Shown in pieces: positions 1 through 64,000 of a DNA stretch of 64,000 nucleotides (its first letter is position 1; each line of letters opens with the position of its first letter). Under the pieces are notes generated by a model. It was not told the origin of the DNA. It was given only the letters and a program-made list of their open reading frames with translations, and made no database searches. This stretch comes from Planctomycetota bacterium (GTDB lineage Bacteria > Planctomycetota > B15-G4 > SIAN01): contig JANQQL010000050.1 of assembly GCA_028289345.1 (NCBI GenBank), positions 202,370 to 266,369 of the forward strand, given 5' to 3'. The position numbers and the translations under genes were made by a program.

Positions 1-33
1 CGACCATGGCAAAACCAGCGTTTCGAGTCCGCA

Positions 34-462
34 TCACGGACCTCCTGCAAATCGAGAGACGAGCTGACGGAACTGACGCTCGTGGGTGCCCGTGCGATCG
101 GACCACTGGACTTCCACGCGTGCCTCCAAGAGAGAGGACGGATCGTTGGGTGGGTCGGGAACCAAGACTTCCACATGACCGGGAAGGCCATCCGGATCCC
201 CCTGAGGTGCTTGCAGGCGAATGCGCTCGTCTTCTAACGAGAAACCCCGCTGATGATGGTCGTCGAAGATCGTGGCGAAGCTCGCGCTTTCGACCATCTT
301 CAGCTCTTCATCCAGACGGTCACCCACCAAACGTTGGATCTCGATCGATTGGCGCATGTTGTTGGTGTCGAGAACAAGCTGCGCCGCCGCCATCACCGCT
401 ACGGCGAGCAACGCGGCCCCCACCACCAAGTCGAGAAGGCCGTAGCCGGCGCTACGACGCAT
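34..462 (-). CDS. prepilin-type N-terminal cleavage/methylation-like protein (pseudopilin-like), hypothetical
   Basis: Short leader MRRSAG followed by the hydrophobic segment YGLLDLVVGAALLAVAVMAAAQL, resembling the G/FTLxE prepilin motif with D in place of E. The ORF is 34..495; the start is chosen at the internal Met that gives a 6-aa leader. The motif is degenerate. Confidence 0.4.
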   Translation of the reverse strand: MRRSAGYGLLDLVVGAALLAVAVMAAAQLVLDTNNMRQSIEIQRLVGDRLDEELKMVESASFATIFDDHHQRGFSLEDERIRLQAPQGDPDGLPGHVEVLVPDPPNDPSSLLEARVEVQWSDRTGTHERQFRQLVSRFAGGP

Positions 463-682
463 TCGTGCTTCCGAAACCATGAACCCTTGCTCCACAAGAG
501 GGAGTTGTCAGACACAGCCAACCACGTCGCCTTCGGTTGGCGCGGGTCCTGTTGGTGAGAAGAAAATCATCTCGAGATCCGGGTTAACCAACGACTCTCA
601 AGGAGAGAGGCCTTCCGAATCGACGAGTAGTGTCCTGTCTCCAGACCAACGTCTGAAGCGCTCACCAGGAACCGAGATCCGC

Positions 683-1297
683 ATGAGTCAGCAAGGCAAA
701 CTTCGAGCACGACAAACGATCCTCGTGAACCGAAGCTTTCAACTGAAGGTCGTCGCACGGCTGGCCAGCATCTTGCTTTTCCAAGCGGTGTTGTTTTCCG
801 GACTTGCGGTACTTCTCCCCGCCGTTTGCGGGATTCTCGGTAGTCAATGGGAATGGGGTTGGGGGGAAACCCAGAACCGCGTTGGGATGGTGGCGTTCCT
901 CGGCCTCCCATTTCTGTGCGCGCTGGTCGGGTTCTTCGGCTTTGCCACCCTCGAGATGTTTCGGATCGCCGGCCCTTGTTACCGCTTTCGCACCATCCTT
1001 CGCAGTCTTCGAAACGGTCAGGTGCCCGCCGGGGTGAAGTTGCGAAGAGGGGACTACCTGCAAGACGTCGCACGGGAGTTCGACGAAACGGTTGCTTCGA
1101 TGCGTGGCGAGATCGAAGAGCTCCGCGCACTTGCCCATCGATCGGCGGAAGATCCCGAAGCGCTGTCTCAATTGACCGCCAAGCTCGATGCGATCGAGTT
1201 GCTGGGGTCGTCCTCGGAGGAAGGTGCTGACGAAGAGGAAGATTCCGCGCACCCATGGGACGAAGCCGAGTCGGTCACTCCCGCAGGGTTTCCCTAA
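683..1297 (+). CDS. small membrane protein with HAMP-like linker, hypothetical
   Basis: Two hydrophobic segments (LASILLFQAVLFSGLAVLL and VAFLGLPFLCALVGFFGFATL) followed by a HAMP-like stretch RRGDYLQDVAREFDETVASMRGEIEEL, then an acidic tail. Start taken at an internal Met of ORF 479..1297; the true start is uncertain. Confidence 0.5.
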   Translation: MSQQGKLRARQTILVNRSFQLKVVARLASILLFQAVLFSGLAVLLPAVCGILGSQWEWGWGETQNRVGMVAFLGLPFLCALVGFFGFATLEMFRIAGPCYRFRTILRSLRNGQVPAGVKLRRGDYLQDVAREFDETVASMRGEIEELRALAHRSAEDPEALSQLTAKLDAIELLGSSSEEGADEEEDSAHPWDEAESVTPAGFP

Positions 1298-1370
1298 GCG
1301 AGTTTCCAACCACGGATCGCCGAAACAGTCAAAGAGTTTGGCCGCCACCGACCTTTGCGAGTGACCTTCC

Positions 1371-2648
1371 ATGGCTTCTCCCTCTCCCAAACGTTCGCGT
1401 TCGAAGTTCCAGAAGAAGGGCCGCGGCCCGTCCCGCAAGGAAGTCGGGTCGGTCGTGATCCTCGCCCTGACCATCCTGACACCGATTCTGGTTGCGGGCG
1501 GCAGCATGATGTCGGCGCTCAACAACTACAGCCGCGAAGTCCGGACCCGTTCGGGGTTGCGAGTCGCGCAGGCAACCGCGGCCTCCGGGGCACACGAAAC
1601 CCTGTACATCCTGGATCAAGATCCCAGTTTTCGCGGAAGCCATGAAATCACCTTCGACAACGGGTTCGCCAACGTCCTCGTCGAGGAAATTGAAGCGACC
1701 GAAGGATCGATGCCTCTACTCCAGCTCCGCGCCGAGGGTTGGCACGAGAAGACCACCGCCAGCGATCAAGATGACTCGAGTCAATGGCACCGAAGCGTCG
1801 TCATTGCTGAGGTCGCCCAACGAACAAAGCAACTGGCGTTTCACCAAACCGTGTATTTGGGCAATCCCTATGAAGCGGTGGAAATCGGCTTCGGAAATGT
1901 CGAGTTCAAAGGCCAGGACGCTACTCCCGGATATGTTCCCGAGGACCCGGACGCAAACGAAGGCGAAGGAGATCACGTCTATTCGGTGGGGAGTCCCACG
2001 GACCTCGACGCTCTCAACGCGAGCTTTTCCACCTGGAAGAAAGACGACGGGGACGAGCTGGGCCTGACCCCGGAGTTGGACATCCCGCGCATGATCAGCG
2101 ACTTTGGTCGCGCGGCGGACCTCGTCCTTCCAGAAACGACGTTGGTCGCCACGGGAAACATGTCTCCTTCCCTCGGCCTCATGGTCGGAGGAGTCGCTGC
2201 GGATTCCGACGAAGCGGCTCTGTGGGGAGCCACCTCCGGCGCTGGCTCCGGCCTCGTCACCGACCTTCTGCCCGAGGGCATGGAAAGCGCCGTGGTTCAT
2301 GCTCCCGGGAATCTTTCGATCACCGGAGTCGTGGAAGGCGCCGGCGTGCTGGTGGTGGACGGCGATTTGAACGTGAACGGCGACTTCGTGTTCGATGGCC
2401 TGATCATTGTGCGAGGCAAAGTCAACATGATGGGCTGCGTCGACATCGACGGCGGTTTGTGGGTCGAAGGAGACAGCGCCGACCAGCCCTACGCGCCCGG
2501 CATCAGCATGTGTGGCGAGATCTCGGTGGAATTCACCGAGGAAGCCGCGGCGATCGCCTCGACCACGATCAGCAGCGGAATCGAGTTGGTCAGCTGGTAT
2601 CAAGACGTCCTCGATGAGTCTGTCACCGGATCCTCCTGGGATTTCTGA
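1371..2648 (+). CDS. membrane-anchored hypothetical protein
   Basis: N-terminal basic region followed by a TM helix VVILALTILTPILVAGGSMM. The rest has diverse, non-repetitive composition rich in D/E/N/G. The antisense ORF 1716..2795 is R/H/G-rich and looks like an artefact. Confidence 0.55.
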   Translation: MASPSPKRSRSKFQKKGRGPSRKEVGSVVILALTILTPILVAGGSMMSALNNYSREVRTRSGLRVAQATAASGAHETLYILDQDPSFRGSHEITFDNGFANVLVEEIEATEGSMPLLQLRAEGWHEKTTASDQDDSSQWHRSVVIAEVAQRTKQLAFHQTVYLGNPYEAVEIGFGNVEFKGQDATPGYVPEDPDANEGEGDHVYSVGSPTDLDALNASFSTWKKDDGDELGLTPELDIPRMISDFGRAADLVLPETTLVATGNMSPSLGLMVGGVAADSDEAALWGATSGAGSGLVTDLLPEGMESAVVHAPGNLSITGVVEGAGVLVVDGDLNVNGDFVFDGLIIVRGKVNMMGCVDIDGGLWVEGDSADQPYAPGISMCGEISVEFTEEAAAIASTTISSGIELVSWYQDVLDESVTGSSWDF

Positions 2649-4245
2649 GCCAGGACCCGTTCTTCGGTCCGCGGATTCCGATTCCGGCTCCCGGCGCTGG
2701 CTCGGTTGTCGTGGACAGTTCGTTCTGTTCTCGACCGTGCTGGTGGTGTCGCTTTCGATTCTGCTCGGCTGGTTGCTACGGGACATCGCGTCCACGCTGC
2801 TGAACCGGCACTACGAATCCGAAGTAGACTTCGTTGAGCGCCGGCTAGCCAGCGCAGCCGCCGAAGCCCTCGAAACAAAAAGCGTGGCAGCAATCGAAGC
2901 GTTGCGATCTCTCCCCGATCAAAGCGTTGCTCGCTTCTTCGCCTGCTACAGCCGCCGCGGCGAGATGGTTTCCTACTCGGCTTCTTCCGAGATCCCCGGC
3001 TTGGAACCCAGCTTGGTCAAGTTCGGGCAACGCAATGAAGTCAAGGGGCTCCGGCACATCACGGACCCACTGGGTGTCGAGTTGGTCTACTCGCCGGTGC
3101 GGGCAAGAGGCGCCAACTCTGCCCCAGGATCTCCTCCAGGACTTCCCGTCGGCTCCATCTTGGTCGGATACTCACGCCAAGCGTTCGAACAACGCGCCAA
3201 CCAGTTGCAGTCGCGCATTTGGATCGTCACCGGGTTGTTGGGCGCGGCCTCCATGGTGGCCGCGTGGTTCTTGACACGAGCCCTCACTCATCCGGTTCGA
3301 GCCTTGACCGAGGCCGTCCAAGCGGGCTCCCGAGACGGCGAACTGACTCGCGTGACCATCACTGCACGGGACGAAGTGGGATTGTTGGCCCACCGTTTCA
3401 ACGGGATGGTCGACGAGGTGCAACAGAACCGCCAACTTCTTCGTGACCAAGCCGGCCGTCTCGAGTTCACGGTGAAAGAGCGCACCCAAGAACTCGAACA
3501 AGCGCTGCAGGAACTCCGCGAGCTGGACAAGGAGAACACCCAAGCCCTCTCCTCCGTGTCCCACGAGTTCCGCACACCCCTTGCATCGCTGATGGGGATG
3601 GGAGAAATCCTCGAGATGGAGGGGCTGGGCCCCGAGGAACAAGCAGAGTTTCTGGACGGAATCCGGGAAAGCCTGCAGCGGCTCGAGCGCACGGCTCGAA
3701 GCTTCCGCCAAGTCGCCTGGGTGGAATCTCGGTCGGCGAGCATCGAACGGAAGCCGACATCCGTCGACGACCTGGTGCGTGCCGCAAGGGAGCTCGTGGC
3801 TCGATTTTGGCCGGAACGCCAGTTCCTGGTCGAGGCCCCCACGACTCCGACCGGTGAGCCCCCTGCCGATCCCTGCCTGGTCTTCGCCGCCCTGGAAGAG
3901 CTGCTACGCAATGCCTTCGAGTTCTCGCCCGATTCTGGAGCAGTCACGCTGCGGATCGAGCAGCAGGACGACATGCTCTGCTTGATCGTGGTCGACCAAG
4001 GCCCGGGATTGCCGGATCCGATCCGAGAGTTCGTGTTCGACAAATTCCGCCAAGGCGGCGACCTCATGACCCACAAGCCCTCGGGAACCGGGCTCGGTCT
4101 GGCTTTCTGTCAGCGGGTCGCCTGCGTGCACGGCGGGTTCATCCGACTGGACGACTCGAGCCAGGGAACTCGAGTTTGTCTCGCCCTCCCTTGTCATCCG
4201 GAGGCGCTGTTGGCTCAGTTCCGAAGCGAAGAGACGGTCTCATGA
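2614..4245 (+). CDS. sensor histidine kinase (TM, HAMP, HisKA, HATPase_c)
   Basis: TM segment LFSTVLVVSLSILLGWLL, HAMP motif EVGLLAHRFNGMVDEV, H-box SHEFRTPLASL, G-box GTGLGLAFCQRVACVHGG. The start is uncertain (ATG at 2614 or GTG near 2737) and overlaps the upstream gene. Confidence 0.8.
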   Translation: MSLSPDPPGISEPGPVLRSADSDSGSRRWLGCRGQFVLFSTVLVVSLSILLGWLLRDIASTLLNRHYESEVDFVERRLASAAAEALETKSVAAIEALRSLPDQSVARFFACYSRRGEMVSYSASSEIPGLEPSLVKFGQRNEVKGLRHITDPLGVELVYSPVRARGANSAPGSPPGLPVGSILVGYSRQAFEQRANQLQSRIWIVTGLLGAASMVAAWFLTRALTHPVRALTEAVQAGSRDGELTRVTITARDEVGLLAHRFNGMVDEVQQNRQLLRDQAGRLEFTVKERTQELEQALQELRELDKENTQALSSVSHEFRTPLASLMGMGEILEMEGLGPEEQAEFLDGIRESLQRLERTARSFRQVAWVESRSASIERKPTSVDDLVRAARELVARFWPERQFLVEAPTTPTGEPPADPCLVFAALEELLRNAFEFSPDSGAVTLRIEQQDDMLCLIVVDQGPGLPDPIREFVFDKFRQGGDLMTHKPSGTGLGLAFCQRVACVHGGFIRLDDSSQGTRVCLALPCHPEALLAQFRSEETVS

Positions 4246-5708
4246 AAGCGCGCCGAGGACTGCGCTGGAAAGCCATGACGACGGTCGGTGGGCTGATGTT
4301 TTTCTTGTCCCTTACGCTGGCCGGATTCATCTTTGCTTCCGCCACCAAGGAAGCGGGAATCCTTCGTTCGCAGCGAGTCAATCTTCTTGCCGAGCAAGTG
4401 GCCCACCGATGGATGCAAGCCACCGATCGCCTCGACGAAGAGCTTCTCTCCTCCCTCTTGTCAAATTTCGTCGAAGACCCATTTCTGGAAGGTGCAGCGG
4501 TCCTCGACAGGCACGGTCAGGTGATCGCTCGGGCCGGCACCGTTCCGGAGTCGATTCCGGGACCGGACAACGAACACTGGTCCCAGGCAGATCGGGCACC
4601 CATGCCCGTCGACTCGAAAGATCTTGCGACCAACGCCCCGTCTCCCTTCGTCTTCGCCGCGTTCGTGTCTCCTGGAGAAGAGACTCGATCGCTGCTGGGT
4701 GCGGCCTCGAGCATCTTGTGGATCGTGCTGGGAGTCACCATGGCCGCGATCATCTTGGCCTGGATCTCCACCCAGTCACTGATTCTCCCGCTCCTACAAC
4801 TCGTGCGCGCAACGGGACAAGTGGCAGATGGAGACCGAACGGCTCCGGTGGCAACCAAACGCCGCGATGAGCTTGGTCTTCTGTCACGCGCGTTCCAACG
4901 AATGGCGGATCGCATCATCGCGGTTCACGAAGACCTCGAAGCGCACAACGCTTCCCTCGAACTCGCGGTGGAGCAGCGCAAGCGTGAGTTGCAGTCGGCC
5001 TACCAAGAAACAGAGCAAGTCGACCAACTCAAAGACAACCTTCTGCAGAACGTCGCGCTGCGCATGGACAAGCCCTTGGAGAATCTGCGCCAAGCAACCG
5101 AGCAGCTGGCAACAGCGGCGCCCGAGTCGGCTCCTTCTCACGCAACTCTTCTCCTGCAGCGGGGCCGGAACCTCGAAGGAATCGTCGACGATGCGCTCGA
5201 CTGCGCGGCTCTCGAATCCCCCGATCTCGAATGGGACCGTTCAGCAACCGACGTTGCGGAGCTTCTCGCGTTGGGCAAAGAGCACTTGGGAGAGCGCTTC
5301 TCTCGTCGCGACCAGACTTGCGCGATCGCGATGCCGGACTTCGGGGGCGCTCGGTTTCTTTGGCAACGTCAGCGAATGCAACAGGTCTTTCGCTACCTGC
5401 TCGCCACCTTGGCCCGCCAATCTCCCCTGGGCGCGGAGTTGATCGTGGAAGGACGGTGCACCGACTCGCAAACCGCCGCAATCTGTTTCACCTCCCAGGG
5501 GGGGAGTGAGACAGACCACTCGGAGCCGTTCCCTCCCGCCGGGCTCGGTCTTTGTCAGGAAGTCGTCGAGCGTCACGGAGGATCCCTGACAACACCCGCA
5601 GAGAACTCCGGGGGATTCGAACTCCAGTTCCCTCTCTCCGGTGAAGAGGAAGTGGTCACGAACTCGAGTGGCCCCTCGTCCCGGCAAGTTTCGGCTTTTC
5701 CCGACTGA
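4242..5708 (+). CDS. histidine-kinase-like protein lacking the phospho-acceptor His (TM, HAMP, degenerate HisKA, degenerate HATPase)
   Basis: Start ATG overlaps the stop of the upstream kinase (ATGA). TM segments, then HAMP motif ELGLLSRAFQRMADRI. The H-box position reads NVALRMDKPLENL, with Leu where His is expected (compare SHEFRTPL upstream). The C-terminus has GLGLCQEVVERHGGSL but no clear D/G1 box. Confidence 0.7.
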   Translation: MKARRGLRWKAMTTVGGLMFFLSLTLAGFIFASATKEAGILRSQRVNLLAEQVAHRWMQATDRLDEELLSSLLSNFVEDPFLEGAAVLDRHGQVIARAGTVPESIPGPDNEHWSQADRAPMPVDSKDLATNAPSPFVFAAFVSPGEETRSLLGAASSILWIVLGVTMAAIILAWISTQSLILPLLQLVRATGQVADGDRTAPVATKRRDELGLLSRAFQRMADRIIAVHEDLEAHNASLELAVEQRKRELQSAYQETEQVDQLKDNLLQNVALRMDKPLENLRQATEQLATAAPESAPSHATLLLQRGRNLEGIVDDALDCAALESPDLEWDRSATDVAELLALGKEHLGERFSRRDQTCAIAMPDFGGARFLWQRQRMQQVFRYLLATLARQSPLGAELIVEGRCTDSQTAAICFTSQGGSETDHSEPFPPAGLGLCQEVVERHGGSLTTPAENSGGFELQFPLSGEEEVVTNSSGPSSRQVSAFPD

Positions 5709-5762
5709 TCAAGCCCCGACTCGAACATTGTTCGGATCCGTCCGCGCCTTGGGCACTCCCCG

Positions 5763-6233
5763 TCACAGGTCTGCCACTTCTCCTCGCAAGGCGCGCAGCA
5801 TCGCCATCGCGTACCCCAGGTGGATGCCTTCGTGGAAGTTGTTGAACTTGATCGCCTCGTCGACGCTCTTTAACGGGATCCCCGCGGACGTCACGTACGG
5901 GCGGAACTTTTCAAACCGTCCCGACTCGTAGTCTTCGGCGAGCATTTCGGGGAACGCCGTGAGCTGTTCTTTGATTCGCGCGAGATCCGGCAACTCTTCC
6001 CAGCGCTCGGGTGAGGACCCCTTCTGAAACATCTCGACGGTGGCATCGTCGACCATCATTGGGAGCCCGGAGAGCTTGTAGTGCAAGAGCTGCTGGGTGA
6101 CGACCACGTGGCCAACATTCCACAGGATGTTGTTGCGGAATCCGGTGGGCGTTTCCAGCAGCAAGTCATCGTTCTTGTCGGCGAACTTTCGAAACAATGC
6201 GCGAATGCCTTTGAGTTGTTCGATCTCAATCAT
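5763..6233 (-). CDS. DinB/YfiT-like family protein
   Basis: Resembles DinB_2/YfiT-type four-helix metal-binding proteins, including the motif HEGIHLGYAMAM. Start taken at MIEIEQL inside ORF 5763..6281. Confidence 0.65.
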   Translation of the reverse strand: MIEIEQLKGIRALFRKFADKNDDLLLETPTGFRNNILWNVGHVVVTQQLLHYKLSGLPMMVDDATVEMFQKGSSPERWEELPDLARIKEQLTAFPEMLAEDYESGRFEKFRPYVTSAGIPLKSVDEAIKFNNFHEGIHLGYAMAMLRALRGEVADL

Positions 6234-6281
6234 TTCCACCTCCTGGCCTCCGGAAGACTGTCGCGAATCTCGATCACGCAC

Positions 6282-7676
6282 TCAGCCTTCCAGAACCTCC
6301 CCTTTCTTCACGATGGCCTGTTCCGATCCGTCGTTTTGCATGGACACTTTGCCTCGGGCGACGACCCCCTCCTGGAAACGAAAGTCTCCCCGAACCTCGA
6401 GGCGTTCGCAATCGATCAATGAAGGCGCCCCGTCGGCGAAACGGTCGGAGAAATCGTCGATTCCCTTGAAATACCGGGAATCCAGGTCGACCACGAGCTT
6501 CCGCAGCCGGCTTTCGTCCACCGGAAGCATTCGGCTCTCTTCGGTCAGGACATACTGATCCGACCACAGTGCGAGCAGGTCATTGGTCGTTTTCACCGGC
6601 GCAAAGCGAGAGCGCGGGACCACCACTGCCTGGGCATTGTCGAAGGACGAGATCGCCGCCCCCATGGCGGTCTCCAGCTGGTACACCTTCGGGCTCGCCG
6701 GGTCCCCGGAGTCCGCGGTCTTCTGGTTGCGGATCATCGGCAGCCCCAGCACCGAGTCGTTCTCCTTCAATGTCTTCTCGAGCGCGCCCAAGTTCAGCCA
6801 CAGACTGTTGGTATTGAAGAACCGGTACTTTTCGATGTTCTGGAAGTCATCCTTTTCTTCGTCCGGACACTGGGCAGATTCTCGCAACGTCAATCGTCCG
6901 TTGGCGAGCAACGCCAAGTGACCACCCTTCTTGTCGGCTTCGGTGCGCCGCGCGACTTCCATCGCGAACGGCACCTCTTTGCCGGCGAACCAACCGAGCA
7001 GGTTCAGGTCCAAGACGGCTCCCAGGTTGTCAGCGTTGGAAACAAACGCGTAATCGATCCCTTGGTTGCGCAGCGTTTCGAGCATGCCCGACGTTTGCAA
7101 GGCGGTGTAGATGTCGCCATGTCCGGGAGGACACCATTCCGCGTTCGCGTCCGCTGGCCATTCGAGCGGGGCCAGATCGTCCACCCGAATCCGAGGCACT
7201 TTGTGCTGCAAGAAGTCGAGCGGCACTCCACTCGCCAGCCCCTCGTGCCGACTCAACGCCTGCAGCGAATCGTCCCGGGTTCGGAAGCTGTTCATCAACA
7301 CCAAAGGCAGATTGCAGTCATGGGTTCGGCGCAGATGCAGTACCTGCCCGGCAATGATGTCCAGGAACGAGCGCCCCTCTTTCACCGGCAAGAGCGACTT
7401 GGCCCGAGTCATCCCCATGCTCGTCCCCAAGCCTCCATTGAGCTTGATGACCACGGCGCGATTCAAGGCCTGGGCTCCGGCATCTTCATGACCGGTCAGA
7501 TCTTCATAGGCCGGAACCTTCTCGACGGGCGCGATGTCCGCCTGGGTGAGCAGTCCCGTCTCCCCTTTGCGCAAGAGGTCAAAGTAGTGGGCGAAGGTGT
7601 CGATGGCGATGGGGGCCAGTCCGGCGCCTTCCATCTTGGTTCGAAACGGGCCAAAACCCTCGGGGTCGCGGCTCAC
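6282..7676 (-). CDS. UTP--glucose-1-phosphate uridylyltransferase, eukaryotic UDPGP type
   Basis: Motifs KLNGGLGTSMG, FVSNADNLGA and the overall 464-aa architecture match the UGP2/UDPGP family, not bacterial GalU. Confidence 0.85.
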   Translation of the reverse strand: MSRDPEGFGPFRTKMEGAGLAPIAIDTFAHYFDLLRKGETGLLTQADIAPVEKVPAYEDLTGHEDAGAQALNRAVVIKLNGGLGTSMGMTRAKSLLPVKEGRSFLDIIAGQVLHLRRTHDCNLPLVLMNSFRTRDDSLQALSRHEGLASGVPLDFLQHKVPRIRVDDLAPLEWPADANAEWCPPGHGDIYTALQTSGMLETLRNQGIDYAFVSNADNLGAVLDLNLLGWFAGKEVPFAMEVARRTEADKKGGHLALLANGRLTLRESAQCPDEEKDDFQNIEKYRFFNTNSLWLNLGALEKTLKENDSVLGLPMIRNQKTADSGDPASPKVYQLETAMGAAISSFDNAQAVVVPRSRFAPVKTTNDLLALWSDQYVLTEESRMLPVDESRLRKLVVDLDSRYFKGIDDFSDRFADGAPSLIDCERLEVRGDFRFQEGVVARGKVSMQNDGSEQAIVKKGEVLEG

Positions 7677-7747
7677 GGCAGCCTCCTTCGTTTGCTTGGG
7701 GTCGCAGGGGTTGGTGGCGGCATCGGCCCGATCCCCCGGAGCGACGT

Positions 7748-8242
7748 TCAGCTTCCTTTTCGGCGATCGAGGGTCAGGAACACGAACGGGACCGCGTGAC
7801 GCTCATCCGGCTCGAACGTCTCCTTTTCGACCTCGACCCAATCTTCGTCCTGCAACTCCGGAAAGACTGTGTCGCCCTCGTACTCCGCATCGATTCGGGT
7901 GAGATAGATGCGATCGGCCTGGTCGAGAAGCTCGCGGTACACCACGCCCCCGCCCAACACCATCAACTCCGGGTGACCCTCGGCGATCTCCAGGGCTTGG
8001 TCGAAGTCGTGCACGATCACCGTGCCCTCGACCCGGTAGTCCCGATCCCGAGTCAGAATGATGTTGGTGCGCCCGGGCAGCGGCTTCCCGACGGTCTCGA
8101 ATGTCTTGCGGCCCATGAGGATCGGCTTGCCCATGGTCAGCTCTTTGACCCGCCGCAGGTCCTTGGGCAGGTGCCACGGCAAACCGTCGTCCTTACCGAT
8201 CACGCCGTTCTTCGCGGCTGCTACCAGGAACGAGATGCGCAT
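7748..8242 (-). CDS. folA: dihydrofolate reductase
   Basis: [49 protein letters not shown] is a classic DHFR N-terminus. The ATG overlaps the thyA stop by 1 nt. Confidence 0.9.
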   Translation of the reverse strand: MRISFLVAAAKNGVIGKDDGLPWHLPKDLRRVKELTMGKPILMGRKTFETVGKPLPGRTNIILTRDRDYRVEGTVIVHDFDQALEIAEGHPELMVLGGGVVYRELLDQADRIYLTRIDAEYEGDTVFPELQDEDWVEVEKETFEPDERHAVPFVFLTLDRRKGS

Positions 8243-9036
8243 CAGACGGCTACCTTCGCCTTGATCAGGGGATGGCTCTGATATCCCTCGATCTCGAAAT
8301 CTTCGTACTGGAAGGCAAACAGATCCTTCACCGCCGGATTCAGCTTCATGGTCGGTCGTGGGAACGGCTTGCGAGAAAGCTGCAGTCGCGCGGCATCCAA
8401 GTGGTTCGAGTAAAGGTGCGCGTCGCCGAAGGTATGCACGAAGTCCCCCGGTTCGAGTCCGGTGACCTGAGCGACCATCATGGTCAACAACGCGTACGAG
8501 GCGATGTTGAACGGGACTCCCAGGAAGATGTCCGCGCTGCGCTGGTAGAGCTGGCAGGAGAGCTTCCCGTCGGCCACGTAGAACTGGAACATGGTGTGGC
8601 AAGGCGGCAAGGCCATGCGGTCCACTTCGGCCACGTTCCAGGCGCTGACCAGGAGTCGGCGGGAATCCGGGTTCTGGCGAATCTGTTTCAACACCTGGGA
8701 GATCTGGTCGATCTTGCGGCCGTCCGGCGCGGGCCAAGAGCGCCACTGGGTGCCGTACACCGGTCCTAGATCGCCGTTGTCGTCGGCCCATTCGTCCCAG
8801 ATGGTGACTTTGTGCTCTTGCAGCCAGCGCACGTTGTTGTCACCGCGCAAGAACCAAAGCAGCTCATAGATGATGGAACGGAGGTGCACCTTCTTGGTGG
8901 TGACCAGGGGAAACCCTTCGGAGAGGTCGAAGCGCAGCTGGTGGCCGAAGATGCTTCGCGTTCCGGTACCGGTGCGGTCCTCCTTGCGAGTCCCGTGGTC
9001 CAGGACGTGCTGCATCAACTCCAGGTACGACTTCAT
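8242..9036 (-). CDS. thyA: thymidylate synthase
   Basis: 264 aa with the catalytic region [13 protein letters not shown] and a DAHLYSNH-type C-terminus, ending in the conserved terminal Val. Confidence 0.95.
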
Positions 9037-9239
9037 CGCTCCTCCTCCCGGGCCCCGTCCCGCGGGTCATGGTCTTGGGCGCAAAATGGACGCCTGCGGG
9101 CACACCCTCCGCCAGAGTAGCCAGATTCCCGCGACCCGGGACGGAGAGACTTCGGCAAATCCGCGGCTCGCGGGATCTGCCCAACCGCACCGCCCGGGTA
9201 TCGTCCCGGGACCTTCCCGAACCGATCCAGGAGAACGCC

Positions 9240-11309
9240 ATGAAGGACCGCTGGAAGAGTGGCCCGACCACCGCCCAGGACGACATCGACGAGCTGGTGT
9301 TCCTCTCCCACATCCTCGGGGAGGAAGAGACCTTGGTCCAGCCGGGAGGCGGCAACACGTCGGTCAAGGTCACCCAGACCGGCGACGATGGCCAACAGGA
9401 GTTGGTTCTCGCCGTGAAGGGCAGCGGGACCGACCTGCGCACCATTCCTCGCGAAGGATTCACGCGACTGTCCATGCAACGCCTGGCCGGGCTGCAACGA
9501 CGTGGCGAGATGAGCGACGAAGAGATGATGGCGTTCATGAATCGCTGCATGCTGGCCGGCGGTGGACCCGTCCCCAGCGTCGAGACCCCCCTGCACTCCT
9601 TGCTGCCGCACCGGGTCATCGCCCACACCCACGATGTCGCCACCATGAGCCTCACCAATATCGCCGAGCAGCAGTCTCGAGAGTGGATGCAAGAGCTGTT
9701 CGATCAGCGGCTGTTCTACGTCCCCTACGTGAGGCCGGGTTTTCCCCTGGCCGCCCAGGTGGCCCAGGTCGTTGACCAGATCCCCCGAGATGCCTGGGGC
9801 CTCGCTCTCGCCCATCACGGCCTGGTCGCTTGGGGAGACAACGCCAAAGAGTGCTACGAACACCTGCGCTCCCTGGTCGGAGTGATGGAAGAATTCTTCG
9901 GCAAGAAGAAGCAAGGCAAGTCGGTGTTCGGCAGCGTGTCGGTGGAACCCTCGCCGGCTGCTTCGCGAAGCGAACTTGCCTCCTTGCTGATGCCGGTGAT
10001 CCGCGGAGAACTCGGCCAAGAAGAACGGGTCATCCTGCACTTCGATGACTCCGAGCACGTGCTTGGCGCGATCGGCCGCGAAGGATTCGGCCCGCTTTCG
10101 CAAAAGGGCATGGTCACTCCGGAACACATTCTGCGCGCCGGCCGAATGCCGCTCTGGGTGGATGTCGACCTGGGGGCACCACCGAGCCAGCTGATCGCTC
10201 GGACCAAGGAAAAACTGCAAGGTGCGGCGAAGGAATACCGCGCTTACCACCAGCGCCATTCTCAAGCCAAGCCGATTCCAGACTGGGCCAAAGTCGTGTT
10301 GATCCCTGGCCTCGGCATGGTCACTGCTTTCAAGGACAAGAAGAGCGCGGCGACGGCGGCGCTCTGCTACCACGCCTGCATCGACACCTTGGAGAACGCA
10401 GAAGCAGCCTCCGGATTCGAGTTCATCTCGGAAGAAGACGTGTTCGAGTTCGAGCACTGGCCGCTGGAGCGGCGCAAGGTCGAGGAGAGCATCGAGAAGG
10501 AACGCAAGTCGCTACTTTTGCCGCGGCGCGTGGTCCTGGTCGTGGGCGGCGGCAGCGGCATTGGCGAGGCCTCGGCCTGGCGATTCGCCGAAGAAGGGGC
10601 CCACGTGGTCGTCGCCGACGTGACTCTGGAGAACGCCCAAAAAGTTGCCGACGAGATTGGGGCAAAGTTCAAAACCCGGGTTTCGGCGGTCTCCTTGGAC
10701 GTGCGGGACGATGCCCAGATCGCCGCGGCCATCGATCACACGGTCCTCGAGTTTGGCGGCCTGGATTGCTTGTTCTACACTGCGGGAGTCCCTCCGCACT
10801 TCGCACGCATCACGGAACTCGACCGAGCCAATCTGCAAAAGCAGGTCGACGTGCACTACCACGGCGCGGTGCTGACCATGGGCGCCGCGGCCAAGGTGAT
10901 GGAACGCCAAGGATTGGGCGGGTCGATCCTGTGCTCCGTCTCCAAAGCAGCTCTCGCTCCGGGCAAAGAAGCCCTGGCCTATGGCGGCAGCAAGGCCGCG
11001 TTGCAGCAAGCGGTCCGGGTCGCCGCCCTGGAGCTCGGCAGCTCGAACATCCGGGTGAACGCCATCAATGCCGATCAAGTGGACACCCCTTTGTTCCGCG
11101 CGTTCGTCGCGGCTCGTGCCGAGTCCCAAGGCAAGACTCTCGAGCAACAGCTCGCGAAGTACCGGGAACGCAATGCCATGGGGACTTCGTTGATTCCCGC
11201 ACGCAGCGTCGCGGAGATCGCGGTGTTGCTGGCAAGCGATCGATTCGCCTACACCACCGGCGACATCCTGACGGTGGACGGAGGACTTCCGGACGCGTTT
11301 CCCCGATGA
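9240..11309 (+). CDS. bifunctional class II aldolase / short-chain dehydrogenase (rhamnulose-1-phosphate aldolase/alcohol dehydrogenase-like)
   Basis: N-terminal class II aldolase/adducin-like domain followed by an SDR domain (VVLVVGGGSGIGEA... YGGSKAA). Start at ATG 9240 inside ORF 9069..11309. Confidence 0.85.
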   Translation: MKDRWKSGPTTAQDDIDELVFLSHILGEEETLVQPGGGNTSVKVTQTGDDGQQELVLAVKGSGTDLRTIPREGFTRLSMQRLAGLQRRGEMSDEEMMAFMNRCMLAGGGPVPSVETPLHSLLPHRVIAHTHDVATMSLTNIAEQQSREWMQELFDQRLFYVPYVRPGFPLAAQVAQVVDQIPRDAWGLALAHHGLVAWGDNAKECYEHLRSLVGVMEEFFGKKKQGKSVFGSVSVEPSPAASRSELASLLMPVIRGELGQEERVILHFDDSEHVLGAIGREGFGPLSQKGMVTPEHILRAGRMPLWVDVDLGAPPSQLIARTKEKLQGAAKEYRAYHQRHSQAKPIPDWAKVVLIPGLGMVTAFKDKKSAATAALCYHACIDTLENAEAASGFEFISEEDVFEFEHWPLERRKVEESIEKERKSLLLPRRVVLVVGGGSGIGEASAWRFAEEGAHVVVADVTLENAQKVADEIGAKFKTRVSAVSLDVRDDAQIAAAIDHTVLEFGGLDCLFYTAGVPPHFARITELDRANLQKQVDVHYHGAVLTMGAAAKVMERQGLGGSILCSVSKAALAPGKEALAYGGSKAALQQAVRVAALELGSSNIRVNAINADQVDTPLFRAFVAARAESQGKTLEQQLAKYRERNAMGTSLIPARSVAEIAVLLASDRFAYTTGDILTVDGGLPDAFPR

Positions 11310-11482
11310 GGACGATGACTCGTTCGCTTCCCATCGTGAGCCCGTGCTGATCGAACTTTGAACGTCCGAACTCGATGCGGCAAATCAGACTCGCGCGAGT
11401 AACTCCGCCGTAATGCTCGGGAACAAGCCCACTTCTACTATCTCTCCTGACCGCAATTGTTCCGGCTTCAAGGAGAGTCATC

Positions 11483-12235
11483 ATGTTGTGTTCACGGTTT
11501 CTGGCGAGCACCCTCGGCATCGTTTCTTTGGGTGCGACCGCCATCGCAGGAGAACCCGAGGAATTCGCCGAGTTCGCCATCTTCATCGAGATCAATGCCA
11601 CGGACGGGGACGCCGGCTTGCAAGGCAAGATCGACGGCGATGCCTGGCACCGCGCTCGCATCTATGGTCCGAACGAGGCGGTGGTCTTCGAGTATCGGGC
11701 CAAGGACAATCTCGGCGACCATGGCGTCACCGAAGTGCAGTGGGAAAGCAACGAGCCGCCTTTTGATGAGTTTCCACTCGCCGACTTCTTGGCGCTGTTC
11801 CCAGAAGGGGAGTATCGGGCTCGGGGCAAGACCGTCGAAGACGGACGACTGGTCTCGACCGCTGATCTCACCCATGACCTTCCCGCCGGCCCGGTGATCA
11901 CCTCTCACGAAGACGAAGATGAGGTGGAGCTCGACGGAAGCAACTTGAAGATCGAGTGGCTGGCGGTGACCGAAGACTATCGCGGGGGAGCACTCGCCTC
12001 CGACATCGACGGCTACGTCGTGGTTGCAGAAGTCGATCTGGAGATCATGGGCGTCGAGGTCACTCAAGTGGTCACCATTGATGTCGACGCCGACACTCAC
12101 TTTGCCGAGATTCCCGGCGACTTCCTCTTCCCGGGTCGCGAGTACAAGATCGAAATCGGGGCTCGAGAATCGAGCGGCAACTTGACATTCACGGAAATGG
12201 CGTTGTGCACCGTGGATGAAGTCCCCGACGCCTGA
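11483..12235 (+). CDS. secreted acidic hypothetical protein
   Basis: Signal peptide MLCSRFLASTLGIVSLGATAIAG, an acidic non-repetitive body, and an RBS-like aaggagag upstream. Confidence 0.6.
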   Translation: MLCSRFLASTLGIVSLGATAIAGEPEEFAEFAIFIEINATDGDAGLQGKIDGDAWHRARIYGPNEAVVFEYRAKDNLGDHGVTEVQWESNEPPFDEFPLADFLALFPEGEYRARGKTVEDGRLVSTADLTHDLPAGPVITSHEDEDEVELDGSNLKIEWLAVTEDYRGGALASDIDGYVVVAEVDLEIMGVEVTQVVTIDVDADTHFAEIPGDFLFPGREYKIEIGARESSGNLTFTEMALCTVDEVPDA

Positions 12236-12334
12236 ATCGATCCCCGCTTCCTCACTGGTGGCTCTGGCTGCTCCTCCGATTCGGACCGCGAACGCGGTTC
12301 CCCAAGAGCAGTCAGGGTCACCAGCGGACTCCTC

Positions 12335-13840
12335 ATGACTTGCCCCGCACTCATCAAGAGACCTTGGGCCGTCGTTGCCTGGGGATTTGCCATCGGCCTG
12401 CTGGGGACCGTGAGCTGGTTGTGCTCGGGGACGAGGTCGGCTCCTCGCCCCGTCCCCGCCCGGGCCGCGCCTTCCAGCGGACCTTTGTCTTCGAGCGCCA
12501 TCTCCGGCGGTCCCGAGAACCCCGTCCTTCGCGTTCGAGAACCCGATCGGTTCCACTCTTCCGCGCAGGAATCACTCCGATGGGACCGTCGGATCCCCAC
12601 GACGAGTCCCATCGAAAAAGTCGAGACCCGGTACTCCCGCGTTCGCGTCCGCGGTCAGCTGCTTCTTGGCGGACAACCTTGTGCTCAACGGGCACTGGCA
12701 TTCCGACCCTTGGGGACGGGTGTTCGGGAGGGTGAGGAGCTGGGGTGGGTGGAAACTGATGGATCGGGACGCTTCGAGCAATCCCTGCCCGCCGGTGGGT
12801 TCGTCGTTCTCGATGAACAGACCGGAGCCTTTGTCGACAATCTGATGCTGAACGGAGTCGCACCCGACGTCACTTGCTTGTTGGAGATGCCCGATCAGAA
12901 ACTCCACGGTCGGGTCACAGGAATCGATGGCTCCCCTCTTTCCGGAGTTCGGGTCCAAGCAGTCCGGTTGTTCTCCCTGTCCGAGGCGGCCGCAGTCATG
13001 GACCTCGCCTTGATGTCTCCGGGAGGCCACATCCGGACAAATCACCGGGGTGAGTATTCGCTCGAGACACTCGTTCCCGGTGACTACCTCGTGACCTGGA
13101 AGCAGCGGGGCTCGACCACTTTGGTTCGCCGGCTCACGGTGCACGGAAAACTCGCTCCGGTGAATGCCACGCTCGATGCATCCGTCGACTGGCACGGCTT
13201 CGTTCATGACGCGGCCGGTCATCCCTTGTCGATGGAACTCTTGCTCTGGAGAGAAGACGGACCCGGTCTCAGCCAGCTCTTGTTGGGAACGCGGGTTCGG
13301 AGCACGCGTGACGGAACCGTGGTCGTTCCGGGGCTCGCACCTGGCAGGTACCACGTGGTCGGATTCGGCGAGAACGATCGCGGCGATTTGGCGTTGTTCG
13401 AGACCATTGAATTGGCCCGAGGCGCCAAGAGATTTGAACTGGCCGCACGGTTCGCTGGCGCCGTCACTGCCACGGTCCGGGGACCCGACGGAGGTCCGCT
13501 TCGCGGCGCCACCCTCGACCTACGAACTCTCGAAGGAGCCCCGTGCGTGGCCAGTCAGGAGTGGTTCGAACACGGGGTGACTGCGGACGACCAAGGCAGA
13601 ATCCAACTAGACGACATGATTCCCGGTCGATACCGAATCGCGGCAACTCGCCATGGATGCAAAGGCCCCGACAAGCAGATCCATGTCAGGTTCGGGCAAC
13701 GCGTAAATGTGGACCTGCGATGGGGGTCCGCGGATGAGTTCGGCAGTGGCGATCATTGTTTGCCACGGAAGCCAACGTTGCTCGAAACTCACCCGGCGCC
13801 CCGATCTCCTGTCGGCCGTCGGGAACCCCTCGTCGAATGA
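12335..13840 (+). CDS. hypothetical exported protein with carboxypeptidase-regulatory-like beta-sandwich repeats
   Basis: N-terminal hydrophobic segment WAVVAWGFAIGLLGTVSWL. Repeated segments of the form VTGIDGSPLSGVRVQAV ... GEYSLETLVPGDYLV are typical of CarboxypepD_reg-like domains. Confidence 0.55.
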   Translation: MTCPALIKRPWAVVAWGFAIGLLGTVSWLCSGTRSAPRPVPARAAPSSGPLSSSAISGGPENPVLRVREPDRFHSSAQESLRWDRRIPTTSPIEKVETRYSRVRVRGQLLLGGQPCAQRALAFRPLGTGVREGEELGWVETDGSGRFEQSLPAGGFVVLDEQTGAFVDNLMLNGVAPDVTCLLEMPDQKLHGRVTGIDGSPLSGVRVQAVRLFSLSEAAAVMDLALMSPGGHIRTNHRGEYSLETLVPGDYLVTWKQRGSTTLVRRLTVHGKLAPVNATLDASVDWHGFVHDAAGHPLSMELLLWREDGPGLSQLLLGTRVRSTRDGTVVVPGLAPGRYHVVGFGENDRGDLALFETIELARGAKRFELAARFAGAVTATVRGPDGGPLRGATLDLRTLEGAPCVASQEWFEHGVTADDQGRIQLDDMIPGRYRIAATRHGCKGPDKQIHVRFGQRVNVDLRWGSADEFGSGDHCLPRKPTLLETHPAPRSPVGRREPLVE

Positions 13841-13858
13841 GGACTCTCTGACGCTCAC

Positions 13859-15070
13859 TCACGTCGAGGAGCCTGTCCCTCGAAGAACGGACCGCGTGGT
13901 GAGCCGTTTGGACAACCTGGGGGCCGCCGAAGTTCGTCGGTCGACCAATGAACGGTAGAGCGCCACATAGTCCGCCACCATTCGGCGAGAACCGAACCGA
14001 TGTCGAGCATCGACTCGGCCGCGGCACGCGAGGGCTTCGCGAAGCCCTCGATTCGCCAGCAACTCCTCAATCCGCGCCGCGCATTGGTCCACCGCACCGG
14101 GGACAAACAGGAGTCCCGTCGCACCATCCTGGACCACCTCTCGCATCCCCCCCGCGGCAGCGCAAACCGGAACGCATCCCATTGCCATCGCTTCGACGGG
14201 GGCGAGCCCGAATGCCTCGTTCGTAGACGCCGAAACAAAGACGTCCGCACCAGCAAGCAGCTCCGCCACATTCTCCACGAAACCGACATGCTGAACGCGC
14301 GGCGATCCCTCGAGCTTCGCCTGCAGAGACCGCTGCCACGACGGCGTCCCCCCCATCTCGCCGGCCAGCACGAACCAAGCTCGCACTCCCTTCCGCAGCA
14401 GGCGAAGGGCCGCCTCGACGAACACCTCGGGCTGTTTGCCAGGAACGACTCGGGCCAGAGAGGCAACGACCAGGCCTTCCGGTGGGGCGCCCAATTGCCG
14501 GCGAAGCTTCCTTCTCGCGAAAAGGACATCCAGCCTGCGGGGATCGAAAGTGTCTTCGTCGATGCCGTTGAGAACGACTCGAAGGCGACGTTCCTTCACG
14601 ATGCTTTGACGCCGAAGGTCTGCCGCCACCGCTCGGGAAACTGCAACCGTCCGAGTCACCGAAGATCGGTAGAGCCAACGATTGAATGCGTGATTCTTGA
14701 TGGCCTTGAGGTTGTGCCGGGTCCTCACCAAGGGAATTGGGCACGCCCCGATCGATCGCGACCAGGCCACCAACCAGGTGTCCCAAGAAGCATGGGTGTG
14801 AACCACATCCACCTGGCGGAGCAGTCGACGAATCCGGCCAAGATCCTGAGCAAGGGATCGGAGTGCGATCGGGGCGTGGACCAGATTCAGGGGAACGACC
14901 CTTGCGCCGTGTCCCGCGAGCCGTGACTCCAACGCCGATCCCCGCTGCGCTCCAATGGTGACCTCGTGCCCCTCCGAGAGGAGGCCACGGCACAACATCT
15001 GGATCATCGCCGTTTCGCCGTTCCATCCCCGCTTCTTGCATGTCAAGAGAACTCGCACACCGTGAATCAT
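13859..15070 (-). CDS. glycosyltransferase family 4 (GT-B fold)
   Basis: The C-terminal half carries the GT4 signature EAFGLAPVEAMAMGCVPV. Start chosen at MIHGVRVLL inside ORF 13859..15121. Confidence 0.85.
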   Translation of the reverse strand: MIHGVRVLLTCKKRGWNGETAMIQMLCRGLLSEGHEVTIGAQRGSALESRLAGHGARVVPLNLVHAPIALRSLAQDLGRIRRLLRQVDVVHTHASWDTWLVAWSRSIGACPIPLVRTRHNLKAIKNHAFNRWLYRSSVTRTVAVSRAVAADLRRQSIVKERRLRVVLNGIDEDTFDPRRLDVLFARRKLRRQLGAPPEGLVVASLARVVPGKQPEVFVEAALRLLRKGVRAWFVLAGEMGGTPSWQRSLQAKLEGSPRVQHVGFVENVAELLAGADVFVSASTNEAFGLAPVEAMAMGCVPVCAAAGGMREVVQDGATGLLFVPGAVDQCAARIEELLANRGLREALACRGRVDARHRFGSRRMVADYVALYRSLVDRRTSAAPRLSKRLTTRSVLRGTGSST

Positions 15071-15270
15071 CTCCACGGTTCCTCGCGAGGGGATTACCGC
15101 ACCATTACCGGTGATCAGCAAATTCGCGTGGGGCCAATCCTCCTGAGAGCCATTGACTCATGAGTTCGATCGCAAGAATTGCAAACACAGTCGTGGTCGT
15201 TCACGCCATGACAGAGCGGGAAAGGACTCCGTTCACCACGACCGCTCGTGGTCGCTTTCAACCGCTTCGA

Positions 15271-16677
15271 TCAGCTCTGGGGGCCATTCAACGTGGCCCG
15301 AAAACGGCCTTCACAAAACTCGAAGCGAAGCTCGCAACCCGCCTTGGCCGCCAAGGCGGACGACAACGCCAGCCCCAAGCCCGAGCGTTCTCGATCCGTG
15401 CGGGCGCTGTCCTTTCGCCAGAACGGTTGGGTGAGCAGCTCGAGGTCGTGGTCTTCGAGATTCGGAGCCTCGTTTTCGACGGCAACTGACCAATTCGACC
15501 CGCCATTGCGGTGCTGGCATTCGATCGTGGAGTGGGGGGACGAGTGATAGACGGCGTTGCCAAGAAGGTTCGATAGGACGATGCGAATCACTTCCCCGTC
15601 TCCCTGAACCCGGGTGTCCTCGGGAATTCGATTCACGACGACAAGCTTTCGATCCCGCACCGGCTCCGCGATGGATCGCAGAAGTTCCTGCAACACCGGG
15701 GTCAGCTCGACGGGCTGTTTCTCGAAGCTTTCGGTCCCCATTTCCAAGCGCGCGAGCTTCAGCAAAGTGGAAACGGAGCCACCCATCTTCCAGGCGATCT
15801 CGCGGGTCGTGATCAACGCGCGCATCGTGGTTTCCAGGTCCTCACCATTGCGCAATGCGACTTCCGAAGAAGTGATCAATTCAGCGATCGGAGTTCGCAA
15901 CTCGTGGGCGATGTCGGCGGTGGTTCGACGTTCACGCTGAAGCGCTTTGTCGACCCGGCGAATCAGCAGGTCCGCCTTGTCCGCCACCGGGGTCAACTCC
16001 GACGGGAGCGGGCCGGTCTCGAGAGACTCGGGTAGATCGTTGACCGAGATGGCGTCCAGGGTCGAGGCCAGGCGACGGGTGGGTTCAAGGCCCCGCTCCA
16101 CGGTGACCCAGGCCAGGATCGCGATCAAAGTGATCAGCAGCAACGAGCCACCGACACAGCTCCCCATCACTTTGCCTTGGGCAGCGACGAGAGATTCGGT
16201 GCCGCGGCCCACCACCACGACGACCTTGGCGGCCTCCGGTCGATTCGGACCCCACTCGGGGTAGACGTGATGAATCTCGATCAACTGAGCGACCAGCCGG
16301 CCGGGACGTCCATCGGGAAGGGGCTCCGACCAATAGCTCGGATCGACGTCGGGAATCTCCGGGGGGAACAGTTCCTCTTCTCCCAGAGAGTTCGAGACCT
16401 CCAGCGGAGTGCCATCCTCGAAGGTCAGTTGAAAGTACGAGGGGTTCGTCGCCGATTCGTACTCCGGCATCAGCTCATCGGAAAACTCGAAGTGCACCTC
16501 GTCTTCCGTTTGAAACAGAATCGAGGCAAGCCCCTGCACACGATCGGCAAGATTGCGGTCGAACTGCTCTTCCAGGGAAACCTTCACCGCCTGGTACACC
16601 ACCACCCCCGCACCGGCCACGATGAGCGTCGTCCCGGCCAGGAGCCGACTCATGAGGAAGCTCCGAAAAGACCTCAC
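15271..16677 (-). CDS. sensor histidine kinase
   Basis: Two TM segments, H-box AHELRTPIAEL, and a HATPase with GLGLALSSALAAKAGCEL. It is start-overlapped (ATGA) by the upstream response regulator. Confidence 0.85.
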   Translation of the reverse strand: MRSFRSFLMSRLLAGTTLIVAGAGVVVYQAVKVSLEEQFDRNLADRVQGLASILFQTEDEVHFEFSDELMPEYESATNPSYFQLTFEDGTPLEVSNSLGEEELFPPEIPDVDPSYWSEPLPDGRPGRLVAQLIEIHHVYPEWGPNRPEAAKVVVVVGRGTESLVAAQGKVMGSCVGGSLLLITLIAILAWVTVERGLEPTRRLASTLDAISVNDLPESLETGPLPSELTPVADKADLLIRRVDKALQRERRTTADIAHELRTPIAELITSSEVALRNGEDLETTMRALITTREIAWKMGGSVSTLLKLARLEMGTESFEKQPVELTPVLQELLRSIAEPVRDRKLVVVNRIPEDTRVQGDGEVIRIVLSNLLGNAVYHSSPHSTIECQHRNGGSNWSVAVENEAPNLEDHDLELLTQPFWRKDSARTDRERSGLGLALSSALAAKAGCELRFEFCEGRFRATLNGPQS

Positions 16678-17345
16678 GGGGACGGGCTCTCGAGGACGTA
16701 ACCCTGCCCCCTCTTCGTGCGGACCAGGTGCTTGCGATCACCCAGCTTGTTGCGCAGGAGACAAATGGTGGAGTCCACCGCATTGCTCGAAGGAAGCCGG
16801 TGGACTCCATAGATGTGATCCTCGATCTCCTCTCGGGACACCGTTTGGTCACGCCGCAAGGCAAGGTATTCGAGCAACGCGTACTCGCGAGTGGTCAAAT
16901 CCAGGGCCTTGCCATCGAGAGTGGCGCGACGGGCCACCACGTCCACTGCCAAGGGCCCCACCTCCACCGAAGAGCCCTTCTCTTGGTAACGCCGTCGGAC
17001 CAGGGCATGAATGCGCGCCAGCAACTCTTCGAACGCGAACGGTTTCACCAGGTAGTCGTCGGCGCCCATGTTGAGCCCCTGGACCCGATCTTCGAGTCGG
17101 TCCCGCGCGGTCAACACCAGGACGTGGGGACGGTCCGGTTTGTCGCGAAGCTCGGCAAGCACGCTCATGCCATCGAGCTTGGGAAGGAGCAGATCGAGGA
17201 TCAGCACGTCATAGGGGTTGTTGCGTGCGTAGCTCAGGCCCTGCTCACCGTCGGCCACCACGTCCACCGCGAAACCTTCGCGAGACAAGCCCAGCCTCAG
17301 TGACTCGAGGAGAGTCGGAGAGTCTTCGACCACGAGCACACGCAT
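16674..17345 (-). CDS. response regulator, OmpR/PhoB family
   Basis: REC domain MRVLVVEDS...DVLILDLLLPKLDG plus a winged-helix C-terminus (VRTKRGQGYVL). Confidence 0.9.
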   Translation of the reverse strand: MRVLVVEDSPTLLESLRLGLSREGFAVDVVADGEQGLSYARNNPYDVLILDLLLPKLDGMSVLAELRDKPDRPHVLVLTARDRLEDRVQGLNMGADDYLVKPFAFEELLARIHALVRRRYQEKGSSVEVGPLAVDVVARRATLDGKALDLTTREYALLEYLALRRDQTVSREEIEDHIYGVHRLPSSNAVDSTICLLRNKLGDRKHLVRTKRGQGYVLESPSP

Positions 17346-17351
17346 TGCGAT

Positions 17352-18026
17352 TCAGCGAGTCGTGAACGTGGTTTCAACGAAGGTACAGTTTCCATTGCGC
17401 CCCACTGCACCGATCTCGACATGGGTCTCGGCGCCGCGGCGCAGGACTCCTCGCGGCACTCGGAAGCAGCTCGTCATCGCGGGGAGAGTGACGCGCATCG
17501 TGTCCGAATCCCCTTGCTCCAGGCCGACTTGGTAGGCAACGGCTTCGGGGTTCGGCGTCCACTGCAAGCAGACCGTCGGGGAGACGTCAGTTTCCCCCTC
17601 GCGGGGATAGGTGACGAACGGTGCGGCGGGAAGCCGATGGGAAAACACCGCGCTGCCGCGCGCACGACGACCGTCCGCGGTACGAGCTCGCATGTCGTAC
17701 ACACCTTCCCGGTAGCGCTGCTTGAGTTCGTTCAGAGTGTACTCCTGAGACTCCAGCTTGAAGCCGGCGAGTGCCAGGTGCTGACCTTGGGGAGCTTCGA
17801 GACGGAACACTTCCGTGGTCAGGGGGCTGCGGACTTCGACGTGCCCCAAGAAATGCTCGCTCTCGGCCTGAAAGACCACCGCGGCTTCCCCGTTGTTGAC
17901 CGTGTACTCCAAGGTCATGCGCTCTTCCTTCAGGCGCACCATCGGTTCGGGTTTCTTGGAGTCTTGCCAAGCGAGCAGTGTCACCGAGCAAAGGGCAATG
18001 ACGGCAAAAGACTGGGACCGAATCAT
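17352..18026 (-). CDS. periplasmic hypothetical protein co-transcribed with the two-component system
   Basis: Signal peptide MIRSQSFAVIALCSVTLLAWQ. It ends 6 nt before the response-regulator start. Chosen as the internal-Met version of ORF 17352..18533. Confidence 0.6.
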   Translation of the reverse strand: MIRSQSFAVIALCSVTLLAWQDSKKPEPMVRLKEERMTLEYTVNNGEAAVVFQAESEHFLGHVEVRSPLTTEVFRLEAPQGQHLALAGFKLESQEYTLNELKQRYREGVYDMRARTADGRRARGSAVFSHRLPAAPFVTYPREGETDVSPTVCLQWTPNPEAVAYQVGLEQGDSDTMRVTLPAMTSCFRVPRGVLRRGAETHVEIGAVGRNGNCTFVETTFTTR

Positions 18027-18637
18027 CCTGAGAACTCCTTGAGGAACGCGCTTCTTCGGGACTCTCATCCTCCTCGGCGTTGGTGGGAGGAGCGCGACGC
18101 CGCACGGCTCGCTCCGTCCGCTTTCAAGGCCTGATCGATAATAGCCCCGGGATTCCCGGGCGAGGATTACGAGAAGGTTATGGCGATCGGCTCTCTTCGC
18201 CTCGCGCCCACCAGGCCGTTGAGCAGGCCTGCTGGCGGGCGACGGGCCCAAGGCGAACGGCCTGAGAAGCGGATCCCTCCGTCTCCCGGGGCGCCGGTTC
18301 GAGGCTTCGTGTTCGGTTGATTTCTTCCCTCCCCTACGGGTCGCGCAAGTTCCGGGATCGAATGGCGCACTCGGTCGTATAAGGAAGCAACCGTGGTGTC
18401 CTCCGGGAGAAAACTGGCCGCGGAGGTGGTGCCCGCACTCACTTCGCAGGTCCACCATTCGGCCTGGAAGGAATGTTCCGGTCGCGGTCTTCGGTTCGAG
18501 TTTCTGCAGATTCCCTGGATCCGTGGTCCTCAATCAATCGAAGACAAGACCGGTCCCGGCGGTGGGAAGCTGACCAGGAATCCGCTTCCCGGACGCCTCG
18601 TGGAATGGCCTGTCCCGCTCTGGATGAGAGAACTTTC

Positions 18638-19750
18638 ATGACCATGTCTCGATGGCTTCTGGCCGCCTGCCTCGCAGTGGCCGCTTGCGCGAACGACGAA
18701 CGATCCGTTTCCGCGACCGACTCGGTTCCGGCAGCGATGGCCGCTCCGGAAACTCTTTCCGTGGCCACCCTGGCAGGGGGCTGCTTCTGGTGCGTGGAGG
18801 CCCCCTTTGAAAAGGTTCCCGGAGTCGCGTCCGCGGTCTCCGGATACACCGGCGGGCACGTGAACGAACCGACCTACGAGCAGGTTTGCGCCGGCACCAC
18901 GGGCCATACCGAAGCCGTACAGGTGTTCTACGACCCCTCGGTCATCCGCTACGAAGACCTGCTCGAGGTGTTCTGGCGACAGATCAATCCGACCGATGCG
19001 GGTGGCCAGTTCGCCGACCGCGGCACCCAATACCGGACCGAGATCTTCTATCACGACGAAGCTCAACGAGTCGCCGCAGAAAAGTCGCGTGCCGCGTTGC
19101 AGGCGTCCGGCCGCTTTGACAAGAAGATCGTCACGGCGATCACCAAGCTCGAAAAGTTCTACGACGCCGAGGACTACCACCAGGACTACTACAAGAAGAA
19201 GCCCAGTCACTACCAGCGCTATCGCACCGGCTCCGGTCGCGACCGTTACCTGGACTCGGTGTGGGGCAAGGATCGCCAGGTGAGTTTCTCCACGCCCGCT
19301 TCTGCCTCGAAGAAGCTCCCCACGAAGGACGAGTTGAAGAAGACCTTGACCGAACTCCAGTACCGGGTGACCCAAGAGGACGGCACTGAACCGCCTTTCC
19401 GCAACGAGTACTGGGACAACAAAAAGCCCGGCCTGTACGTCGACATTGTGTCTGGGGAGCCGCTGTTCAGCTCCACGGACAAGTTCGATTCGGGCACCGG
19501 CTGGCCCAGCTTCACCGCTCCCGTGGCGGAACAGGCCTTGGCTTTCCACGAAGATCGCAAGCTTGGCTACGTGCGCAGTGAAGTCCGCAGCGCGGTCGCC
19601 GACTCGCACCTGGGGCACGTGTTCCCCGACGGTCCCGAGCCCACGGGCTTGCGCTACTGCATCAACTCCGCCGCCCTCCGATTCATCCCGGTGGCCGAAC
19701 TCGACAAAGAGGGGTACGGCAAGTACCGCGAACTGTTCATCGAAGACTGA
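18638..19750 (+). CDS. msrAB: bifunctional peptide-methionine sulfoxide reductase MsrA/MsrB, lipoprotein-type
   Basis: Signal/lipobox [10 protein letters not shown], MsrA active site GGCFWC, and an MsrB domain with GWPSF ... HLGHVF ... RYCINS. Confidence 0.9.
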
Positions 19751-19869
19751 TCTCGACGTTCGTGAAGCCGGGATTCATGAGCACCGTGGGCCAAGGCGAT
19801 GGACCCCGGTCCGCAACGGTGTTCATGAATCAACGGCGACGACGAATCGGGTCCTTCGCCGTCCTCTGA

Positions 19870-20346
19870 TCAGGCCGGTGCGTCTTCGATGACGGACGCG
19901 TGGCGGGCCCAGCGGGTGTTCGGATAGTCCTGCTGCAACCGACCCCACCATTCCTTCAGCGGCGCCCAGTCCATCTTGCCGGCGAGAAACCCGGAGATCC
20001 CGGTCCAGTACATGGTCTCGGCCATCACTTCGGTGCTCTTGCTTTCCTTGGCGATGGCTTCGAAACGCTGGTAGGCGGTGGGAAAGTCCGTGGCTTGGAA
20101 CGCGGCCGTCGCCTGCACGAAGCGCAGCTCGGTCAAGAAGCTCTCCGGGGGCAACCACCCACAGAAGCGCCGCAGCTCTCGATGACGAGCGTCCGAGAAA
20201 ACGAACGTCGGCGCCCAGATCACCTTTTGCCCGAGGCTGGCTTCCTTGAAGTCCGGATGGCGGGCGCGCAGGTCGATCTGCAGCGCCGCAAAACCACCGT
20301 TCATTGCCTCTTCCACCGCTGAGTCAGGATACGTCACGGTATCCAT
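19870..20346 (-). CDS. hypothetical protein, possibly thioredoxin-fold
   Basis: Convergent with msrAB. Non-repetitive composition, no clear CxxC motif. Family assignment is uncertain. Confidence 0.45.
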   Translation of the reverse strand: MDTVTYPDSAVEEAMNGGFAALQIDLRARHPDFKEASLGQKVIWAPTFVFSDARHRELRRFCGWLPPESFLTELRFVQATAAFQATDFPTAYQRFEAIAKESKSTEVMAETMYWTGISGFLAGKMDWAPLKEWWGRLQQDYPNTRWARHASVIEDAPA

Positions 20347-21087
20347 GCGCTTGCAGCCCAGTCAGCCCTCCGCGTGAAAGAAGGACAGGTGGACTTTGCC
20401 GTCGGCTTCGGCGCTCGCGAGAGAATCGGCCAACTTGTCGAACCAGGAAATCGCCATGGGAGTTCTCCGGAGGTGGTGGGCAACTCGAGTCGGGTGAGTC
20501 CGAGAGGTTCTGCCATTTCGCAACTCCCCGGGTCAAGGGGAAGCCGCGGGTGTGAGCCTGCATTATTCAGGAAGGTCGTCGCGAGAATGAGCCAAAGTTC
20601 CTTTGGGCGAGGACCAACAGCAATCACCAACACAGACGTTTCTGAGGGCCCACGGATGAGGGGGCGCGGAGTCTTCGTGGGGACACTCAGATCCGGCCAG
20701 ACATTCGAATCGGGCGGCTCGCAAACCCGGCGAACGGAACCTCCGAGCCTGTCCGGATCAGCAGGCCAAGGGCCGAGGAGGAAATCCCGAACGGTCCCCG
20801 CTCTTGTCCGCGTTCGGGTCACGAGGCCGGGGCAACGAATGACCCCGCACCAGACCGCCTTCCCCATTTGAGGACACGCCGAGTCGGGACGGTCGTTCCC
20901 TGGTTCGGAGATCCCCGATCGGCCGGGAAACCAAGAGCTCCCCGGCGGTGCACGACAACGGACCGCCCGTGGGGGCACCTCGGACCAAGCCAGGTCTTTC
21001 GCGTCGGCGGGGAATGCGGCATTCTCTCGTGCCGGCGACCCCCGGAGTCGCCCGGCACTCACTCTGCTCGCGACGAAGGAACCCCCG

Positions 21088-21705
21088 ATGAAACCGATTC
21101 GACTGCAGGAGCTGGTGAATCAACTCCATCGGATTCCCGAAGCCTCGATCTGCGTGGACAGCGTTGCCGAGGTGCTTGGCTCGGGAGACCTGGCCGAGTC
21201 TTGTTATCGCCCGTTCGTGCAATTCCAGGACGATCACTACACCCGCAACCTCGTCCACCGCAGCGATCTGTTCGACATCATCGTCCTGTGCTGGAAGCCT
21301 GGCCAGGCCACCCCGGTCCACAATCACAATGGTCAGTGTGGTTGGGTCCGGGTGCTGCGCGGCAACATCGAAGAAGTGTCCTATCGTGCCCCCACGCCCG
21401 ATGGAAAACTCGACCCGTTGTGTTTGGACATCGACGATGACGGCGTCGGCCACGGAGTCGAGCTGAACGAAACCGGACGCATCTACGTTCCCGCCGGCCC
21501 GGAGGTTTCCGCGGTCGACCCCGACCGTGCCATCCACTGCCTCGGCAATGCCGACAAGACCCCCGGCGGCGAACCCACCATCACCCTCCACGTCTACTCC
21601 CGTCCCCACAGCTCCTGCCTGACCTTCGACCTGGAAACCAAGACCTGCCGTCGCAAGGAGCTGAAGTACGACAGCATCGAGAAGGCGCTAGCCTGCGAGA
21701 GCTGA
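21088..21705 (+). CDS. cysteine dioxygenase type I-like cupin
   Basis: CDO-type cupin motifs WKPGQATPVHNHNGQCGWVRVLRG and ITLHVYSRP, with RBS aaggaa upstream. Confidence 0.75.
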   Translation: MKPIRLQELVNQLHRIPEASICVDSVAEVLGSGDLAESCYRPFVQFQDDHYTRNLVHRSDLFDIIVLCWKPGQATPVHNHNGQCGWVRVLRGNIEEVSYRAPTPDGKLDPLCLDIDDDGVGHGVELNETGRIYVPAGPEVSAVDPDRAIHCLGNADKTPGGEPTITLHVYSRPHSSCLTFDLETKTCRRKELKYDSIEKALACES

Positions 21706-21927
21706 CGGAGCGCGACGCCCGACCGACACGCCGCCGCGCTCCTTGACCATCCTCGACGACTGGCATCAACCGTTTCCACGTCACCAGCCGTCACCGTTGA
21801 GTGCGAATGTCCGCCCACAAACGGACAATGTAGACGGCCCCAGCACTCGGCCATGCCGGTCCTCACGAGATCGACGAAGTGTCTCTCCGCCGAACCTCGC
21901 TGGGTCGAGTCCAGAGTTGTCGCGGAA

Positions 21928-22677
21928 TCACCCCTCGGACAGTTCCACCTCCACGACTCCTTTGGCGAAACCTTCATAGGCGGACTGGATCTGCTGGGCC
22001 ATCTGGTCCGGCCACACGTGAAACTCCCCGGTGCGGAAGGCTTCCACAACGGCGTCCGCGACCTGAGCCGGCGGCTGAGCAACCTCCGAGAGCCCCGCAG
22101 CATCGCCCATGTCGGTGGCGACCGGCCCAGGGTGGACGCTGAAAACGCTGGTCCCCTGTTCCGCCAGTTGGAACTTCAATGCCTGGGTGACCGCATACGA
22201 GGCGGCCTTCGATGCGCAGTAGGTGGTGAAATCGGGGAAGCACTTCATCGACACGATGGAGTTGAGCTGGACGATCGCCCCACCCCCGTTCTTCTCGAGC
22301 ACCGGGGCGAACGCGCGAACAAGCCGAATGAACCCGTACAGGTTTCCTTCGATCTCAAAACGAAGCGCCTCGAACACGTTGTCGCTGAACACAGTGGCGG
22401 TTTGAAGAACACCCGCGTTGCAGATGAGAATGTCGGTATCGGGCGCCTTGGCTGCCGCGTGTTCCGCCGACCTCTCCTCGGTCAAGTCGAACGGCACCAC
22501 GGTCACTTTGTCCGGGCCGTGTTCGCTCAAGAGGACCTCCGCCGTGGCGGGCGTTCGGACCGCCGCGTAAACCTTGCCAATGCCTCCTTGAACGAGGGCC
22601 CGCACGATCTCTTTGCCGATTCCGCGATTGGCACCAGTCACAAGAGCCGTTCGTCCTGAAATGTCGATCTTTGCCAT
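21928..22677 (-). CDS. short-chain dehydrogenase/reductase
   Basis: TGANRGIGKE cofactor motif, NAG, and catalytic YCASKAA. Confidence 0.85.
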   Translation of the reverse strand: MAKIDISGRTALVTGANRGIGKEIVRALVQGGIGKVYAAVRTPATAEVLLSEHGPDKVTVVPFDLTEERSAEHAAAKAPDTDILICNAGVLQTATVFSDNVFEALRFEIEGNLYGFIRLVRAFAPVLEKNGGGAIVQLNSIVSMKCFPDFTTYCASKAASYAVTQALKFQLAEQGTSVFSVHPGPVATDMGDAAGLSEVAQPPAQVADAVVEAFRTGEFHVWPDQMAQQIQSAYEGFAKGVVEVELSEG

Positions 22678-22808
22678 CGTCTGGTTCCTTCTGCTGTGTT
22701 GATGTTTCGATTCGGATCCACCGTTCCCCCTGCGGCGATCGCCGTCGCGCCAGCACCGCGACGACATTCAACTCACGGGAGGAACCAATGGGGTGCGTGG
22801 TCAAGAAC

Positions 22809-23468
22809 TCATGACGCGCACGGGAGAGCCTCCGCCAACTCGGCGAGCGAATGGAATTCCGAGCGGGGAGACACATGCGGATACGGGAACTCTGTTCGTG
22901 ACCGGTTGATCCACCATGCAGACAGCCCTACCGCTGTCGCGCCGGCAACGTCCCAGGCGTTCGAAGACACGAATGCAATCTCACGCGGCGCGCCGCCAAT
23001 CAGAGCCTGCAAGTACTCGTACGCATGCGAGTGCGGCTTGAAAGTTCCACTTGGCGCGGTCGATTCGACTCGGTCGAGTTGTTCTTCGAGTCCGCTGGCG
23101 CTAACACTGGTCGCGAGCATGCCGGGATTCGCGTTGGAGAACACCACCCGCTGGAAACCGCGCTCCCCCAGTTGCGTCAAACACGACACCGCGTCGGAGT
23201 ACGGCGAAACCCGGCGGTAGGCCACGAGTAGCGCCTCTGCCTCCGCGGTGGAACGGCTCACGGCTCGCGCAGCACGATCGGTGACAGCCCAGAAATCAGG
23301 CTCCGCTCCGGTCATCATCTCGACCCAGGCGTACTCCAGTTGCCGTTCGCGCCATTGTTCCGCAAGACGCTCCGAATCACGGGTCTGGCCGACCACGGAC
23401 CGAACCGAAGCCATCAAGTCGAAGAGTGTTCCATAGGCGTCGAAGACGACCACTCTCCCTGAACTCAT
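22809..23468 (-). CDS. haloacid dehalogenase type II (HAD superfamily)
   Basis: N-terminal VVVFDAYGTLFD motif and a HAD-like overall layout. Start overlaps the stop of the upstream ABM gene (ATGA). Confidence 0.8.
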   Translation of the reverse strand: MSSGRVVVFDAYGTLFDLMASVRSVVGQTRDSERLAEQWRERQLEYAWVEMMTGAEPDFWAVTDRAARAVSRSTAEAEALLVAYRRVSPYSDAVSCLTQLGERGFQRVVFSNANPGMLATSVSASGLEEQLDRVESTAPSGTFKPHSHAYEYLQALIGGAPREIAFVSSNAWDVAGATAVGLSAWWINRSRTEFPYPHVSPRSEFHSLAELAEALPCAS

Positions 23469-23812
23469 GAGCCAGACTCCCCCGGATCGGGAATCCTCAA
23501 GCCGCGAACGCAACACCAATCAAGAATGACCGATTGGTCTTCCCCTGTCATCTCGACGAGCAAAGGTGCCACTCGCTGTTCCCACCGCTGATGGATCGAG
23601 GTCGCGTAGTAGGCGTCGATCGCCTGCTGGGACTCGAAAACCTCCAGAAGCGTGAATCGCCAAGGGGCATTGAGATCTCGCTGGGCCGTCACCCGGAGTG
23701 AACCCGGGTGACGGCTGCGATCGAGGGCACTCTCTCGAAGGCGTGCGCCGAACGCATCGGCCTCGGAGGGCTTGGCCACGAACTGCATGAGCACGGTGAT
23801 TTCGTTGTCCAT
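23465..23812 (-). CDS. antibiotic-biosynthesis-monooxygenase (ABM) domain protein
   Basis: 115 aa ferredoxin-like fold; the pattern FVAKPSEADAF ... LEVFESQQAIDAYYATSIHQRW is typical of ABM domains. Confidence 0.6.
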   Translation of the reverse strand: MDNEITVLMQFVAKPSEADAFGARLRESALDRSRHPGSLRVTAQRDLNAPWRFTLLEVFESQQAIDAYYATSIHQRWEQRVAPLLVEMTGEDQSVILDWCCVRGLRIPDPGESGS

Positions 23813-23887
23813 GAAATGACTCGCAAGACGGCTCCACCCACTCGACTTGCCCCGCTGTCGTGGAAGGGGAGGAGCAAGGCCTCTCGA

Positions 23888-24772
23888 TCAGGCGAGGAAA
23901 TCATTGATGAACAGCGAACAGCACTCCGGAAACTGGTGCTGGGGAGCGTGTCCCGCCATCGGCAAGATTGCCAGGCGGCTATTCGGGATGTGCTTGTACA
24001 GGACGACTTGGTTCTCCAGGGGATAGCAAGGGTCCCGGTCGCCATTGATGATCAAGAACGGTTGCTGGATCTCTGGCATGCGAGCAAACCACTCATTGCT
24101 CGGACTCGCCGCGTCTTCGATGGCAGCCAGGAGGTTGCGCCATGCGGGCTCGGGGACCTTGGGCTCCGCGCCCAGGCGAAGCTGTGCTTCGATCCGGCCC
24201 TCGGCGAGTCGTCCTCGCGCGCGGGAGTCCGAAGACTCCGCGTAGAACAAGATGACTTTGTCTTCCCAGTCCCAATCGGGCTTGGTTGCCGTCGAAAAGA
24301 AGATGTCTTCCGGCGGCTTGGATCCTTCCCCGGCGAAACAACTGGCGCCGCAGAGCACACAGCGCCGGATGAGATCCGGCTCCGTGAGTGCGAGGACCTG
24401 TACCACGTATCCGCCCATCGAGAACGCGAGGAGATCGACCTGCTCGAGTCCGAGTGCCTTGATGAATGCGGCCGTGGACTTGGCAATTCCCGCGGGCGTC
24501 GTGGGAACTTCTCCTGTGGTACTCGAAACCCCTTCGTAGTCGACGAGGATCAGCTGGCGGGAAAGTGCAAGCCTCTCGAGAAACTCCGGATCCCACTCGT
24601 CCATGGTACCCCGAAACCGATTGCAGAAGACCAGTGGCACGGTCCCGGGAGCCGCTTCGCCCATGACTCGGTAGGCGAAGCGCACTCCCTCGGCTTCCAC
24701 GAATTGGTTCGGGACGGGTGCCCTCAACGAGTCGGGTCCCGCCGAAAGAGCTGCAGTGACAGTGGTTGGCAT
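23888..24772 (-). CDS. alpha/beta hydrolase
   Basis: Nucleophile elbow AFSMGG, a C-terminal GHAPQ-type His, and a PLVFCNRF-type N-terminus. Confidence 0.75.
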   Translation of the reverse strand: MPTTVTAALSAGPDSLRAPVPNQFVEAEGVRFAYRVMGEAAPGTVPLVFCNRFRGTMDEWDPEFLERLALSRQLILVDYEGVSSTTGEVPTTPAGIAKSTAAFIKALGLEQVDLLAFSMGGYVVQVLALTEPDLIRRCVLCGASCFAGEGSKPPEDIFFSTATKPDWDWEDKVILFYAESSDSRARGRLAEGRIEAQLRLGAEPKVPEPAWRNLLAAIEDAASPSNEWFARMPEIQQPFLIINGDRDPCYPLENQVVLYKHIPNSRLAILPMAGHAPQHQFPECCSLFINDFLA

Positions 24773-24997
24773 GGCATCTCCTTGGGTTGAGGTGAGATTC
24801 ACGAGGGACACGAAAAACGGGGCCAACAACCGGACATCGAATCAGAGTATTTGTCCGCCGGTGCCGCGACATTTCCCGCAGAACGGTTCCTTCCCAAGCG
24901 GCGGACACGACGACGGTCGCTGCAGTCCAGGACGGCATCCGCAACAAACACGGACGCAGAGACTTATTGACGCGGAAAGGCCTCCGATGACTCGGGA

Positions 24998-27553
24998 TCA
25001 CGGGCTCTTTCGAGAGCCGAGAGACTCGTACTTGATTCGGGAAGCTTCGGCCTCTTCCTCACGACCAAGGACTCGCATCGTCGCCATGTGATTGCCAACC
25101 ACAATTCGATAGGCCGCGAGTCCCTGGGCCCTTCGAAGCTCAAAGATCTCGATCGCTCGTTCGTAGTCGGCGCCGGCCTGCAACTCCTTCGCCAAGTGAG
25201 AATTGGCGTCTCCGCGCACCGAGTAGGCATGGGCGCACACGACTGCTTCCGATTGGTCGGACGATTCCAGCACGTCGATCAGTCCGGTCGCTTCGTCCAA
25301 CACTCGCTCGGGTTGTCCGGCATCGTTGAGCATTGCCAGGTGGTTGACGCGCATCGCCAGGGTTCGCGGCGCCAGCCGACCGACTTCTTGCGCATAGAGC
25401 GGAATGATTTCCTCCGCCAGCGCTGCGGCCTCGGCATGGCGACCAGACATAGCGACTGCGATCGCTTGATCCGATCGGAGTTTCAGTTCCACCTGGCGGG
25501 ATCCGGTCATGTTCGCGACCCAAAGGTCGAGCGCCTCATCGTAAAGCTCGATGGCCGACTCGAGTTCGCCCTCGAACATCAGCGCTGCCGCCCGCTCCCT
25601 CATGACATAGGTGCGGTGGGGCCAGTCCTCGGGCCGGTAGGTTTCGAGATCCCCCGCGAGTGACAGCAAGAGTGACAGAGCCTCCTCGTGGTCCCCGTTT
25701 CGCCGAAGCCCAAGGGCAAGGACCAGACGAGCACGAATCCCGTCGAGGGAATGGGAAAGCCCTGCTTTCCTGGCCCACTGGACGACTTCGCGTGCGCGAT
25801 CAAGTCCCGCCGCAATCCCTGCGCCACCCAGCAATGCGCGCGCTCGAGCCGTGCCAGCCTGGATCTTCAGGTGCTCCTGGGTCTCCGGGGAACCAAGGGA
25901 CTCGAGCACTCCGACCGCGGACTCCGCTCTCTCCAGAGCTTCGTCGAACCGCCCTTGTCGCTCGAGCAAGCCGCTATATCCCGTCAGCAACTCCGCTCGC
26001 TCGACAGACTCGAGGCCGAACTGCTCTGTCGTTTCCGGATCGCCCTGTCGATAGAGCTCTTCCGCCGTGCGCAGGCTTCCAATGGACGCATAGGCAGCAG
26101 CAAACACCGGTCGAAGGCGGGCTCGCACCCGCGGCGAATCGGCCAGCGCCGTGTCCAAGCTCCGAGCACCTTCCTCCAGAACGTCATCGATCGTGATGTC
26201 GGAACCCATCTCGAATGGGCTTGAAACCGTAATGATGTCAGAAAGGTACGAGGTGGCCGCTTCCATCTCCGCCAAGGCCGCGGATGTGTCTCGCTGCGCG
26301 TCACGAATGCGAACGTAGGCAGCCAAAGCGGCCACCACGACAATCGAGCTGACGAGAACCGCCCCGACACTGGTCGCGACCAGCACGCGATGGCGTGAGA
26401 TGTACTTTCGCATGCGGTAACGACGGGTTGGCGGAGCTGCCACAACCGCAGCCCCTTCCAGACAGCGCTCCAGATCGGCCCGAAATTCTGCGACCGAGGG
26501 GTACCGGCGATCAGGATCCGGATCGATCGCCTTCAGGCAGATCCAGTCGAGTTCGCGCTTTCTGAGGCTTTCCGTGCTGGATCCCGAGCCCTCGGCGCCA
26601 AGAACCTCCGAGGGCGGCGTGGGCAGCGCGTCAGAGAGATAGCGCGCGATGCGATCGACGGACATCGAACGAATCTCTCGCCGGTCATAGGGATGGCGGT
26701 CCGCCATGAGTTCGTAGAGAACCACTCCGAGCGAATATACGTCGCTTCGCTCGTCGAGGTGTCTTGCCGCAACTTGCTCGGGGCTCATGTATTCGAGTGT
26801 GCCGATGGGACCGCGGCGTTCGCCTTCGATGCTCCGCTCGAAGGCCGGAGACTCGAGTTCGTCGGCATCCAGGAGCGCGACCATGCCGAAGTCGATGACC
26901 ACGACCCGTGGCTGGCCCCCTTCGGTCGTGACGAGGAGATTGGATGGCTTCAGATCTCGGTGAAGCACGCCCTTCCCATGCGCATGCTCGACACCGAGGC
27001 AGGCCTGCGCGAAAAGGCGAATGCGCGCGTCCAGGAGCAGGCGGTGCAGCGTTGCATAGTCTGTGATGGACGGCCCATCCGCCAATTCCATGACGATGTA
27101 TGGTCGACCACTGGCATCCGAGCCGGCCTCGAGTGCCCGCATGACATTCGGATGGGAGAGCCTGGCGAGGATGCGTCGTTCGTTGCGAAACCGCCGCAGG
27201 ACAGATTCGGAGTCCATGCCGGGCTTGATGACTTTGATGGCGACCCGGTGCTCGATCGGGCCAGGCCGGACCGCTTCGTAGACATCGCCGAGGCCGCCTT
27301 GCCCGATGCGTCGAACGACGTGGTACTCGCCAATTCGACTTGGCCCTCCGGGCGGGCGATTGGCGGAAGAAACGAGCGCGTGCCCGAGCAGCAGGTCGTC
27401 AGAAACATCGGCGTGCTCGGCCAGGGACCGCAACTCAGCCCCCACCGACGGATCCTCGGTTTCGATGTCGAGGATGAACGCCTCCCGCTCTCGTCCTCGG
27501 AGTCGACTCACCTCGTAGAGTAGCTCACCGATTCGATCCGAGGAGGAAGTCAC
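24998..27553 (-). CDS. serine/threonine protein kinase with TM segment and C-terminal TPR repeats
   Basis: Hanks kinase motifs GQGGLGDVYEAV, AIK, HRDLKPSNLL, DFG, and a later TM helix RVLVATSVGAVLVSSIVVVAALAAY. Start is GTG, overlapping the sigma-factor stop (GTGA). Confidence 0.85.
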   Translation of the reverse strand: MTSSSDRIGELLYEVSRLRGREREAFILDIETEDPSVGAELRSLAEHADVSDDLLLGHALVSSANRPPGGPSRIGEYHVVRRIGQGGLGDVYEAVRPGPIEHRVAIKVIKPGMDSESVLRRFRNERRILARLSHPNVMRALEAGSDASGRPYIVMELADGPSITDYATLHRLLLDARIRLFAQACLGVEHAHGKGVLHRDLKPSNLLVTTEGGQPRVVVIDFGMVALLDADELESPAFERSIEGERRGPIGTLEYMSPEQVAARHLDERSDVYSLGVVLYELMADRHPYDRREIRSMSVDRIARYLSDALPTPPSEVLGAEGSGSSTESLRKRELDWICLKAIDPDPDRRYPSVAEFRADLERCLEGAAVVAAPPTRRYRMRKYISRHRVLVATSVGAVLVSSIVVVAALAAYVRIRDAQRDTSAALAEMEAATSYLSDIITVSSPFEMGSDITIDDVLEEGARSLDTALADSPRVRARLRPVFAAAYASIGSLRTAEELYRQGDPETTEQFGLESVERAELLTGYSGLLERQGRFDEALERAESAVGVLESLGSPETQEHLKIQAGTARARALLGGAGIAAGLDRAREVVQWARKAGLSHSLDGIRARLVLALGLRRNGDHEEALSLLLSLAGDLETYRPEDWPHRTYVMRERAAALMFEGELESAIELYDEALDLWVANMTGSRQVELKLRSDQAIAVAMSGRHAEAAALAEEIIPLYAQEVGRLAPRTLAMRVNHLAMLNDAGQPERVLDEATGLIDVLESSDQSEAVVCAHAYSVRGDANSHLAKELQAGADYERAIEIFELRRAQGLAAYRIVVGNHMATMRVLGREEEAEASRIKYESLGSRKSP

Positions 27554-28155
27554 GTCAGCTTCCCCGGTGGCGAGAGTCCTTCTTCGGTCAAGGCGCGAGC
27601 GAGCCAGGCCTTCGCGAGCACCCAGTCCCTTCTTGCGGTGCGATCGGAAACCCCCACGGCCCGTGCCGCCTCGATCTCCGACAGCCCGAGAAAGAAACGA
27701 CACTGAACAAGGCGAGCACAGCGAGGGTGCTCCTGTTCCAGCTTGGTGAGTGCGTGGTCCACCAGGAGTTGGACCCGCTCGTCCTTGTCGTCAGATCCCT
27801 GCATGCACTCGTGGAGAGACAGGCGCTCTTGATGGCCACCGCACTTCTGGGCGACCCGCGCCTTGATCCGATCGATGGCAATCTGGCGCATGGCGATCGT
27901 CGCGGCGGCGACAAAGTGAGAATCGGATCGCCAATCGACATCACTCTGACGAGCAGAGAGCTTCAGGTAGACCTCATGGACCAACTCCGTGGGGGCGACG
28001 CTCTGCCCAGGGGGAAGTGTTCGAAGACACGCGTCCGCCCTTGCACGGAGTTCGGAGTAAACGGAAGGAAGTCGAGCCGCCACCACCGACCGCACTTCTT
28101 GAGTGACGTCGGAGAGAAACCGATCGCTCAAAGAAATGGAGCTGTCAGAGTCCAT
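27550..28155 (-). CDS. ECF-type RNA polymerase sigma factor (sigma-70 regions 2 and 4, TIGR02999-like)
   Basis: Region 2 (ELVHEVYLKL) and region 4 (LSEIEAARAVGVSDRTARRDWVLAKAWL). Start at MDSDSS inside ORF 27550..28308. Confidence 0.8.
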   Translation of the reverse strand: MDSDSSISLSDRFLSDVTQEVRSVVAARLPSVYSELRARADACLRTLPPGQSVAPTELVHEVYLKLSARQSDVDWRSDSHFVAAATIAMRQIAIDRIKARVAQKCGGHQERLSLHECMQGSDDKDERVQLLVDHALTKLEQEHPRCARLVQCRFFLGLSEIEAARAVGVSDRTARRDWVLAKAWLARALTEEGLSPPGKLT

Positions 28156-28581
28156 GCACGAGATCGTATCCGGCAGTCGACCCCGTTGTTCCCACTGCGA
28201 CACAGCGCTCGGACAGCGACCCATTCTCCTCTGCCGAAAAGCTGACAGGGAGCGCGGAGAATCACTCGCTTTCCCTGAGCGAAGGCGGATCCACGACCCG
28301 GCCGCCATGAAATCCGCGGACCCTCATCCACGTCAACCAGGTCGACGAAACCGGACGCCTTCCTCGAGCCCCGATCCCTAACGACGCGCTTTGCTCCCTG
28401 CCCCGACGTCAAAGTTTCCTGGTTTTGTTGACCCGTGGGAAGCGCGGCAAGCACTGGGAACGTCACGAACGCTGCCCCATGACAGGGTGCGCCTTGCCCG
28501 ATCCCTTGCCATCGTCGGGTGGTCCGTCGTCGTGGAGATCGATCTCGCGGGCCCCCAAGCCTGTTCCCAGAGGAGAAACTG

Positions 28582-29106
28582 ATGCGAATTCCCCTGACTG
28601 CTCTCATTGCCATGGTCTTGTGCGCGAACGCGAGCGCCACCCAGTTCACCGTCTACGCGGGAGAACCCGGTGACCCGGACCACTATCAGATTCACGTGTC
28701 CGTGACGGACAACGGCGGCTGCTCGGACCTCGAGTTCCGAGCGGAGATCACTGACACGACCGGGGTCGACATGACGGTGAACGTGGGACCCATTGACGTG
28801 AAGCGATGCACTCCCTTCCAGGTCAGCTCCATCACCTTCGATGGTGGAGGAACGGGAACTGCGGGGATCTTCAAACTGGTCAAAGCTTTCGGAGTGATGT
28901 GGGGTCAAGTGGACTCGCTCTCGGACCTGAGCTCCAGTTCCTACTTCAAGCCCGACTCCAGCACCGAGTTGGACATCACGGATGGATCTGCGGCTGCAAG
29001 CGTGACCTCGAAAGGCTCTCACTTCCAGCGAACATCGGTCACCGGCCAACCGCTTCCCCGACGAATGCGTCATTCATGGGGGCGCCCGGTTCCGGTCCAA
29101 CGCTAG
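28582..29106 (+). CDS. small secreted hypothetical protein
   Basis: Signal peptide MRIPLTALIAMVLCANASA with RBS aggagaa 8 nt upstream. Divergent from the sigma factor. Confidence 0.55.
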   Translation: MRIPLTALIAMVLCANASATQFTVYAGEPGDPDHYQIHVSVTDNGGCSDLEFRAEITDTTGVDMTVNVGPIDVKRCTPFQVSSITFDGGGTGTAGIFKLVKAFGVMWGQVDSLSDLSSSSYFKPDSSTELDITDGSAAASVTSKGSHFQRTSVTGQPLPRRMRHSWGRPVPVQR

Positions 29107-29418
29107 CCCCTGCGCAGGCGCCTTCCGTTCGGTCCCTTTGTGAACGGCCCCGCCGGGCGCAAGGGGGCTTCGGTTGGCGGTGGAGCCGATCGATGCGACC
29201 GCGGTGAATCGCCACAAAGATCACGGAATCTCGCTTCTCCCTTCCAGACACTGCCGAACAGAAGCGAAGAAACGCCAAAAACTTCCCGAACATCGTGGGA
29301 TTGACCGTCTTCCGTGAGCGATCTTGCTCACTGACATTGGCGCAGGCACGCTCCCTTTCTACAATGACGAATGTCCGAGGCTCGAGGTCTTTCGCTCCCC
29401 CCTCGAAAGGAGTCCGTC

Positions 29419-30546
29419 ATGAAATGGCCTTTGCGTATTGCTGTTTGGTCACTTGGATTGCTTCTCAGCACCGGCCCCTGCTTCGCCCATGGAGGCGTTC
29501 ATGTCACCGATGGCACCGGAGCTCGAGCCGGTGAATTCGAGAACGCCGTGAATGCCATGGCAGACGGCGACCTCTTGGTCGTTCGCGGGGACGGATTCTT
29601 CGCCTTGGACGGGCCGACTATTGACGGCAGGAGCGCCTTCATCGCGGTCGATCCCACGGCCACCGTTGACTTCAACGTCGTCAGCCTCACCATCCAGAAC
29701 CTTGGACCCGATCAAGTGGTCGCTCTTGTCGGCTTGAAGGGGACGATCCTCGAACTCGAGTTGAAGAACAACCAGGGCACGGTCTGGATCGAGGGAGTCG
29801 AGGCTCAGCACGGAGTCGTTGCCGAAAACTGCGACAACTTGGTGTTGGTCCGCACCGAGTTGAAACCATCGGATCCCTCGCTCGGGTTTGGGCAGACCGC
29901 CCTGATTCTGACCGACACCCGTGCCTCTCTGTACGGGTGCGAACTGACGGGGGGACATGGAATTTTCGTTGGGGGAGACGGCGGTCACGGGGTGGACCAT
30001 CTGCGAGGAGAGCTGTTCCTCTCTGACTCCACCGTCACGGGTGGCAGCGGCACCAACAACCACCGAAATGGGGACGCCGTTCGGATCGCAGGCAACGGAG
30101 CTCAACTGCACGTCCTTGACTCGGCACTCACGCCCGGACGCGGCGGTGTTTCGGGACTCTCCATCAACGCCTTCGCAAACACCCGCGTCGTGGAATTCCC
30201 GGGCCAGGCGCGAAGCATCTCGCTGCCTGGACCGACGGCATATGGTCAGCCGTTCACCACGAAGTTTCGGGGCCAACCAGGTGATGGCCTGTTGGTCATT
30301 CGCAACCTGGACCCGGACGGCGCTCTCTGGAAGCAACGACGCGGCGTGTTGCTCGTGGACCCGGTGGCTCCGCTGCTGACTCCTCTCGGATCGACCGCGA
30401 GCGGAGAGCTAGACGTCACTCTGAACGCCCCCACCCTTCCCAACCTCGACTTCTTCTGCCTTTTCTACCAGACCTCGTTCAACCCGGTGGGCGACAAGCC
30501 GATCCTCAGCGCACCGAGCGTTGGGATCTTCTATCGGGAACCGTGA
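29419..30546 (+). CDS. secreted right-handed beta-helix-like hypothetical protein
   Basis: Signal peptide MKWPLRIAVWSLGLLLSTGPCFA with RBS aaaggag. Gly/Asn-rich repeats (GGHGIFVGGDGGHGV, VTGGSGTNNHRNGD) suggest a parallel beta-helix. Confidence 0.6.
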   Translation: MKWPLRIAVWSLGLLLSTGPCFAHGGVHVTDGTGARAGEFENAVNAMADGDLLVVRGDGFFALDGPTIDGRSAFIAVDPTATVDFNVVSLTIQNLGPDQVVALVGLKGTILELELKNNQGTVWIEGVEAQHGVVAENCDNLVLVRTELKPSDPSLGFGQTALILTDTRASLYGCELTGGHGIFVGGDGGHGVDHLRGELFLSDSTVTGGSGTNNHRNGDAVRIAGNGAQLHVLDSALTPGRGGVSGLSINAFANTRVVEFPGQARSISLPGPTAYGQPFTTKFRGQPGDGLLVIRNLDPDGALWKQRRGVLLVDPVAPLLTPLGSTASGELDVTLNAPTLPNLDFFCLFYQTSFNPVGDKPILSAPSVGIFYREP

Positions 30547-30578
30547 ATCGGGATCGTTCCAGCCCACGGAAACGATGG

Positions 30579-32468
30579 TCACGGCCCATTCCGTAATCGT
30601 CGAGGCCGATCGCGATGGGAAGACTCTCGGCGGTCGTGATCAACGACCGCCGAGTTGCTGGATCCCATCTTGACTTGAGACTCCGGCAGCTTGGCCCTCG
30701 GGGACGCATCAACCCGCAGGTCTTCCAAGAGTGTCTTCGCTTCTCGCCTGGAGCGAGAGACTCGACTCAAGGAACTCTCCGCTCGCTCCCCTTGCTTTCG
30801 GTCCCCCCCTGGGGAACAGATGTCACTCGTGTAGAGAAGGTCCGTGGAGAACATCACCTGGCAACCATCCAGCCCGAAATCGGACACGGAGAAGTTTGAA
30901 AGAACGTCCTGGTTGATCTGCTGATTCAGCGAACTTCCGTCGATCGGCGCGACATGCAGGTTGAACGTGATTCCAAAGCGGTCGGCCAACACGCGATACA
31001 GGACGTGACGGCTTTCGGCACTCACCTCGTAGTCGATCACCCCTCCTCGCGGTGCCTGGCTGAGCAAGACTGGCTCCGAGGGAACATCCGACCGCATGCT
31101 GAACAGTTTTCCGTCTTCGAGGTGAATCAGCCACCTCCCATCGGGAGTCAGTGAGGCGTCAATGTTCAGAGTCCCACGTTCGAGCAGGACGAGCGAGGCA
31201 GAACTCTCGTCGATTGGCGAACTCACGACCCGAGAAGAAAAGCCTTCAATGACATCGAACACGACCAACTGACCGTCCGAAGAGATTTCGAAATCCCGGG
31301 TCCCAGGGCCTCGCCGAATCGGGCCACTCAGCTGGACTTCGGGCGCAGCCCCATCAATCGGAGCGCTGTACAGCTCGAAGACGCCATCCTCGAAAACATC
31401 CGCGCTGTAGACCACTCGGCGCCCGTCGGGGGAAATCTTGTACAGGCGAACGGCTTGATTCTCGGAGAACGATGGGTGGAGTCGCTTGCCTGGCGTTGAG
31501 CCGTCAATGGCCGTGGAGTAGAGCTGATACACCGCCGGCTGACTGTCGTCAGCGAGATAGACAACCCTCAGACTGTCTGGACTGATGCGGAATCCCCCGA
31601 CGTCACCGGGACCGGTGAGAGGTGAGTGCAACCGAACTTCCTCCGAGCTCCCGTCGAGAGAGACGCTGTAGAGTTCGTCAACGCCATCGACCTCTGCATC
31701 CGCAAGATACACCGCTCGCGTCCCGTCTGGACTGAGTTCGAAGGAGAGCACCGACGCCGATGTAGAAAACGGTCGGTGCAGGCGAACTCCAAGCTCGCTG
31801 CCGTCGATCGGCGCCCGAAACAGCTCCGACGGACCCGGCCAGATCTCGCCAAACGTGTAGACGACCGATTGTCCGTCCGCGCTGATGCGGAAGGATCGGA
31901 CCCGGCGATCGGAGAACTGAGGCGCATGCAGCCTTCGGGGCTCCGCGCTTCCGTCGGTGGGGACCGTGTAGAACTCCCAACCGCCATCGCGCGAGGCAGT
32001 GATGAATACGACCCACTGGCCATCCGGACTGAACAAGAACTCCAACGCTTGGCGGTTGGTGGGGTCCAACGCATACGGGGCACGACTCCCATCGAGAGGC
32101 ATCGCGTGCAAACCCAAGTACTCGAAAGACGTTCCGATGGGGACTCTGCCGTCAAAGACCAACGTCCGGCCGTCGGGGCTGCTCTTGAAGTCCGGCAACG
32201 AATCGAACTCGAGTGGAACCGTGACCCTGGGCATTCCTACGAAGGAAGCAACTCGCAGTGAATACCGGTTGTCTTCCAACACGAAGTAGATGAGACCTTT
32301 TCGGTCGGCGGTGAATCTCGCAAACCCGAAAGCGGGCGCTGGCCCGACCGCAGTTTGCAACGCGTCCGAGGCGGGCGTCGCGACGAAGAACGCGAGTCCC
32401 GAAAGAACGACCTGGCCAAACGAGGCCGCGGACAGAGTTCGAATCCGGAACATGGAGAGTCTCCTCAT
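30579..32468 (-). CDS. secreted WD40-like beta-propeller repeat protein (TolB-like)
   Basis: Signal peptide, then at least seven repeats of the form SPDG..VVY.A......ELYS.PIDGS. The C-terminal 80 aa are basic and low-complexity. Confidence 0.7.
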   Translation of the reverse strand: MRRLSMFRIRTLSAASFGQVVLSGLAFFVATPASDALQTAVGPAPAFGFARFTADRKGLIYFVLEDNRYSLRVASFVGMPRVTVPLEFDSLPDFKSSPDGRTLVFDGRVPIGTSFEYLGLHAMPLDGSRAPYALDPTNRQALEFLFSPDGQWVVFITASRDGGWEFYTVPTDGSAEPRRLHAPQFSDRRVRSFRISADGQSVVYTFGEIWPGPSELFRAPIDGSELGVRLHRPFSTSASVLSFELSPDGTRAVYLADAEVDGVDELYSVSLDGSSEEVRLHSPLTGPGDVGGFRISPDSLRVVYLADDSQPAVYQLYSTAIDGSTPGKRLHPSFSENQAVRLYKISPDGRRVVYSADVFEDGVFELYSAPIDGAAPEVQLSGPIRRGPGTRDFEISSDGQLVVFDVIEGFSSRVVSSPIDESSASLVLLERGTLNIDASLTPDGRWLIHLEDGKLFSMRSDVPSEPVLLSQAPRGGVIDYEVSAESRHVLYRVLADRFGITFNLHVAPIDGSSLNQQINQDVLSNFSVSDFGLDGCQVMFSTDLLYTSDICSPGGDRKQGERAESSLSRVSRSRREAKTLLEDLRVDASPRAKLPESQVKMGSSNSAVVDHDRRESSHRDRPRRLRNGP

Positions 32469-32764
32469 GGATGAGCCCAGTGGAAGCTCTTGAGGCAAAC
32501 GGTGTGCCTTGTCTCAGAGGTTCTCCTGATCGGGGGCGATGGCACTCCTTTCGGTGTTTCTGCCATGGATTGAGAAGGCGACGCTGTTTCCCACCGGTAA
32601 CGCGAAAACAAAGGGCCGCTGGACGCGAACCAGCGACGCCACGAGGCACCCGATTTGGGGGTTTGTTGAGACCGACCCGGCGCTGCGAGAAGAGCAAACT
32701 CCCTGGGGGCTTCCAGAAGGCGGTCAGCCACCCATGGCGAACGGCAAGGCGCGGAACTTCCCGA

Positions 32765-34213
32765 TCAAGCTTCCCGGGACGCTGCCACGAACTGCGCCGC
32801 CCCGCGGCCCGCAACCACGCCACTCGCATAGGCCCACTGGAAGTTGAAGCCACCAAGGCGGCCGGTCGCGTCGAGCACTTCGCCGCAGAAGAACAAACCC
32901 GGATGGTGGCGGCTCTCCAGGGTTTGGCGGCGCAGCTCGGACAAGTCGACGCCTCCCGCAGTGACCTCGGCTTTGGCGTAGCCGGCGTTGCCGGTGACCG
33001 AAAGAGAACGGTGCACCAGCTCCTCGTAGAGTCGGCGGCTCTGCTTCATGCTCAACTGCCGGCAGGAAGTCGTAGGAGGGATGTCGAGGGGGCTCAGGAA
33101 CACTTCGGCCAAACGACGGGGCAGTCGAGACCGGAGCACAACCGCGACCTCTCGAATCTCCCCGGCCAGAGTGGCCCGAAACGACTCCCAGGCGAGGGGG
33201 CTCGGGGTTTCCGCGGATCGCAAACAAGCACCGGGGGGCTTGGCCTCCCTCCGAAATCGCTCCCAGGGCGAGTCCTCTTCGGTCAAACTCCAGAAGTCAG
33301 CGCGAAGTTCGAAGGCGTTGTCGGAATCACCCGTAAGTTCACTGCTGATGTCAAGCGCCGCCGGGCCGGAGATGCCTTGATGGGTGAACAACATCGATCC
33401 GGCGCTGCGGGCCAGGGGGCGAAAACGAGTCCCGCTGATCTGCTCGACCGCGGTGCCTTTGGGAACGACCGAAAGAATCACGGGGTGAGTCATCCCGGCC
33501 AAGCCGGCTACCTGATCGGACGACAAGTGCAACGGAACCAACGCGGGTCGCACACGAACCAACGAATGGCCGAGCGACTCGGCAAGCTGAAAGCCGAACC
33601 CGGTCGATCCTGTGGACGGAATGCTCTTGCCACCCGTCGCGATGACGAGGGCTTTGGCTCGAAACACTTGGGACCTCGTGCGCAACGACCAGCCCACGGG
33701 CTTCCCATCCTCGGGAGTCGCTTCGTGACCAGGCGATGGGGGAGTCGCGAACTGCTCCCGATCCACCGACTCCACTCGCTGTTCCGAGTGCACCGTGGCA
33801 CCGGCTCCGCGCACTGCATCCAACCACGAACGAAGGACGTCTTGCGCGCGATTGCTGCGAGGAAACACCTTGCCAAGGGACTCCTCGCGAACAGGAACTC
33901 CTCGGGATTCCAGCCACTCGGTCATGTCGCGAGGGGAGTAGGCCGCAAGCACCGCGCGCACATGATGAGGCGAACGGGTGATGTAATCCTCGAGACCCAC
34001 TCGGACATTGGTGACGTTGCAACGGCCACCGCCCGAAATCAGAATCTTGCGTCCGAGGCGCGCGGATCCGTCGAGCACCGCCACGGACGGCACCGGCCCC
34101 GACGGCTTTCCTGACGGGCCTTCGGAAAGTCCGCCGCGAGCCGCCAGGGCCGCCAATTGTCCCGCCGCTCCGGCGCCGACGATGACGATGTCCGCGTGAT
34201 GGATCTGACTCAA
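32765..34213 (-). CDS. NAD(P)/FAD-dependent oxidoreductase, HI0933/BaiN-like flavoprotein
   Basis: N-terminal ADIVIVGAGAAGQLAA dinucleotide fold, GGGRCNVTN motif, and C-terminal FFCGEVLDATGRLGGFNFQWAYASG. Confidence 0.85.
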   Translation of the reverse strand: MSQIHHADIVIVGAGAAGQLAALAARGGLSEGPSGKPSGPVPSVAVLDGSARLGRKILISGGGRCNVTNVRVGLEDYITRSPHHVRAVLAAYSPRDMTEWLESRGVPVREESLGKVFPRSNRAQDVLRSWLDAVRGAGATVHSEQRVESVDREQFATPPSPGHEATPEDGKPVGWSLRTRSQVFRAKALVIATGGKSIPSTGSTGFGFQLAESLGHSLVRVRPALVPLHLSSDQVAGLAGMTHPVILSVVPKGTAVEQISGTRFRPLARSAGSMLFTHQGISGPAALDISSELTGDSDNAFELRADFWSLTEEDSPWERFRREAKPPGACLRSAETPSPLAWESFRATLAGEIREVAVVLRSRLPRRLAEVFLSPLDIPPTTSCRQLSMKQSRRLYEELVHRSLSVTGNAGYAKAEVTAGGVDLSELRRQTLESRHHPGLFFCGEVLDATGRLGGFNFQWAYASGVVAGRGAAQFVAASREA

Positions 34214-34574
34214 CGAGCGTCATTCCTCATTCAACAGTGTCCCTCGGAACGAGACTTCTGCGGCGGGGTCGAGCCCAAGAACCCGCTCGCCAGGCCCTCC
34301 GCATTCGGACCGCACCGTGTGCCTCCGCGAGCATTCTCACTCGGGTTCGCCGATGTGGGGGAGCCACGCTCGCAACCAGCACCTCCACCTGCCCTCCAAC
34401 ATCCGGCCGTCCCCGCCGTATCGCTGCCGCGAAGGTCCCGGTCGTGTCACCCGTCGTCCGAACTCCGCCCGGGAACGCGCGCCCAAGGAAGTCAGGGCCG
34501 TCACACCTTGTGCGTGATCTCCGCCGAGCGATGATCGCGCCTCCAATCTCTTGAACGATGGGAGCAACCTTCAC

Positions 34575-37500
34575 ATGAACCGACTGCTGGGCTCGATCAC
34601 TTTGCTTCTGGCCGGGATGGCCAATCCTGCGAGCGGGCAGGAAGAAGCCCGTTTGCTGCGCTTCCCCCACATTCAGGGCGATCGTATCGCGTTCGTCTAC
34701 GGCGGGGACATCTGGACCTCGACCGCTCAGGGCGGACCGGCCCGACGCATCACCAGTCACGACGAAGGATTCGAGCTGTTCCCGCGGATCTCTCCCGACG
34801 GTCAGTGGATCGCTTTCTCGGCCGAGTACTCCGGATCGAGGCAGATCTACCTGGTGCCTTTCCAAGGTGGGCAGCCGCGCCAGCTCACGTTCTATCCGGA
34901 CGTCGGCCCCATGCCTCCGCGGGGTGGCTACGACCACCTGCCGTTCGACTGGACGCCGGACGGCAAGAAGCTGCTGATCAAGGCCAATCGAACGCCCTAC
35001 GGACAGCGAGTCGCTCGCTACTTCCTGGTCGACCCGTGGAACGGAGGACTGGAAGAGCCGCTGCAGATTCCCGAAGGCGGCCCGGCTTCCTTTTCTCCCG
35101 ACGGGACCAAACTCGCCTACAACATCATCAGCCGCGAATGGCGCACCTGGAAGCGGTACAAGGCGGGGCGAGCTCAGGACATCTTCGTTTACGACCTGCA
35201 GCGAGACACCATCGACCAGATCACCGACTTCAATGGCACGGACAACTTCCCGATGTGGGTGGGCAATCGCATCTACTTCACTTCGGATCGCACCGGCACG
35301 TTGAATCTCTACCGGCACGACCTCGAAACCAAGGAAACCACCCAGATCACCACTTTCACCGACTTCGACGTGCTCTTCCCGAGTCGTGGTCGCGGGGGCG
35401 TCATCTTCGAGTGTGGCGGCTGGCTGTACGTGATGGACACCAAAGACGAAACCGTGCGTCGCTTGTCCATCAACCTGGCCGACGACCGCCCGTGGCTGCG
35501 CCCGTCGTGGAAGTCGGGCAGCGTGGCCTCCTACGACATTTCTCCTTCCGCCAAGCGAGCGGTGGTCGAGTACCGCGGCGAGGTGTTCGACGTGCCCGCC
35601 AAGAACGGTCGCGGCCGCAACTTGACCAGGACCCCGGATCGCCGCGAGCACTCGGTGAACTGGTCGCCGGACGGCAAGCACATCTCCTATCTGGCAGAGG
35701 TGGGAGAGGACTACGAGCTGTTCGTGCGTTCGACGGTGAGCGGCGAAGAGCGCCAGCTCACGAACAACAGCGGCGCCTGGATCCTCGGCACTTCGTGGTC
35801 GCCGAACTCGGAGCACATCGCGTTCGCCGACAAGGCCAATCAGCTGCGCTTGGTGAATGTGGAGAGTGGCGACGTCTCGACCCTGGATCGATCGACGGAA
35901 GGAACCATCAACTCCGCTTCCTGGTCCGGAGACAGCCACTGGCTGACGTACACCAAGAGTTCGCCGAATGGTTTCAACTCGGTGTGGGTGTGCCCGATTC
36001 GTGACGGCAAGCCGACCCAGGTGACCACCGATCACTATCAAGACGGCAGCCCCGCCTTCGACCCGGATGGCAACTACCTGTACTTCGTTTCGGCCCGAGA
36101 CTTCCAGTTCGGTGACATGAACTTCGACTCGCGTCTGTACGCGCTGCTGCTGCGGGAAGACGTGGATTCCCCGCTGGCGCCGAAGGAAGACGTGGAGGCG
36201 GCCACCGAGGAAGAGGAGGAAGACGAAGCAGACGGCGGGAACGAGCAGGAGGATGGCGGCGAAGAAGACGCCGGCGCGGACGCGAACGCCGAATCCAAGG
36301 ACGAAGCGAGTGACACCGAAGAAGCGGCCGACGAAGCCAAGGATGCCGCGGACTCGGATGATGACACCGGAGACTCCGAAGAAGAGGAAGACGAACCGCT
36401 CCAGATCGACCTCGACGGGATCATGGATCGCTTGGTCGCGCTGCCAGGGAGCCCGGGCAGCTACTTCAATCTGGAAGGCGTCCCCGGCGGCTTCTTGTTC
36501 GTGAGCAACGGCAACCTCCAGCGCTACGACCTGGAAGGGCGCGAGGCCAAGACCGTGCTGGAAGGCGTCAGTGGTTACATGACCACGCCGGATGGCAAGA
36601 AGCTGCTGTATCGCTACCGCGGGAATCTCGCGATCTCTGGTGCGACCCCGGGACAGAAGGCGGGTGCCTCTCCGGTGCGCGTGGACGAGGTCGAAGTGCG
36701 GATCGACCCGCGAGTCGAGTGGGCCCAGATCTACATGGACGCCTGGCGCATCATGCGCGACTGGTTCTACGACACCGAAATGCATGGCGTCGACTGGCGC
36801 GGAATGCGGGAGAAGTACGAACCGTTGGTTCCTCACGTCGCCCATCGCGACGATCTGGACTTCCTGATGGGTGAGCTGATCGGTGAGCTCAACGCCGGTC
36901 ACACCTACGTGTTCCCGGGAGAGTCCCCGCGAGTGAACCGGGTCGACACCGGGACGCTGGGTTGCGACTTCGTCAAGGACTCCGGCCGCTACCGCATTTC
37001 CAAGATCTTCGGCGGTCGCCGCTGGAACGCCTCCGAGCGCTCCCCGTTGGCCCAAGCCGGGGTCGACGCCAAGGAAAATGATTACCTGCTGGAGATCGAC
37101 GGGCACGACGTCACAACCTCAGACAATCCGTTCCGGTTCCTGGAGAACCGGGTTGGTGTTCAGGTCACCTTGCTGTTGAACGACAAGCCGGAAAAGGAAG
37201 GTGCTCGGGAAGTCGTGGTGACGCCGATCGCTTCGGAAGTCACTTTGCGCTACATCGACTGGGTCGAGTCCAATGCGGCGATGGTCGACGAACTCTCGGA
37301 CGGACGCATCGGCTACGTGCACGTTCCCAACACCGCGGTGCCCGGTCATCGGGCCCTGTTCGAAGGCTTCCCTCCCCAAGCGCGGGTCAAGGATGCCATG
37401 ATCATCGACGACCGCTACAACGGTGGCGGGTTCATCCCGGCGCGCATGATCGCCTCCCTCGCCTCGCCGGTCCTGAACTATTGGTCCCAGCGAGAGACCA

Positions 37501-37913
37501 CCTTGAGCGCCACCCCGGCCACCGGGTTTGACGGCCCCATGGCCATGCTGATCAACGGCTACTCGAGCTCCGGCGGTGACGCGTTCCCCTTCTACTTCCG
37601 TCGCCTGGGACTCGGAAAGCTCATCGGCAAGACCACCTGGGGCGGACTGATCGGCTATTCCGGCTCGCCCAACATGGTGGACGGCGGCGGGCTTGCCGTT
37701 CCCAGCTTCTCGTTCGTCAACCTGGACGGGGAGTGGGACGTGGAAGCCGTCGGGGTCGATCCGGACATCGAGGTTTTCGATGACCCGACCCAGATCCAGG
37801 CTGGCCGCCAGCCGACCCTGGAAGCCGCGGTGAAACACCTGCTCGAAGAACTCGAGCGCAATCCTCCGCCGGTCACCCCGCCGACGCCGGCGGGTCCCAA
37901 GCGGAACAAGTAG
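34575..37913 (+). CDS. tricorn protease homolog (S41-family C-terminal peptidase, beta-propeller and PDZ)
   Basis: Signal peptide. The N-terminus RFPHIQGDRIAFVYGGDIWTS ... SPDGQWIAFSAEY ... LTFYP is the characteristic tricorn start. There is a C-terminal S41 peptidase region and an unusual acidic insert near 36170..36420. Confidence 0.85.
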   Translation: MNRLLGSITLLLAGMANPASGQEEARLLRFPHIQGDRIAFVYGGDIWTSTAQGGPARRITSHDEGFELFPRISPDGQWIAFSAEYSGSRQIYLVPFQGGQPRQLTFYPDVGPMPPRGGYDHLPFDWTPDGKKLLIKANRTPYGQRVARYFLVDPWNGGLEEPLQIPEGGPASFSPDGTKLAYNIISREWRTWKRYKAGRAQDIFVYDLQRDTIDQITDFNGTDNFPMWVGNRIYFTSDRTGTLNLYRHDLETKETTQITTFTDFDVLFPSRGRGGVIFECGGWLYVMDTKDETVRRLSINLADDRPWLRPSWKSGSVASYDISPSAKRAVVEYRGEVFDVPAKNGRGRNLTRTPDRREHSVNWSPDGKHISYLAEVGEDYELFVRSTVSGEERQLTNNSGAWILGTSWSPNSEHIAFADKANQLRLVNVESGDVSTLDRSTEGTINSASWSGDSHWLTYTKSSPNGFNSVWVCPIRDGKPTQVTTDHYQDGSPAFDPDGNYLYFVSARDFQFGDMNFDSRLYALLLREDVDSPLAPKEDVEAATEEEEEDEADGGNEQEDGGEEDAGADANAESKDEASDTEEAADEAKDAADSDDDTGDSEEEEDEPLQIDLDGIMDRLVALPGSPGSYFNLEGVPGGFLFVSNGNLQRYDLEGREAKTVLEGVSGYMTTPDGKKLLYRYRGNLAISGATPGQKAGASPVRVDEVEVRIDPRVEWAQIYMDAWRIMRDWFYDTEMHGVDWRGMREKYEPLVPHVAHRDDLDFLMGELIGELNAGHTYVFPGESPRVNRVDTGTLGCDFVKDSGRYRISKIFGGRRWNASERSPLAQAGVDAKENDYLLEIDGHDVTTSDNPFRFLENRVGVQVTLLLNDKPEKEGAREVVVTPIASEVTLRYIDWVESNAAMVDELSDGRIGYVHVPNTAVPGHRALFEGFPPQARVKDAMIIDDRYNGGGFIPARMIASLASPVLNYWSQRETTLSATPATGFDGPMAMLINGYSSSGGDAFPFYFRRLGLGKLIGKTTWGGLIGYSGSPNMVDGGGLAVPSFSFVNLDGEWDVEAVGVDPDIEVFDDPTQIQAGRQPTLEAAVKHLLEELERNPPPVTPPTPAGPKRNK

Positions 37914-37946
37914 TCGTTCGGTCGATCAACGACAACCAAGCCGGGG

Positions 37947-38561
37947 GTGGTTCCCAAGGAGCTACCCCCGGCGCCGTACCCAGCACCCACTCACAGCGAG
38001 GCCCCCGAGATCGAGATCGTCGACCATTCGTCTCGTATCGAAGAACTTCTGGCTCGGTACCAGAAGTGCATCGGGCAGGACTTCGCCGGTTACCGGAACC
38101 ACGTCTATCGCGTGCTGACCTACGCGATGCATTTCCTCGAGCAGGACGAATCGGTCCGCTCAACCGTCGAGACGGCCCTCGTCTATCACGACCTCGGACT
38201 GTGGACCGCCCACGACTTGGCCTACCTGGAACCCTCGGAAGCGAAGGCGCGGGAGGATGCGGTCCGGCAAGACTGGGGTCTCGACATCGAGACCGTGGTG
38301 AGGGCCATTCACTGGCATCACAAGGTCACGCCCTATCGCGGCCCTGACGCCCGAGTGGTGAATGCCGTGCGGCGAGCCGACTGGATCGATGCCACCCAAG
38401 GCATGTTCCGCAAGGGACTGTCCAAGGACCAGGTTGCCCGGGTCGAGAACGCAATCCCCAACGAGGGCTTCCACGACGCCCTCCAGCGTCTGGCCACAGA
38501 GTACGGCGGCTCCGCGTTGCGAGGAAACCTGCGGGTCCTCCGCCGAGTCTTCCAACTGTGA
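37947..38561 (+). CDS. hypothetical protein, possibly HD-domain phosphohydrolase-like
   Basis: H...HD...H pattern (HVYRVL ... LVYHDLGLW ... IHWHHK). Weak assignment. Confidence 0.45.
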   Translation: MVPKELPPAPYPAPTHSEAPEIEIVDHSSRIEELLARYQKCIGQDFAGYRNHVYRVLTYAMHFLEQDESVRSTVETALVYHDLGLWTAHDLAYLEPSEAKAREDAVRQDWGLDIETVVRAIHWHHKVTPYRGPDARVVNAVRRADWIDATQGMFRKGLSKDQVARVENAIPNEGFHDALQRLATEYGGSALRGNLRVLRRVFQL

Positions 38562-38657
38562 GTCGTCATCCGGCGCCGAGGCGCGATCCTCGGGCCGGTG
38601 AAACTGCCACGGCACCGGATGACGAGGAACCGACCAGTGATCGAGTCGGACTCCTGG

Positions 38658-39176
38658 CTACTCCAGGTTCTCGATCAGGGTCAGCAGTGCGTCCCCATGC
38701 GCGCGCACGTCCACTTCTTCGTCGATGTGGCGAAGAACGCCTTCACTGTCGATGATGAAGGTGACGCGCTTGCTGTAGGCACCGTTGGGCATGAGCACGC
38801 CGTACTTGCGGGCGGCGCTACCGTCGGGGTCGCTCAACAAGGGAAAATTCAGGCCCTCGTTCTTGGCGAACGCGGCCTGGGAAGCGACGTCGTCGAGGCT
38901 GATGCCGTAGACCTGAACCCCTAGAATTTCGAAGTCGTCCGCTGCGTCCCGCAGCGAGTTCACTTCCATGGTTCAGCCAGGGGTGGCGGCCTTGGGGTAG
39001 AAGGCCAACACGGTCCAGTCGAAGTCTTCGCCGGCCGGAACTTCCGTCAGCTTTCCTTCGTGATTGTTGAGGCGAAGCTTCGGAGCGGGTTGCCCGACTT
39101 CGGGCATCTTCATTTCGTCCGCCACCGAGAACGCCAACGTGGCCGCCGCAGCAGCGACCAGGAAGAGTGACTTCAT
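38658..39176 (-). CDS. secreted peroxiredoxin (AhpC/TSA/Bcp family) with in-frame UGA at the peroxidatic Cys position; candidate selenoprotein
   Basis: Two adjacent same-frame ORFs (38973..39320 and 38658..38969) are separated only by TGA at 38975..38973. The joined protein reads signal peptide MKSLFLVAAAAATLAFS ... WTVLAFYPKAATPG-U-TMEVNSLRD ... GISLDDVASQAAFAKNEGLNFPLLSDPDGSAARKYGV. The TGA sits exactly where Prx has Cys in FYPKDFTPGCT. A perfect 7-bp hairpin lies 14 nt downstream. Confidence 0.6.
38938..38958 (-). ncRNA. candidate bacterial SECIS-like hairpin downstream of the in-frame UGA
   Basis: On the minus strand: UGA ACC AUG GAA GUG AAC U-CGCUGCG-GGA-CGCAGCG. A 7-bp perfect stem (8 with a U-G pair) and a GGA loop start 14 nt after the UGA. 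Confidence 0.4.
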
Positions 39177-39616
39177 CGCGAAACTCCTTTTGCGCGAGTG
39201 GCGATTCCAAGGTCCCGGACACGGTCTCCCGGAAGCGCAACTCGCGGTGTCAAACAGGTTCGAGCGGAGCAGGGCAAGTGGTTTCGAGTTGCCGTGGACG
39301 AAGCGCGAAGAGCCGATCAAAAGTGGGACGGATTCAGGGTGTGCCTAGCACGCGGCGCGGCTCGAGACTGTCCGGATTGTCGAGATCCCCGAATGCTTTT
39401 CAAGCGTGCCGGCGTCGATCCAACCAACGAGGTGGCCTGAGGAATCGACAAAGCCCCCGGCGGGTTCACCACGTGGTGAACAGACCTCCGTGACCCGCAC
39501 GCGGACCCCGACCAGCTCTCCCCCCGATGGCGGTCCCGTGCACCCACGCTGTCGGACCCGGGCATTCTGAGGGAATGCGCTCGGGGCCCACTCGGAAAGT
39601 CCCTATCGTCCTCGCC

Positions 39617-40567
39617 ATGGCTCTCCCTCCGAACCCACTGCAAAGCGTGATCGACCGCCAGGGCACCGTCGTCCTGGATGGCGGTTTGGCCACCGCCCTG
39701 GAAGCTCATGGCTGCAACCTGGACCACGAACTCTGGTCTGCAAAAGTTTTGCAAAGTTCGCCAGAGCTGATCCGCCAGGTGCATCTGGAGTTCTTGCGAG
39801 CCGGAGCCGACTGCATCACCAGCGCCACCTACCAGGCCAGCATTGCCGGGTTCGCCAAGCACGGCATCGACGAGACCGAGGCCCGTCGGCTCTTCACCCT
39901 GGCCACCGAACTCGCGGTCGAAGCCCGCAACGAGTTCCTGAAGGAGGACGCCGCCGCCAACCGAGCCCGCCCGCTGGTCGCCGCCAGCATCGGCCCCTAT
40001 GGCGCCTACCTGGCCGACGGCTCCGAGTACCGGGGTCAGTACGGAGTGTCGGACGAGGAGCTGCGCGAGTTTCACCTGACCCGCTGGGAAGTCCTGGCCG
40101 CGTCGGGCGCAGACCTCCTCGCGTGCGAGACCATTCCCTGTCACCGCGAAACCGAAGTGCTGCTCGACCTACTGACCGAGACTCCGGACCTCTGGGCCTG
40201 GATGAGCTTCACCTGTAAGGATGACACCGACCTCCGGGACGGCGTATCCTTCACCGACGTGGTGCACGCTTGTGACTCGGTGGAGAACGTTGCCGCCATC
40301 GGCATCAACTGCACCTCGCCGGAGTTCGTCTGGCGATTGCTGGACCTGGCCTGTGCCCACACCGACAAGCCCCTCATCGTTTATTCCAATTCGGGCGAGA
40401 CTTACGACACGAAGACTCGTTCCTGGGTCGGCGCGACCAAACCACTCGATTACCCCGCGCTCGTAGCGGAGTGGAAAGACCGCAGTGCTGCCGGAATCGG
40501 CGGCTGCTGTCGAGTGACCGCGGACGACATTGCGACCATTCGCGAGGCGGCCCTCGCACCCGAGTAG
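39617..40567 (+). CDS. homocysteine S-methyltransferase (MmuM/HMT family)
   Basis: LDGGLATALE N-terminus, zinc-binding Cys motifs GINCTSPE and GGCCRV. Start at ATG 39617; an alternative Met lies at 39575. Confidence 0.8.
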   Translation: MALPPNPLQSVIDRQGTVVLDGGLATALEAHGCNLDHELWSAKVLQSSPELIRQVHLEFLRAGADCITSATYQASIAGFAKHGIDETEARRLFTLATELAVEARNEFLKEDAAANRARPLVAASIGPYGAYLADGSEYRGQYGVSDEELREFHLTRWEVLAASGADLLACETIPCHRETEVLLDLLTETPDLWAWMSFTCKDDTDLRDGVSFTDVVHACDSVENVAAIGINCTSPEFVWRLLDLACAHTDKPLIVYSNSGETYDTKTRSWVGATKPLDYPALVAEWKDRSAAGIGGCCRVTADDIATIREAALAPE

Positions 40568-40816
40568 CCACGGCGGTTCCTCGATCGGGAAGCCCACGGG
40601 GGGTGGCTTCTCCGGTTTTCCGGCTGCACGACTCGTCAGTGTTCGCGCAGGGACCTTCTCCCTGGCTCGGTCGCCTCGGGTTCGCGCGTCCGATCATCGG
40701 CTCGGCGTGTGGCGATCGACTCGCTCCAGAGCATCAACGAAGCCACCACTCGCGACACGACCCATGGGGCGCTGCCATCTTTGTCGCTTGTTCGCACCGC
40801 TCTACACTCCCCCGGC

Positions 40817-41671
40817 ATGTCGGACACTCCCATGGTTTCGTCTCGCTCGGAGTGTCTGCCTCTGCACTCCGAACCGACCCACTTCGCGACGTTCTACTGC
40901 GACGATTCGCGCTGGGCGCATCGCGTCCATCCTCTGGTCGGCCCGCGCGGTCCCCAGCCAGACTTGTTGGAACCCTTCTGCGACGCCATCCGCTCCTCCC
41001 ATCCGAATGCCACCCTGGTTCTTTTGACCGATTCTCGAACCTCCGCGCCTCGCTGCTTCGATGAAGTGATTCGCCGGGAAGTGGATCCCGAAGCTCTCAT
41101 GCTGGAACGCTTCCGCCACCATCGCCAGTTTCTCGTGGAACAGAGCAGGGGCGCACGAGTCGCCTTCCTGGACAGCGACTGTTTGCTCGTCCGACCTCTG
41201 GACGCGTTTCGTCATTCCTTCGACTTCGCGGTCACTCGACGCACCCAGAGAGGAAGTCGGCCGTTCAACAACGGCGTGCTGCTGGCGCGCACAGAAAACA
41301 AGGCGCCGCTGGTCGCGCTCTACGAGGCACTCCTCACCCGCCTCGGACAACGCCCCCTTTCCGAACAAGCTTGGGGAGGGAACGAACAGGTTCTCGCCTC
41401 GTTGCTCCTCGCCCACGGGAAAGGGCCGAGGATTCGAGTGGGGGAGCTGAGGATCCGAGTGCTGGAAGCCTCTCTCTACAACGCCCTTCCCGAGCACGAC
41501 CAGGGTCGCGAGGTCGCTCGCATCCTTCACTTCGAAGGGGATCGAAAGCCGCAGATGATCCGCGAAGCCCGTCGGCGAATCAGCCCGCGTGGGCCGCCGA
41601 TGCCGCGTTCCCCTGGCCGTTCATGGAAGGAGGCAGCCGGTGCCTTCCCTCGGCAACCCGCCGCGCCATGA
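40817..41671 (+). CDS. hypothetical protein, possibly nucleotide-sugar transferase-like
   Basis: Non-repetitive composition with a DxD-like motif AFLDSDCLLV. The antisense ORF looks like an artefact. Start uncertain. Confidence 0.4.
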   Translation: MSDTPMVSSRSECLPLHSEPTHFATFYCDDSRWAHRVHPLVGPRGPQPDLLEPFCDAIRSSHPNATLVLLTDSRTSAPRCFDEVIRREVDPEALMLERFRHHRQFLVEQSRGARVAFLDSDCLLVRPLDAFRHSFDFAVTRRTQRGSRPFNNGVLLARTENKAPLVALYEALLTRLGQRPLSEQAWGGNEQVLASLLLAHGKGPRIRVGELRIRVLEASLYNALPEHDQGREVARILHFEGDRKPQMIREARRRISPRGPPMPRSPGRSWKEAAGAFPRQPAAP

Positions 41672-42335
41672 GAAACTCCGCGACCGCCAGGTCCTCGCGA
41701 GTGTGAACGTCGATGCCGGAGGCGGAATCGTCGTTCGGCAGGATCCACACCCGATCGCCCAGCCGTCGCCCCTGGCGAATCCATGACGCTCGAGTGGCGC
41801 AACCAAGCCCGGTGTCCTCCCGCACGAACTCTGCTCCCTTCTGTCGAGGCTGGTAATCGGTCGCTCCCACACGCCCCCATTCCCCGTCGGTCCACTTCCA
41901 GTAATGCTTGTGAGTGGGGTGTCCCACGAACGCCGAGTCGAGTTCGGGAAAATCGAGGAGGCGCTGCACGCACTGATCGATCCACTCGGGACACCGAAAC
42001 AAATCGGTGCACTGAAGGTAGACCACCACATCCGCGCGCCAGTCTTCGTGGGACTCCAGCCAGCCCAGGGCATGTTGCAGCACGGACTCTGCACTGGCCG
42101 TGTCGTGGGAAAGCTCCTCGGGCCGAAGGAAGGGGGCCTCGGCACCGTAGTACCGGCCAACTTCCGCATACTTCGCCGAGTCGGTGGACAGCAGAACTCG
42201 TTCCACCAGCGACGACTGCCGGGCGTGGAACACCGTGTGGCCGATCAACGGCACTCCACACACCTCACGGAGGTTCTTGTCCGAAAGCCCGGTCGAACCC
42301 GACCGAGCAGCAATGATGGCAACAACGTGGGTCAT
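41580..42335 (-). CDS. acylneuraminate (nonulosonic acid) cytidylyltransferase-like, NeuA/PseF family
   Basis: VVAIIAARSGSTGLSDKNLREV N-terminal P-loop-like motif and RPEELSHDTASAESVLQHAL, typical of CMP-NeuAc synthetase-type enzymes. Confidence 0.7.
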   Translation of the reverse strand: MTHVVAIIAARSGSTGLSDKNLREVCGVPLIGHTVFHARQSSLVERVLLSTDSAKYAEVGRYYGAEAPFLRPEELSHDTASAESVLQHALGWLESHEDWRADVVVYLQCTDLFRCPEWIDQCVQRLLDFPELDSAFVGHPTHKHYWKWTDGEWGRVGATDYQPRQKGAEFVREDTGLGCATRASWIRQGRRLGDRVWILPNDDSASGIDVHTREDLAVAEFLMARRVAEGRHRLPPSMNGQGNAASAAHAG

Positions 42336-42675
42336 CGATTCCTTTCGATTTGTCCATGCATGGTGAGTTCCAGAAGGGCGGAGGAATGCCACCTCCCGCC
42401 ATTCCTCCCCAACGACAAACGCTGCGTGCCACGGAAAGAGAGTCCAGGGCGGTCAGCCATAGAGATTGAGAAACGGCGGATCTTAGGTAAGGGTCCGCGA
42501 CGGTCTCGGGAAGGCCTTTGGTGGCCTTGCGCGGTTCATAGCAAAGCGAGTAGGCCGACTCGATCGCTCTCACAGGAACAAGCGGTCTTCCCCAGCCTCG
42601 TCCCTCGTCATGTCGACACCAACCTCATTGAACACGTGCCACCATCGTGTCAGGTTGAGAGCGGGAGGAGAAACC

Positions 42676-43587
42676 ATGAAGCAACCGGCACGAGTGATGA
42701 AGACCTACGATCGAGTTCGGCAGCAGGCGAATCGGGGCCGAACCGTGATCAATGTTTCCGGGAAGCCGATTGGTGGCAACGAGATCGCCATCTTCGCGGG
42801 GCCCTGCTCGGTCGAAACCGAAGAGCAAGTCTGGTCCACCGCGCGCTGGGTCCATTCCCAAGGTGCACAGTTCTTCCGCGCCGGCGCCTACAAGCCCGCG
42901 ACCTACCCGTACGCCTTTCGAGGCCACGGACGCGATGCTCTGCGCCTCCTTCAACAAGTGTCGCGAGAGCTCGACCTCCCCGTGGTCACAGAGGTCATGG
43001 ATCCGCGCGACGTGGAAGAAGTCGTCGAATTCGCCGACATCCTGCAAATCGGGACCCGCAACAGTCAGAACTATCGGTTGCTCAGCGAGGTCGGCAAGAC
43101 GCGCAAACCGGTGTTCCTGAAACGCGGAACTTGGATGACCTTGGACGAATTCCTCGGAGCCGCCGAATACATCGCTCAGCAAGGCAATGACCAAGTGATC
43201 CTGTGTGAGCGAGGCATTCTTTCACCGACTCTCAATACGCCTTCCAACGAGAAACGCACCCGCTGGCGGCTGGACCTGCAGATCGTGCCCGAACTCAAGC
43301 AACGAAGCCACTTGCCCGTCGTCGTCGACCCGAGCCACGGCACCGGCGATCGAGACTTCGTGACCGACCTGGCTCGGGCGGGGGTCGCGGTCGGAGCCGA
43401 CGGACTGATGATCGAAACCCATCCATTTCCCGACGAATCGATCTCCGACAGTGCCCAGGCCCTGTCGTTCGAAGCCTTCGCCGATTTGATGAAACAGGTC
43501 GGAGGAATCGCTCGGGCGATGGGGCGGAGCTTTCCCGTGGCTTCCGAAGCCACTCTTAGTTCGACGACGGCGGCAGGCCAGGGCTGA
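42676..43587 (+). CDS. 3-deoxy-7-phosphoheptulonate (DAHP) synthase, class I-beta type
   Basis: Motifs [37 protein letters not shown] and VILCERGI match Thermotoga/Bacillus-type DAHPS. It has GPCSVE rather than the KDO8PS variant. RBS gggaggag upstream. Confidence 0.8.
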
Positions 43588-43945
43588 CTTTCAAGGTCTT
43601 CGCCCGGCGAATCGTGACCTCGCCCACCGGGCTGCCGCGAGTCTTGGTCACATCGCAGCCACGGGTCACGGACACCGGCACCTTCTTGGCGTTCCGAGCT
43701 TTGCTGTGCCAGGCCGCCACCGACGCAGCTCCTCGCAAGGCGGTCGCGTCCGGCTCGCGCCCTTCTTCTTGCAACAGCAAAACGTGGGATCCGGGGCAGC
43801 CCGAGGCGTGAAACCAATAGTCCTTCGGCTTCGCGAAGCGGAGGCTCAGGAACTCGTTGTCAGCATCGGTCTTGCCCGCGAGAACGGTCCAGCCGCCCTC
43901 CAATTCGTAGCGACGGAAACGCCGCGAATCGATTTCTCGGTCCAT
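43556..43945 (-). CDS. DUF814/NFACT-R-like small protein
   Basis: The motif [16 protein letters not shown] resembles the NFACT-R/DUF814 signature. Start at MDREIDS inside ORF 43556..44056. Confidence 0.5.
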
Positions 43946-43965
43946 TCGGTCCTCGCCACTTCCGA

Positions 43966-45375
<1,410 letters not shown>

Positions 45376-45530
45376 GACACGCCCCTTCGTACTGACGAAT
45401 CGTCCCGCTCACCCACGGGGACCGAGCCGCGGATCTTAGAGAATCACCCACCGGGCTTTTTCAGAGAGTGGCAGAGATCCGGAGAGCCCCTTTGAGGGCG
45501 AAGCTCTGGGTGCCGGAGCCGGAGACACTC

Positions 45531-46274
45531 TCAACGGGAGGCGAGGGCTTCCCGGACTGCGGGCCAGCGGCGGCGGCTCACCCGGACCCGGCTGCCCTCG
45601 GAAAGGGTCAACTCCTGCCCGCCGTCCGACAGCGCTCGGCGCTGGGCAATCGCCGTCATCTGCACCAGGGCTCCCCGATGCACCCGCAGGAACCCGTGGT
45701 CGGCGAGCAGATCCTCCATGGCCTGCATGGTCTGGCGCACCAAATGAGTGCGTCCACGGGCGTGGATCATCAGGTAATGGTCGCAGGCTTCCACCCAGCA
45801 CACTTCCTCGGGCCTCAAGAACAATTCGCCGCCGCTGGTCTTGAAGGCAAGAGGGGGCCGACTCGCGCCCGCGGCCGAGGGTGGCCCGGCGCGGCGCCAA
45901 GCAAGCCGCTCTTCCGCGCGTGCCAAGGACTGTTCGAAACGCGCGGTGTCGAATGGCTTCACCAGGTAATCGAGGGCATCGTACTCGAACGCCTGCAGCG
46001 CGTAGCGATCGAACGCGGTCACCAAGATCACGTAGGGACGCCTCGCCACATCAAGCCGCTTGGTCAGCTCCGCCAGAAGCTGAATGCCGTTGAGCTCCGG
46101 CATGCGAACGTCCAGAAACACCAGGTCGACAGGATCGGACAGCAGCAACCGCAGCGCCCGCTCGGAGTCTCCGAGCGACCACAAGCTTTCGAACCCGTCT
46201 CGAGACCCGAGCAACGCTTCCAAGTTGCGTCGGGCGAGCGGCTCGTCGTCGACGATTGCACAGCGAACGGTCAC
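45531..46274 (-). CDS. response regulator, LytR/AlgR (LytTR DNA-binding) family
   Basis: REC domain CAIVDDEPLARRNL...DLVFLDVRMPELNG followed by a LytTR domain (FLRVHRGALVQ). Confidence 0.85.
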   Translation of the reverse strand: MTVRCAIVDDEPLARRNLEALLGSRDGFESLWSLGDSERALRLLLSDPVDLVFLDVRMPELNGIQLLAELTKRLDVARRPYVILVTAFDRYALQAFEYDALDYLVKPFDTARFEQSLARAEERLAWRRAGPPSAAGASRPPLAFKTSGGELFLRPEEVCWVEACDHYLMIHARGRTHLVRQTMQAMEDLLADHGFLRVHRGALVQMTAIAQRRALSDGGQELTLSEGSRVRVSRRRWPAVREALASR

Positions 46275-47404
46275 GACGCGTCCTTCCCGGAAACGAGAAG
46301 CTCTCCCGCAGAACCGATCGGTTCCAGCGGCCAGCGCAGGGTCACTCGGGTCCCGCCGGTCTCTGGCACCGACGCGGTCATGGAGAACCGCTCGCCATAC
46401 AGCTCTCTCAAACGCGACCGGGTGTTGCCCCAGCCAATGCGCTCGCGGGCCTCAGGGCTCACTCCGGGTCCGTCGTCCTCGACTTCGACCACCAGGTCGC
46501 CGTGGTCCTCGCGAACGCGCAACACCACCGAGCCCCCCGCCGCCCGTTGTTCCACACCATGCACGATGGCATTTTCGACCAGCGGCTGGAGCACCCAACG
46601 GGGAAAGGACACGACTCGAAGTGCGTCGTCCACCTCGAGCCGCACCTGAAGTCGATCCTCGAAGCGGCAGCGCTCGATTTCCAAGTAGTGATCCAGAGCT
46701 TGCAGTTCTGCTTCCAGAGAAGCCTCTCCCTCTTCTTTCGAATCCAACGAGCCGCGCAGGAAATCTCCCAAGCGTCCGAGGATTCCCAAGGCCTTCTCGC
46801 CCTGGTTGCCGCGGATCAAGCCGCTCACCGCATGCAGCGAGTTGAACAAGAAGTGCGGGCTCATTTGCATGCGCAACACTGTCAACCGCGCTTCGGTCAG
46901 TTGTTCCTTCATGCGAGACGCGTGCAACCGCTCCTCTTCGATCAGTGCGGCTTGGTCGAACGCGATGCGTGCCACGACCACCAGCCAGTAGAACATGGTC
47001 TTGGCGAGGAAGAAGTAGTAGGACGACACCCGCAGCGCGTTGGTGAACCCGAAGTCGGTCCCCACCCAAACACCATGCAGCCCCCAGAACAGGGCTGCGA
47101 AGGCGGTGGTCAAGAGCGCCGAGAACGCCACGGACGCCATGAGGTGGGTTGCCAAGCCGGTCACCCAACGGGAACTGATCACCGGGAATCGTCCGGCCAA
47201 CCTCCAGATCCAAGGAGCCGCGACGATCCAAAGCGCCGCGCAGAGAAAGCCCTGCACGACCACAAAGGGAATCGAGGTGATGCGACCGGCGATGGCGTCG
47301 CTGACCACAAAAGCGCCACCGAGGAAGGTGCCGAGAACCAACCAAGCCACGATCCCCCATTTCCGGCGCTGGCGCAGGAACTCCTGAGGGCTCTTGGTTG
47401 GCAT
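46271..47404 (-). CDS. sensor histidine kinase, LytS/YehU (His_kinase) family
   Basis: 5-6 TM N-terminus, H-box region QMSPHFLFNSL, and a C-terminal HATPase. It is start-overlapped by the response regulator (ATGA). Start at 47404; an alternative Met lies at 47473. Confidence 0.8.
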   Translation of the reverse strand: MPTKSPQEFLRQRRKWGIVAWLVLGTFLGGAFVVSDAIAGRITSIPFVVVQGFLCAALWIVAAPWIWRLAGRFPVISSRWVTGLATHLMASVAFSALLTTAFAALFWGLHGVWVGTDFGFTNALRVSSYYFFLAKTMFYWLVVVARIAFDQAALIEEERLHASRMKEQLTEARLTVLRMQMSPHFLFNSLHAVSGLIRGNQGEKALGILGRLGDFLRGSLDSKEEGEASLEAELQALDHYLEIERCRFEDRLQVRLEVDDALRVVSFPRWVLQPLVENAIVHGVEQRAAGGSVVLRVREDHGDLVVEVEDDGPGVSPEARERIGWGNTRSRLRELYGERFSMTASVPETGGTRVTLRWPLEPIGSAGELLVSGKDAS

Positions 47405-47847
47405 CACTCGACTCCCGTGAGAGGAAAGGTGACCGATTTTCGATTCGTCAGCATCCCTTTTCAGAAACGGCATGTTGCTAGAGCACGCTGCCACTTGCCA
47501 ACGGTCGCTTCTGTGTCGCGATCGGATCCCGGGTTGTCGCGAACGGCGGGGGCAGAGCCCTGGAGGAAGGGAAGGGTCTCAGCCCCTCACCGCCATCTCT
47601 ACGAATCGCCGCGGACATTGTTGTTTTCGAGTCTCTCGGGATCATTCGAAGACTCAGCCCGGTGGAAACCAGCGCAGCCACCAGGGGGGCGAAAAACCTC
47701 GGTACCGCCCGGTCGGTCCAAGAAGACTCGGGTGGCCCATCCATCGATTTCCGTGTCTACCGAGCAATCGGACCGCAGGCGAACCGATGGATTCGTCGAG
47801 GACTCGAGGGCGAAGACCAGGACGGAAACGGAAGGTCGGGAGTCCAG

Positions 47848-48927
47848 CTAGCTCCCCGAGGGCAGCCGTCGCAACAGGAACGGAGCAATGGTGCGGGCGG
47901 CCAAGCGGTGAGCGACGTCGTTTGGGGCAGGGTCCTCGGGATGAACCCAGAGGTCTGTCGCTTCCTGGCCGCGAAAGGCCGGCAGCAAATCCAACATGCC
48001 AATCCCTTGGTTCTGGCAATGGGTGCTCAGCTTTTCGTGGAGCCGGTGGAACGGGTAGGAATCCGAGAGGTTGTGCAAGAAAGGGAACAACACGACGCAG
48101 AACTCTCCCCCGCTGGCCTGCACGATTTGCTTGGCGTGAGTGAGGAGCGACAAACTGTTCTCCCAACGTGCGGCTTGGCTCGAACCGAGCATCACCGACT
48201 CTTCCAAGAAGCGACGCGTCTGAGTTCGACGATCGAACACCTCGTGGGCGCAGTTGGCCAGGGATGACCATTTGCCGAAGCCCGGGTTCTCGGGATTGCG
48301 GTACTCGTTCCACAGTTGCAGCTCGCCCAAGTCCCGAGTGTCGTCCAGGGTCGTGACCATGAGCACCACATCGGGATTGAACTCGAGGCCCCGAAACTGC
48401 AGGTAGTTGAGTTCGTCTTCGGTGTTCCACGGACCCACGGCGCAGACATACACCTCCACGGCCAAACCGTAGTGATGCTCGAGCACCGACTCGAGCTGCT
48501 TCCCCATGGTGTGTTCGAGGTGCACGCCTTCTCCGAAAGCGACCGCATCTCCGAGAATCATGACCCTCGGCACCCCCGGAGTCCGCTCCGCGCAGAAATC
48601 CGAACCGCGAAAGCCCTCGCTGTTCAACACGCAGGTCACTTCGCCGTGAAACCCGAAGTAGCCGCGGGGGTTGGACGGGTACACGAAATGCACTTCGGAT
48701 CCGGGATGGAGCTGAGTGCTCACTCCCGTGACCCGGTTGCGGGGCAAGCGGATGAGCGCCGCCTCGAATCCATGGGCCGTCGGGGTTCCGCTGGCCTGTC
48801 CGATGCCAATCAAACGAAACACACCCTCGGCGCTTAGTAGCGCGCCCAGGGCAAAGATTGGCGCCACCCACCAACGACTCCAGCGCGGGTGAGCCAGGTT
48901 GATCGAGATCGGAAAGAGTTTCGCCAT
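47848..48927 (-). CDS. SGNH/GDSL-like hydrolase family hypothetical protein
   Basis: N-terminal TM/signal segment; a VMILGDAVAFGEGV block resembles SGNH block I. Non-repetitive composition. Confidence 0.5.
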   Translation of the reverse strand: MAKLFPISINLAHPRWSRWWVAPIFALGALLSAEGVFRLIGIGQASGTPTAHGFEAALIRLPRNRVTGVSTQLHPGSEVHFVYPSNPRGYFGFHGEVTCVLNSEGFRGSDFCAERTPGVPRVMILGDAVAFGEGVHLEHTMGKQLESVLEHHYGLAVEVYVCAVGPWNTEDELNYLQFRGLEFNPDVVLMVTTLDDTRDLGELQLWNEYRNPENPGFGKWSSLANCAHEVFDRRTQTRRFLEESVMLGSSQAARWENSLSLLTHAKQIVQASGGEFCVVLFPFLHNLSDSYPFHRLHEKLSTHCQNQGIGMLDLLPAFRGQEATDLWVHPEDPAPNDVAHRLAARTIAPFLLRRLPSGS

Positions 48928-48972
48928 CGACAACGGTCCCGTGTTCTCTTTCGGCCGGGGCGGGGCCCGTGC

Positions 48973-49797
48973 TCAGAGGAAAACGGAGAGCCGGCGGAAG
49001 GCGTCCTCGGCGATCTGGGCGGCGCGGTGGCTGTCCCGGGACAGCTCGACCCCGAGAGGACCGGAATATCCCTGAGCCCGAAGCTGGCGGAGCACCGAGG
49101 CGAAGTCGATTTCCCCCTCGCCGATGGGCAGGTGTTCGTGCACTCCACGGTGACCGTCGTCGAGCTGCACGTTGCGCAAAGTGGCCTGAAACTCTTCCAG
49201 GTGATCGGCGGGTTGACCGGGTTCCGTGGCCAGGAGATGCCCGACGTCGAGAGTCGTCGCCAAATCATCCCTGCCCAAACGGCGGCGCAGCTCTCGGTAA
49301 CTGGCGAGATCCCCCACCAGCATGCCGGGCTCCGGCTCCAGGGCGACGACCACCCCCCGCTCGGTCGCGCTGTCGAGCACGTGGGGCAAGCGCTGCTCCA
49401 ACAACTCCCAAGCCCGTTCCTGGGAAGTGCCCGGCTCCGGAGCCCCGCTCCAGAGGGAGATCAGGTTCGCCCCGACCCCTTGGGCCAGACGGCAGCAGTC
49501 CGCGTAGTACTCCAGCCGCCGCTGGGCTGCCGACTCGTCGGCGGTCACCAAGTTGGGCCAGTGCTTGCGACGAGGGTCGAGGACGTAGCGCGCCCCGGTT
49601 TCGACGACACAGCGCAAGCCGAGGTCCTCGAGCAGTTGTCGAAAGGCGGACCAGTCGTCCGGGCCGGTCGCGCGCAGATCGAGGTGAGGCACGTCCGGAG
49701 TCAGCGCGACTCCGCCGTAGCCCAGATCCGCCAGCATTCGGACCGCGTCTTCCAGTCGATGGTGGGCCAGGCCATTGGTGTTGTAGGCCAGGTACAT
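48973..49797 (-). CDS. sugar phosphate isomerase/epimerase (xylose-isomerase-like TIM barrel)
   Basis: N-terminus YLAYNTNGLAHH ... GYGGVAL and a metal-binding E/D/H/E pattern typical of AP_endonuc_2/TIM-barrel isomerases. Confidence 0.7.
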   Translation of the reverse strand: MYLAYNTNGLAHHRLEDAVRMLADLGYGGVALTPDVPHLDLRATGPDDWSAFRQLLEDLGLRCVVETGARYVLDPRRKHWPNLVTADESAAQRRLEYYADCCRLAQGVGANLISLWSGAPEPGTSQERAWELLEQRLPHVLDSATERGVVVALEPEPGMLVGDLASYRELRRRLGRDDLATTLDVGHLLATEPGQPADHLEEFQATLRNVQLDDGHRGVHEHLPIGEGEIDFASVLRQLRAQGYSGPLGVELSRDSHRAAQIAEDAFRRLSVFL

Positions 49798-49817
49798 GGA
49801 CGACGAGGGCGGCCCAC

Positions 49818-51197
49818 TCATCGGGCTCGCTCCAGCAACGACGCGTAGCCACCGTCCCCACCATCATCTTCGGGAAGGGTCTCGTGAGATTCGATCAATG
49901 CGAAGTCGGTCGAGCTCTCCAAGAACCGTCGAACTTGCTGCGTGTTCTCTTCGTCTTCGATGCTGCAGGTCGAGTACAGCAGCTTGCCGCCCGGAGCCAC
50001 TCGAGCCGCGGCCTTCTTCAGCAAGTCGCCCTGCAATTGTCGCAAGGTCTCCAGGTGCTTGGCATCGAGACGATCCCGAGCTTCGGGGCGTCGCCGCAAG
50101 ACCCCGCTGTTGGAACAGGGCGCGTCCAGCAAGACCCCGTCAAAGCCGGTATCGAACGGTGCGGGAAACGGCTCCGGGTCCCGGGCATCCGCCTGAACCA
50201 CGGACACCGACTTCACTCCCAGCCGCAGGACGGTTTCCTTCAACCGATCGACCCGGCTCTCTTCCCGGTCGACTGCCAGGATCTGCGCCTGATCCCCGCT
50301 GAGTTCGGCCAAGTGGGTTGCCTTGCCCCCGGGTGCGGCGCACAAGTCCAAGTACTTGTGATGGGGCTCCGGGCCCAATAGAGGAGCGATCGCCATGGCT
50401 GTTTCGTCCTGCACGGTGCACCGGCCACTGCGGAACGCCTTGCTGCGCACCAGTTCCGCGGCAGGTGCCGCGACGACGATGGACTCGGGAAGCTTGCCCT
50501 CCAAGCAGCGAATGCCTTCGCCGCGAAGCTGCTCCAGCGTGTGCTCTCGATCCCTTCCCAATAGATTGGCTCGCACGAACAGCGGCGCTGGACGGTTGTT
50601 TCGATGCAACAGTTCTTCACAGCGCTCCCGACCCCAGCGATCCAGCCAGCGCTGAACCATCTCGGCCGGATGATTGGTGATCGCCGCCAAATACTCCGCC
50701 GGCTGTTGCTCAGGATCGGGGAACACCGGGCGCGAGAAGAAGCACACCTTCTTGTCGCGGATCAGCAGCCGCTTGGTCTCGGACGCGCCGCCTCGATCGC
50801 GGTCCAAGGGAACGCGACGAATCTGGCGATCCATGGCCCGCAGAACTCCGTTCACGAAACTTCGCCGGCGGGGCGGGCCCGACAGCTGGGCGACCGTTTC
50901 ATGGATCGCAGCGAACGCGGGAACTCCGTCCAAGTACAGCAACTGGTAGAGGCCCAGACGCAGGGATTGGAGGACCGCCCGTTCCAACTCGTCGAGAGGC
51001 ACTCGCGAGTAGGCAGCGAGGATGGCGTCCAAGGTCCGACGGTGACGAAGCACGCCCAGGACCAGCTCCGTCAGGAACCCGCGCTCCCGCTTCTTAAGGT
51101 TCTTTTCCTGACAGGCTTGGTGAATGCGCTCGGTCGCGAATCCTCGCGAACCGCGTTCGAGGTCCCCCAGAATTCGCGTGGCGACGGCGCGCACCAT
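49818..51197 (-). CDS. rsmB: 16S rRNA (cytosine967-C5)-methyltransferase
   Basis: NusB-like N-terminus, SAM-binding DLCAAPGGK, and catalytic region DAPCSNSGVLRRRPE ... YSTCSI. Confidence 0.85.
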   Translation of the reverse strand: MVRAVATRILGDLERGSRGFATERIHQACQEKNLKKRERGFLTELVLGVLRHRRTLDAILAAYSRVPLDELERAVLQSLRLGLYQLLYLDGVPAFAAIHETVAQLSGPPRRRSFVNGVLRAMDRQIRRVPLDRDRGGASETKRLLIRDKKVCFFSRPVFPDPEQQPAEYLAAITNHPAEMVQRWLDRWGRERCEELLHRNNRPAPLFVRANLLGRDREHTLEQLRGEGIRCLEGKLPESIVVAAPAAELVRSKAFRSGRCTVQDETAMAIAPLLGPEPHHKYLDLCAAPGGKATHLAELSGDQAQILAVDREESRVDRLKETVLRLGVKSVSVVQADARDPEPFPAPFDTGFDGVLLDAPCSNSGVLRRRPEARDRLDAKHLETLRQLQGDLLKKAAARVAPGGKLLYSTCSIEDEENTQQVRRFLESSTDFALIESHETLPEDDGGDGGYASLLERAR

Positions 51198-51205
51198 GGC
51201 GAGCC

Positions 51206-52147
51206 TTACTGCAGGCGCGTGCCCACCGGAATCGGGAATCCGCGCAGGAACTCCACGGCGGACAACGCGCGCTTCCCGGAGCGTTTCACTTCCAGGATTT
51301 GGTACACGCCCTTCTTCGTGGCCACTTCAATGCCGGTGGTGAAGGCGACAACGGTGCCAGGCATTGCGGGGGATGGCACATCCACCACCGCGCCCTTGAC
51401 GACGATGATGCGCTGCGGGCTCCGATCCGTTGGGCAGAAGGTGAATGCCGAGGGCCAGGGGGTCATGGCGCGCACGTGGCGGTCGATCTCTTCGGCAGTG
51501 AACGGCCAACGCACCCGCCCGTCCTCTTTCTGGAACATGGGGGCCGGTGAGGCAGCGGACTCGTCCTGGGGAGTGCCTTTCAAGGACGAGCCTTCGATCG
51601 CGTCGGAGTTTTCGAGGAACAGGTCGCGAGCCAACTCGGCGAGCTTGTCCATCAAGGTGCCACCGGTGTCGGTGTTCTCGATGGGAATGGATTTGGCAGC
51701 GTAGATCGGGCCGGCGTCCATCTTGGAAGTCATCCCCATCAGGGTGACTCCCGTTTCGCTGTCCCCCGAGCGAATCGCGTGCTGCACCGGCGCCGCGCCG
51801 CGGTACTTCGGCAACAAAGAGCCGTGCAAATTCAACGCGTACTTGCTCGGCAGCCCCAACACCTCGTCCGACAGCTTCTGCCCGAAGGCGGCGGTCAGAA
51901 ACACCTCGGCGTTGGCTTCCTTGAGCTTCTCCACGTGCTCGGCATCGTTGATGTCCGGAGCGCGCAGAACTTCCAGCTCCATCTCTTCCGCCACCTTGGC
52001 GACCGCCGAAGACGTAGCCCGCATGCCTCGGCCCGCTTTGGCATCGGGCTGGGTCACGATCATGGCCAAATCAAAGCGAGGGTCTTCGACCAACGCCTTC
52101 ATGGTGGGAATCGCGAACTCCGAAGTGCCGAAGTAAACAACTCTCAT
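51206..52147 (-). CDS. fmt: methionyl-tRNA formyltransferase
   Basis: MRVVYFGTSEFAIP N-terminus, LNLHGSLLPKYRGAAPVQHAI motif, and a C-terminal domain. It lies upstream of rsmB, the conserved fmt-rsmB arrangement. Confidence 0.9.
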   Translation of the reverse strand: MRVVYFGTSEFAIPTMKALVEDPRFDLAMIVTQPDAKAGRGMRATSSAVAKVAEEMELEVLRAPDINDAEHVEKLKEANAEVFLTAAFGQKLSDEVLGLPSKYALNLHGSLLPKYRGAAPVQHAIRSGDSETGVTLMGMTSKMDAGPIYAAKSIPIENTDTGGTLMDKLAELARDLFLENSDAIEGSSLKGTPQDESAASPAPMFQKEDGRVRWPFTAEEIDRHVRAMTPWPSAFTFCPTDRSPQRIIVVKGAVVDVPSPAMPGTVVAFTTGIEVATKKGVYQILEVKRSGKRALSAVEFLRGFPIPVGTRLQ

Positions 52148-52214
52148 TCGTATCGGCCCTTCCTGAGACTTGCGGTTCCCAAGACGCTCATTCCGACTTT
52201 GCCCGCAGACTCTT

Positions 52215-52556
52215 TCACAATTGGACGCCGGTCGCCTGGGTCACGACATCCTTGAGCTTGTCGACAGTGAGCTGTCCCGCGCCGACCAACTTGTGCTTCA
52301 TTTCTCCGCCCTGGAAAACCAGCAGCGTGGGAATCGCGGTGATTCCGTAGCTGGACGGAGTTCGCTCGTGATCCTGGGTGTTGTGCTTGACGACCTTCAC
52401 CTTGCCGGCAGTCGCTCCGGCGAAGGATTCGATGGTGGGTGCCAGTGCTCGGCAGGGGCCACACCAAGGTGCCCAGAAGTCGACGACGACCGGCTCGGAC
52501 GCCTTCAGGACTTCCTGCTCGAAAGAATCGTCAGTCGTTTCCAGGAGATCGGCCAT
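52215..52556 (-). CDS. trxA: thioredoxin
   Basis: 113 aa with FWAPWCGPCR active site and GIRSIPTLL-like ITAIPTLLVF. Confidence 0.9.
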   Translation of the reverse strand: MADLLETTDDSFEQEVLKASEPVVVDFWAPWCGPCRALAPTIESFAGATAGKVKVVKHNTQDHERTPSSYGITAIPTLLVFQGGEMKHKLVGAGQLTVDKLKDVVTQATGVQL

Positions 52557-53634
52557 GTTGGGTTTCCTCTGTGGCAGTGGATGGGAACGCGTCGGGAAGC
52601 TCCGTCTCCGATGGTTCCGCTACGGCGTTTTCGTTGGGTTCCGCTCCGTCCTGGGAACAGGGCTCCTCAGGAACCGGCTCGCTGGAATCGACCTCGCAGG
52701 ATACTGCCTCGCCGGATTCGGGCGCGGGGGATTCCTGTGCCTCGGAATCGATGCCAGCGGAGTCCTCGGTCGCATCGACGGTGTCGGGCTCCCGCTCGGG
52801 CTCTGGATCCAGGTCGGTCGGACGGGTCTCTTCCGGCGCGGAGTCCTGTCCGGAGTTGGCCGAGGACCCATTCGCGGCTCGATCCGAGCCATCGGAAGTT
52901 AGGGGCTCGGGAAGCGAAGTCAAGGAATCGGGGATCTCGCCCCGCGCCTCGATGTCGATCTCCCCGAAGCGCTCTTCCTGGCGGGCCCGGATGATCCGCG
53001 CTTTGATCAACTCCAACACCGCGAGGAACATCCCCAACAGGTCTTCGCGGGTCCCGCTTCCCTCGAACAACTTGAAGAACGGGATTCGCGGACTCTCGCG
53101 AAGCGTCTCGAGCAAGTCTTCCACGTAGGCAGAAACCGGTCGGCCTTGGTCCATCAGGATCGGCGACTTCCGATCCAGTCCGGTCTCCTGAAGGATCTGC
53201 CGGAACGCCTCCACCAAGTCGTGCAGGTCGACTTCGTCGAGCGGGATGCCGGCGTCGCTAACCAGGGGCCGGCTGGGGTGCACCAGTCGCCGGGCATCGG
53301 CGCGATGGTTGAGGAATCGCGACGCCTCTTTGACCTTGCGGTACTCCAGGAGCTGCTGAATCAGGGACTCTTCCTGGTCCAGCTCCTCCGCCAGGTTCAC
53401 CTCTTCATTCGGCAGCAGCGAGCGGGCTTTGATCGCCATGAGAGTCGCCGCCATCACGAAGAAGTCCCCGACCCGGTCGATGTCGGTCTTCTTGACCTCG
53501 TCCATGATCTCGACGTACTGGTCACAGATGCGGACCAAGGGGATTTCACGAATGTCCACCTCTTCCCGCTGCACCAGGTACAGGAGGAGGTCGAGGGGAC
53601 CCGCGAAGTTCTCGAGTTGGAAGCGTGTTTCCAT
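52531..53634 (-). CDS. scpA: segregation and condensation protein A with long acidic C-terminal tail
   Basis: ScpA N-terminus FQLENFAGPLDLLLYLVQREEVDIREIPLVRI. The last ~130 aa are low-complexity and D/E/S/P-rich. Confidence 0.8.
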   Translation of the reverse strand: METRFQLENFAGPLDLLLYLVQREEVDIREIPLVRICDQYVEIMDEVKKTDIDRVGDFFVMAATLMAIKARSLLPNEEVNLAEELDQEESLIQQLLEYRKVKEASRFLNHRADARRLVHPSRPLVSDAGIPLDEVDLHDLVEAFRQILQETGLDRKSPILMDQGRPVSAYVEDLLETLRESPRIPFFKLFEGSGTREDLLGMFLAVLELIKARIIRARQEERFGEIDIEARGEIPDSLTSLPEPLTSDGSDRAANGSSANSGQDSAPEETRPTDLDPEPEREPDTVDATEDSAGIDSEAQESPAPESGEAVSCEVDSSEPVPEEPCSQDGAEPNENAVAEPSETELPDAFPSTATEETQHGRSPGND

Positions 53635-54326
53635 CAGCCCGACAGGGGGTTCATGCCGTAAGGAGTCAGCAGACTAAACAGTTCCCCGAGCGGTGACAGA
53701 ACGTATTTGCGCAGCCATGCAAACCCGCCCATCGAGATCAATCCAACCAGCACGATCAGTCCCAGCCACCACGCCCGCTCGAACTGTTCCGCCCAGCGTC
53801 GCGGGAGAAAGAAGGTCACCAGACGGTGGCCATCCAGAGGTGGGACGGGAATCAGGTTGAACACACCGAGAGCGAGGTTGAGGCCCACGCTGAACCACAC
53901 CAGGCGCTGCGGCAGGCTGTTCCGCACATCCCCTTCCCAATGGACGAGCCCGTGGTAGATCGCCACGAAAAACAGCGCCAAAACCGCGTTCATGAATGGT
54001 CCCGCAAGGGAAATCCACACGAGATCCAGTGCCGGACGTCGCAGGTTGTTGGGCTGCACGGGGACCGGTTTCCCCGCACCGAGGATCATCGGCGTTCCGC
54101 TGAGTAGAAGACCCAGCGGCAGAATCACGGAGAAGATCGGGTTGAGATGGGGAATCGGGTTCAGCGTCAACCGCCCTTGGCTGCGCGCCGTGGAATCCCC
54201 GAGCTTGTCGGCCACCCAAGCATGGCCGAATTCATGGACCGAGAGGGACACGACGAGTGCGCCAAACATCCCCAGCTTGACCACCGTGGAATCGACGAGA
54301 AGGGGGAGGCACTGCCACTGAGTCAT
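53634..54326 (-). CDS. site-2 protease family (peptidase M50) membrane protein
   Basis: HEFGHAW zinc motif in a TM helix, multiple TM segments, and an LDG-type second motif (NLIPVPPLDGHRL). Confidence 0.75.
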   Translation of the reverse strand: MTQWQCLPLLVDSTVVKLGMFGALVVSLSVHEFGHAWVADKLGDSTARSQGRLTLNPIPHLNPIFSVILPLGLLLSGTPMILGAGKPVPVQPNNLRRPALDLVWISLAGPFMNAVLALFFVAIYHGLVHWEGDVRNSLPQRLVWFSVGLNLALGVFNLIPVPPLDGHRLVTFFLPRRWAEQFERAWWLGLIVLVGLISMGGFAWLRKYVLSPLGELFSLLTPYGMNPLSG

Positions 54327-54482
54327 GGAACACACTGGTTTCGCGAGCGCGGTTACCGGGAGACCGGTTCGCCCTCGGCGAAGGCGAGAGCGGAAGGGCC
54401 GCGGCTCGACACTGCGTCTGGGGTCGCCGTGAGCGGATCGGAGGCGGAAGGTTTACGATAACCCCGGGATTGGAGACCCCCC

Positions 54483-55472
54483 ATGGCAAAGCCCCAGAAG
54501 TCCCCATCGGAGTTGCTCGAAGCGGCCCGGGATGTGTTGCGCCAGGAAGCCGAGGCGATCCGTCACCTGGCGGACCTGCTCGGAGAGCCCTTCGAACAGG
54601 CGGTTCATTTGCTGCGGCGTTGCTCGGGAATGGTCGTCGTGACCGGAATGGGCAAGGCCGGACTGATCGGCGCCAAGACCTCAGCCACCTTCGCTTCGAC
54701 CGGGACTCGGTCGTTGTTTCTGCACCCGGCCGAAGCGGTGCACGGTGACCTAGGACGCATCTATCACGAAGACGTGGTCTTGGCCTTGTCTCGGTCGGGG
54801 ACCACAGAAGAGGTCGTGCGGCTGCTGCCTCCCTTGAAACGCGTGGGGACTCCGCTGATCGCCATCACGTCGAACGGGGAAAGCCCCCTCGCCCGTCACG
54901 CCGACCTGTGCCTGAACATCGGCCCCGTCGTGGAAGCCTGCCCGCTGGGACTCGCCCCGACCACCAGTACCTCGGTGATGCTCGCCCTGGGAGACGCGTT
55001 GGCGGTTTCCGCCATGCACCTGCGCAAGTTCTCCAAAGAAGAGTTCGCCCGGTTCCACCCGGCCGGCGATCTGGGACGCCGCCTGTTGAAGGTCTCGGAG
55101 GTCATGCGGGAGGGAGACCAGAGCCCGACGGTCTCGTCGGGAGCATCGGTGCAACAGGCCCTCCAGGCAATGACCGACACCCGGGCCGGGGCCGTCGCGG
55201 TGATCGATCCCGAAGGGCGGGCGGTAGGGTTCTTCACTGACGGCGATTTGCGCCGCTATCTGTTGGTGGAGGAGGGCGAGTTCGAAGTGGGGCGGCCGAT
55301 CGACGAGTTCATGACTCGCTCGCCGATCACGATCGGTCCCGATCAGCTCGCCACCGAAGCCGTCCATCTGATGAAGCAAAAACAGCTCGACCAAGTGCCC
55401 GTGGTGGATGACGAACGGCGACTGGTCGGCCTACTGGACGTGCAGGACCTGATCGAGGTGGGGCTGGTCTGA
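54483..55472 (+). CDS. kdsD: arabinose-5-phosphate isomerase (SIS plus tandem CBS domains)
   Basis: SIS domain GMGKAGLIGAKTSATFASTG ... VLALSRSGTTEE followed by two CBS domains. It is followed by kdsC. Confidence 0.85.
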   Translation: MAKPQKSPSELLEAARDVLRQEAEAIRHLADLLGEPFEQAVHLLRRCSGMVVVTGMGKAGLIGAKTSATFASTGTRSLFLHPAEAVHGDLGRIYHEDVVLALSRSGTTEEVVRLLPPLKRVGTPLIAITSNGESPLARHADLCLNIGPVVEACPLGLAPTTSTSVMLALGDALAVSAMHLRKFSKEEFARFHPAGDLGRRLLKVSEVMREGDQSPTVSSGASVQQALQAMTDTRAGAVAVIDPEGRAVGFFTDGDLRRYLLVEEGEFEVGRPIDEFMTRSPITIGPDQLATEAVHLMKQKQLDQVPVVDDERRLVGLLDVQDLIEVGLV

Positions 55473-55614
55473 CGTCTGATTCGTCGGGCTCGTTGGCGCG
55501 ACAATCGGCCGGAGGACCAGGGAGGGAATTCGGTGGGGGCCTGCCAATCGAACGAACCCTCCATTCCGAACGCAAACGGCCAACGACCGAAGTCAATCAC
55601 GGCGAGACGAGATC

Positions 55615-56148
55615 ATGGTGAACTCTCGAGCACTCCTCGAAAAGTTAGAGAAGGTCCGGTTGTTCGCCATGGACGTCGACGGAGTCCTCACCGACGGGCA
55701 GATTTACTTGTCCGAACAAGGAGAAGAGTTCAAGGCGTTCTTCGCTCGCGACGGCATGGGCCTGAAGTGCTACCACCTGGCCGGCGGCATCAGTGCGTGG
55801 ATCACCGCGCGCGATTCGCCGGTCGTGAAACGTCGCGCGGGAGAGCTGGGAGTGGCCGACGTCGTGCTCGACTCCAAGGACAAGGGGGCGGCGATCACCA
55901 GCGTGTGTGAGAAACACCAGGTGCGACCCGAACAGGTCGCGTTCCTTGGGGACGACCTACAGGACTTGCCCGCCATGGCGCGCTCAGGAGTCGCCATCAC
56001 CGTGCCGGGTTGCCCGCCCGAGCTGCGGGAGCGCGCCGACTTCGTGACCGAATTCCCCGGCGGCCGCGGCGCGGTCCGGGAGGTGGTCGAGCGGATTCTC
56101 AAGGCCCAAAATCGCTGGGACGACGTTGTGAGTCGTTTTCTCTCATGA
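55615..56148 (+). CDS. kdsC: 3-deoxy-D-manno-octulosonate-8-phosphate phosphatase (HAD family)
   Basis: FAMDVDGVLTDGQIY N-terminus and GDDLQDLPAMARSGVAI. 177 aa, the typical KdsC size. Confidence 0.8.
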   Translation: MVNSRALLEKLEKVRLFAMDVDGVLTDGQIYLSEQGEEFKAFFARDGMGLKCYHLAGGISAWITARDSPVVKRRAGELGVADVVLDSKDKGAAITSVCEKHQVRPEQVAFLGDDLQDLPAMARSGVAITVPGCPPELRERADFVTEFPGGRGAVREVVERILKAQNRWDDVVSRFLS

Positions 56149-59105
56149 AACGGCTGCTGCTCTTCTTGGGAATCCTTGCCAGTGGCTTCGCCCTGCTGGC
56201 CGTCACTCTGGGTACCGATGACCTACTGCGGGACTACGAGCGTCCCGACATTGGCACCAAGGCCTTGACCGCGCCGGACAAGGCGATGGTCGCCGAGGGT
56301 CGAGGTCAGCGTTTGGAGATCGGCCTTCCGCCGTTCTTCGAAGGCCCGGTCACTCGCGATGTCGAAGTCGAGCAACCCGATGGCACCCTGAAACAAGTAT
56401 CGACTTCGTGGTGTTCGTTGCCGGACATCCAGCCATACGAAGGGGAGTCCGGACTGACCTCGACCGACCCGGTCCTCGAGCTGCGCGATCGCCACACCGA
56501 AGAAGTCGTTTCGCGAGTCACCGCACAGCGCACCATCATCCGGCTTCCCGAAGGCACTCGCTTCAAGGAGTTCATGGAAAGCGACCGGGAAGTAGAAAGC
56601 ATCGAGATGGTCGACGACGTCCTCGCGGTGCTGCAAAGCTCCGACGGAGCACCGTTTCGTCTCGAAACCGACCGCGTGTTCCTGCCGGGCACGGTCCTGC
56701 ACTCGGAACGGCCGACGGGGGTGATCGACTGCCCAGGTCCTGTGAGATTTCGTCGCGAAGACGGCTCCTTGATCATCGAAGGGTCGGCGGCCCAGCTGGA
56801 CTTGGCTGCTCAAACCCTGCGACTCGAAGCACCGGTTGGAATTCTCGCGAACGGGCTTTCCTTCGATCCCAGCTCCTCGGATCAACCGACCGAAGAGTCG
56901 CCTCCGTTGGTCGCCACCACCCAAGGCCCGGTCACCTATCGCTGGCGAGAGCGGGCCGCCTCCGACAGCGAAGACTCTCTCCCGCAGCTGATGGGAGCCG
57001 GGACGATTACCTTCCCGGAAGAGGTGCGCATCGAACAGGGGGATCGTTGGCTCTCCGGGACGCGGCTGGTCATGGAACTCGACCAAGCCCCGCGCTTAGC
57101 CGATCCCAAAGGGCGGGAAGAGCTGAGGGTCCGCAGTTTGGAGCTGGGGGACGGAGTGGCTCCGGTCGCGTTTGGGCTGCTCGGCGGTACCGGAGACGCG
57201 CGGCGCTTGTCCTGGGACGCCACCGCCGAACTGCTGTCTTTCGCCGGACCAGTCACCCTCACCGACATCCAAGGAGAGGCCCTTGCCGACGGCGAAGACG
57301 CTTGGCGGATCGAACGGTTGTCGGCTCGCGACCGAGTCGAGCTGCTGGTCCAGAACCTGGATCGCAGCGCCGCCGATGTGAGTCGCAAGATGCGCCTCGA
57401 CCTGCACGGACAAGCAGAACTCGCCTCCCCGGGCCAGTTCGCGGGGCGCGGCCAACGCATCTCTCTGCACTTCTTGGAGCCTCCAAATTCCGAGGCAGCG
57501 GGAACCGGCTTTCAACTCGAAGGAGTGGACGTTTTGGAACGCGCGTCCGTGGCCTTCGACACCACTGGCGAGACTCCTGTCCATGCCGATGGCTTTGCCG
57601 AAGCGATCCGATTGGAGGAACGCGACGGCCGACGGGAAATGACCATGACGGGGCAGGCGCGCTTGCAACTGTCTGGTCCCGACAATCCGCGTTTTCGTGA
57701 CGCCGAAGTCCGCGGCCCCGAAATCCGTGTTGTCGCCGAAGACCCCGAGTTCACTCTCATCGTCGAGGATCTGATCGGCGGTCACTTGACCGTTCCCGGA
57801 GATTCAATGCCCGGTGCCGCGGGCACCACCGCGGATTTCGTCCCGGTGCACTTCGAACCTCTTGAGCCCACCCGTTTCGTCGCGACCAACGAAACCTTCG
57901 ACTTCCGCGGTCGTTGCCGCTACCGGATGGAGGAAGGGGAGCAGTCCCGGCAACTGGTGTGTCGTTCGCTCACCTTGGAAGATCAAAACGGTGCCGTCGG
58001 CCTGCTCGCCGAACAAGAAGTCGAAATGGAGGATTCGGCCCGCGGAGCCAAGCTTGCTTGCACATCGTTGCAATGGGGCGAAGTCGCGGTGGCGACCGGT
58101 TCTCCGGCACGGCTCACTTTTCCTTTGGAAGAGGGGCTGGCCGTCATCGAAGGCGCCCGGCTCAACCTCGACGCAAGCTTCGAAACCCTGGTTTCCGATG
58201 GCGGCCAGGGGTTGGCCCGCCTGGAAGGGCCCGAGTCCTTATTGCGAGACGCGTTTCCCGAGAACGAGTTGCCCGAGGGGGCCGACCCGGCCTCGAGCAA
58301 AGTGGTCCTCGAAAGTCGTCGCATCGCCCTTCGCGCCAGCAACGAAGAACTTCCCGATGGATCCTCTCGTCCGCGCCTCACCCAACTGAACGCGGACGGG
58401 CAAGTGCAAGTCGAGCGCGGGAGTGACGGATCGCAACTCCTCGGGGAAAGCCTCTCGGTGGAGACGGCCTCTCGATCGGCACGGATGAGCGGCGGAGAAG
58501 GTTCCCCCGCGTCCATGCGCCGGCCCGCCCCCCAGGCGCCGGGCGAATGGGAATCCCTGATCGCCGAGTGGGTGAGCTTTGCCAACGGAGGCGAACTCGC
58601 AGACCTGCCACCAGGAACCGCGTTGGTCTTCTACGTGGCGTCCCGCGATGACGACGCGATCCCGCGCCGGGTCGAGATTCGAGTGGGCGGCCGCACGGAG
58701 CTCCGCGGCACGACGCTGCAATGTTTGGGAGGCGTGGAAACCCTGGTCAGCATTCCTGACGGGGATTCGCTCGGCGCCCGCTCGGAGCGAGTGGAGGTGC
58801 GGCTCGACAAACCGCTTCACGAGCGCGGTCGCCCCACCCAGATCTTCGCTCAGCAGCGAGTATTGCTCGAGCATCCTCAGTTCGAGTGCACCGGCTCACT
58901 ACTCGCCTTCGATTTCCTCACCGAATGGTTGGAACTGAAAGCGGGCCTCGACCCGTGCCGAGTCATCAGCTCCTCAGGGAACTTGCCATTCCCCGTGCAG
59001 TCCCAGTTCCAGCGGCTCAAGGGCCGGCTGCCAAGGCAGAGGGACGGTGGCCTCCCGGTGGATGAGTTCGTGGTCGAAGAGCTCGAGCTGATGGCGTTTC
59101 GGTAA
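56145..59105 (+). CDS. large membrane-anchored periplasmic protein of unknown function; possible LptC/LptA (OstA-like) beta-jellyroll repeats
   Basis: ATG overlaps the kdsC stop (ATGA). N-terminal TM anchor LLLFLGILASGFALLAVTL. About 986 aa of non-repetitive, acidic, beta-rich sequence with recurring ..DG.L.IEG.A.Q.DL..Q.L.L.. segments reminiscent of the OstA_N fold. Position after kdsD-kdsC matches where lptC-lptA sits in many Gram-negatives. Confidence 0.65.
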   Translation: MKRLLLFLGILASGFALLAVTLGTDDLLRDYERPDIGTKALTAPDKAMVAEGRGQRLEIGLPPFFEGPVTRDVEVEQPDGTLKQVSTSWCSLPDIQPYEGESGLTSTDPVLELRDRHTEEVVSRVTAQRTIIRLPEGTRFKEFMESDREVESIEMVDDVLAVLQSSDGAPFRLETDRVFLPGTVLHSERPTGVIDCPGPVRFRREDGSLIIEGSAAQLDLAAQTLRLEAPVGILANGLSFDPSSSDQPTEESPPLVATTQGPVTYRWRERAASDSEDSLPQLMGAGTITFPEEVRIEQGDRWLSGTRLVMELDQAPRLADPKGREELRVRSLELGDGVAPVAFGLLGGTGDARRLSWDATAELLSFAGPVTLTDIQGEALADGEDAWRIERLSARDRVELLVQNLDRSAADVSRKMRLDLHGQAELASPGQFAGRGQRISLHFLEPPNSEAAGTGFQLEGVDVLERASVAFDTTGETPVHADGFAEAIRLEERDGRREMTMTGQARLQLSGPDNPRFRDAEVRGPEIRVVAEDPEFTLIVEDLIGGHLTVPGDSMPGAAGTTADFVPVHFEPLEPTRFVATNETFDFRGRCRYRMEEGEQSRQLVCRSLTLEDQNGAVGLLAEQEVEMEDSARGAKLACTSLQWGEVAVATGSPARLTFPLEEGLAVIEGARLNLDASFETLVSDGGQGLARLEGPESLLRDAFPENELPEGADPASSKVVLESRRIALRASNEELPDGSSRPRLTQLNADGQVQVERGSDGSQLLGESLSVETASRSARMSGGEGSPASMRRPAPQAPGEWESLIAEWVSFANGGELADLPPGTALVFYVASRDDDAIPRRVEIRVGGRTELRGTTLQCLGGVETLVSIPDGDSLGARSERVEVRLDKPLHERGRPTQIFAQQRVLLEHPQFECTGSLLAFDFLTEWLELKAGLDPCRVISSSGNLPFPVQSQFQRLKGRLPRQRDGGLPVDEFVVEELELMAFR

Positions 59106-59175
59106 CCCTCGGGCAGCGGGCGGCGCCCGTTGACGCGGTAGCAATTTTGGACGGTGAGTCGTCGTCCTCGATCTC

Positions 59176-59358
59176 ATGGACGCGGGACCCCCGCGCGTCG
59201 TTGCCAAGCCTGAGCTGACCAATTCATGCACACCGGAAGCATCGACCACGCAGACGCCCGCGAATCTCGGGCAGAACCGCCGAACAGGCGCCAACCTCCG
59301 ATCGCGAGGGTCTAAAATCGACCTCGGCTTCGCGTTCGAGGGAGACAGCCAATGTTGA
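59176..59358 (+). CDS. small ORF (60 aa) translationally coupled to the radical SAM gene; speculative precursor peptide
   Basis: Ends ...GFAFEGDSQC with its stop overlapping the rSAM ATG (ATGTTGA). Only a weak RBS and only two Cys. Could be a non-coding leader instead. Confidence 0.2.
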   Translation: MDAGPPRVVAKPELTNSCTPEASTTQTPANLGQNRRTGANLRSRGSKIDLGFAFEGDSQC

Positions 59359-60260
59359 TCGCCGTCAACCCCGTCGTCATCGACCTTGAGGTCACCTCCC
59401 TGTGCAACGCGGTCTGCACGTTCTGTCCTCGGTCAGAAATGACGCGCCAAGAGAAGTTCCTCGATCTCGAAGTGGTCAAATCACTTTGTCGTCAGATCGA
59501 GCAGGAAGATTTGCGTCAAGAAGTCGTGCTTTGCGGCATTGGCGAGTCAATCCTACATCCGCAGATCCACGAGATCATTCGACTGTTGCGCGCGGCGGGT
59601 GCTTCGGTCTCAATGACGACGAACGGCAAGAAAGTCGACGCTGCCGCATTGCGAAGACTTGTCGACTCGGGGCTCCAAGAAATCAGTTTTAGCATCAACG
59701 CATCCCAACCATCGACCCACCGCAAGGTTATGAAGATGGATGGCTACCGAGACGTCATTTCCAATGCCAAGAACGCGATTCGCCAGTCCCGATCTTTCGA
59801 GGACTTCCAAACAAACATCAGCTTCGTTCTTTGTCGGGAGAACTTCGAGGAACTTGACGAATTCATCGACGAGTGGAGGGCGGCCAAGCCATCCAGCATT
59901 TACATCCACCCCTTGAACAACCGAGCAAATCTCGTCAACGCGGAGTTGTCCGAAGTCCGCGTGGATCAGGTGGCCGTCAAGTACGCCAATGATCCTATCG
60001 TCATCGTCGACATCTTCTCGAAAGCTGGCTCGGACACGGGCATTTGCAAGATTGCAAGCAAGCTGGATTTCATCAGCTCGGACGGTGACTTGCTTCTGTG
60101 CGCCCTTGACTACGCAGCGGTCAACCGAATTGGCAACCTAGCGACAAATCGAATTCAAGACCTGAGAGCTCGCAAGATCCAAGCATACGCCAACGGCGAC
60201 TTCGATAGCTTTTGCGAGTCCTGCTCCTTCTGTCCCAAGCCGAGCAAAGTCGAGAACTGA
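59352..60260 (+). CDS. radical SAM / SPASM-domain protein (peptide-maturase-like)
   Basis: CNAVCTFC (Cx3Cx2C) at residues 18-25. C-terminal CKIASKLDFISSDGDLLLC fits the SPASM Cx9-15Gx4C pattern, followed by CESCSFC. RBS gagggaga 7 nt upstream. GC content is markedly lower than the window average. Confidence 0.85.
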   Translation: MLIAVNPVVIDLEVTSLCNAVCTFCPRSEMTRQEKFLDLEVVKSLCRQIEQEDLRQEVVLCGIGESILHPQIHEIIRLLRAAGASVSMTTNGKKVDAAALRRLVDSGLQEISFSINASQPSTHRKVMKMDGYRDVISNAKNAIRQSRSFEDFQTNISFVLCRENFEELDEFIDEWRAAKPSSIYIHPLNNRANLVNAELSEVRVDQVAVKYANDPIVIVDIFSKAGSDTGICKIASKLDFISSDGDLLLCALDYAAVNRIGNLATNRIQDLRARKIQAYANGDFDSFCESCSFCPKPSKVEN

Positions 60261-60430
60261 GCTGCCGGCCCGTCCCTTCTTGTTGATGGCGCCTGCTGTG
60301 AGAAGACCACAGCCTTGACGAGGAAGCCGCGGAAGAGTTCAGGGATCACCCGTCCGCATCACTGAATGCGCGGGCGTAGGCGTGAGCTGGTGTGGCTTCG
60401 GTCAGTGAATCAGAGTCTCAAAAAAGAAAA

Positions 60431-60457
60431 CGGCAGGCCCACGTTGCGTGGACCTGC
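60431..60457 (-). terminator. rho-independent terminator (possibly bidirectional)
   Basis: Hairpin ggcaggcccacg-ttg-cgtggacctgcc (11 of 12 bp paired). On the minus strand it is followed by GUUUUCUUUUUUGA. It lies 28 nt past the stop of the minus-strand gene 60485..61351 and 170 nt past the rSAM stop. Confidence 0.7.
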
Positions 60458-60484
60458 CGTTCCTTAGATTCTCAAATTTGAAGC

Positions 60485-61351
60485 TTACTGCTGCTCGGAA
60501 GAGACGAGAACGTCGTTGCGCCACACGTCCACTTGCACGAGGTCACCCGCGTTGTCGTAGTGGAAGTTGGTCTTCTCTTCGACCATTTGGTCTGCTTCAT
60601 AAGTGAAGGCGGCAGACTTGATGAGGCGACCTTCATCATCGTGCAGGTCGATCTTGCTGACGCTGCCATCCGGGTGGTAGGTCTTCAACAGCTGACCAGC
60701 CGTTCCGATATCGAGGGCGCCGGTATCATCATCGATGGACACCTTGAGTCCGCGGCCACCAATCACAACGTCATCATTGCCGTCGATCAGATCCACGTCG
60801 ATCCGGCATGGGCGAATGCCCCCGACAACGTCATCGACACCATCAACTCCGTCGACGGTTGGGGTCGGCGATCCACTGTTGCCGGCCCCTCCACCGATCA
60901 CGTCACCGTCGAAGTTGTCCGGATCTCTGGGATCGAAGTCTTTGCGGCAGGGGCGAATCACGATGTCATCGACGATGACCGTGACGCTCTCTTCTTCGAT
61001 GACGTCGTCGCCGAACATCACTTCCGTGGCGGTCAGGCTGGACAAGCTCAGCCCGACGGATTCACTTTCGGTGACGAGCACCATGGAGAGTGTGTCCATT
61101 CCGGCAGGGATGCTTGGCAGATGGGCGACGGCACCATCCGACTTGAAAACCCCCTGGGCCAGAACTCCGCCGACGGTGTTCGTGTCACGGTCCAAGGTTG
61201 CCAAGACCCAGCTTTCGCCGACCTGACCCCCTTCGAAGCGCAAACTCGTTCCGCCATCCTTGAACAAAGGTGTCTGGGCGATCAGCAGCGTCGCCGAAGC
61301 CACCAGGCTTGAAGAAATGGCAAGCACCTTCAGGATTCCACCACGCCACAT
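60485..61351 (-). CDS. secreted Asp-rich / YD-repeat-containing hypothetical protein
   Basis: Signal peptide MWRGGILKVLAISSSLVASATLLIAQT with RBS GGAGG 9 nt upstream. A central region of repeated DGxDxVVGG / DDIVIRPCR segments, then two YD-like motifs at the C-terminus (TYHPDGSVSKIDLHDDEGRLIKSAAFTYEADQ ... HYDNAGDLV). Low GC. Confidence 0.6.
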   Translation of the reverse strand: MWRGGILKVLAISSSLVASATLLIAQTPLFKDGGTSLRFEGGQVGESWVLATLDRDTNTVGGVLAQGVFKSDGAVAHLPSIPAGMDTLSMVLVTESESVGLSLSSLTATEVMFGDDVIEEESVTVIVDDIVIRPCRKDFDPRDPDNFDGDVIGGGAGNSGSPTPTVDGVDGVDDVVGGIRPCRIDVDLIDGNDDVVIGGRGLKVSIDDDTGALDIGTAGQLLKTYHPDGSVSKIDLHDDEGRLIKSAAFTYEADQMVEEKTNFHYDNAGDLVQVDVWRNDVLVSSEQQ

Positions 61352-62030
61352 CACTTGAACCCTCCTCGAAGCCGGCAAACACACGCGAAACAAATTTTTT
61401 CCTAAATCACAACGCCGGCATTGACATCTTTCTATGGACTTCGGCACGAAGTTCCAAGAGCTTTAGCGCGTCCATAATTCGGCCAGGCAATGACGTTGGC
61501 GGAGAGTCCAAATGACGGACACGTCGCCAGACTCGAGTGCCGGAGCCCATGTACCCCTTTAGATATTGCCAATGTCCCAGCAGTTTCCGCGGCTAGAGGC
61601 GGTCAGCAATCTCCATCCCGGTGGAGTCGTCGAGCGACGTCCCCAGAATCCGTAGCGAAAATGGACGGTGAAGACGTGATTTGCCTTGATGAGGAAGCAC
61701 GCGAAACGTCTTTCACCTGCAGACGTTGTCGTTCGCTTCATACTCGGATCATTGGACCGAGCAAACATTGGTCACCAGACTTCGCTGCTTTGATCCAACA
61801 ACGGCCGACCGAAATTCCATTTCGTGTCGTCTTCTTGCATCATGGAACTCATGAGATTGCTCGGCGACTGCCTACCGTTCTTCAGCAACGAAGCATCCGC
61901 CGAAGGAAATCAAACAGCTTTGAATCTCTTGCACAATCGGAGCGAGGCAACGCGCACACTTCTGTCCCTGAAATCGCAGACCCAAAGTCGACGGACTTGA
62001 AACTCAAGGACTTGAAAGCGGGGCTCGAAG

Positions 62031-63278
62031 ATGAAGCGGAACGACTCCTGGAAGCAATCCTCTCCGCAAAGCGTTTCGAACGGCGGATCGGGAATCACCT
62101 TCGTCATCCCTTGTCTCGATGAAGAGCCCGCCATTGCCGAAGTGATCAAAGCAGCTCGCGAAGGCGCGAAGAAGCTGAACCTGGACGCCGAGATCATCGT
62201 CGTCGACAACGGCAGTACAGACCGTTCGGCGGAGATCGCAAGGGAGCACGGCGCCAGGGTCCTTGAAGAGCCTCGAACAGGATACGGGTCCGCGCTACGC
62301 CGTGGCTTCAACAGTGCATCCCATGAAGTCGTCGTGATGGGTGACGCCGATTTGACCTACGACTTCCGCGAAATCAGCGACTTGGTAGAGCCCATCCTCG
62401 AGGACAAAGCTGACTTTGCCATTGGCAACCGGATGAAGAACATCCAGCCTGGCGCAATGCCATTCATGAACCGCTACGTCGGAAATCCGATCTTGTCGCT
62501 CGCGCTTCGAGTGATGTTTCACGGCAATCGCACGAAGGACGCGCACTGCGGCCTGCGGGCCATTCGGAGATCGTCATACGCCAAGCTCAACTGCGTCACG
62601 ACGGGGATGGAGTTTGCAAGCGAGATGGTCGTTCGAGCCATTGACAGCAAGCTGCGTGTGGTTGAGCGAAACATCAACTACTACCCTCGTCTCGGTGACT
62701 CCAAGCTGCACCCTTTCCCCGATGGATGGCGGCACCTGCGGTTCATGATGTTGCATAGCCCCACCTGGATGCTCTTGATTCCCGGGGCGATTGGCTGGTT
62801 TCTCGGCCTCGCGATTTCCATCCCCATGGCATTTGGCCCCCTGGAAATCAAAGGGAGAGTCTTCGACATTCACTGCATGATGACGGGGGGGCTGCTGAAC
62901 ATCATCAGCATTCAAGTGATCACGATCGGGCTCTTGTCCAAAGCGTACGCACACCTGAGCGGCCTTCGGCCAGACCCAATTGTTCGCTGGTTCTATCGCT
63001 GGTTCACCTTTGAAAGGGCTCTCCTCCTTGCGGCGCCCCTCATCCTCGTTGGACTCTTTGTCGTGCTCCGCATCGTGTACGTCTGGACCACAAGCGGGTT
63101 CGGGGAGCTGTCGCAGGCAAAACCGTTCTTTCTGGGAATCATGTGTCTTATCAATGGGGCTCAGATTTGGTCCTCGTGCTTCCTGTTTAGCATCATGGCA
63201 ATGCCTCGCCGGTACGACTCTCTGCCCCAAGGGCCCATCGAGCGGGGCTCCCCCGCCTCCAATTCCAATGGAACGTAG
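62031..63278 (+). CDS. glycosyltransferase family 2, polyprenyl-phosphate glycosyltransferase-like (DPM1/GtrB/ArnC-like) with C-terminal TM helices
   Basis: ITFVIPCLDEEPAI, DAEIIVVDNGSTD and MGDADLTY (DxD) motifs, then 4 TM segments. The exact start is uncertain. Confidence 0.75.
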   Translation: MKRNDSWKQSSPQSVSNGGSGITFVIPCLDEEPAIAEVIKAAREGAKKLNLDAEIIVVDNGSTDRSAEIAREHGARVLEEPRTGYGSALRRGFNSASHEVVVMGDADLTYDFREISDLVEPILEDKADFAIGNRMKNIQPGAMPFMNRYVGNPILSLALRVMFHGNRTKDAHCGLRAIRRSSYAKLNCVTTGMEFASEMVVRAIDSKLRVVERNINYYPRLGDSKLHPFPDGWRHLRFMMLHSPTWMLLIPGAIGWFLGLAISIPMAFGPLEIKGRVFDIHCMMTGGLLNIISIQVITIGLLSKAYAHLSGLRPDPIVRWFYRWFTFERALLLAAPLILVGLFVVLRIVYVWTTSGFGELSQAKPFFLGIMCLINGAQIWSSCFLFSIMAMPRRYDSLPQGPIERGSPASNSNGT

Positions 63279-63577
63279 CGCTCGCAGTCAGGGGCTCGCT
63301 CGCAGCATCCAGGCCGTCAAGGCTCGCGACTTGTTCGAGTCTCCGCGAAGACTTTCCTTCGGCCATCGGTGCGCGTCCGCCTCGGACCAAAGTCAGGAGT
63401 CCTCGAGACGGATGGGTTCTGACCACAGGCCGCAGCAGACCGAAGACGTCCCTCGGCGGTGGCTCCGCGCACTGGGGGGAACTGCCGGCTCCCCGATCGT
63501 CCGCGAACCCGGGGATTCGGGCTTCGCTGAGCTGAAAACCGAAGCCCGCTTCCACGACCAGCCGGGAGATCGTCACC

Positions 63578-64000
63578 GATGACCACTCCCCGTGTTTCGG
63601 TCGTGATTCCAGTTTTGAACGCCGAGCCCTACTTGCGAAGTCTCCTGGAAGCCATCCTTGACCAGGAGACGCCCGTGGAAGAGATCCTTCTGCTTGACTC
63701 GATGTCGACCGACCGCACTTGCGAGATTGCGCGCGGCTTTCCCCAAGTCACTCTCTACCCAATCCGAAACTTCTCTCACGGCGGAACTCGGAACTACGGC
63801 GCACAGCTCGCCCGCGGAGAGATCGTGGCACTCCTCACGCAGGATGCGCTCCCGAAGGATCGCCACTGGCTTTCCTTTCTCCTTGCACCGTTTGCCGACC
63901 CCAAAGTTGCCGCCACGTACTCGCGTCAGATTCCGCGGCCAGACGTCAACCCGATGGAAGAGTTCTTTTTGAGGACCCGATTTCCGAAGGAGACGGTTCG
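63578..64000 (+). CDS. glycosyltransferase family 2 (N-terminal part, truncated by window end)
   Basis: MTTPRVSVVIPVLNAEPYLRSLLEAILDQ ... LLLDSMSTDRT ... LTQDALP is a typical GT2_2 N-terminus. There is no stop before the window end. Confidence 0.7.

Follow-up and report, generated by a model that had tools for sequence, protein, structure and literature searches.

A sensor histidine kinase gene start-coupled to a catalytically degenerate relative in a conserved block linked to pilin-like genes

Background

Why would a bacterium keep, directly beside an intact sensor histidine kinase gene, a second kinase-like gene whose product appears unable to bind ATP or to be phosphorylated? The question is raised by a block of four genes, g1 to g4, in the 64-kb stretch of DNA analysed here (the window), in which g3 encodes the kinase and g4 the degenerate relative. 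A preliminary description of the window drew attention to the block, and its individual claims are taken up below with the results that bear on them.

DivL of Caulobacter has tyrosine in place of the phospho-acceptor histidine and controls the kinase CckA without kinase activity (PMC4211667, PMC5361649). For FasB and FasC, from the FasBCAX system of group A Streptococcus, a heterodimer through the DHp domains has been proposed, in which FasC is the proposed pseudokinase and its CA domain is dispensable (PMC12675982). RetS and GacS form heteromers in Pseudomonas (PMC12675982), and an evolved ChrS pseudokinase acts with HrrS (PMC9491836). In Pseudomonas aeruginosa, PilS reads PilA and FimS (AlgZ) reads minor pilins within the inner membrane, and fimS-algR is the known regulator of the minor-pilin operon (PMC5979040).

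Methods

A kinase-core profile and the motif frequencies were built from 150 related kinases. The H-box region of g4 was aligned in three ways: by BLASTP against g3, by phmmer against the PDB kinases SrrB, HK853 and DivL, and with the 150-kinase profile. Domains were assigned with Pfam, transmembrane (TM) segments of g1 were located by hydropathy, and g1 was compared with the HAMP profile using hhalign.

Results

The block was first described as four plus-strand genes with close or overlapping boundaries (683-5708), and the independent gene calls of the source contig return the same proteins of 204, 425, 543 and 488 aa (Table 1). The start coupling of g4 to g3 stands as originally reported, the stop of g3 and the start of g4 overlapping in ATGA at 4242-4245 ('tc ATG A aa'). 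The spacer between g1 and the divergent gene pp148 presumably holds the promoters of both operons; we found neither a sigma-70-like site nor an Rfam match in it. This divergent layout is retained in six related loci (L002, L007, L008, L010, L011 and L012), and in L006 only g1 is divergent. It had also been stated that no response regulator is adjacent, and we found none adjacent at any locus of the kinase/pseudokinase block and no receiver domain within ~10 kb, at the window locus or at any related locus. Only two receiver domains are encoded in the whole window, each beside its own kinase.

Table 1. Features of the four-gene block and its divergent neighbour (window coordinates)
Feature	Coordinates	Strand	Description
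pp148	34..480	-	148-aa pilin-like protein; divergent transcription; basic leader, then G¦YGLLD and hydrophobic helix
Intergenic region pp148/g1	481..682		Divergent spacer
g1	683..1297	+	204 aa; two TM segments, HAMP-like segment, coiled coil, acidic tail
g2	1371..2648	+	425 aa; membrane-anchored, one TM segment
g3	2614..4245	+	543 aa; canonical orphan sensor histidine kinase
g4	4242..5708	+	488 aa; predicted pseudo-histidine-kinase
Degenerate g4 H-box 'ALRMDKPL'	5055..5078	+	Leu273 at phospho-acceptor position; helix-kinking Pro278 retained
Remnant ATP-binding region of g4	5385..5552	+	VFRYLLATLARQ, 'SQGGSE', shortened lid, 'AGLGL'

Pfam and the motif boxes bear out the description of g3 as a canonical TM-HAMP-HisKA-HATPase kinase. 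Its order is TM, a periplasmic domain of ~145 aa, TM, HAMP, DHp and CA, and the HAMP (5e-9), HisKA (3.4e-14; 53.1 bits against a Pfam cut-off of 26.9) and HATPase_c (3.4e-19) matches all lie above cut-off. The H-box reads 'SHEFRTPL', with His317 encoded by CAC at 3562-3564, and the CA domain has its N ('LLRNAFEF'), G1 ('DQGPGL'), F ('FDKFRQ') and G2 ('GTGLGL') motifs. Orthologues of ~31% identity occur in L002, L006 and L007, and the kinase of L010 is ~34% identical to those of L007 and L006. g3 is an orphan kinase, and without an adjacent regulator it still qualifies as a kinase.

The g4 product comprises a TM segment (14-32), a periplasmic domain of ~125 aa, a second TM segment (157-175), HAMP (178-225), a signalling helix, DHp and a degenerate CA-like domain (~340-465). 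Pfam recognises HAMP alone (E 3e-13), with no HATPase_c or HisKA match at E <= 1; the kinase-core profile aligns residues 158-463 with its nodes 6-328 at E 1e-52. All three alignments place 'NVALRMDKPL' against 'SHE(L/F)RTPL' with Leu273 (CTG, 5058-5060) at the His position, confirming the replacement reported earlier; none restores a His there, and DHp helix 1 contains no alternative one (the histidines of g4 are residues 55, 91, 112, 229, 235, 300, 348, 426 and 445). Among the 150 relatives the His is invariant (150/150), and the N-box Asn (149/150) and G1 Asp (144/150) are nearly so; together with the F box, conservation of these features is 96-100%. g3 is intact in the HMM alignment, and the g4 residues in the three columns are Leu, Thr and Ser. 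The Thr lies within VFRYLLATLARQ, 'SQGGSE' takes the place of the G1 DxGxG, g4 has no F box, its ATP lid is ~16 residues short, and 'AGLGL' is what remains of G2, in agreement with the earlier account of ATP-lid motifs degenerate apart from GLGL. The DHp hydrophobic pattern is kept, as is the DHp Pro, which is found in 150/150 kinases, in 3/3 pseudokinases aligned with them and also in the other counterparts. PDB sequence matches were SrrB (1e-6), HK853 (3e-4) and DivL (4q20; 1e-3), and modelling g4 as a single chain with AF2 gave a poor result (pLDDT 49). Judged by its motifs, g4 is a predicted catalytically dead relative of histidine kinases; ATP binding would be absent, and phosphorylation of g4 would be impossible in this genome.

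The g4 gene itself appears sound. Its 488-codon open reading frame is uninterrupted and shows a GC1 > GC2 < GC3 coding pattern throughout, no frameshift is found in residues 158-463, which fall in one profile alignment in a single frame, and the identical protein is present in two independent sources, the NCBI record and a Logan assembly. Turning CTG into CAC or CAT, the His codons, takes two substitutions. The protein is not a recent copy of g3: it is 27% identical to g3 (63 bits) but scores 105-111 bits against kinase family P0008 of the same sample, and other kinases are at least as close to it as g3 is. Counterparts at 25-55% identity are intact in six other metagenomic loci (P0014/L002, L007, L006, P0063, L010 and L011). 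Among the members of the block g4 evolves fastest (25% identity between loci vs 57% for pp148), a rate that would fit weak constraint as well, and comparison of the L010 copy with the L011 copy gives a dN/dS of 0.5-0.97, an estimate that is unreliable at 70-75% GC. Taken together, the sequence data indicate a conserved, intact gene and not a decaying duplicate.

Conservation extends to the surroundings, the kinase/pseudokinase pair recurring with g1 and pilin-like genes in other loci. The pseudokinase directly adjoins a canonical kinase in L002, L007, L006, L010 and the P0063 locus; the contig of L011 ends inside the pseudokinase, so that its neighbour is not visible. The kinase precedes the pseudokinase in the window, L002, L007 and L006, and follows it in L010 and the P0063 locus, and because linkage survives this rearrangement the two are probably functionally coupled. 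Start/stop overlaps within the pair in four loci (ATGA in the window; 4127-4139 in L002; 5867-5879 in L007; 14132-14147 in L006) imply co-translation.

The lost His to which the earlier description drew attention is a feature of g4 and not of the family as a whole: the position is Leu, Ile or Arg in five of the seven members, and L010 and L011 retain His in 'SSHELRAPV' and 'ASHELQTPV' with the N, G1, F and G2 boxes absent. Because these two keep the His and all seven have lost the ATP-binding machinery, the family trait is a dead ATPase domain and not His loss. The partner in L006 is only 211 aa long and ends after DHp helix 1, with the whole ATPase domain lost, which points to the TM-HAMP-DHp part as the seat of the conserved function. 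Retention of this part in L006 is what would be expected of a dimerisation partner. The remnant ATP region of g4 has a 'FRYL' motif in common with P0014 and the L007 pseudokinase; 'VFRYL' is specific to the clade of the window, and 'VVWD' and 'VVERHLGEWSE' to another clade, and the two may have separate origins.

Of the description of g1 as a small HAMP-only protein with two TM segments, the latter part holds (~24-52 and ~67-90, around a 14-residue Trp-rich loop) and the former applies only by profile-profile match. The second TM segment leads into a divergent HAMP-like stretch (94-143, 'RIAGPCYRF...RRGDYLQDV'), behind which come a coiled coil and then an acidic tail; an output domain is lacking. 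Pfam HAMP gives no match at E <= 1; hhalign aligns g1 with positions 2-51 of the 54 of the HAMP profile (probability 73-88%, E 3e-5 to 3e-6), and the L006 orthologue aligns with nodes 17-116 of the kinase profile, covering TM2, HAMP and signalling helix (E 2e-6). We regard g1 as HAMP-like at the level of profiles only. Its orthologues accompany the kinase pair in every locus, at 34-46% identity in L002, L006, L007 and L008, and the copies in L010 and L011 were found via the L007 orthologue (~37%).

Three pilin-like genes are tied to the block, namely pp148, the pp284 family and g2; such genes occur in every locus, as the kinase pair's most constant partners. Conservation within the module is highest for pp148 (57-62% identity in L002, L007 and L008; 49% in L006), in which the Gly of a putative class III signal peptide is followed by Asp at +5, the canonical residue there being Glu. 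Both of its family matches, Pfam N_methyl (E 0.02) and NCBIfam XpsH (E 0.027), fall below cut-off. Its AF2 model, at a pLDDT of only 52, places a beta-sheet after a long N-terminal helix, and a Foldseek fold search with it found nothing; a pilin identity is plausible. The canonical G¦F(T/A)(L/M)(V/I)E is present in the pp284 family, three of whose four members match N_methyl (best 2.4e-4) and TIGR02532 (3.8e-3), while the window-adjacent copy scores nothing. For g2, the earlier label of a membrane-anchored protein is right (TM 25-43) and misses the pilin-like context. A basic leader precedes the hydrophobic helix 'GSVVILALTILTP', and the C-terminus consists of Gly-rich, beta-helix-like repeats; G26 S27 ... 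L36 T37 P38 are invariant among orthologues in L002, L006, L007, L008, L010 and L011. Its only database matches are weak (DUF2572, E 0.043; ice-binding beta-helix 7dc5, E 0.024; FwdC, E 0.013). We take its N-terminus to resemble those of GspK/PilX-type minor pilins, whose pattern it shares in having no acidic residue at +5, and g2 is probably pilin-like. Near none of the loci did we see genes for pilus or type II secretion machinery, and the Pfam tables for the flanking genes of each locus list no prepilin peptidase or assembly ATPase.

Discussion

The reading that we favour, at a probability of about 0.5, is that the block encodes a multi-protein membrane sensor in which g4 and g1 tune g3 by hetero-oligomerisation, with the pilin-like set possibly sensed. 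The sole member able to autophosphorylate and to pass the phosphoryl group on would be g3. Of a histidine kinase, g4 retains the sensor and transmembrane parts together with HAMP and the dimerisation domain (DHp), and g1 would be a still more reduced relative, in which two TM segments are followed by a HAMP-like segment and a signalling helix. We propose that g4, and probably g1, form hetero-oligomers with g3 through HAMP, signalling-helix and DHp coiled coils, and that they would set the kinase/phosphatase balance of g3 in response to a second input, received through the periplasmic domain of g4 or through the Trp-rich loop and TM helices of g1. Output would pass to a response regulator encoded elsewhere. 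Given the genetic linkage of the block to the three pilin-like genes, the pilin-like set would be the most probable thing sensed or controlled, read within the membrane as PilA is by PilS and the minor pilins are by FimS.

An autonomous g4, acting as a scaffold or reverse sensor in the manner of DivL and binding a regulator or other partner, would make mixed dimers with g3 unnecessary, and the adjacency of the two genes would then reflect a shared pathway only. DivL is among the PDB matches that span DHp and CA, it needs neither the His position nor ATPase activity (PMC4211667; PMC9491836), and the complete CA-like fold remnant of g4, with its clade-specific motifs, suggests a conserved binding surface. 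The L006 partner lacks the CA domain, however, so a function of the CA surface cannot be universal; the tight start/stop coupling in four loci favours a stoichiometric complex, and no regulator gene lies nearby. We consider the DivL-like role unlikely. The two proteins are alike as histidine-kinase homologues with a replaced phospho-acceptor, but DivL has PAS domains, senses phosphorylated DivK and is not encoded beside its partner kinase, whereas g4 has a periplasmic domain and HAMP, a far more degenerate CA domain and translational coupling to its presumed partner.

Less likely still is that the family began, and in some members persists, as a FasC-like phospho-acceptor partner that is trans-phosphorylated on the DHp His, a step later lost by g4. 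L010 and L011 keep the His motif without the catalytic boxes, and FasC H246 is the proposed target of the FasB kinase domain, the kinase domain of FasC itself being dispensable (PMC12675982). With Leu in g4 and Leu, Ile or Arg in four other members, this cannot be the conserved function, and it is excluded for g4 itself. The Fas pair nevertheless resembles the present one in having two adjacent sensor-kinase-like genes of which one supplies the catalytic domain, and FasC is closest to the L010 and L011 members. It differs in that FasC keeps and uses H246 and has the FasA regulator in its operon, and in that the block adds a third, HAMP-like protein and pilin-like genes; the comparison of sequences extends to the general kinase fold.

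Phosphatase activity in HisKA kinases uses the H-box His together with the adjacent E/DxxT/N residues. A kinase-dead g4 that serves as a dedicated phosphatase for a cognate regulator would fit the retained DHp and HAMP domains and the bias of some kinases towards phosphatase activity, yet L-R-M-D-K stands where relatives have H-E-L-R-T, the acidic residue and the Thr both being lost, and we judge this role highly improbable. Decay of a tandem duplicate, or a frameshift or assembly error feigning degeneracy, as the preliminary description had itself considered, is effectively refuted by the intact reading frame, the single-frame alignment across the whole kinase core and the counterparts in six other loci, and its probability is close to negligible even though g4 shows the least conservation in the block and has lost its catalytic motifs.

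For the favoured sensor complex, RetS/GacS and ChrS/HrrS offer precedents: in each, a kinase is modulated through direct contact with another member of the family, which needs no catalysis of its own. RetS, whose gene is not linked to gacS, still has its catalytic motifs, and ChrS_CA-fs is a laboratory frameshift variant; unlike these, dead partners of the g4 type form a naturally conserved family. That the kinase pair is constantly accompanied by pilin-like genes parallels the control of pilins by PilS and FimS, but in PilS-PilR and FimS-AlgR the cognate regulator lies beside a single kinase, and pseudokinase and HAMP-only partners are absent. PilS and FimS, both multi-pass proteins, also lack a HAMP domain; the parallel with g3 and g4 is one of gene linkage. 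The block recurs in several uncultured bacteria.

Results

Four consecutive plus-strand genes, g1 to g4, were recovered both in the ORF listing and by independent gene calls on the source contig, and the stop codon of the canonical kinase gene g3 overlaps the start codon of g4 in an ATGA at 4242-4245, in agreement with the preliminary description. Hydropathy indicates two transmembrane (TM) segments in g1, g3 and g4 and one in g2, with periplasmic stretches of ~145 aa in g3 and ~125 aa in g4. In Pfam searches, g3 matched HAMP, HisKA and HATPase_c, each above the curated cut-offs, g4 matched HAMP as its sole domain, and no domain was found in g1 or g2.

Coordinates of the module genes, their relatives and neighboring features
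Feature	Locus	Position	Strand	Remarks
g1	window	683-1297	+	204 aa
g2	window	1371-2648	+	425 aa
g3	window	2614-4245	+	543 aa; canonical kinase
g4	window	4242-5708	+	488 aa; pseudokinase
pp148	window	34-480	opposite to g1-g4	148 aa, pilin-like
pp284	L001	4939-5793	-	284 aa; just left of window position 1; starts 'MRTRNAG↓FAMVEIAVV'
pp284-family member	L007	9284-9919	+
pp284-family member	L007	2094-3071	-
pp284-family member	L006	10480-11160	+
g2, two copies	L007	7447-7932 and 3074-4300	-	then a further 325-aa pilin-like gene
Pseudokinase partner	L006	14132-14767	+	211 aa
Pseudokinase, His kept	L010	3127-4365	-
Pseudokinase, His kept	L011	about 50-1242	-
P0008	L004	8001-9638		canonical kinase among those most similar to g4; SRR20820731, the window's sample
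P0011	L005	3762-5378		canonical kinase among those most similar to g4
2CSK_N kinase and OmpR-type regulator	window	15271-16677 and 16674-17345	-	start/stop-coupled
Receiver-domain ORF and weakly kinase-like ORF	window	45534-46451 and 46274-47578	-	kinase-like match E 4e-7
Aldolase-dehydrogenase fusion	window	9069-11309	+	746 aa
CarboxypepD_reg-repeat protein	window	12335-13840	+	large, secreted

Loss of catalytic residues in g4

Alignment of g3 with g4 by BLASTP (27% identity) runs from TM2 to the end of the DHp dimerisation domain and sets 'SVSHEFRTPL' opposite 'NVALRMDKPL'. The same register was obtained for g4 by phmmer against PDB sequences (SrrB, HK853, DivL), extending into the ATP-binding (CA) domain. 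A kinase-core profile was then built from 150 related canonical kinases found by exhaustive HMMER search, to which g4 residues 158-463 align in one piece (nodes 6-328, E 1e-52). All three comparisons place Leu273 in the column of the phospho-acceptor His, as had been proposed, and the ATP-lid motifs are likewise degenerate apart from GLGL. G1 and G2 are separated by ~14 residues in g4 versus ~30 in canonical kinases, and DHp helix 1 of g4 holds no other His.

Catalytic positions in 150 canonical kinases and in g4
Position	Canonical kinases	g4
Phospho-acceptor His	150/150	Leu273
Glu/Asp after phospho-acceptor His	150/150	Arg
DHp Pro	150/150	Pro kept
N-box Asn	149/150	Thr
G1 Asp	144/150	Ser
F box	present	absent
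G2	GTGLGL-type	'AGLGL' only

The Leu273 codon, CTG, is two changes from a His codon. A GC1 > GC2 < GC3 coding signature extends along all of g4, which, with the unbroken profile alignment, speaks against a frameshift, and the identical protein is encoded in the NCBI record and in the Logan assembly. The identification of g4 as a pseudo-histidine-kinase is therefore confirmed by the alignments, the codon, the coding signature and the two sequence sources, and neither of the two outcomes named beforehand as refuting it, an alignment restoring the His or a frameshift, was observed. A single-sequence AF2 model of g4 (pLDDT 49) was too poor for use.

The companion protein g1 had been described as HAMP-only. 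That label holds only in part: Pfam gives no HAMP match, and support comes from hhalign, in which the g1 pair aligned to a HAMP profile of related kinases over 50/54 positions, directly after TM2, with a probability of 73-88%. The register is as expected, with the helix 1 Pro, the connector Gly and 'GDY' at the usual place of 'DEI'. In the g1 orthologue at L006, a related locus, there is also a match (E 2e-6) to the kinase profile over its TM2-HAMP-signalling-helix part. The best description of g1 is a putative kinase relative that stops short of the H-box. Only 14 residues long, its periplasmic loop is rich in Trp, and this topology would suit a sensor working inside the membrane.

Relatives of the module

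In word-indexed protein searches, g1 retrieved no protein but itself, and g4 retrieved itself and two distant kinases. An exhaustive representative search with g4 was more productive: two of its best 150 matches, P0014 ('AFSIQLKAP') and P0063 ('CASRELQAP'), are without the phospho-acceptor His. Whether the block is conserved had been left as a question, and the P0014 locus (L002, from a JGI metagenome) answers it by reproducing the entire arrangement, with a 157-aa gene in divergent orientation ahead of the g1 and g2 orthologues, after which come a canonical kinase of 499 aa and, with overlapping start, a pseudokinase of 474 aa. Identity to the window is 57% for pp148, the divergent pilin-like protein, 36% for g1, 28-30% for g2, 31% for g3 and 25% for g4. 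A search with pp148, the most conserved component, yielded eleven proteins and three further usable loci; L008, a 2x-coverage assembly full of frameshifts, was left out. A metagenome scan added L009-L020, including L010 and L011. All sequences in which the module was found are metagenome-derived, with a GC content of 60-75%. Scans of GTDB representative genomes with patterns from pp148 alignments gave no match, the source genome likewise not being recovered, which places the lineage outside the GTDB species representatives.

Organization of module loci. A CA domain is called degenerate where it lacks the N, G1 and F boxes and retains no more than a remnant of G2
Locus	Arrangement	Residue at His position	CA domain
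Window	g1, g2, kinase, pseudokinase	Leu	degenerate
L002	order as in window	Ile	degenerate
L007	g1, short g2 fragment, 521-aa kinase, 482-aa pseudokinase ('AFSLQFREP'), full g2, extra pilin-like gene	Leu	degenerate
L006	pilin-like genes, g2, 539-aa kinase, 211-aa protein ('VARRFDEP') ending after DHp helix 1	Arg	absent
P0063 locus	g1, pseudokinase, kinase; pilin-like genes divergent	Arg	degenerate
L010	g1, pseudokinase, kinase; g2 moved to divergent pilin-like operon	His kept ('SSHELRAPV')	degenerate
L011	g1, pseudokinase, contig end; g2 in divergent pilin-like operon	His kept ('ASHELQTPV')	degenerate

Loss of the His, with which the pseudokinase had been characterized, proved not to define the family, since the L010 and L011 copies retain it; the H-box His is dispensable and is replaced by differing residues. 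The dead ATP-binding domain is universal. G2 is lost too in the L010, L011 and P0063 pseudokinases, so that all ATP-binding boxes are gone from the two His-retaining copies, and the L006 partner is a natural truncation consisting of a TM segment, a HAMP-like segment and DHp helix 1. The TM-HAMP-DHp part is always kept, and linkage to the live kinase survives a change of gene order. At L007, g2 occurs twice, as a 161-aa N-terminal copy between g1 and the kinase and as a full 408-aa copy after the pseudokinase.

This family-wide pattern (universally dead ATPase, retained TM-HAMP-DHp and linkage surviving reordering) excludes the explanation that g4 is a decaying duplicate or pseudogene. NG86 dN/dS between L010 and L011 (0.5-0.97) was set aside because it is unreliable at 70-75% GC and 55% identity. 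In bit scores, the match of g4 to g3 (62) does not exceed that to the other pseudokinase clade (57-70), and it falls below that to the kinase family of P0008 (105-111), a protein from the window's own sample in an unrelated kinase-plus-TPR context. We therefore regard g4 as a fast-evolving partner of long standing, and not as the product of a recent tandem duplication. A neighbor-joining tree and the bit-score matrix gave no decision on one origin for the two pseudokinase clades. P0008 and P0011, the best canonical matches to g4, were rejected as module members; they are orphan kinases, each followed by a TPR gene, and are paralogues, forming an orphan family of their own with an N-terminal 'LRVKAM' in common with g4 ('LRWKAM').

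Absence of an adjacent response regulator

No receiver domain adjoins the module in any locus examined, which extends to the relatives what had been noticed in the window; all carriers have g3 as an orphan kinase. The 64-kb window contains two receiver-domain ORFs, each beside its own kinase-like gene (15271-17345 and 45534-47578). One belongs to a complete and separate two-component pair, in which a kinase with a 2CSK_N sensor domain is coupled to an OmpR-type regulator; the other, next to a weakly kinase-like ORF, is probably part of a second pair.

Pilin-like genes

Just upstream of g1 lie three opposite-strand genes, encoding pp148, a 284-aa protein (pp284) and a HEAT-repeat protein. At least one pilin-like gene is present in every module locus, and the divergent pp148/g1 pair is kept even in L012, a distant short contig. 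Leaders of the pp284 family carry the canonical prepilin motif G↓F(T/A)(L/M)(V/I)E, and three of four members match Pfam N_methyl (best 2.4e-4) and TIGR02532, while two match GspJ weakly. Every member ends in an invariant C-terminal Arg-Leu-Pro; we are aware of no comparable motif among described pilins. In pp148 a basic leader is followed by Gly and by Asp at +5, with sub-threshold scores for N_methyl (0.02) and XpsH (0.027). The N-terminus of g2, a basic leader with 'GS(V/M)(V/I)(I/V)LALT(I/V)LTP', resembles what we take to be GspK/PilX-type N-termini. Its C-terminus carries Gly-rich, beta-helix-like repeats (about residues 310-370), which together with those of its orthologues show weak likeness to the ice-binding (antifreeze) protein 7dc5 (E 0.024) and to FwdC (E 0.013), suggesting a beta-helix head on a pilin-like stem.

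Besides this g2 match, searching PDB sequences with profiles of the pilin-like families brought up nothing but pilin N-termini below threshold (Geopilin E 0.33, MshA E 2.4). An 11-sequence AF2 model of pp148 (pLDDT 52) was too poor for use, Foldseek against the PDB gave no match better than E 0.06, and the pilin fold was thus not confirmed by structure prediction and fold search. At the level of sequence motifs, the pp284 family therefore has good support as pilin-like; for pp148 and g2 such an identity is only plausible.

Discussion

To our knowledge, bacterial pseudo-histidine-kinases comprise a handful of studied cases (DivL, FasC and laboratory-evolved ChrS), and pseudokinases and kinase heteromers are known but rare. 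We know of no description of a conserved module that ties an active kinase, a dead one and a HAMP-like adaptor to pilin-like genes. The present family is conserved in nature, and its dead kinase has stayed next to a live one despite deep divergence and a change of gene order.

The best-supported reading is that the module is a mixed membrane sensor. In such a sensor g3 would supply catalysis, g4 would add another periplasmic input together with a DHp/HAMP surface for partnering, and g1 would be a minimal membrane-embedded HAMP adaptor. Linkage to pilin-like genes suggests that their products are what is sensed, in which case the quantity read would be their membrane pool or assembly state. The proposal that a pseudokinase and a HAMP-only protein modulate the active kinase is partly supported, and it is broadened here by the pilin-like gene context. 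PilS has been shown to read PilA, and FimS has been proposed to read minor pilins (PMC5979040). A constant pilin-like link would extend this membrane pilin reading to a new architecture and lineage.

Evidence for a physical partnership is indirect, and consists of translational coupling in four loci, linkage through rearrangement, retention of exactly the dimerisation modules (as in the short form at L006) and precedent, namely the FasB/FasC heterodimer with its proposed pseudokinase (PMC12675982), DivL (PMC4211667) and ChrS/HrrS (PMC9491836). An alternative is that g4 acts as an autonomous scaffold in the manner of DivL. By analogy with FasC, only the His-retaining members could be acceptors phosphorylated in trans, as the L010 and L011 pseudokinases keep the H-box His though their ATP-binding boxes are gone. 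A phosphatase-only role is unlikely because both the H-box acidic residue and the Thr are lost in g4.

The mixed-sensor reading can be carried further, to an envelope sensor of an undescribed kind in which a small pseudopilus-like tip probe (pp148, pp284, g2) is read by the three-part HAMP assembly with no dedicated adjacent regulator; we give this version roughly one chance in five. A tip complex bearing the beta-helical head of g2 would probe the periplasm or surface, and the state of the membrane-embedded stems would be read by the active kinase, the pseudokinase and the HAMP-only adaptor. This would amount to a type IV filament-like device coupled directly to two-component signalling.

The family also offers a natural series (His kept with a dead ATPase, both lost, and no ATPase domain at all), through which the parts required of a pseudokinase partner could be tested directly. 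Such testing would rely on heterologous expression because all carriers are uncultured.

Neighboring features

Rfam, promoter and terminator scans of the region found nothing. Downstream of the module in the window, a class II aldolase domain is fused to a short-chain dehydrogenase domain. Large secreted CarboxypepD_reg-repeat proteins are encoded within a few kb of the module both in the window and at the P0063 locus (an 871-aa gene), two unrelated loci, which may be coincidence or a lineage trait.

Follow-up and report, generated by a model that had tools for sequence, protein, structure and literature searches.

A reading frame on the minus strand of a Planctomycetota contig, broken once by a TGA codon where a peroxiredoxin carries its catalytic cysteine, is in our judgement a single intact gene for a selenocysteine-containing peroxiredoxin of the PrxQ/BCP type, a reading to which we give a probability of about 0.9. 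The gene occupies positions 38658..39176 of the window, as we call the whole 64,000-nt stretch of DNA that was analysed (GCA_028289345.1, JANQQL010000050.1:202370-266369). At the level of sequence, comparison with relatives establishes the integrity of the gene, the alternation of selenocysteine (Sec) and cysteine in one alignment column, the conservation of the TGA, and the conservation and covariation of a hairpin that follows it.

The gene and its product

The initial annotation had described two minus-strand ORFs in one frame, split only by TGA 38975..38973, and the ORF listing and translation confirm this layout. From the start ATG at 39176, 67 sense codons lead to the TGA and 104 more lead from it to the stop TAG at 38660..38658, the upstream ORF ending at 38973 and the downstream ORF running 38969..38658 within a frame whose sole break is the TGA. 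The product reads MKSLF...FYPKAATPG-U-TMEVNSLRD...IENLE. The gene, its landmarks and its flanks comprise the following features.

38658..39176, minus strand: probable selenoprotein gene of 172 codons, PrxQ/BCP-type peroxiredoxin (sequence, ORFs, translation, Pfam, structure matches, orthologues)
39120..39176, minus strand: predicted signal peptide of the Sec-translocon type, MKSLFLVAAAAATLAFSVA, followed by DE, lacking both a lipobox and a twin-arginine motif (hydropathy and (-3,-1) heuristic)
38973..38975, minus strand: in-frame TGA, putative Sec codon 68 (U68) (Cys of TPGCT in solved structures; same column in relatives)
38958..38960, minus strand: Asn73 (AAC) at U+5, the resolving-Cys position in relatives (sequence and alignment)
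38766..38768, minus strand: Arg137 (CGC), conserved peroxiredoxin active-site Arg in the context KRVTFIID (aligned to the Arg of 5epf and 5iph; invariant in alignment A3)
39184..39188, minus strand: Shine-Dalgarno-like AGGAG, 7 nt 5' of ATG 39176 (read from sequence)
39376..39403, minus strand: sigma-70-like promoter match TTGAAA-16 nt-GACAAT, about 200 nt upstream of the start (consensus scan)
38563..38625, no strand: inverted repeat of 20 nt, 90% complementary, spacer 23 nt, where the prx and HD-domain genes converge (repeat search)

The neighbours of the prx gene are a divergent homocysteine S-methyltransferase gene and the convergent HD-domain gene, and prx itself appears to be monocistronic. 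The sigma-70-like site was the single hit of the consensus scan, against 0.1 expected from shuffles, and is to be read as a pattern match only. The inverted repeat downstream probably serves as a bidirectional terminator; the terminator scan made no call there because the repeat lacks a T-run.

For the family and structure searches, the TGA was written as Cys in the joined 172-residue product. Pfam AhpC-TSA (PF00578) matched over its full model (1-124 of 124) at E 4e-35, with 120.7 bits against a cut-off of 26, and the best structure matches returned by phmmer were the BCP/PrxQ structures 5epf, 5iph and 5iiz (E 1e-17 to 1e-18), which bears out the proposal that the joined ORFs encode a Bcp/AhpC-like peroxiredoxin. 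In the phmmer alignments to these solved structures the TGA column is the peroxidatic Cys of T-P-G-C-T; together with the Cys column of the relatives, this upholds the earlier placement of the TGA at the peroxidatic residue. The PxxxTxxC motif is present as P61-K-A-A-T65-P-G-U68 and is invariant in alignment A3, and the protein thus has the Thr and Arg of the catalytic triad. The fold assignment rests on sequence matches to solved structures, and within that fold the window protein is PrxQ/BCP-like by best match only and not an equivalog, the best NCBIfam matches being BCP/PrxQ equivalogs that it scores below cut-off (NF006960, 93 against 140 bits; NF053650, 78 against 260).

The product also bears the marks of an exported protein. 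Its N-terminus is 23 residues longer than that of cytoplasmic BCP structures, the alignments to which begin at residues 22-28, and the signal region, MKSLFLVAAAAATLAFSVA with the DE after it (the first 19-23 residues), combines a hydrophobic core (Kyte-Doolittle 2.3) with small residues at -3/-1. A comparable N-terminal hydrophobic stretch is found in 86 of 110 family members as against 4 of 19 outgroup sequences. The signal peptide first proposed from the window sequence is supported both by this heuristic prediction and by the family-wide hydrophobic stretch, and the Sec translocon probably carries the protein out to the periplasm or cell envelope.

Nearly all relatives carry a Cys at U+5 (87 of 90 Sec-type and 18 of 19 Cys-type sequences), where the window copy has Asn. 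The window protein contains no Cys residue anywhere, and the CxxxxC of atypical 2-Cys PrxQ proteins is absent from it, in agreement with the earlier observation that no resolving Cys follows U and with the assignment of the protein, made at the same time, to the 1-Cys/Sec type. Given Asn73 and the lack of any Cys, an external thiol would be needed, in a 1-Sec mechanism, and the window copy is best described, judging from the alignment, as a 1-Sec variant of an otherwise U-x4-C clade.

Could the Asn73 codon, or the TGA itself, be an assembly or sequencing error in a metagenome-derived contig? The source is a MAG or Logan assembly, the Logan sample being SRR20820731, and both gene records may share reads, which leaves room for an error of this kind. 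However, TGA is the norm of the family, a change of AAC to TGC or TGT needs two base changes, and the NCBI and Logan contigs encode the same C-terminal protein; moreover, the U+5 Cys has been lost independently in two other Sec forms, the only others without it (L121, with Arg, and L128, with Gly). We therefore accord an error next to no probability, and take the TGA and Asn73 as genuine features of the gene.

Conservation of the TGA codon and of the hairpin behind it

Relatives were gathered as DNA from assemblies of bacteria and archaea that represent each species by one genome (80 loci) and from metagenomes (another 80), with the frame read upstream of the matches; they derive from Planctomycetota MAGs and unassigned metagenome contigs, all of them metagenome-assembled. 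The species genomes contain 53 loci of the family, almost all labelled Planctomycetota, with TGA at the exact codon in 46 and TGC in 7. Over the two collections, the distinct sequences number 90 with TGA and, among close relatives, 19 with Cys (TGC). One TGA form, L034, lies on the complete chromosome OZ245838.1. Cys is the only other residue seen in the TGA column. The TGA itself sits in the conserved context F-Y-P-K-A-x-T-x-G-TGA-T, and the amino acids are conserved on both sides of it (FYPKAxTxG before, (S/A)LRD after). Alignment of homologues, suggested at the outset as a check on the Cys/Sec column, thus sets 90 TGA forms beside 19 Cys forms and leaves that column secure, and the presence of the same TGA in 90 distinct homologues agrees with the original argument that a stop at the catalytic residue is no matter of chance.

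The obvious competing account is a pseudogene, in which a nonsense change of TGC to TGA at the catalytic Cys codon left two decaying ORF remnants. Such a change takes a single base, and both gene callers and GenBank do split the locus and its relatives into a 67-aa ORF and a truncated protein of 102-103 aa. Yet 90 distinct sequences share this TGA while being 50-73% identical at the protein level, a divergence that no pseudogene would survive; both halves of the protein are conserved in them, free of further stops and of frameshifts. Nor do the alignments point to the neutral substitution (dN/dS near 1) of a decaying gene, and the hairpin shows synonymous-site conservation and covariation that are specific to TGA forms. 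The initial annotation had named a recent nonsense mutation as one of the findings that would undo its reading, and the relatives speak against it, the TGA and the hairpin being conserved in them. Decay of the gene is accordingly very improbable.

An intact Sec-containing gene also makes sense of the database records. With the joined protein as query, a protein-database search returned full-length Cys-type relatives of 175-185 aa and, beside them, more than 30 relatives truncated to 102-104 aa. The latter are 56-73% identical and start just after the TGA, and we therefore regard them as the footprint left by gene callers on a selenoprotein family. Public records of clade members truncated in this way include MDP6929666.1, MGE3174824.1 and MCA8950017.1 (GenBank, IMG), listed as 102-104-aa "peroxiredoxins".

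In a neighbour-joining tree the Cys forms lie at about 10 places nested within the Sec clade, and the Fitch minimum for the whole tree is 11 changes, the tree and the count both being rough. L051, the sole Cys form with a hairpin, adjoins Sec forms in this tree and looks like a recent Sec-to-Cys conversion that has kept a fossil hairpin.

The hairpin of the window lies within the coding sequence, downstream of the UGA, and may be extended by a second helix.

38939..38957, minus strand: putative SECIS upper stem-loop, one U-G and 7 Watson-Crick pairs (CGCUGCG/CGCAGCG) closing a GGA loop (fold, covariation, bSECIS constraints)
38931..38966, minus strand: possible lower SECIS helix, GAAGU 38966..38962 with ACUUC 38935..38931 (RNAfold)

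The upper hairpin consists of CGCUGCG at 38956..38950, GGA at 38949..38947 and CGCAGCG at 38946..38940, and is extended by the pair U38957-G38939. A 7-bp hairpin with a GGA loop had been reported here before; it is confirmed, with 8 bp if the U-G pair is counted, whereas the reported distance of 14 nt from the UGA to the 7-bp stem is in fact 16 nt (38972..38957). We applied by hand the published bSECIS constraints, as quoted in PMC13188914: a loop of 3-9 nt that has G in its first two positions (as a rule G[G/U]), a stem of 4-16 bp, 16-37 nt between UGA and loop, and a minimum free energy of -7.5 kcal/mol or lower. The window hairpin falls within every one of them, with a 3-nt loop that opens with GG and starts 23 nt after the UGA, an 8-bp stem and a folding energy, for the hairpin alone, of -11.9 kcal/mol, so that the claimed fit to bacterial SECIS spacing holds for the loop. 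The lower helix is weakly indicated by the folding model, with 75% of its cells paired across relatives and one pair mostly unpaired. Rfam gave no match at gathering score, and at E up to 10 the hairpin region drew chance-level miRNA and snoRNA matches only, with no bacterial SECIS family.

How far is this hairpin shared? Alignment A2 brings together the window and its species-genome relatives, 47 Sec-type sequences in all, and is gap-free from the UGA onwards. It pairs helix columns 19-26 with 30-37 in 94% of cells, and overall pairing, 87% in this register, falls to 28-44% when the partner strand is slid by 1-3 columns. Covariation is seen at the closing pair (U-A in 24 sequences, U-G in 12, G-C in 9) and comes about through non-synonymous changes on both sides, the 5' codon specifying Ser or Ala and the 3' codon Thr, Lys, Glu or Gly as against Pro or Gln. 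In seven relatives the hairpin is just as long but lies 2 nt out of this register and has the loop CG(U/G)GA, as in the CUCACUG-CGUGA-CAGUGAG of L046 and L047. RNAalifold returned 4 of the 8 pairs from the 47-sequence alignment; the full hairpin emerges from the explicit pair count and the per-sequence folds.

The comparison of Sec with Cys forms ties the hairpin to the TGA. At least 7 contiguous base pairs are formed in 86 of 90 Sec forms but in a single one of the 19 Cys forms (p about 8e-16 by Fisher's test). The Fisher p-values of these comparisons, 1e-9 to 1e-15, treat kin sequences as independent and are inflated to that extent; the Cys forms, however, are scattered at about 10 places in the tree. 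The Arg codon whose third base starts the loop is CGG in 83 Sec forms, CGT in 7 and CGC in none, whereas 13 of 19 Cys forms use CGC; likewise the Ala at +10 is encoded by GCA in 67 of the 71 Sec forms that have Ala there, as against 0 of 10 Cys forms. Among the genes of the window, GCA makes up 6% of Ala codons and CGC 43% of Arg codons. Synonymous sites are thus frozen in the TGA forms only, which argues for selection on nucleotides beyond the needs of the SLRDAA peptide, and the idea that the hairpin is a mere by-product of that peptide is rejected by the difference in codon usage between Sec and Cys forms. The sequences point to RNA-level selection on the hairpin, acting only where the upstream codon is TGA. 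Conservation of the hairpin in relatives, on which the first reading had been made to depend, is borne out, the hairpin being conserved, covarying and lost in Cys forms.

Decoding of the UGA and a possible catalytic cycle

The search for Sec-decoding genes covered about 73 kb of a 607-kb contig and carries little weight as evidence. ARAGORN, run on the window and 54 loci, found no tRNA gene in the 64-kb window and no tRNA-Sec in the related loci; six-frame motif scans of the window yielded no SelA, SelB or SelD motif, and Pfam no sel gene among 20 window ORFs or in the precomputed annotation of L001 and L162, which reaches 9 kb beyond the right end of the window. A SelD came to light by chance in L062, and tblastn with it as query gave no match in the window or in the Planctomycetota loci. 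Selenoproteins are on record for Planctomycetes, with 3 in Gemmata obscuriglobus, 1 in Isosphaera pallida and 6 in planctomycete KSU-1 according to the supplement of PMC5029168, and by analogy the host genome likely encodes Sec-decoding machinery.

The UGA might instead be passed without Sec, either by near-cognate read-through (as Trp or Cys) or by termination followed by re-initiation at ATG 38969, giving a 103-aa fragment. Sec machinery was not seen in the accessible 73 kb or so, and the window copy does have an ATG two codons after the TGA, as re-initiation would require. This ATG is not conserved, however, relatives reading TREV, TKEV or TLEV, and the C-terminal fragment would be without the PxxxTxxC active site; read-through with Trp would place at the peroxidatic position a residue that inactivates the enzyme. 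Nor would a read-through context predict the conserved hairpin, whose loop starts with G-G or G-U 23 nt from the UGA and fits the bSECIS model of SelB binding, or the column in which Cys alone alternates, which is the signature of Sec/Cys pairs. We give decoding without Sec a slim chance, and return to Sec insertion as the preferred reading.

A change of the genetic code does not account for the TGA either. TGA is the commonest stop in the window, ending 53 of 83 long ORFs, and so is not reassigned; the code is standard and reassignment is rejected. Pseudogene formation, an altered code and sequencing error are all effectively excluded on the sequence evidence. Two further minus-strand pairs of ORFs joined by a same-frame TGA, at 5763-7802 and 47848-49863, proved to be ordinary adjacent genes and not selenoproteins.

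We envisage that UGA 38975..38973 is recoded as Sec during translation, with the hairpin at 38957..38939, inside the coding sequence, acting as a bacterial SECIS that would recruit SelB-GTP-Sec-tRNA(Sec) to the ribosome. Delivery of Sec-tRNA(Sec) by SelB via the hairpin is what we infer from established knowledge of bacterial Sec insertion, and SelB dependence, export, peroxide substrate and reductant are likewise proposals. The signal peptide would direct the product to the periplasm or cell envelope, where the U68 selenolate, activated by Thr65 and Arg137, could reduce H2O2 or organic hydroperoxides and be converted to a selenenic acid. In nearly all relatives the U+5 Cys would then form an intramolecular selenenylsulfide, following the atypical 2-Cys mechanism of PrxQ; in the window copy, the selenenic acid would be reduced directly by an external thiol partner, in a 1-Sec mechanism. 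As a clue to the reductant, conserved gene neighbourhood was of no help, no neighbour family occurring in more than 14 of 135 loci, and no gene for ScsB, DsbD, TlpA or another envelope reductant is linked to the window prx.

The fullest version of this proposal joins several parts: an exported 1-Sec selenoenzyme of the envelope, lacking a resolving Cys and recycled directly by an envelope reductant; its membership in an extensive clade of secreted Sec-PrxQ proteins, Planctomycetota for the most part, which public annotation has systematically missed; and a SECIS that shapes the protein itself through paired non-synonymous changes at the closing pair. We put this composite forward tentatively, at a little under even odds.

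Known selenoproteins and the place of the clade

Sec-peroxiredoxins, SECIS elements and Sec/Cys interconversion are already established, and current understanding of them is unchanged by this gene. Specific to the clade, as its sequences indicate, are its mainly Planctomycetota membership, the predicted signal peptide, the U-x4-C arrangement (lost in the window copy) and its truncated annotation. The window gene and at least 90 relatives appear to be misannotated as truncated, and a selenoprotein-aware model of the clade would correct these records and add Planctomycetota to the lineages that routinely use selenium in peroxide defence. The clade also offers a natural data set of Sec/Cys pairs, in which reversion to Cys has occurred independently about 10 times and has in some cases left a "fossil" hairpin; it could inform what Sec brings to a peroxiredoxin, and it illustrates how a SECIS inside a coding sequence constrains the choice of codons and even of amino acids. 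An apparently exported enzyme that has lost its resolving Cys hints at a 1-Sec mechanism, which lends itself to testing.

Among Cys-type enzymes the nearest comparison is with BCP/PrxQ (Xanthomonas campestris BCP 5iiz, 5iph and 3gkk; 5epf; E. coli BCP NF006960), which share PxxxTxxC and the active-site Arg with the window protein. Their resolving Cys at CP+5 is common to the relatives of the window protein and absent from the window protein itself. They are cytoplasmic and Cys-based and have no signal peptide, whereas the window protein would use Sec.

PrxU of Eubacterium acidaminophilum is an experimentally verified Sec-peroxiredoxin (Sohling et al. 2001, cited in PMC13188914; PrxU also in PMC9312934) and gives the Prx (TxxU) family its experimental anchor; in it too Sec replaces the peroxidatic Cys. 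It comes, however, from an anaerobic Firmicute and is cytoplasmic and about 230 aa long, whereas the window protein has 172 aa, is PrxQ/BCP-like and carries a predicted signal peptide. Against the PrxU equivalog model (NF040737), whose cut-off is 270 bits, the window protein reaches 59, and it therefore belongs to a different peroxiredoxin subfamily.

An exported peroxiredoxin at work in an oxidising envelope has a precedent in Caulobacter crescentus, whose cell-envelope enzyme PprX draws its electrons from a DsbD-like membrane transporter and is reduced by way of ScsB and TlpA (PMC3322552). PprX is Cys-based and the window protein, on our reading, Sec-based; by analogy, PprX-like recycling is the most plausible model for an exported Sec-peroxiredoxin.

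With the E. coli fdhF SECIS and the bSECIS model the window hairpin has in common its form as an in-ORF stem-loop just downstream of the UGA, a stable upper stem, and a small loop that opens with G-G or G-U and lies 16-37 nt from the UGA. Unlike the fdhF element, it has a loop of only 3 nt (GGA) and a perfect stem without the bulged U of fdhF, and a minority of its relatives use the register shifted by 2 nt, with the 5-nt loop CG(U/G)GA; SelB may bind the window hairpin.

The closest known system is the Prx (TxxU) family (COG1225/PF00578), an established and abundant family that ranks among the commonest of the known bacterial selenoproteins (PMC1794560, PMC2398784, PMC5029168, PMC9312934, PMC13188914). 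Sec-Prx genes numbered 12 in a 2006 survey (PMC1794560) and 253 in the GOS data (PMC2398784); in 2016, 91 were counted across 78 genomes (PMC5029168), and repeated Cys-to-Sec changes in Prx have been described (PMC1794560). The window clade resembles this family in its AhpC/TSA fold, its peroxidatic Sec in T-x-x-U, its abundant Cys homologues, the bSECIS hairpin that follows the UGA within the coding sequence, and the repeated interconversion of Sec and Cys. It differs from the family at large in being mainly Planctomycetota, the labelled genomes all being Planctomycetota or unclassified, and in its predicted N-terminal signal peptide. The clade falls outside every NCBIfam selenoprotein model, and for want of such a model public records truncate its members. 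Published survey counts of Prx may include some of them. By its sequence, the window gene fits the Prx (TxxU) selenoprotein family on every point that could be compared.

Redox genes near the selenocysteine peroxiredoxin

Two further genes with redox functions lie in the window on either side of prx, the gene of the PrxQ/BCP-type peroxiredoxin whose in-frame TGA is read as Sec (Sec-Prx).

18473-19750, plus strand: MsrA-MsrB fusion (PF01625 + PF01641)
about 52215-52556 (L162 185-526), minus strand: thioredoxin, 113 aa

Judged from its residues, the N-terminus of the MsrA-MsrB fusion looks like a lipoprotein signal, and the protein is apparently a second exported enzyme for the repair of oxidative damage, 19 kb from Sec-Prx; both would depend on a reducing pathway in the envelope. 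The active sites of the fusion (GCFWC and RYCINS) carry Cys, not Sec. The thioredoxin gene adjoins scpA, 13 kb from prx, and nothing indicates that the two are linked.

In L062, a related locus, selD occurs near a peroxiredoxin gene.

L062 5181-6230, plus strand: selD, Cys-type (Vulcanimicrobiota MAG)

The gene for a Cys-type BCP homologue is ~4 kb away from this selD, which served as a tblastn query; their closeness is probably coincidental.

Flanking features and other ORFs joined by TGA

An inverted repeat, probably a bidirectional terminator that lacks a T-run, separates prx from the HD-domain gene that converges on it.

38563-38582 / 38606-38625: inverted repeat, 20 nt, 90% complementary, 23-nt spacer

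Elsewhere in the window, TGA alone splits two more pairs of long ORFs in the same frame; we rejected both as further selenoprotein genes, as they are ordinary neighbouring genes.

5763-7802, minus strand: UDP-glucose pyrophosphorylase-like gene, then a small gene
47848-49863, minus strand: sugar-phosphate isomerase-like gene, then a hydrolase-like gene

A separate observation concerns a protease gene: inserted in its product is a low-complexity stretch of ~80 residues that is extremely acidic (EEEEEDEADGGNEQEDGGEEDAG...).

34551-37913, plus strand: tricorn-like protease, 1120 aa (Tricorn_N, PDZ and Peptidase_S41 domains)

Variation and annotation among relatives

In a minority of the Sec-type relatives the register of the SECIS hairpin is offset by 2 nt, and a 5-nt loop, CG(U/G)GA, takes the place of GGA; this is a second structural solution at an unchanged position in the gene.

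~17-37 nt after the TGA: 2-nt-shifted SECIS hairpin (L015, L042, L046, L047, L049, L141, L146)

Hairpins also persist in some of the Cys forms that are nested among Sec forms, being still intact in L051 and partly degraded in L011/L012 and L106, and they look like fossil SECIS elements left by recent Sec-to-Cys reversions.

The clade is a selenoprotein family that is systematically mis-annotated: GenBank MDP6929666.1, MGE3174824.1 and MCA8950017.1 (relatives P0108, P0109 and P0119) are labelled as a 102-aa 'peroxiredoxin', and these records start directly 3' of the Sec codon.

The Cys five residues after Sec, which is Asn in the window protein, has been lost independently in two further Sec forms from metagenome contigs (Arg in L121, Gly in L128), and the 1-Sec state of the window protein is therefore rare (3/90) rather than unique.
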